A stretch of 20,000 nucleotides of DNA, taken from IMG/VR virus record IMGVR_UViG_3300032523_001510; one strand, written 5' to 3'. The stretch's first letter is position 1. Every line of letters starts with the position of its first letter. Below, piece by piece: positions 1 to 20,000 of this stretch. This DNA comes from an uncultured virus (IMG/VR IMGVR_UViG_3300032523_001510) (taxonomy: Duplodnaviria; Heunggongvirae; Uroviricota; Caudoviricetes). The notes beneath the pieces were generated by a model. The model saw only the letters and a list, made by a program, of their open reading frames with translations, searched no databases and was not told the origin of the DNA. The translations under genes were made by a program, and so were the position numbers.

Positions 1-402
1 AGCAATATAAATAAAATATTTTTTAAATCTGTAAATTATGTCAAAGGCTTCGTGTCTTTGGCTGAATCTCAAGGAACAATAAGTGATTATTTTGGCAAGA
101 GAAGAACATTTACTGAAAATTTCTATAAGGCTCGCAATTTTTGTATTCAATCACCTGCGTCATTAATTTGTTTAGAAAAATTAGTTCAGTTATGGAAAAA
201 AATACAGCATAAGACTAGAATTTGTTATCATGTACATGATGGTTATTATGTATATGCACAAGATGATAATTGGAAAGAAGTCGCTATTGAAGCGAAAAAA
301 GTTCTTGTTAGTGAATCGCAAATATGTCCCGGCATGAGATTGAGAGTGGCTTGTCATGGGGGGACTAAATTAAATAACTTGAAGTCACTCGAAAAGCGAT
401 GA
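1..402 (+). CDS. C-terminal part of a family A DNA polymerase-like protein (5'-partial; frame open from base 1)
   Basis: Frame 1 has no stop from 1 to 399. GTISDYFGKRRTF resembles the PolA 'G.v.t.fGRrr' segment, ARNFCIQSPAS resembles 'a.N.piQg.aad', and HVHDG resembles motif C (VHDE). Confidence 0.7.
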   Translation, partial: SNINKIFFKSVNYVKGFVSLAESQGTISDYFGKRRTFTENFYKARNFCIQSPASLICLEKLVQLWKKIQHKTRICYHVHDGYYVYAQDDNWKEVAIEAKKVLVSESQICPGMRLRVACHGGTKLNNLKSLEKR

Positions 403-406
403 GTAA

Positions 407-970
407 ATGAAAGAGATATGCAATAATTTTCCAATCACATCAGAAGAATATTTTGAATTAGATAAAAAATTTGGCAAACTTTGTTATTACGCAGCACATC
501 AATTAAAAAAGAAAAATTCAAAAAACAATTGCGTTGAAGATATAGACGATATAAATCAAGAGCTTCAACTTTCTATTATTCGTGCTGGATCTTATTACAA
601 GAGACAGATTTATATTGAAAGTTCACTTGTGTTGGCCAAGGAACACATCAAGAAGACCGTAAAAAATAAAAAGTTAGTTTTAACTTTGCAAAATTTGTGG
701 AACAACAGGACTCGTCATGGGGCGAATAGACAAAAATTTGGACCTATTCAAGAAAAGTTATTAGACGAATTGATTAAAAAATATGTTCCCAAAGACATCA
801 GACCAAGTAAAACCGAATCGTTAAAAATTGACACAAAGTTTTCGACTTATTGTAAAGCAATTGTTTGGAATGGCCAGAAGAGCATGGGCAAGAAAATTAC
901 TAGAGAAAAAGCTATTCGATCAGGTTTGGTTAGTTTGTCTGAATACGATTATCTTGGTACGAATTTGTAA
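407..970 (+). CDS. Sigma-70 region 2-like protein (putative phage sigma factor) with a large insertion and no region 4
   Basis: EDIDDINQELQLSIIRA resembles region 2.2 (D..DL.QE..igli.A) and KFSTYCKAIVWN resembles region 2.3/2.4 (kFSTYA..wir). 187 aa. Confidence 0.5.
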   Translation: MKEICNNFPITSEEYFELDKKFGKLCYYAAHQLKKKNSKNNCVEDIDDINQELQLSIIRAGSYYKRQIYIESSLVLAKEHIKKTVKNKKLVLTLQNLWNNRTRHGANRQKFGPIQEKLLDELIKKYVPKDIRPSKTESLKIDTKFSTYCKAIVWNGQKSMGKKITREKAIRSGLVSLSEYDYLGTNL

Positions 971-1027
971 CTTCTGATATTGTTCTTCTGCTTAGTTAAT
1001 GTTATTTCGTAAGTAGGAGAAAGTAAA

Positions 1028-2530
1028 ATGAGTTTGACACCAGAAGAACAAGCGATAATCGAGTCGTTAACGAATCCAGAAACGCAACAGACGAAGTTTT
1101 CATGGGACGATATGTTCCAAAAGAAATTGCTTGGTATGTTGCTTACTGATAAATACATGTTGATTCAAAGTATCGACAAACTAAAGCCAGAATATTTTTC
1201 AAATGAAATACATGTTCTGATATCGAAAATTTTATTCGACTACTTCAAAGAAAAGAATTCTATTCCTGATCATTTTATAATGAACACGGAACTCACCTCG
1301 AAGATAAAAGACAAAGATAAAACTATTCAGTTGTATCATTGTGCTGAATTAGGAAGTTTATATAGCTATTATGTTCCCGGACTTGATACGAGAGAATACC
1401 TTATCGATAAGGTATTCTACTTTGCTAAAGTACAAGCGGTAAAAGTAGCATTTCACAATTGTCTTGAAAAAATGAAAAAGGCACCAGAGGAAGAAAAGAC
1501 TTGGGCGTATGTTTACGAGCAAATGCGTCAGTCTATGTTAATCGAGCGATCATATGAACCGGGGCTTGAATACTTTTTAAATATAGATTTGATGTTTGAT
1601 CGCATGGAAGATCAGTTCGCTGGTAAGGATAGATTCACATCTGGATTTCCTTCTATAGATAACAATTTGACTGGAGGTGGCTTATTTCATGGGCAAATAG
1701 CTTCGTGGATAGGATTGCCCGGTACTGGCAAGTCTTTGGCTCTTTCGAAGGCTGCTGTTGCTAATGTTCTTTTAGGCCATAAAGTTTTATATTTAACTAT
1801 GGAAATGGATGAGATAGGAATAGCAACAAGATTTACATCTCAATTTACAAAGATTGATATAAATTTATTAAAAGAGAACAGAGATCAAGTTAAGAGTACG
1901 ATTGAAGAATTTAAAAAGGACAAAGAAAATTCTAATCTTTTAATTGTAAAGCAATTTCCCGGTGGCATGATCGATGTCAATGGTATTAGAGCTTATCACG
2001 CTCAATTGCTTCTTAGAGGTTGGAAGCCAGATTTAGTTATTGTCGATTATGTAGGAGAAATGAAAGATGATCCGACTGTTAAGAAGTACGAGTCTGCTTA
2101 TAGAATATTAAGGGATTTAAGAGGTTTTGGAGTCGAACAAAATCATTGTACATTTACATGTATGCAGCCAAATCAATCAGCAGCAAAATTAGAATTAAAC
2201 GAATATATTGATGAATCAAACATAGGAACATCGTTTGATCAATACAAACCACTTGATGCTTTTTGGTCTATTAATCAAAAAAGTTCCGAGAAGGATGCTG
2301 AAATAGGAAGGGTATTTGTTATTAAGCACAGAAATGGACAATCAAGGTATAATTTCAAAATAGGATTTGATTTATCCATGGGTACATTGGATTTGTATGA
2401 AATAACAAATGAAAAATATAAAGAATTATTTAGCACTTCGAATTCTCATAAAACAGAAGATTTAAATTTCGATCAGTTTAAGGCTGGCGGGAAAAAGAAA
2501 AAATCTGAATCATTTGATGACGAAGAATGA
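1028..2530 (+). CDS. Replicative DNA helicase, DnaB/T4 gp41-like (SF4)
   Basis: N-terminal LKPEYF DnaB-like domain, Walker A GLPGTGKS, LYLTMEM, IVKQFP, Walker B VIVDY, KHRNG arginine finger. SD AGGAG at about 1015-1019. Confidence 0.92.
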   Translation: MSLTPEEQAIIESLTNPETQQTKFSWDDMFQKKLLGMLLTDKYMLIQSIDKLKPEYFSNEIHVLISKILFDYFKEKNSIPDHFIMNTELTSKIKDKDKTIQLYHCAELGSLYSYYVPGLDTREYLIDKVFYFAKVQAVKVAFHNCLEKMKKAPEEEKTWAYVYEQMRQSMLIERSYEPGLEYFLNIDLMFDRMEDQFAGKDRFTSGFPSIDNNLTGGGLFHGQIASWIGLPGTGKSLALSKAAVANVLLGHKVLYLTMEMDEIGIATRFTSQFTKIDINLLKENRDQVKSTIEEFKKDKENSNLLIVKQFPGGMIDVNGIRAYHAQLLLRGWKPDLVIVDYVGEMKDDPTVKKYESAYRILRDLRGFGVEQNHCTFTCMQPNQSAAKLELNEYIDESNIGTSFDQYKPLDAFWSINQKSSEKDAEIGRVFVIKHRNGQSRYNFKIGFDLSMGTLDLYEITNEKYKELFSTSNSHKTEDLNFDQFKAGGKKKKSESFDDEE

Positions 2531-2613
2531 TTATAAATTTTTCAAACTAGCATTGATTAAATTTAATTATATATTTTAATGTGTGTGTACGAACATCAAA
2601 CGAGGTAATTCAA

Positions 2614-3114
2614 ATGTCAGACGAAATTCCGAACGAATGCATTGTTGTCGTGGTATGTGGTAAAGATGTCAGGTTAGATCCAGAATACATGAAATTCAAT
2701 GAAGCTAATATCAATAAATTCATGGAACAAGAGTATGGATGGATTGATTACTTTGGAAAACAACTTGAATTGGCTCAGAAGGAATTAGCCTTGGCATCAT
2801 TAGAATATGATGTTCTGTATAACGAAAAATACATTCAAGTTAAAGATCAGGGAAATTCCGACACATATTCAAAGGCTAAAGCTCAAACAGATACTGTGGT
2901 TATCGATAGTTATAAAAAAATGCTTTCAAAGCGAGAAACGGTTGGTCTTATAAAAGCATATCTTAGAGCTTGGGATAGAAATCATGATAATGCTCAAAAT
3001 CGTGGTCATACTCTTAGAAAAGAATTCGAAAAGCTGAAAGATACTAGGTCTGCTGATTTTCCAGATGTAAGTTACAATCAAGACAAGCAAATAGAGGACA
3101 TATTAAATGGCTGA
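2614..3114 (+). CDS. UvsY-like recombination mediator / coiled-coil protein
   Basis: ATG at 2614 has a GAGGT SD, preferred over the track start at 2581. Helical protein whose pattern and size fit T4 UvsY-like proteins. Lies next to the helicase, in a window that also encodes gp32 and UvsX/RecA. Confidence 0.55.
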   Translation: MSDEIPNECIVVVVCGKDVRLDPEYMKFNEANINKFMEQEYGWIDYFGKQLELAQKELALASLEYDVLYNEKYIQVKDQGNSDTYSKAKAQTDTVVIDSYKKMLSKRETVGLIKAYLRAWDRNHDNAQNRGHTLRKEFEKLKDTRSADFPDVSYNQDKQIEDILNG

Positions 3115-3637
3115 TTTTGAAAATGCAAAGCATTATTCCTTTTCAGACCACCAACTCGAACAAAACATATTATTTTGGCTGTGTGCCGAAGATAATGATA
3201 TTTTGAACGTTGCTAAAAATTTAAATGCATTTTTAGATAAATGGAATGATAAAGGAAAACTTTCTCCTTTTCAAAGCATAAGAAGCATGGTTGATAAAAC
3301 AAATGTTCCATTGGAAATTAAAAACTTTGCGATAAAAGATCATAACGAAAAAGCTATAGTTTTTATACTCCTTGCTTTTTCTGGAATCAATCTTCGCACT
3401 TGTTCGTTTAAAGAATTTTTAAAAGTAAAAGGATTGAAAAACAATGTCGTTAAATGTTTTTTAATTCATACAAGACAGCTTTGCGTTGAAGATTATACTT
3501 ATGAAATAAGTTCGAACAAACCAGAAACAAAAAAAACAATTAATTCAAAGGAACAAAAATCTAAGGACATCATAGACAACAGAGAAATGTTAGATTTTGA
3601 TTTAAGTGTATGGAACATTATCAGGAAAAATAAATGA
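3107..3637 (+). CDS. Hypothetical protein, possibly a degenerate HhH DNA glycosylase (Ogg-like)
   Basis: LRTCSFKEFLKVKGLKNNVVKCFLIHTR resembles an HhH hairpin (L..ikGiG.K.a..FL) but lacks the second Gly and the catalytic Lys. Overlaps both neighbouring genes. Confidence 0.35.
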   Translation: MADFENAKHYSFSDHQLEQNILFWLCAEDNDILNVAKNLNAFLDKWNDKGKLSPFQSIRSMVDKTNVPLEIKNFAIKDHNEKAIVFILLAFSGINLRTCSFKEFLKVKGLKNNVVKCFLIHTRQLCVEDYTYEISSNKPETKKTINSKEQKSKDIIDNREMLDFDLSVWNIIRKNK

Positions 3638-4362
3638 TAGATGTTAATAGGATTTACAATGAAGATTGTCTTGAAACAATGTCGAGAATGCATGATGGAT
3701 TTGTTGGATTGACTGTGACGAGTCCTCCATATGATAATTTGCGTATTTATAATGGTTATGTTTTTGATTATAAAAAAACAGCGGAAAGTTTGTATAGAGT
3801 GACTAAATCTGGAGGTGTCGTTGTTTGGGTTATTGCCGATGGAAGTGTAGATGGTGGAGAAACAGGAACTAGCTTTGAACAAGCTCTTTATTTTAAGAAT
3901 ATAGGATTTAAAATTCACGACACTATGATTTATGAAAAAACAGGATTCTCAAATCCAAGTTCGACTAGGTATCATCAAGTTTTTGAATATATGTTTGTGT
4001 TCAGTAAAGGTTCTCCTAAAACATTCAATCCAATAAAAGATAGAGAAAACAAATACAAAGGAGTTCATGGTGGCGAAAGATCTTTTCGTGAAGATTTTGG
4101 CATGAGATATAACGTTTGGAAGTACGCTAATGGTGGAGGCAATACTTCGAAAGACAAAGAAGCGTTTAAACATCCAGCCCCAATGCCAGAAAAACTTGCT
4201 AATGATCATATAGTTAGTTGGAGCAACGAAGGCGATTTAGTCTATGACCCTTTCATGGGAAGTGGAACTACAGCTAAAATGGCCATCCTAAACAAACGTA
4301 ACTTTATAGGTAGCGAAATATCAAAGGACTATTGCGATATCGCAGAGAAAAGAATTGGGTAA
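3634..4362 (+). CDS. DNA methyltransferase, N4-C/N6-A beta class (copy 1)
   Basis: NEDCLETM, catalytic TSPPY, HPAPMP, SAM-binding DPFMGSGTT, FIGSEIS. ATGA overlap with the upstream gene. Confidence 0.93.
   Translation: MIDVNRIYNEDCLETMSRMHDGFVGLTVTSPPYDNLRIYNGYVFDYKKTAESLYRVTKSGGVVVWVIADGSVDGGETGTSFEQALYFKNIGFKIHDTMIYEKTGFSNPSSTRYHQVFEYMFVFSKGSPKTFNPIKDRENKYKGVHGGERSFREDFGMRYNVWKYANGGGNTSKDKEAFKHPAPMPEKLANDHIVSWSNEGDLVYDPFMGSGTTAKMAILNKRNFIGSEISKDYCDIAEKRIG
4291..4358 (+). repeat. 68-bp direct repeat, copy 1 (3' end of MTase 1)
   Basis: aacaaacgtaactttataggtagcgaaatatcaaaggactattgcgatatcgcagagaaaagaattgg matches 4911-4978 at 63 of 68 positions (offset 620). Confidence 0.95.
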
Positions 4363-4368
4363 AAATTT

Positions 4369-4929
4369 ATGAAAAATTATGAAGATAGACAAGAAGCAAA
4401 AAAAGCAAAATCTGAAAAGTGGATAACAGAATGTGTTGACTTTTGGATTGATAAAATTGATGAATGTGATCTTGGAACTGATTTTTCTGAAGCAACAACA
4501 AATTGCTGGAGATGTGGATACTTAAGAAAACTTCAAAAATGTCACATCATTCCCAAAAGTCTTGGTGGTGAAGACAAACCAGAAAATATCATTCCACTAT
4601 GTTTACAATGCCATGATGAAATGCCAGATGTCCGTGACAAAGAAGAAGTCTTTAAATGGATCAAATCTAGTCATGGAACTATTTATGATACATTTTGGGC
4701 GGAAATTTCATTTGAAATGGCAGATTGCAATTTAGATGATGCTTTTAAAAATGTTGACAATCCAAAGGCTAAAATGGATTTTTTTATTGAAAGAATTAAA
4801 TTTTATTCGGGAGAAACATCATCTCATTTTGGGCAATCATCTGGTGGATCTAGAATGAAACCTTCTACAAGAGCATGGGTTATAAAAAAATCTTTTTCTG
4901 ATACATTTAAAACAAACGAAACTTTATAG
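4369..4929 (+). CDS. HNH endonuclease, probably a free-standing homing endonuclease
   Basis: CWRCG...CHIIPKSLGGEDKPENIIPLCLQCH is a classic HNH with a CxxC...CxxC zinc site. Flanked by direct repeats. Confidence 0.88.
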   Translation: MKNYEDRQEAKKAKSEKWITECVDFWIDKIDECDLGTDFSEATTNCWRCGYLRKLQKCHIIPKSLGGEDKPENIIPLCLQCHDEMPDVRDKEEVFKWIKSSHGTIYDTFWAEISFEMADCNLDDAFKNVDNPKAKMDFFIERIKFYSGETSSHFGQSSGGSRMKPSTRAWVIKKSFSDTFKTNETL

Positions 4930-4978
4930 GTAGCGAAATATCAAAAGATTACTGCGATATCGCAGAGAAAAGAATCGG
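4911..4978 (+). repeat. 68-bp direct repeat, copy 2 (orphaned MTase 3' end)
   Basis: Translates NKRNFIGSEISKDYCDIAEKRIG, identical to the MTase 1 C-terminus. It ends at the GGAGG SD of MTase 2. Confidence 0.95.
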
Positions 4979-4989
4979 AGGCATCACAA

Positions 4990-5763
4990 TTGATAAATAA
5001 AATACACAACGAAGATTGCCTCGATACTATGGCTAGAATGCCAGATGATTTTATCGATTTAACTATAACATCTCCTCCTTATGATAATCTTAGAACATAT
5101 GATGGATATTCATTTGATTTTGAAAGAACAGCAAAAGAGTTATATCGAGTAACAAAGCAAGGTGGTGTTTGTGTTTGGGTGGTTGGCGATGCGACAATTA
5201 ATGGAAGCGAAACTGGAAATAGCTTTAGGCAAGCCATTGGTTTTTTGAATATAGGATTTAATTTGTTTGACACAATGATATACGCCAAGCCACCAAGAGG
5301 TGCAGTCGGAAACAACAAGTCATATTGGCAAACATTTGAATATATGTTTGTTTTATCTAAGAATAAGATAAAAAAAATCAATCTTATATGCGATAGAAAA
5401 AACAAAGAGAGTAGAGATGGCGATAAAGGAACTAAACGGACAAAAAGCGGAGAACTTAAAAATGTAAGTCGTTCTGGATATGGAACGACAGGAAGAAGAA
5501 CTAATATATGGCAATACAATACTGGAAAAGGACACTCGACAAAAGACAAAATAGCGTTTAATCATCCTGCAATATTTCCAGAGCAACTTGCTAATGATCA
5601 TGTAGTTAGTTGGAGCGATGAAGGCGATTTGGTTTATGATCCTTTTGCTGGAAGTGGTACTACTTTAAAAATGGCATTACTCAATAGAAGAAACTTTATC
5701 GGCAGTGAAGTTTCTAGTGAGTATTGCCAAATTGCAAATCAGAGAATTGGAGATTTAAAATGA
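4990..5763 (+). CDS. DNA methyltransferase, N4-C/N6-A beta class (copy 2)
   Basis: TTG start with GGAGG SD at 4977-4981; TSPPY, HPAIFP, DPFAGSGTT motifs. Paralogous to 3634..4362. Confidence 0.93.
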   Translation: MINKIHNEDCLDTMARMPDDFIDLTITSPPYDNLRTYDGYSFDFERTAKELYRVTKQGGVCVWVVGDATINGSETGNSFRQAIGFLNIGFNLFDTMIYAKPPRGAVGNNKSYWQTFEYMFVLSKNKIKKINLICDRKNKESRDGDKGTKRTKSGELKNVSRSGYGTTGRRTNIWQYNTGKGHSTKDKIAFNHPAIFPEQLANDHVVSWSDEGDLVYDPFAGSGTTLKMALLNRRNFIGSEVSSEYCQIANQRIGDLK

Positions 5764-6221
5764 ATGAAAAAATACTGCCGATAAGAAAAAAAAACTTAAA
5801 CGACTTAATTGAATTAGAGTCCATTTGTTTTCCGACACCTTGGATCGAAAAAGATTTCAAAGTTATTTTGACAAGGGAAAAGACAGCAGCGTTTTATTAT
5901 GAGTTAGATAATAAAATGATAGGATATATTATTTACGAAATGAAGCCAAAGCATGTGTTGCTTGTTAATTTCGCAGTACATCCCGATTATAGAAACAAAA
6001 AAATAGGAACAGAATTATTAGATTTTTTAACATCTAAATTGAATCATAAAACTAGATTTGAAATCATTTGCTATGTTGACGAATATAATTTAAATGCACA
6101 GCTTTTTTTAAAAAAAAGAAGTTTTTTTGCCACTCACAATATAAAGAATTTTTTCGAGAATGATTCTGGGGCTATATATTTCATGTATTCTCTTCCTCCT
6201 AAAAAAGAAAGCAAAAAATGA
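5760..6221 (+). CDS. RimI-like GNAT acetyltransferase
   Basis: ATGA overlap start at 5760. LESICFPTPW, GYIIYE, acetyl-CoA motif NFAVHPDYRNKKIG, VDEYNLNAQLF. Confidence 0.85.
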   Translation: MNEKILPIRKKNLNDLIELESICFPTPWIEKDFKVILTREKTAAFYYELDNKMIGYIIYEMKPKHVLLVNFAVHPDYRNKKIGTELLDFLTSKLNHKTRFEIICYVDEYNLNAQLFLKKRSFFATHNIKNFFENDSGAIYFMYSLPPKKESKK

Positions 6222-6709
6222 ATTTCAATGAAATATTTGAATCTGAAGAATTGTCATCTTATAAACCTTCTAGTGATGAAAAGTGGGATTATAGATTTTT
6301 GGAATTGTGCAAATTAGTTTCGTCTTGGTCTAAAGACCCAAGCACTAAGGTTGGTGCTGTAATTGTAGATCAAGATAAAAGAGTTGTGTCTTTGGGATAT
6401 AATGGATTTCCAAAAGGCGTTAGTGATTTTGATTCAAGATACGATGATAGAAATTTAAAATATAAATATGTTGTTCATGCAGAAAGAAATGCAATTATAT
6501 TCGCAAAGACAGATTTGAAAGATTGTATTATTTATACATGGCCTTTAATGCCATGTTCTGCTTGTGCTGGAATTATAATTCAATCTGGAATTAAAAAAGT
6601 TATAAGTGTCGTGAACGACAATGAAAGGTGGAACGAAGAGTTTGAATTTTCAAAACAAATGTTTAATGAAGTTGGAATTGAATTGGAATTAAAAAAGAGA
6701 TTCGAGTAA
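6218..6709 (+). CDS. dCMP deaminase (cytidine deaminase fold)
   Basis: SKDPSTKVGAVIV, GYNGFPKG, HAERNA and PCSAC zinc motifs. Confidence 0.93.
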   Translation: MNFNEIFESEELSSYKPSSDEKWDYRFLELCKLVSSWSKDPSTKVGAVIVDQDKRVVSLGYNGFPKGVSDFDSRYDDRNLKYKYVVHAERNAIIFAKTDLKDCIIYTWPLMPCSACAGIIIQSGIKKVISVVNDNERWNEEFEFSKQMFNEVGIELELKKRFE

Positions 6710-6725
6710 ACTCAAATCTCTTTTT
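6691..6725. terminator. Bidirectional intrinsic terminator between convergent genes
   Basis: Inverted repeat aaaaaagagatt(c)gagt-aa-actc(a)aatctcttttt, with an A-tract on one side and a T-tract on the other. Confidence 0.75.
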
Positions 6726-6742
6726 GTATTATTGAGCTAAAA

Positions 6743-6967
6743 TTAGCCTTCAATTATACCGTCTACATTGAGTAGAGTTTGTTCGACATCGTTGAATTCT
6801 TCGCCATCGATAACGCTTACTGATTTTCGTGCGCCAGCAGTACCAACTTCTAAGCAATTGATGGTTCTCTGAAGAGAATTGCCATTTGCGTCGATAGAGG
6901 TGTCTAGGCCACTTTCGGTAGCGAAATTCAACAATGAAGGAACTAGTTTTGCAATGTAATCTGCCAT
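6743..6967 (-). CDS. Small acidic hypothetical protein (74 aa), probably highly expressed
   Basis: Strong SD context AAGGAGATATATC-ATG. Natural protein composition, and it ends just before the terminator. Confidence 0.75.
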   Translation of the reverse strand: MADYIAKLVPSLLNFATESGLDTSIDANGNSLQRTINCLEVGTAGARKSVSVIDGEEFNDVEQTLLNVDGIIEG

Positions 6968-7037
6968 GATATATCTCCTTTTTGTTTATAAACAACTGTA
7001 TCAAAATACATATTTCAATACTTTATCTATATATCTA

Positions 7038-7799
7038 TCATAAAAAGAATATTTTTTTGTTATTTTCGGTATTGTCTAGCGGGTAATCGTATTTTTTGCA
7101 TATTTTTTCGAATTCGCTTGCGTGTTCGTTAGTTAGCTGTCTTTTTTTAATTGGTATCTCGTTGCCTTTTCTCCAAGAATTCTCTTTAGTGTTTTCAAAA
7201 CATTTGTTGTTATTTTTTTCTTTTTTTAAAAAGTTTAACAATTCGTTGTTTATTTTTTCTTCTGATTTAAAAATTATATAATCTTTATTTTCTTTAAGTT
7301 GTTTTTCTATAATTTCATGCCATTTAATCATAAAATGTACACATTTATTTAATGGACTTTCTGTGTTTTTTATATTTGAAATATTTTTTTCGCAAAAATC
7401 AATATATGGCTTTGATTCTTTGATAGGCTCGTTCCACATGTGGGCGCATAGAAAAAAAGATGTCAATGTATTCCAAGGATCTCTTACCACGAATATAATT
7501 TTTGTATTTTTTAAAACAGGATCGTTCAAATAAGGTGCCGACATATAGCTTGATTCTGCGATAATATTTTTCGGATCAAATTCGAAATCTCTTTTTTTAT
7601 TTGTTTTTAAATCTATTAACGAACAATAACTCGTGGTTGGTTGTATTTCTCCTTTAATGATTTTTTTTGCATGTTCTAATCCTTGTGGTTTGAAAATAGA
7701 TTCGTGTCCACACATAATGTTTAGACTTGTTAGCAATCTACACATATAAGTTGTTGCACCTTTTGGTAAACCAGTCACTAGATATTTCAATTCGATCAT
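7038..7799 (-). CDS. Sulfotransferase-family protein (P-loop, PAPS-binding-like)
   Basis: VTGLPKGATTYM resembles the 5'-PSB motif and IFVVRDPWNTLTS resembles the 3'-PB motif (RDP...S). CGHE segment present. Confidence 0.7.
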   Translation of the reverse strand: MIELKYLVTGLPKGATTYMCRLLTSLNIMCGHESIFKPQGLEHAKKIIKGEIQPTTSYCSLIDLKTNKKRDFEFDPKNIIAESSYMSAPYLNDPVLKNTKIIFVVRDPWNTLTSFFLCAHMWNEPIKESKPYIDFCEKNISNIKNTESPLNKCVHFMIKWHEIIEKQLKENKDYIIFKSEEKINNELLNFLKKEKNNNKCFENTKENSWRKGNEIPIKKRQLTNEHASEFEKICKKYDYPLDNTENNKKIFFL

Positions 7800-7811
7800 T
7801 TAAGGAATTTT

Positions 7812-8669
7812 ATGAAACCTATTGTTAGATGGACAATTGGAGATAAATGTTCTCCTTTGGGCTTAGTTATATTAAGAGAAGCTGTATCTAGTTTTGTGAG
7901 TATTTACAAGCAAATATTCGATTATTATATTCAATACAATTTTGATTGTTTCGATCAAAAACACAAAGAAGAAAAATTAAAAGACGCATTAAAAGATTTG
8001 GATGTAAATTTTAAAAAACAAATATGGTCCGAGATTCCTGTTGGTGTAAACAAACCAGAAAATAAAATTTTTAGTCGTGTAGACAATTTAAAAGATTCTG
8101 GATCTATTTGGAAAATATGTCCACCAAGAATAAATATAAAAACTCATGAAATAATCATGGACAATGATATTGTTATATACAAAAAGATACCAGAAATAGA
8201 TCAATTTTTAAATTCACATGATAAGTTGTTGGTCTTAGAAGATCCAATAAAATATTATGGTGTTTATTATAAAAATCATGATGATTCTAAGGTTTTAAAT
8301 TCTGGTTTATTTGGATTGTATCCTGATTATGATTTCTCAGAAAATTTAAAATATTTTTGGAACGAAAATGGTAGCTTTAAAAAATTGTCTTATTCAGATG
8401 AGCAAGGTTTTATATGTGGGGTTCTAAGAAGAAGCAACAACATTGTAATATCTAAAAATACAATTGTAGAGATGCATTGCAAGGGATTATGTAAAAACTA
8501 TAAACCAAATATAAAGACTGATAATTTTATGATGGAATACACTAATGATTTGTTTAATGAATTTTACAATAACGGATGTGGTATTCACTTTGTACAAAGC
8601 AACACGAAAGATCATCATTTGGCTTGGGATTTTTTCAAGAAAAAAAGAACTAAAAAATTATTTGTTTAA
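7812..8669 (+). CDS. Putative GT-A fold glycosyltransferase
   Basis: DxD motif IIMDNDIV, LNSGLF, DEQG and IHF, a GT8-like series of motifs. AAGGA SD. Confidence 0.65.
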   Translation: MKPIVRWTIGDKCSPLGLVILREAVSSFVSIYKQIFDYYIQYNFDCFDQKHKEEKLKDALKDLDVNFKKQIWSEIPVGVNKPENKIFSRVDNLKDSGSIWKICPPRINIKTHEIIMDNDIVIYKKIPEIDQFLNSHDKLLVLEDPIKYYGVYYKNHDDSKVLNSGLFGLYPDYDFSENLKYFWNENGSFKKLSYSDEQGFICGVLRRSNNIVISKNTIVEMHCKGLCKNYKPNIKTDNFMMEYTNDLFNEFYNNGCGIHFVQSNTKDHHLAWDFFKKKRTKKLFV

Positions 8670-9784
8670 ATTAATTTTTGTGCTTTTTGTATGGCTGATG
8701 ACATAGAAGCATCGAGATCGAGATATTTATATTCGCCTAATCTTCCTCCAAATGTTATGTTTGATAAGTCTTTTTTTAATTTAAAATATTTAGAATATAA
8801 AATTGAATTTGTTTCATCTCTGATTGGGTAGTACGGTTCTGGGTTTTCTGCGAACGAAATAGGGTGATCGAATGATACAACTGTTGATTCTTTGGTTTCG
8901 ATTTTGTGATCATAGTGTTTTTGTTGATTTTTTTGAAGGTGCTTGTGTTCGATGCTTCTTAAGTACGGAGTGGATAGGTCCACATGATTAAATACTGCGT
9001 TTCCTTGATAGTCTCCTGTAAACACCTTATGTTCGAATCTTAAAGTGTTATATTCAAGTTTTCCAAATTCATAGTTAAAAAACTTATCTATTGGTCCTGT
9101 GTAGACCAAGTGATTTGCCATATTTTGCCATTTTGGAATGTTGTAAAAATCTTCATTAAGTTTCACATCAATGCCATCAAGCATATTTTCTATAAGTTTG
9201 GTGTAACCGTGTTTGGGAACACCTTGGTATTTTGTGGTAAAATAATTTTCTTCATATGTAAGTCTGATTGGAAGTCTTCGAATTATAGATGATGGTAATT
9301 CTCTTGGTTCTTTCATCCATTGCTTTTTTGTATATCCGTAGAAAAATAATTCGTAAATTTGACTGCCGACTTTATCTAAAATCCATTCTTCGAAGTTCCT
9401 TGGGTATTCGCAAGGTATTCTAACTTCATTGAGTTTTATTCGAGCTTCTTCTGGTGTGACGACTCCCCAAAGTTGATGAAGTGTCATCATGTTTATTGGG
9501 AAAGAATAGACTTTATTATTAGATAGTATTTTTGGTTTATTGATAAAAGGTTCGATTGTGCAAAATCTTGATATAAATTTATAAATTTCATCACTATTGC
9601 AGTGCCATATATGTGCGCCATATGAAGAAATTATTTGTCCGTTTTCGTGCGTGTAATCATGTGCTGCGCCTGCAACATGGTAATTTTTATCTATTAATAG
9701 GCACTTTTTGCCAGCATCTGTTGCTGTTCTTGCAAAAGTAGATCCAAATACACCAGCACCAACGATTAGAAAATCGTATTTCAT
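8666..9784 (-). CDS. glf: UDP-galactopyranose mutase
   Basis: FAD-binding VGAGVFG, YGAHIWH, YTKKQW, YQGVPKHGYT, EPYYP and GRLGEYKYLD motifs; full length at 372 aa. Confidence 0.95.
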   Translation of the reverse strand: MKYDFLIVGAGVFGSTFARTATDAGKKCLLIDKNYHVAGAAHDYTHENGQIISSYGAHIWHCNSDEIYKFISRFCTIEPFINKPKILSNNKVYSFPINMMTLHQLWGVVTPEEARIKLNEVRIPCEYPRNFEEWILDKVGSQIYELFFYGYTKKQWMKEPRELPSSIIRRLPIRLTYEENYFTTKYQGVPKHGYTKLIENMLDGIDVKLNEDFYNIPKWQNMANHLVYTGPIDKFFNYEFGKLEYNTLRFEHKVFTGDYQGNAVFNHVDLSTPYLRSIEHKHLQKNQQKHYDHKIETKESTVVSFDHPISFAENPEPYYPIRDETNSILYSKYFKLKKDLSNITFGGRLGEYKYLDLDASMSSAIQKAQKLI

Positions 9785-9800
9785 ATTCTATAATAGATTT
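9785..9800. promoter_or_regulatory. Putative bidirectional overlapping -10 elements for two leaderless divergent genes
   Basis: TATAAT on + (9789-9794) lies 6 nt before the ATG at 9801. TATTAT on - (9795-9790) lies 5 nt before the glf ATG. No SD on either side. Confidence 0.45.
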
Positions 9801-10439
9801 ATGTTCAATGATTTTCATCAATATAAAGATTTATTAGAGTCGAAACTTAAAAATGGCATCATAACGCCTAAAATATTATTTAACAGTTGTTCGTTTATTC
9901 ATGATAATTCAAGGCAAGCTCCTGCTTTTTACGACAATACTTGGAGTACTATATATTATTATTTGGGACAAATGGTCGGTGATGTTGAAAATATATGTGA
10001 AGTTAATTTTACATTAGGATTATTTACTTGTGCTTTTTTAAAGCAAAAGTCAGATTTAAAAAACTTTATTGGGTTTTATCCAAAGGATAAACAGAACAAA
10101 AATATTGTTCCTTTTAGGCTGGGGAGATCAAATATCCATAGAAAGGCAAAAAAATGTAATTTTTTTTTGCATGAAGGAGGTTTGTATGATGATGGTTTTA
10201 TTGATAAATTTAAAAAAATTAATCTGGATATGCTAATTTTTTCAGAGATTAATTCTTATAATAATACATTGGAATTTCTTGATTACTTATATCCTTTTGT
10301 TAAGGAAAATGGCTTGATAATTGTAGATGAGTATAACAATAAAGAAGTCAAGGAAGCTACAAATGCTTTTTGTGACAGTAAAAATAAAAAGCCATTTGTA
10401 TTTAAGACGAGATACGGAACTGCTATTTTACAAAAATGA
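9801..10439 (+). CDS. Divergent class I SAM-dependent methyltransferase-like protein
   Basis: ICEVNFTLG (degenerate motif I), LDMLIF and YLYPFVKENGLIIVDE resemble Methyltransf_24/TylF-type folds. ATG 9801 is preferred over 9708, which overlaps glf. Confidence 0.5.
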   Translation: MFNDFHQYKDLLESKLKNGIITPKILFNSCSFIHDNSRQAPAFYDNTWSTIYYYLGQMVGDVENICEVNFTLGLFTCAFLKQKSDLKNFIGFYPKDKQNKNIVPFRLGRSNIHRKAKKCNFFLHEGGLYDDGFIDKFKKINLDMLIFSEINSYNNTLEFLDYLYPFVKENGLIIVDEYNNKEVKEATNAFCDSKNKKPFVFKTRYGTAILQK

Positions 10440-10453
10440 TTTGAGGTAATAAA

Positions 10454-11167
10454 ATGGGATTTGAAGTTGTTTTTAAATATCATGATAAAATTGAAAACGG
10501 GTATGATACTTTAGAAAATAAAACATTTAAAAAGAAGTTTGGAGATCCTTACGAGGATGTTCCTTTAAGTAAATTGGCTTTATTTATAATGGGTCAATTG
10601 GCCAGAAGAGACATATGGATAGTAGATGTTGAAATTAATGAATTTATAAAAAAATCTATTAGTTTCAGGGAAAATAAGAGTGGTATTATTATAAAAAATA
10701 AGAAATTTAGCTTGGACAGCAAACTCGAAGAATCAGTTATTGTCGAAGAGGAAGTAGTTGCTTCTGATAATTCAACGCAACAACAATCAGTAAATGTAGC
10801 TGTTGCAGCCAATAAAATCGTGCATCCTCACGAAGCAATGAAACCCAGTAAAAGACCTATAGGACAAATGATATTTTCACCAGAAGCCCCTCAAATGCAT
10901 GAGGTTTCGAAATTCAAACTTACTATCGATAAGAAGTACCCGATATATGAAAAAAGAATTAGTCCGACAGGTGAGCTATATGTAATTTTGGATGATTTAC
11001 AGCGAGAGACGGTTATTTCAGACAAATATTTTATCCCAGCAGCGATTAATTTAATTGGGGATGAAGAATTCGCAAACCAACAATCTGCATATGTTGGGGC
11101 CACTGTAAAAGAGCCTAAATTAAGTTGGAACGGTGTTGTTACTGATAATATTCCACGTATTAGATAA
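10454..11167 (+). CDS. Hypothetical protein
   Basis: 237-aa ORF with GAGGT SD, co-directional with its neighbours; two apparent domains joined by a low-complexity linker. Confidence 0.8.
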   Translation: MGFEVVFKYHDKIENGYDTLENKTFKKKFGDPYEDVPLSKLALFIMGQLARRDIWIVDVEINEFIKKSISFRENKSGIIIKNKKFSLDSKLEESVIVEEEVVASDNSTQQQSVNVAVAANKIVHPHEAMKPSKRPIGQMIFSPEAPQMHEVSKFKLTIDKKYPIYEKRISPTGELYVILDDLQRETVISDKYFIPAAINLIGDEEFANQQSAYVGATVKEPKLSWNGVVTDNIPRIR

Positions 11168-11179
11168 AGGAGATTTTAA

Positions 11180-11602
11180 ATGAACAAGCAAGAAAAAAAC
11201 AAACAAAAGAAGAAAAACGAGCGTAATAAAAGAGTTAAATTAAAATTGGCCAACAGAAGGGAATATGCTCGAAAAGAAAGAAAAATTGTTTTAGAAGAAG
11301 AAAGAGCGAAAAGAGAAACAGAATTATTGGTCAACGGAAAGCAAAAGCCGATTGTTAATGATATAAATAAATCAAAAGAGGTAGCGAAATTGAAAGAAGA
11401 ATTAATAAAAGAACAATTAGAAAAAAACTTGCAAATCCTTCAAGCACTAGAAGACCAATATGATTTGGAACAAAAAAATAGAACAGAATTAAATCAACGG
11501 CTTGAAAGCGAAGGTCATTTTACGCTTAGAGAAAAACTAGACGCTTTGCACAAAAACAATTTAGAGTCGCATGAGATTTCTGAAGATACAAAAGAACAGT
11601 AA
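11180..11602 (+). CDS. Hypothetical basic coiled-coil protein
   Basis: AGGAG SD; K/R/E-rich helical sequence. Confidence 0.75.
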   Translation: MNKQEKNKQKKKNERNKRVKLKLANRREYARKERKIVLEEERAKRETELLVNGKQKPIVNDINKSKEVAKLKEELIKEQLEKNLQILQALEDQYDLEQKNRTELNQRLESEGHFTLREKLDALHKNNLESHEISEDTKEQ

Positions 11603-11713
11603 AAGTTTTTTTTAAAATTCCAAAGATTTTTTCATTTTGGGCTAAACAAATTTAATCCTCGTGTTATTCTGTGGTGACGACTTACTAACCACTTTTTGAA
11701 ACGAGGAAAAATT

Positions 11714-12727
11714 ATGTCATTTGATTATGAACCCTTAGACATCTCTGCTATTGCTCAAGAAAGCCAATTGATTAACGATGATAGCGGTAGTACTGGAAAA
11801 TCCAAGTACTTAGAAACATATGTTAGGCTTCCACAAGAGGAAGGCTTTGTGCTTGTAAGATTTCTTCCCGGCAAAAAAGGACAAAAGTTCTTTTGGGCGG
11901 AAACTAGAATTCACGCTCTTACAAATCCTTCTATTACCGATCCTATGTTCAGAAAAAGAACATTTCATTGCAGAAACACAAGAATAGAGGGTACTAAAAA
12001 GTATTCTGGTGATTGTATCATATGCAAGTACTATCAGAAGCTATGGAGAGATTCAGATGCTGCTCGTTCTGAAAAAGAAAAAGAAGAATTGCAAAGTGCA
12101 GCTAGGGCTATCAAGCCAGCAGAAAGATATTACTACAACTGTGTTGTTAGAAGTGAAAAAGACTTTAACAGCGGAGAAACAAAGAAAAATGTTGGTCCTA
12201 AGATTTATTCGTGTGGCGTTCAAGTATATGGCAAAATCGTAAGGTCGATTACTGGCGATGAAAAACTTGGCGAACCACGACTCGGAGATGTTACACATCC
12301 CAAGACTGGTAGAGACTTTAGGATTGTAAAGAAGATAAAAGCATCTGGTACTAGAGACTTTCCTAATTATGATTTGTCAAAATTTGAAGAATCATCAGTT
12401 GTAGGTACAGCAGATGAGTTCAGGCAATGGATGGACAATCTTCATGATCTTCAAGCCTTAAAAGTAATCAAGAGTAACGAAGAGCTTACAACGGCTTTGA
12501 AAGTTCATCTTGGCCAGATCAGAGAAGGTGGAGATGATGATTCGTTATCGGAAATCGTGAATAATTCAAAGGTTTCTTCTAATGTCAAAGATCATGTTGC
12601 CGAAAGACCTGCAAAACAGGAAGTTGCAAGTAAACCTGCAAAGGTTGAAGCGATAGAAGGCAATATGGATGATCTTGCTGACTTAGTTGGAAATGATGAT
12701 TTCATGAAGGAATTAAGCGGAATGTAA
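11714..12727 (+). CDS. Single-stranded DNA-binding protein, T4 gp32-like
   Basis: VRFLP, putative Zn site HC...DCIIC, RYYYNCVVR, GPKIYSCG, GRDFRIVK, FPNYDLSKF and an acidic C-terminal tail. GAGG SD before the ATG at 11714. Confidence 0.85.
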   Translation: MSFDYEPLDISAIAQESQLINDDSGSTGKSKYLETYVRLPQEEGFVLVRFLPGKKGQKFFWAETRIHALTNPSITDPMFRKRTFHCRNTRIEGTKKYSGDCIICKYYQKLWRDSDAARSEKEKEELQSAARAIKPAERYYYNCVVRSEKDFNSGETKKNVGPKIYSCGVQVYGKIVRSITGDEKLGEPRLGDVTHPKTGRDFRIVKKIKASGTRDFPNYDLSKFEESSVVGTADEFRQWMDNLHDLQALKVIKSNEELTTALKVHLGQIREGGDDDSLSEIVNNSKVSSNVKDHVAERPAKQEVASKPAKVEAIEGNMDDLADLVGNDDFMKELSGM

Positions 12728-12744
12728 TTTGATTGGTCAATTAC

Positions 12745-12779
12745 AACGGCACGATTATGTAAAAAATAATTGTGCCGTT
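12745..12779. terminator. Stem-loop between SSB and recombinase genes (terminator or attenuator)
   Basis: aacggcacgattat-gtaaaaa-ataattgtgccgtt forms a 14-bp stem with one G-U pair, followed by an AT-rich tract. Confidence 0.6.
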
Positions 12780-12815
12780 ATTTAAATATTTATTTTTAAA
12801 CTATAAGGAGCGAAG

Positions 12816-14027
12816 ATGGCTAAGAAAAAAAATGAAAGTTCGATGGATGATTTCTTTTCTTCGATGGCAAAAGCAACTGGTGGAGATGTTTTGAATGAAA
12901 TCGATTCGGTAAAGTATTTTATTGATTCTGGAAATCTTGCTATAAATTATATTTGCAGTGGAAGGTTTATTGATGGTGGTATTCCCGGTGGTAAATTGAC
13001 TGAGATTTACGGCCCATCGTCATCATCTAAGTCTTTGGTTGGATCTAATATTTTGTATGGTTGCCAGAAAATAAACGGCATACCAATTTTGTTAGATTGT
13101 GAAAATTCTGCAAATAAAGAATTTATCAAAAAGGCAAGTCATTGTGATCTCAAAAGGGTTCTTAGGTACACACCACAGACACTAGAAGATGTTTTTAAGC
13201 AAAAATACACTTCAATAGATTACATTCGCAAATCCGAAGGCAAAGACATACCAATAGCTATTGTTTACGATAGTATTAGCGTAAGTCCTTGTGCTAGAGA
13301 ATTCAGAGAAATCAAGCTGCCAGACGGATATAGCGAAGCTGATTTCAAGAGAATAGTTGGAGCGCATGAGCAGCCGGGAGAAAGAGCTAAAATTTGTTCT
13401 AGAGAGCTTAGGAAATTAAATACTGTGATGGAAAAGAATAACGCAACTGTAGTTATTCTTAATCAGACCAGAAATAAAATTGGAACCTATGGCAATCCAG
13501 AAACAACTGGCGGTGGTGGTGCTGCTCTTGAATTTTATGCTTCTTGTAGATTAAGAACTCAAACTCTTAAGAAAATAGAAGAAAAAATTTCATCCAAAAG
13601 CACTAGAACTCTTGGTGTTTATGTTAGGGTGCAAAACAGGAAAAATAAAACCCATAGACCGTTTATTTCTACGGATAATATTCAGTTATTGTTTGAACAT
13701 GGGATAAATCCAGTTAGCGGATTGCTTACATGTTTGCTTGATTGCAGAAAGATAGAAGCAAAAAGTGCTGGTAACTTCACAGTTAATCCTAAATTAACCG
13801 ATGGAAAAGAAATAAACTTTAAAGCATCGGTTGACAGGAATGATGTTCCTATAGAAATTTTATTGAAATGCCCAGCTTTGATAGATGCTACTACGGAACA
13901 AGAAGTTAGCGACTATTTGGCACCGTTTCATAATGCTATAAACTTCAATCCTTCTAAAGATGTTGTAGAAACGGAAGTCAGGTCGGAAGACGAAGAAGAC
14001 TCAATGCTTGATGAAGAATTGAATTAA
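12816..14027 (+). CDS. RecA/UvsX-family recombinase
   Basis: GGIPGGKLTEIYGPSSSSKS (Walker A variant), LDCEN, IVYDSI (Walker B), LNQTR, GNPETTGGGGAALEFYASCRL. AAGGAG SD. Confidence 0.92.
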   Translation: MAKKKNESSMDDFFSSMAKATGGDVLNEIDSVKYFIDSGNLAINYICSGRFIDGGIPGGKLTEIYGPSSSSKSLVGSNILYGCQKINGIPILLDCENSANKEFIKKASHCDLKRVLRYTPQTLEDVFKQKYTSIDYIRKSEGKDIPIAIVYDSISVSPCAREFREIKLPDGYSEADFKRIVGAHEQPGERAKICSRELRKLNTVMEKNNATVVILNQTRNKIGTYGNPETTGGGGAALEFYASCRLRTQTLKKIEEKISSKSTRTLGVYVRVQNRKNKTHRPFISTDNIQLLFEHGINPVSGLLTCLLDCRKIEAKSAGNFTVNPKLTDGKEINFKASVDRNDVPIEILLKCPALIDATTEQEVSDYLAPFHNAINFNPSKDVVETEVRSEDEEDSMLDEELN

Positions 14028-14037
14028 ATAACTTTTA

Positions 14038-14073
14038 TAGCCAGTGGTAGCCTTATTGGATTATCACTGGCTA
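14038..14073. terminator. Hairpin between convergent genes
   Basis: tagccagtggta...tatcactggcta forms a 12-bp stem with one G-U pair, overlapping the stop codon of the minus-strand gene. Confidence 0.6.
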
Positions 14074-14495
14074 ATATAAGTGTATTCATGTCCTTCAAAA
14101 TTACATTTTTGTCCTTGTAAAAGAATGGATTCAAATTTTTCTCCATCTTTGTTAGTAATTAAATTCCAACAATATACTTTTCTATTTTTTTGATAAAATT
14201 CTGTCAATGTAAGTGTGCCGTCTCCTAGAAAAACTTTTCCAACTTTTAAAACAACAAGAAAAGGTATGAATGGGGAGTGTTCTCCTATGATTTGAACTGT
14301 TTCAAAAAAATGACTATTGTAATCTGATTTTGTATAATAAATATTAATTAAAGATCCATCAACGCATATTGTCGCACTTCTTAAAAAATCAAAATCCGAT
14401 TCTTCCGATGGGCTTATTTTTGGAAAAGTAAAATTCACTATAAGATTCGATGCTGCTTTCAAATCTCTTGCTATTGTTTGTAAATTTCTTGCCAT
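14064..14495 (-). CDS. Hypothetical protein
   Basis: 143-aa ORF with GGAGG SD. Confidence 0.75.
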   Translation of the reverse strand: MARNLQTIARDLKAASNLIVNFTFPKISPSEESDFDFLRSATICVDGSLINIYYTKSDYNSHFFETVQIIGEHSPFIPFLVVLKVGKVFLGDGTLTLTEFYQKNRKVYCWNLITNKDGEKFESILLQGQKCNFEGHEYTYISQ

Positions 14496-14517
14496 TTTTC
14501 CTCCATTAAAATATATA

Positions 14518-15465
14518 TTAAATCATTGATTTGATTTGTTCGTAAGCGTGTTGTCTACTTTCTAAATTTGAAAACCCAATAATTTTTTTTGAAATTAAAT
14601 TTCGCTTGATTCTTTTAATCAGCCAATTTTTAATTTCTGTTAATTCTTTGGTTAATTCATAATCATTGTTCATCTTTAGAAGAGAAAAAAAATCATGTGG
14701 ATCAATCCAGCAATAGCCAGACATGTAGTCGTTTTCTCTATATGTCTCTGGCATTCCTTTTTTGATGCAACACTCACAAAAATGTAAAATTAGTTTAATC
14801 CAATTCCTCATATCGTCTGCATTGTTGCAGCAATCATTGTCCATTATTCTGAATTCTATTGTGTCTCTTCTTTTGTTTTTTTTATGATAAGTATTCAAGC
14901 TGTAATATTTGACTACCCCAAAAAGATTCATTAATTCGCTTAATGTATAGAAGCTAGAATTTACTTTAAACATTTTGTTCATACTTATGAACATGCAATA
15001 GGAGTTTAACTTTCTGCAATCCATTACAGAATCAAAAAAAATCGGTTCGCATTTAATCCACCAAGTTAAAATGCTTAGTAGTTTTTTATCTGTCATATCA
15101 GAAACATCTACATGAACATGAACAGAGCATCTCTTATCGGCAGAAAAATTGTTTTTATCAATCAGATCAACAACATCACAAACTTTTTCTATGCCATGTA
15201 TTCCTTTGAGTACTGGGGATACAATTTCTATTCCGCAGCTACTATCGGGTTTAACACCCCAATTAGAATTATTGTGATCGTTTTGCCATTTTGTTACAAC
15301 TACATTCGTGCAAAGAGTCTTGCTTATTTTACAGGCAACTTCTTCGATTCCTTTTGGCAAAAGTTTATCGTTTAGTGGTTTGCTCAATAAGTCAAAAGCG
15401 TTTAATTCTATTTCTACGCCAAAACGCCTATTGCTTTCATAATTTGAAATTTCTTTAGAGTCCAT
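14518..15465 (-). CDS. Putative amidoligase (COOH-NH2 ligase type 2 / Amidoligase_2-like)
   Basis: RRFGVEIE, DSSCGIEIVSPVL, CSVHVHV, KYYSLN and TIEFR, the characteristic motif series. Confidence 0.8.
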   Translation of the reverse strand: MDSKEISNYESNRRFGVEIELNAFDLLSKPLNDKLLPKGIEEVACKISKTLCTNVVVTKWQNDHNNSNWGVKPDSSCGIEIVSPVLKGIHGIEKVCDVVDLIDKNNFSADKRCSVHVHVDVSDMTDKKLLSILTWWIKCEPIFFDSVMDCRKLNSYCMFISMNKMFKVNSSFYTLSELMNLFGVVKYYSLNTYHKKNKRRDTIEFRIMDNDCCNNADDMRNWIKLILHFCECCIKKGMPETYRENDYMSGYCWIDPHDFFSLLKMNNDYELTKELTEIKNWLIKRIKRNLISKKIIGFSNLESRQHAYEQIKSMI

Positions 15466-15594
15466 AACACCTGATTTTTATGATATATATATCATACATT
15501 TTAAATGTATAAAAACCAAAAAATACGGTTGTGGAATTTATATATACATTGTTATTTGTCAAAATTCATCTCACTCTTAATAAGAGGTTTTGCC

Positions 15595-15894
15595 ATGAGT
15601 ATAAATAAAATACAGTCTGGTATTATAGAGCATCTTTTGAAACATGGACAAGTTAGTCTTTTACTTCCCGATGGAATGGAGCTAGAAATAGGAATAACCC
15701 AAGAAGAACAGGACGGCAAATTAGTCAAAAAGAAAGACTATTGCTGGGTTATAGCGTCTCATAATGGAAGATCCACAAGTATCGATCCATATAATATGGG
15801 ATTAAGATTTTATCAGGATGATAATTCAATCATATTAGAAGATAATTTTTTAGATTTTAATGGCGAAAAAATAAAAAGATTAGATGTTGTTTGA
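15595..15894 (+). CDS. Hypothetical protein
   Basis: ATG at 15595 with AGAGGT SD, preferred over the track start at 15505. Confidence 0.7.
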   Translation: MSINKIQSGIIEHLLKHGQVSLLLPDGMELEIGITQEEQDGKLVKKKDYCWVIASHNGRSTSIDPYNMGLRFYQDDNSIILEDNFLDFNGEKIKRLDVV

Positions 15895-15987
15895 TTTGTT
15901 TTTTTGTTAAATCTATAATTTATTAGTGTTTTTTAGTATATCTTTTTTATAAAAGATAATATTTCATTTATTTCGAGGCTCATTTTT

Positions 15988-16236
15988 ATGAAGAGACCGG
16001 AAATTTATTTGCGTGAATATTGTTCAAGATTAACGGATGATCAATTAAATATGTTGGCGACAAAATTGTTCAATAGACAATCTGGCGATGTTGCTGATGT
16101 TTTAAACTTTATGGGATCAGTAAAAGAAATAGACAAATGGTTTGTTTCTTCGACTACTGCTTGGGAATTATATGATATGCTAGATTTAGCTTTAAATGTT
16201 TCAAAAAGAGAATGCGACAAAAGATTTTCTAAATAA
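15988..16236 (+). CDS. Hypothetical small helical protein
   Basis: 82-aa ORF with GAGG upstream, co-directional with its neighbours. Confidence 0.7.
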   Translation: MKRPEIYLREYCSRLTDDQLNMLATKLFNRQSGDVADVLNFMGSVKEIDKWFVSSTTAWELYDMLDLALNVSKRECDKRFSK

Positions 16237-16249
16237 TTAGGTTTATATC

Positions 16250-17113
16250 TTGCAGAAACATAAATTATATTTCAGATCGGTTTATGGAAACGCAAATATA
16301 AAGAAAATTAAAGTTGAATTTCCCGGATGGGCTGGGGATAGCAAAAATCATTCAGATGGAGCTACCCCTCAGCCATGGCATTGTGTACCTTTTTTAGAAG
16401 CATCGACATATGGTTTGGAATTAATATATCCTTTCAATTCTGAAGCTATAATCAGGACTGTAGATAAAAAAATTCAAGTAGACCCGTCAAATAATAAAAG
16501 CTGGGAAGAGGAAGAGATTCCTTTTAATTGTCCACGACCAGCTTTTATGCAGTTTGCACCGGGTCATTTTGGTATGTCTTCGTGTCTTGAAATAGTGCCA
16601 CCAAAAGATCATGTGATAAGAATTGAGCCACACCCTGCTTTTTTTACTGATAACTCTGGAACATTTCCTTGTTTAGTTACGGGTCATTTACAAGGCGATT
16701 GGTGGCCCAAAGTTTTTTTTGTGGTTTTCAAATCGCCTTTACCAAATCAAGAGCTACACTTTAAAAAGAATATGCCTTATGGAAAAATTATATTTGTACC
16801 TAAAAAAGTTGAGTACGAAATAGAAGACATGCCAAACTCTTTGATCTCGAAGCGTATGAAAAGAGATGAATTTATAAATTCTTTGGTTAAGAAATTAACT
16901 ACAAATAGGTGGTTTGATTATCTTGGTAATAGCTTTGATAACAAGTATCGAATTCTTTCGAACATTGTAACCAAATATGGCGAAGAAGGTCTTGATGACA
17001 TTCTATCTAAACTTTATAATCAATCTTTTGGTAAGGCTATTACCATGTTCCGTCCAATCTTGAAAAAAAGAAAAAATAATGTCGAAAATAATACAGATAA
17101 CAGACCAGAATGA
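16250..17113 (+). CDS. Hypothetical protein, DUF6065-like (possible dUTPase-like beta fold)
   Basis: HCVPFLEASTYGLELIYPF, GHLQGDWWP and FKKNMPYGKIIFVP resemble the 'C.P...a...G.el..P' family pattern (recalled, not searched). Start codon uncertain. Confidence 0.45.
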   Translation: MQKHKLYFRSVYGNANIKKIKVEFPGWAGDSKNHSDGATPQPWHCVPFLEASTYGLELIYPFNSEAIIRTVDKKIQVDPSNNKSWEEEEIPFNCPRPAFMQFAPGHFGMSSCLEIVPPKDHVIRIEPHPAFFTDNSGTFPCLVTGHLQGDWWPKVFFVVFKSPLPNQELHFKKNMPYGKIIFVPKKVEYEIEDMPNSLISKRMKRDEFINSLVKKLTTNRWFDYLGNSFDNKYRILSNIVTKYGEEGLDDILSKLYNQSFGKAITMFRPILKKRKNNVENNTDNRPE

Positions 17114-19103
17114 AATACTTCCAACATCATCTTTTAAATTAGGCAAATGGGATTACGAGTTTTTCAACCCTGTTCAAAGTAGGGTCTGTGAAATATATGA
17201 GTCAGACAACAGCAGCATAATAGCAGCTTCGACATCGTCTGGTAAAACCACTATTGCCGAAATGTATCTAGCACATGAAATCAAGCAACGAAAAGGCAAA
17301 GGAATGTTCCTAGTTCCTTTGAAGGCTCTGGCTCAAGAAAAAATAGATCAATGGTCGAGTCCTAATCATTTTTTTAGTGAATTCAAAATAAGTATATGCA
17401 CTGGAGATTACAGACTCGATAAATCACGCATGAATGAATTGCGTGAGGCCGATCTTATTATTATGACATCTGAAATGTTAAATCATAAAGTAAGAAATGT
17501 TGGAAGCGATGAAAATGATTGGCTTAAATCGGTTGGAACAATAGTCTGTGATGAATCACATTTGCTTACTGTTCCGAACAGAGGAGATCATTTAGAAATA
17601 GGATTTATAAATTTTTCTAGAGCTAATCCAAATGGAAGATTTGTGTGTCTTTCTGCAACTATGCCAAACGTTGATGAAATTGGCGAGTGGATATCTGAAT
17701 CTTTGACTCATAAGCCAACATATGTTTTAAAATCTCAATATAGACCAGTACCACTTAATATACATTATGAAATTTACGACAATTACTCTAGAACTTATGA
17801 TTCGTTAGAGCTTGAAAAAGTCAAACAAGCACTTAAAATTGTAAGATCACATCCAGAAGATAAATTTTTGATTTTCGCTCATACCAAAAAAACTGGCGAA
17901 AAAATGGTTCAAATGTTGAATGCTTATAAAATAGATGGAGAATTTCATAATGCAGATTTAACTAAAGAAAAAAGAATAGAGTTGGAAAACAAATTTAGAA
18001 ACGATAAAAATTTCAAAGTCATAGTAGCAACGTCAACTCTCGCTTGGGGAATTAACGCACCAGCAAGAAGAGTTATCATTCTTGGTATAGAAAGAGCCAC
18101 CCAAAGAATAGAACCTTACAACATTACGCAAATGGTAGGTAGAAGCGGAAGATTAGGCATAGACACACAAGGCGATGCGTATGTTTTATTGCCAAGAACT
18201 AAATTTACAGAATATAAAAATTACTTACAAATACCACAATTAATTAAAAGTCAGCTTTTAAATGCATTTGGCACTAAATATAAAACCTTGGCTTTTCATA
18301 TTACAAGTGAAATTTGGCATGGCAATATTACAAATTATAAAGATTTAGAATTGTGGTTTTCAAAATCGTTAGCACATTTTCAAAAAATGAAAATAAATCA
18401 AAAAGACTTAGAAGGAACTATTGAATTTCTACACAAGAAAAACATTATCAAAATCAATGAAGACGGATCGTATACAGCAACTAAGTTGGCAATGATAAGT
18501 TCTAGTTTTTACTTTTCTCCATTCGATGTTGCGGACCTTTCTCATAATTTTTACTTTTTGTTTAAAGAAAAAAACTTTGAGAAAAATGATATTAGAATAT
18601 CTTTGGCTCTTGGGTATATCGATAGTAATAAGGCTGGTATAGTTTCTAAAAGCGAAGAAGCAGAAATGAATTCGTTTTTCGAAAGCGTTAAGATCATGCC
18701 TAATTCTTTTTATTCTGATAAATCTGCAATAAAAACATCTTATTGTTATTATTGTATGCTTACTGGAAAACGTAATATGACAATGGCTGGTTATGCTAAA
18801 AATTTACAATTTGATTTCGAACGGGTTGCACAGGTTTTGTATGCAATTTGTAGAGTTACTAAAGATTTTAAAGATAAAAAAGGATTTTTTACGGAACTAG
18901 AAGCAAGAGTTAGATACGGTGTGCCTGCTCATTTGTTAGACCTTTGTAATATTCCAAATATTGGCAAAGTAAGGGCTAAAAAATTATACGATTTTGGAAT
19001 TAAAAGCAAAGACGACTTCAAAAAAACTGACATTGATACATTGGTTAAAGTTATAAATTTAAAAAAATCAATTGTCGAAGATGTTTTAAAGTCTTTGGAT
19101 TAA
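17079..19103 (+). CDS. Ski2/Hel308-like SF2 DNA helicase with C-terminal HhH
   Basis: Q motif FNPVQ, TSSGKT, VPLKALAQEK, DESH, LSAT, RPVPL, ATSTLAWGINAPA, QMVGRSGR and HhH IPNIGKVRAKKLY. Confidence 0.88.
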   Translation: MSKIIQITDQNEILPTSSFKLGKWDYEFFNPVQSRVCEIYESDNSSIIAASTSSGKTTIAEMYLAHEIKQRKGKGMFLVPLKALAQEKIDQWSSPNHFFSEFKISICTGDYRLDKSRMNELREADLIIMTSEMLNHKVRNVGSDENDWLKSVGTIVCDESHLLTVPNRGDHLEIGFINFSRANPNGRFVCLSATMPNVDEIGEWISESLTHKPTYVLKSQYRPVPLNIHYEIYDNYSRTYDSLELEKVKQALKIVRSHPEDKFLIFAHTKKTGEKMVQMLNAYKIDGEFHNADLTKEKRIELENKFRNDKNFKVIVATSTLAWGINAPARRVIILGIERATQRIEPYNITQMVGRSGRLGIDTQGDAYVLLPRTKFTEYKNYLQIPQLIKSQLLNAFGTKYKTLAFHITSEIWHGNITNYKDLELWFSKSLAHFQKMKINQKDLEGTIEFLHKKNIIKINEDGSYTATKLAMISSSFYFSPFDVADLSHNFYFLFKEKNFEKNDIRISLALGYIDSNKAGIVSKSEEAEMNSFFESVKIMPNSFYSDKSAIKTSYCYYCMLTGKRNMTMAGYAKNLQFDFERVAQVLYAICRVTKDFKDKKGFFTELEARVRYGVPAHLLDLCNIPNIGKVRAKKLYDFGIKSKDDFKKTDIDTLVKVINLKKSIVEDVLKSLD

Positions 19104-19999
19104 CGTTTCTTCGTTCTTTTCAATCTTTCTGAAACATTTCTTATTATATGTTCTTTGTTGAAATATACTTTTTTTCTATCGTTTTGTAAATTATTAGTAC
19201 GGTAGATTATTTTATTTTTGATGTTTTTAAATGGATCTATCGCTCCAAATAAAACGCACTCACAACAAGCAAGGGAACAAGGACAGTTTTCGGGAACACC
19301 TTCGACTCCTAATTTTTCTAATCTTCGAATAACCAAATCATTAGAATTTTCTTTGTTTTCGCCTATGCTTACATCTATTTTTACATAAGATCCAGCTTTT
19401 ACGTGTGCTACTTCTCCGCTATTATTTATATTTATAAATACTTTTTTGTTGTAAGGATTCGACTCTACTTCGGCAGTTATAACTGCGTCACATGATGCTT
19501 TTATGAATCCATTTACTGGACATTCTAAGCAACCATCTTCGGGAACACACACTATTAATGTAATTATAGCGCAGTCGATAGGGCAAGGTACAGATCCTGC
19601 TCCCAAATTTACTCCAGCATATAAGTTTCCATTTTCATCCCATTCTGGCGTACCAAAAGTAAATTTACCATCTTTACTGTAAATTGGATCAAAGCTAAAT
19701 TCAGGAAATTCATTTATAGATTCTTCTGATATTTTCCAAATATGTTTTTGTTCTATTTTGTTTTTTATTAATTGTCCGTATTTGCCTGTTTTTTCAACAT
19801 AGCTTTCTGTGTTTATTTTATTGTTTTTATTCAATAGGACATTGGCACATGGAATAGGCGGGCAAAAATTGAAATTTTTTCCGCATTTGTATGTGTATCT
19901 TAAGCATTTGCAGCAAGTACTTGGGCAGCAGCAGCTACAGCTGCATCCGCAAATGCTAATTGGAGTTTTTACTGTACCGGCTGGGCATTCACCATCACC
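19100..19999 (-). CDS. Cys-rich hypothetical protein (5'-partial; extends beyond the window)
   Basis: The frame of the 244-aa track ORF stays open upstream of 19834 to the window edge, adding GDGECPAGTVKTPISICGCSCSCCCPSTCCKCLRYTYKCGKNFNFCPPIPCANVL. Confidence 0.75.
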   Translation of the reverse strand, partial: GDGECPAGTVKTPISICGCSCSCCCPSTCCKCLRYTYKCGKNFNFCPPIPCANVLLNKNNKINTESYVEKTGKYGQLIKNKIEQKHIWKISEESINEFPEFSFDPIYSKDGKFTFGTPEWDENGNLYAGVNLGAGSVPCPIDCAIITLIVCVPEDGCLECPVNGFIKASCDAVITAEVESNPYNKKVFININNSGEVAHVKAGSYVKIDVSIGENKENSNDLVIRRLEKLGVEGVPENCPCSLACCECVLFGAIDPFKNIKNKIIYRTNNLQNDRKKVYFNKEHIIRNVSERLKRTKKR

Positions 20000-20000
20000 A

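Follow-up and report, generated by a model that had tools for sequence, protein, structure and literature searches.

A free-standing HNH endonuclease gene between two copies of a methyltransferase gene end in a phage genome

In a 20-kb stretch of DNA from an uncultured tailed phage (the window, 20,000 nucleotides), an HNH endonuclease gene sits between two DNA methyltransferase genes, MT1 and MT2, and is bracketed by a direct repeat of the MT1 tail. Probably, this represents a free-standing homing-endonuclease gene that occupies the MT1 3' end and spreads by recombination, taking the upstream tail copy along. The anatomy of the locus, together with its empty and occupied alleles, was shown in this analysis.

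Anatomy of the occupied locus

The locus comprises the following features:

3634..4362, plus strand: MT1, N6/N4 DNA methyltransferase of 242 aa (from the ORF list; Pfam PF01555, E 5.3e-43)
4290..4358, plus strand: copy 1 of the tail, in frame and serving as the working 3' end of MT1
4359..4368, plus strand: left junction and cassette leader, with the TAA stop of MT1 (4360-4362), just before the HNH ATG
4369..4929, plus strand: HNH endonuclease gene, 186 aa, intact (Pfam PF01844, 3e-08; PF14279, 5.4e-07)
4910..5000, plus strand: copy 2, the displaced native MT1 tail (4910-4978, then the native-type end GITIDK and a stop at 4998-5000)
4990..5763, plus strand: MT2, second N6/N4 DNA methyltransferase, 257 aa, with a TTG start (Pfam PF01555, 7.4e-41)
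5682..5750, plus strand: the tail of MT2 itself, which is a third copy of the repeat (70%)

A sequence-only reading of this DNA had claimed a near-identical repeat flanking the HNH gene, and a repeat search of the window recovered it: 4290-4358 and 4910-4978 are 93% identical (64/69) at a spacing of 620 nt. Within the 20-kb window, a 26-nt core of it is present exactly two times, and 200 shuffles produced none. Over 23 codons of the MT1 frame (4291-4359 versus 4911-4979), the copies differ at six sites, of which all six are third-position and all six synonymous (CGT/CGA, AAG/AAA, GAC/GAT, TAT/TAC, ATT/ATC, GGG/GGA); the earlier reading had listed the first five and added GGG/GGA, and its description of them as silent holds. 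Both copies encode the same peptide, NKRNFIGSEISKDYCDIAEKRIG, and translation bears out that copy 2 belongs to no methyltransferase, as stops lie just upstream in the MT1 frame and it has no upstream reading frame.

Monte Carlo placement of the substitutions gave a probability of 3e-5 (uniform) or 1.4e-4 (with transition bias) that six of six would be synonymous, and the synonymous divergence between the copies (pS ~0.47) corresponds to nearly half of the synonymous sites. Based on this divergence and the exclusively synonymous differences, the copies diverged as coding sequence. Their variants are shared piecemeal with natural MT1 alleles, and the two tails represent different lineages, i.e. 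they have a two-allele origin. Since polymorphism at these six sites is ordinary among natural alleles, they give no sign of purposeful recoding, and the immunisation by silent changes that the earlier reading considered possible is hypothetical.

MT1, whose PF01555 match spans profile positions 3-221 of 221, ends in RIG* and is 6 aa shorter than the 248-aa HNH-less alleles (P0001, P0126, P0127, P0130, L041), which end in ..RI[EKG]D[IV][VI][SN]DK. Because copy 1 is in frame and closed by the TAA of the cassette, MT1 keeps a complete methyltransferase domain despite this shortening. Its dN/dS against L041 is 0.05, and its last 260 nt carry 23 mismatches (8.8%) compared to about 3% elsewhere. 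Copy 1 appears to be inherited together with the HNH gene. Copy 2 holds the HNH stop (4927-4929), a GGAGG (4977-4981) and the MT2 start; its own stop at 4998-5000 overlaps the TTG start at 4990, so that the tail runs through GITIDK* over the ribosome-binding site and start of MT2 just as had been read from the letters. The MT2 N-terminus (MINKIHNE..) is common to relatives, and the closest relatives have a single chimeric methyltransferase in which the MT1 body carries the MT2-type tail.

The HNH gene is a separate ORF with its own start and stop, bounded by TAA 4360-4362 and TAG 4927-4929. Its family-homologous part ends at 4908; the last seven codons and the TAG are copy 2 read out of frame. 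Accordingly different C-termini are found in the homologue at locus L039 (..DTFPEYKKENNA) and in the window (..DTFKTNETL). Among 47 homologues, C46, C49, H59, C78, C81 and H82 are invariant and N73 is nearly so. The AlphaFold2 model has a pLDDT of 94, and alignments match its core with McrA and with the Gme nicking HNH enzyme, i.e. with the zinc-bound McrA-like type; PacI is present in the fold list as well. The gene is one of a large family (289 representatives at E <= 1e-10) that is under purifying selection, with dN/dS values of 0.22 and 0.16 against distant copies and 0.55 against the recent copy L120. Judging from the invariant catalytic and zinc residues and the low dN/dS against distant copies, the enzyme looks functional. 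Fold searches accounted for the HNH core only (Foldseek gave no match at E <= 0.001) and identified no specificity domain; for the helical C-terminal part, the best Z of 5.3 in a wide VIA search was at noise level.

In the surrounding window, a phage context is evident from a DnaB-like helicase, gp32-like and RecA/UvsX-like proteins and a dCMP deaminase; the RecA/UvsX-like and gp32-like proteins were counted in favour of recombination-driven homing. A distant DNA search returned no close relative among named phage genomes (best match 67% identity over 38% of the query), and the nearest record, G001, was used as genome reference. Promoter-like sites were not enriched (14 found versus 14.3 expected in shuffles). 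Rfam detected no intron family in 3400-6400, and the sole match, to a snoRNA model, had an E of 0.77 and did not reach the gathering score. A transposon or insertion sequence was considered and rejected: HNH is the only ORF, and no inverted repeat pairs the cassette ends at ~4359 and ~4908.

Empty and occupied alleles and the mobility of the HNH gene

The sequence-only reading had predicted that HNH-less relatives would show the original coupling of MT1 to MT2, and this was seen in three cases. In L041, a 248-aa MT1 ends with a stop overlapping the GTG start of the next methyltransferase, and L022 carries tandem methyltransferases with the same overlap. A contig from run X8 joins 4355 to 4991 via 15 nt that complete ..RIKDIVSDK*, and then matches the MT2 of the window with 0 differences over 260 nt. 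This empty contig co-occurs with an HNH-bearing contig in the same run. The native MT1 tail of HNH-less relatives ends in xDxxxDK, and copy 2 retains exactly this arrangement of tail and start.

The HNH gene is present or absent at the same site in genomes with flanks 96-99% identical among those compared. Occupied alleles were found in the window, in L040 and in contigs of runs X4, X5, X6 and X8, empty ones in L041 and one X8 contig; at the DNA level, the sample is limited to two haplotypes that carry the gene and three or four alleles that lack it. The four runs were analysed as Logan contigs, not raw reads, and parts left uncovered are uninformative. At the protein level, 8/15 of the listed members of the MT1 cluster (36 members) have the full tail, 2/15 the 242-aa form and 4/15 the MT2-type tail. 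An exact 36-nt word of the MT2 start had no match in viral contigs. A 23-nt degenerate junction motif was found at 10 loci, where a tail-bearing methyltransferase lies upstream only in the L041 and L022 contigs; the remaining eight just share the MINKIHNE start.

The earlier reading had named misassembly as a concern; contigs from other runs span both junctions. A 1428-bp X4 contig from another study covers 4249-5676, including both junctions, with 0 differences, so the layout is not a misassembly. The left junction is also present in L040, which comes from a further sample and is 99.95% identical over window 526-4688, and in a 45-kb X5 contig; the right junction is carried by nine HNH-cluster proteins from several sources. 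The same out-of-frame tail peptide ends 9/11 fetched members of the HNH cluster (12 members), which points to a single founding junction that spread later.

The haplotypes with the HNH gene fall into two types, window/L040/X4 and X5/X6/X8, with linkage in X5 and X6 deduced from the overlaps and depths of unitigs. Between the two, 4177-4718 has 0 differences compared to 11 in 3682-4176, against a patchy background in which 3400-3681 also shows 0. In 4977-4990, about 8 positions differ (GGITIDK with a TTG start versus KDIVSDK with a GTG start). Identity in 4177-4718 together with divergence at 4977-4990 would be expected if the right crossover lay within copy 2.

The HNH gene is mobile. Copies at 64-88% identity occur without an adjacent methyltransferase (L039, L120, L121-L123), among them a 73%-identical copy in an unrelated phage with no methyltransferase nearby. 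Homology to L039 is confined to the ORF (4368-4908, 78% nt), and the same ORF-only homology is seen for L121, in a phage that lacks an adjacent methyltransferase. Scanning metagenomes with the HNH alignment yielded no more than 5 loci. At L120, an 88%-identical HNH gene at a non-methyltransferase site brings along exactly one 620-nt period (4346-4972, 93% identity), including 63 nt of the methyltransferase tail; it is preceded by the same leader as 4359-4368 with one base changed. The 620-bp unit proposed from the letters thus recurs elsewhere. The L120 cassette is flanked by a 20-nt direct repeat (19/20) of its new target, a duplication that takes in the final codons and the stop of the gene upstream as well. 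As viral contigs hold no relative of this upstream gene, they gave no empty L120 site. Direct repeats at L039, L121 and L122 were at most 11-12 nt long and A-rich, and were set aside as chance or ribosome-binding-site likeness.

Methyltransferase 3' ends are exchanged as well. In the body, the two L022 methyltransferases (A and B) share 50-76% nucleotide identity with MT1, and from about codon 200 on 93-96%, and mosaic methyltransferase tails exist (e.g. P0128).

Proposed homing and its alternatives

Under the homing model, the ancestral empty state would be a 248-aa MT1 whose last codons overlap the MT2 start. In the occupied state, the final 23 conserved codons of MT1 are present twice, once on either side of the cassette; the downstream copy is the original tail, which is untranslated in the MT1 frame and provides the HNH stop as well as the ribosome-binding site and start of MT2. 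During mixed infection, the nuclease would nick or cut HNH-less MT1 alleles in or near the tail-coding segment, and the phage's own recombination system would repair the break from the HNH-bearing genome. A left crossover in MT1 upstream of copy 1 would make copy 1 travel with the HNH gene; a right crossover in copy 2 or in MT2 would leave the far part of copy 2 with the recipient's sequence. Cleavage, its site and the order of events are the parts of this model that we infer.

The founding event was most likely a one-sided homologous repair combined with an illegitimate right junction, which cut off the native HNH 3' end; no more than 1-3 nt of microhomology is present there. In T4, one-sided homing with junctions at microhomologies is a route known from experiments, according to the accessible part of the source (PMC2988022). 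Since the duplication keeps every word of the empty allele of up to 69 nt in the occupied allele, provided the spelling is the same, insertion alone cannot destroy a short target.

The earlier proposal that the unit inserted with an alternative-allele tail and thereby repaired its host gene agrees with the HNH-less alleles and with the two-allele origin of the copies; later allele exchange is the rival to this part of it. On that account, 69 nt of a single MT1 allele were doubled by break repair or template switching at insertion, no gene end was carried in, and the synonymous differences came later, by ordinary homologous recombination with other MT1 alleles. We regard this as considerably less probable than homing with a carried tail. 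The L120 cassette did make a 20-nt duplication of its new target, and the exchange of methyltransferase 3' ends is visible in L022 A/B and the mosaic tail of P0128. However, extra events are needed: with a pS of 0.47, at least one whole copy must have been replaced, and copy 1 is invariant between the two HNH-bearing haplotypes.

It is unlikely that the HNH gene is passive cargo that does not target the locus, serving another phage role or being a mere selfish passenger, with the layout as a scar left when phages recombined illegitimately. In favour of this reading, the solved structures closest to the HNH core are those of McrA-type or nicking HNH enzymes and not of characterised homing enzymes, no specificity domain is identifiable, and sequence alone cannot establish homing, as stated in the accessible part of Barth et al. 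(PMC10448857). Against this stand the presence and absence of the gene at one exact site in genomes more than 95% identical in the flanks, close HNH copies at three unrelated sites, and the raised divergence in the last 260 nt of MT1.

A restriction-modification module, with the HNH enzyme as restriction partner of MT1 and/or MT2, would fit a nuclease gene between two DNA methyltransferase genes, and HNH restriction enzymes such as PacI exist. This reading is very improbable: the closest relatives (L041, G001, L015, L016) have methyltransferases without the HNH gene, the HNH gene recurs without an adjacent methyltransferase at the five loci named above, and the insertion scar itself argues against it. 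Nuclease and methyltransferase are thus not co-inherited as a unit, as they would be in a Type II system. The chance that the 620-nt repeat is a mis-join of two strains is negligible, for although the De Bruijn unitigs of X5 and X6 break inside copy 2, the X4 contig crosses the whole region without a difference, and the left (L040, X5) and right (nine cluster proteins) junctions recur independently of it.

Known systems and biological meaning

The layout is known from fungal mitochondria and seldom described in phages. The earlier reading had called a carried C-terminus unusual; a precedent exists in the fungal mitochondrial mORF 'gene hybrids' of Allomyces macrogynus (atp6) and Glomus sp. (atp6, atp9, cox2, nad3). 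In the accessible part of that study (PMC3630166), an endonuclease ORF lies in the 3' part of the host gene, the inserted C-terminal copy is in phase with the core, and the original C-terminal part is left stranded downstream of it; most or all differences that separate the copies are synonymous, and transfer from another lineage is given as the origin of the inserted end. Measured against what is accessible there, the present case differs in its phage host and HNH enzyme (versus mitochondria and LAGLIDADG or GIY-YIG enzymes), in a duplicated piece that is short (69 nt) and only 9% diverged, and in an HNH ORF that a stop codon sets apart from the host gene and that takes its 3' end and stop out of frame from the remnant, which doubles as ribosome-binding site and start region of the next gene. 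Given the phage context and the HNH enzyme, the window works like the mORF hybrids without being a strict member of them.

Among phages, the free-standing homing endonucleases of T-even phages ('intronless homing'; SegF, SegG, SegB, MobE) resemble the present case. Based on the part of the source that is accessible (PMC2988022), they are stand-alone nuclease genes between or beside conserved DNA-metabolism genes and occur in some close relatives but not in others; co-conversion of flanking sequence, ectopic 'transposition-like' insertions and illegitimate one-sided repair at microhomologies are reported for them. In contrast, the T4 examples are intergenic or gene-splitting (mobE in Aeh1 nrdA) and, in that part of the source, are not described as flanked by a duplicated gene end, and the present enzyme is of the zinc-bound McrA-like type, known from sequence alone. 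In phage T6, SegB drives 718-bp tandem repeat units which, in the accessible part of the report (PMC13096335), consist of a piece of the target gene plus the homing-endonuclease gene, whose 3' end is truncated at a microhomology junction with the target start. Those repeats are a laboratory-selected multi-copy amplification of tRNA and segB, whereas the window has a single nuclease copy between 1.1 periods, naturally stable across several samples. In the partly accessible literature, we found no phage nuclease gene flanked by a duplicated gene end, which is weak evidence of absence.

Tentatively, the duplicated tail could be more than a scar, serving as portable homology arms of a self-contained 620-nt cassette. 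If so, the cassette could enter any methyltransferase gene with the conserved 3' module without killing it, and its exact loss by recombination between the copies would restore the full 248-aa gene. Jumps to unrelated sites would proceed via a short A-rich word in both copies, as in L120. Repeated break repair would spread a 3' module of roughly 130 nt among methyltransferases that are ~60% alike, as in L022, and the single chimeric methyltransferases of the nearest relatives would be deletion products escaping the nuclease.

More broadly, a selfish nuclease appears to settle in a coding region of a freshwater phage without intron or intein by leaving a working copy of the gene end in frame, with both empty and occupied alleles in hand. 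This would carry a principle known from fungal mitochondria over to phages, and it offers enzymology a compact HNH enzyme whose candidate natural target is defined. The layout may also explain local mosaicism in methyltransferase 3' ends, as well as orphan gene-end fragments and slightly shortened genes in phage annotations, which would otherwise seem to be noise.

The occupied methyltransferase locus

The window is AT-rich (~32% G+C) and covers a DNA-metabolism region of an uncultured freshwater phage, with genes for a DnaB-like helicase, two N6/N4 DNA methyltransferases (MT1 and MT2), a GNAT acetyltransferase, a dCMP deaminase, gp32-like and RecA-like proteins and a DEAD-box helicase. Most of the sequencing runs containing this stretch are freshwater metagenomes. 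Three minus-strand genes may have roles in glycan modification or be otherwise auxiliary: one for a UDP-galactopyranose mutase (8666-9784; PF03275 at 2.4e-66), one weakly sulfotransferase-like (7038-7799) and one amidoligase-like (14518-15465). An HNH gene lies between MT1 and MT2, which are paralogous (57-59% amino acid identity, with the final 254 nt 72% alike).

Features of the occupied locus
3634-4362: MT1, 242 aa, complete Pfam domain matched; ends RIG, then TAA at 4360-4362
4290-4358: copy 1 of the MT1 tail
4369-4929: HNH gene, 186 aa, PF01844 and PF14279
4910-4978: copy 2 of the MT1 tail, closely preceded by stop codons in the MT1 frame; continues past RIG as GITIDK and ends in a stop (4998-5000) that overlaps the MT2 start (TTG)
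4977-4981: GGAGG
4990-5763: MT2, TTG start

The direct repeat that the sequence-only reading had described around the HNH gene is present: 4290-4358 and 4910-4978, spaced 620 nt apart, are identical at 64 of 69 positions, and none of 200 shuffles contained their 26-nt core, which the window has in two places. Across the 23 codons shared in the MT1 frame, all six differing sites are third-position and synonymous, as that reading had held for the differences between the copies. If six substitutions fell at random, the chance of a wholly synonymous set would be 3e-5, or 1.4e-4 under transition bias, and with a pS of 0.47 the six differences occupy nearly half of the ~13 synonymous sites. The copies therefore diverged while both coded for methyltransferase, and they come from two alleles rather than from one duplication drifting in place.

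Each tail copy also contains a perfect 12-bp palindrome over the C-D-I-A codons (4333-4344 and 4953-4964), extended to 14 bp in copy 2 (4952-4965) owing to the TAT/TAC difference; it is possibly a protein-binding site, or due to chance. MT1 and the HNH gene share a reading frame, with one TAA and two sense codons between them (4360-4371), and read-through would result in an MT1-HNH fusion.

Empty alleles and signs of recurrent exchange at methyltransferase 3' ends

The related locus L041, whose flanking genes are 98-99% identical in protein to those of the window, has no HNH gene; its MT1 is 248 aa long, with the C-terminus ..NKRNFIGSEISKDYCDIANKRIKDVVSDK, and a second methyltransferase begins at a GTG overlapping the MT1 stop. 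The MT1 protein cluster has 36 members, and tails were scored in the 15 listed: eight show the full tail (six at 248 aa, two in shorter gene calls), two the 242-aa form, four an MT2-type tail and one a different end. One member, P0130, equals the window MT1 exactly at residues 1-241 and then reads KDIVSDK. In run X8, a contig links 4355 to 4991 via 15 nt that complete ..RIKDIVSDK and the stop; this empty allele shows no difference from the window MT2 across 260 nt, and the run additionally contains an HNH-bearing contig. Based on L041, the full-tail proteins and the X8 junction, copy 2 is therefore the native MT1 end and has kept its original translational coupling to MT2. This coupling had been proposed from the sequence alone, and the empty alleles likewise support the core of that interpretation, namely an HNH cassette in a methyltransferase gene with an in-frame replacement 3' end. 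A mis-join, considered there as a danger, is ruled out: a contig of run X4, from another study, covers 4249-5676 and crosses both junctions without a difference, and the left junction was found again in the related locus L040.

Divergence from L041 is raised at the end of MT1, where 23 of the final 260 nt differ (8.8%), as against ~3% in the other 3.6 kb compared. Locus L022 encodes two tandem methyltransferases (4001-4762 and 4752-about 5520) with ~55-60% protein identity to MT1 and MT2; against MT1 their nucleotide identity is 50-76% in the body and 93-96% from about codon 200 onward. This ~130-nt 3' stretch is a common, exchanged gene-end module, and mosaic tails are found among MT1-cluster members (e.g. 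P0128). Two HNH-bearing haplotypes were seen, that of the window, L040 and X4 and that of X5, X6 and X8. They show no differences in 4177-4718, 11 in 3682-4176 and about eight at 4977-4990, where GGITIDK with TTG stands against KDIVSDK with GTG; in X5 and X6, the link of the HNH contig to the KDIVSDK end was inferred from unitig overlap and depth. With two haplotypes on a patchy background, the pattern is consistent with, though not proof of, homing with a left crossover upstream of copy 1 and a right crossover inside copy 2.

Other relatives show further variation. The nearest ones (record G001 with L001 2135-2872, and L015 and L016 at ~3992-4729) lack both HNH and MT2; their only methyltransferase, of 245 aa, stands immediately before the GNAT gene. 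It combines an MT1 body with an MT2-type tail, joined at about window position 4284, a switch point matching the left edge of the repeat, and looks like a deletion via recombination between the 72%-alike MT1 and MT2 3' ends. In L009 (968-3442), the Pfam domain of an 824-aa methyltransferase is in two stretches parted by a large insert with an intein-like beginning and a nested ORF with an HNH-like CxxC..H motif; neither insert nor ORF received a Pfam name. A methyltransferase relative broken by a frame change, with an MT1-like tail (81% amino acid identity; L029, 256-965), and one in two pieces ~270 nt apart (L033, 2044-3147) may be further damaged or invaded alleles.

The HNH gene as a mobile unit

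The nearest HNH copy outside this phage group (L039 and L121; 73% amino acid and 78% nucleotide identity) belongs to an unrelated phage, between a hypothetical gene and a helicase gene, and nucleotide homology spans 4368 to 4908, the ORF alone. Its native C-terminus is ..DTFPEYKKENNA, whereas the window protein continues after DTF with KTNETL and TAG, an out-of-frame reading of the first 19 nt of copy 2. This swapped C-terminus therefore places the right insertion junction at 4908/4909, with the end of the nuclease gene cut off. The C-terminal peptide, or a one-residue variant, is shared by nine of the 11 fetched members of the HNH cluster (n=12), which indicates one founding junction that has spread since. 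Read in the methyltransferase frame, two of three C-terminal variants are synonymous, including 4919 A>G, which was observed as DNA; the third is so only if the change is C to A. This synonymy is a hint at most.

The HNH protein looks functional. Its cysteines and H..N..H residues show no or almost no variation among 47 homologues, the AlphaFold2 model is confident (pLDDT 94), and dN/dS is 0.22 and 0.16 against distant copies and 0.55 against a recent copy in locus L120. The family comprises 289 representatives at E <= 1e-10. Structural relatives of the core are McrA, the Gme nicking HNH and the HNH domains of IscB and Cas9; for the helical C-terminal half, structure searches gave no clear match.

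In L120, an 88%-identical HNH gene has no methyltransferase in its surroundings; it follows an unrelated gene of 201 aa, and a sigma-factor-like gene lies upstream. The part homologous to the window (4346-4972, 93% across 630 nt) begins with the final 13 nt of copy 1, continues through leader and HNH gene and ends after the initial 63 nt of copy 2. It amounts to one 620-nt period, with a further 7 nt of overlap at an A-rich word common to both copies. Thus, the methyltransferase-tail remnant moves together with the HNH gene, and the mobile unit was transferred as a single repeat period. Around the element, 20 nt of the new target are directly repeated (2967-2986 and 3616-3635, 19/20 identical). 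The repeat takes in the upstream gene's final codons and stop, and 8 extra nt precede its second copy; cassette insertions thus produce target duplications. As in the window, the upstream gene is in frame with the HNH gene, but with two intervening stops.

Proposed origin, immunity and known systems

We take the cassette to be a putative free-standing homing-endonuclease gene, and its founding event was probably a one-sided homologous repair. A break would have occurred in an MT1-MT2 phage near the start of the tail-coding segment, and the broken left end would have invaded a donor in which an MT1-type gene ending RIG and stop preceded the HNH gene. Synthesis would then have proceeded through donor tail and HNH gene, and the new strand would have been joined illegitimately to the recipient right end, where the recipient's own tail was retained. 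A review (PMC2988022) describes illegitimate one-sided repair at microhomologies in T4 intron homing, and PMC13096335 describes SegB in T6, a nuclease gene truncated at microhomology with its target. Alternatively, a 69-nt duplication could have arisen at insertion, followed by allele exchange; we regard this as less likely, albeit with a precedent for insertion-time duplication in the L120 cassette.

Since the tail is duplicated, the occupied allele still contains all words of 69 nt or less found in an empty allele of identical spelling. The insertion itself therefore cannot destroy a short target, and immunity needs another source: sequences may differ, the site may be long or span a junction, the DNA may be modified, or self-cutting may be tolerated. 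Immunity through the silent changes, as the sequence-only reading had suggested, finds no specific support: natural alleles without the HNH gene share variants at four of the six differing sites, and within the small set compared, only CGT and GAC (copy 1) and GGA (copy 2) are private spellings.

The architecture of the locus is the same as that of mobile-ORF gene hybrids of fungal mitochondria, for which PMC3630166 describes an endonuclease ORF, an in-phase inserted C-terminal copy and a stranded native C-terminal part in Allomyces atp6 and Glomus atp6, atp9, cox2 and nad3; there, differences between copies are mostly synonymous and ascribed to transfer from another lineage. The biology resembles that of free-standing phage homing endonucleases, as covered in PMC2988022, and nucleases at recombination boundaries are treated in PMC10448857. 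In the phage literature, judged by titles and abstracts, we found no nuclease gene flanked by a duplicated gene end. The locus is set apart from known kinds by its HNH type, phage host and methyltransferase target. New, too, are the nuclease C-terminus made from the remnant, the re-use of this remnant as start region for the following gene, and an ectopic copy with exactly one repeat period.
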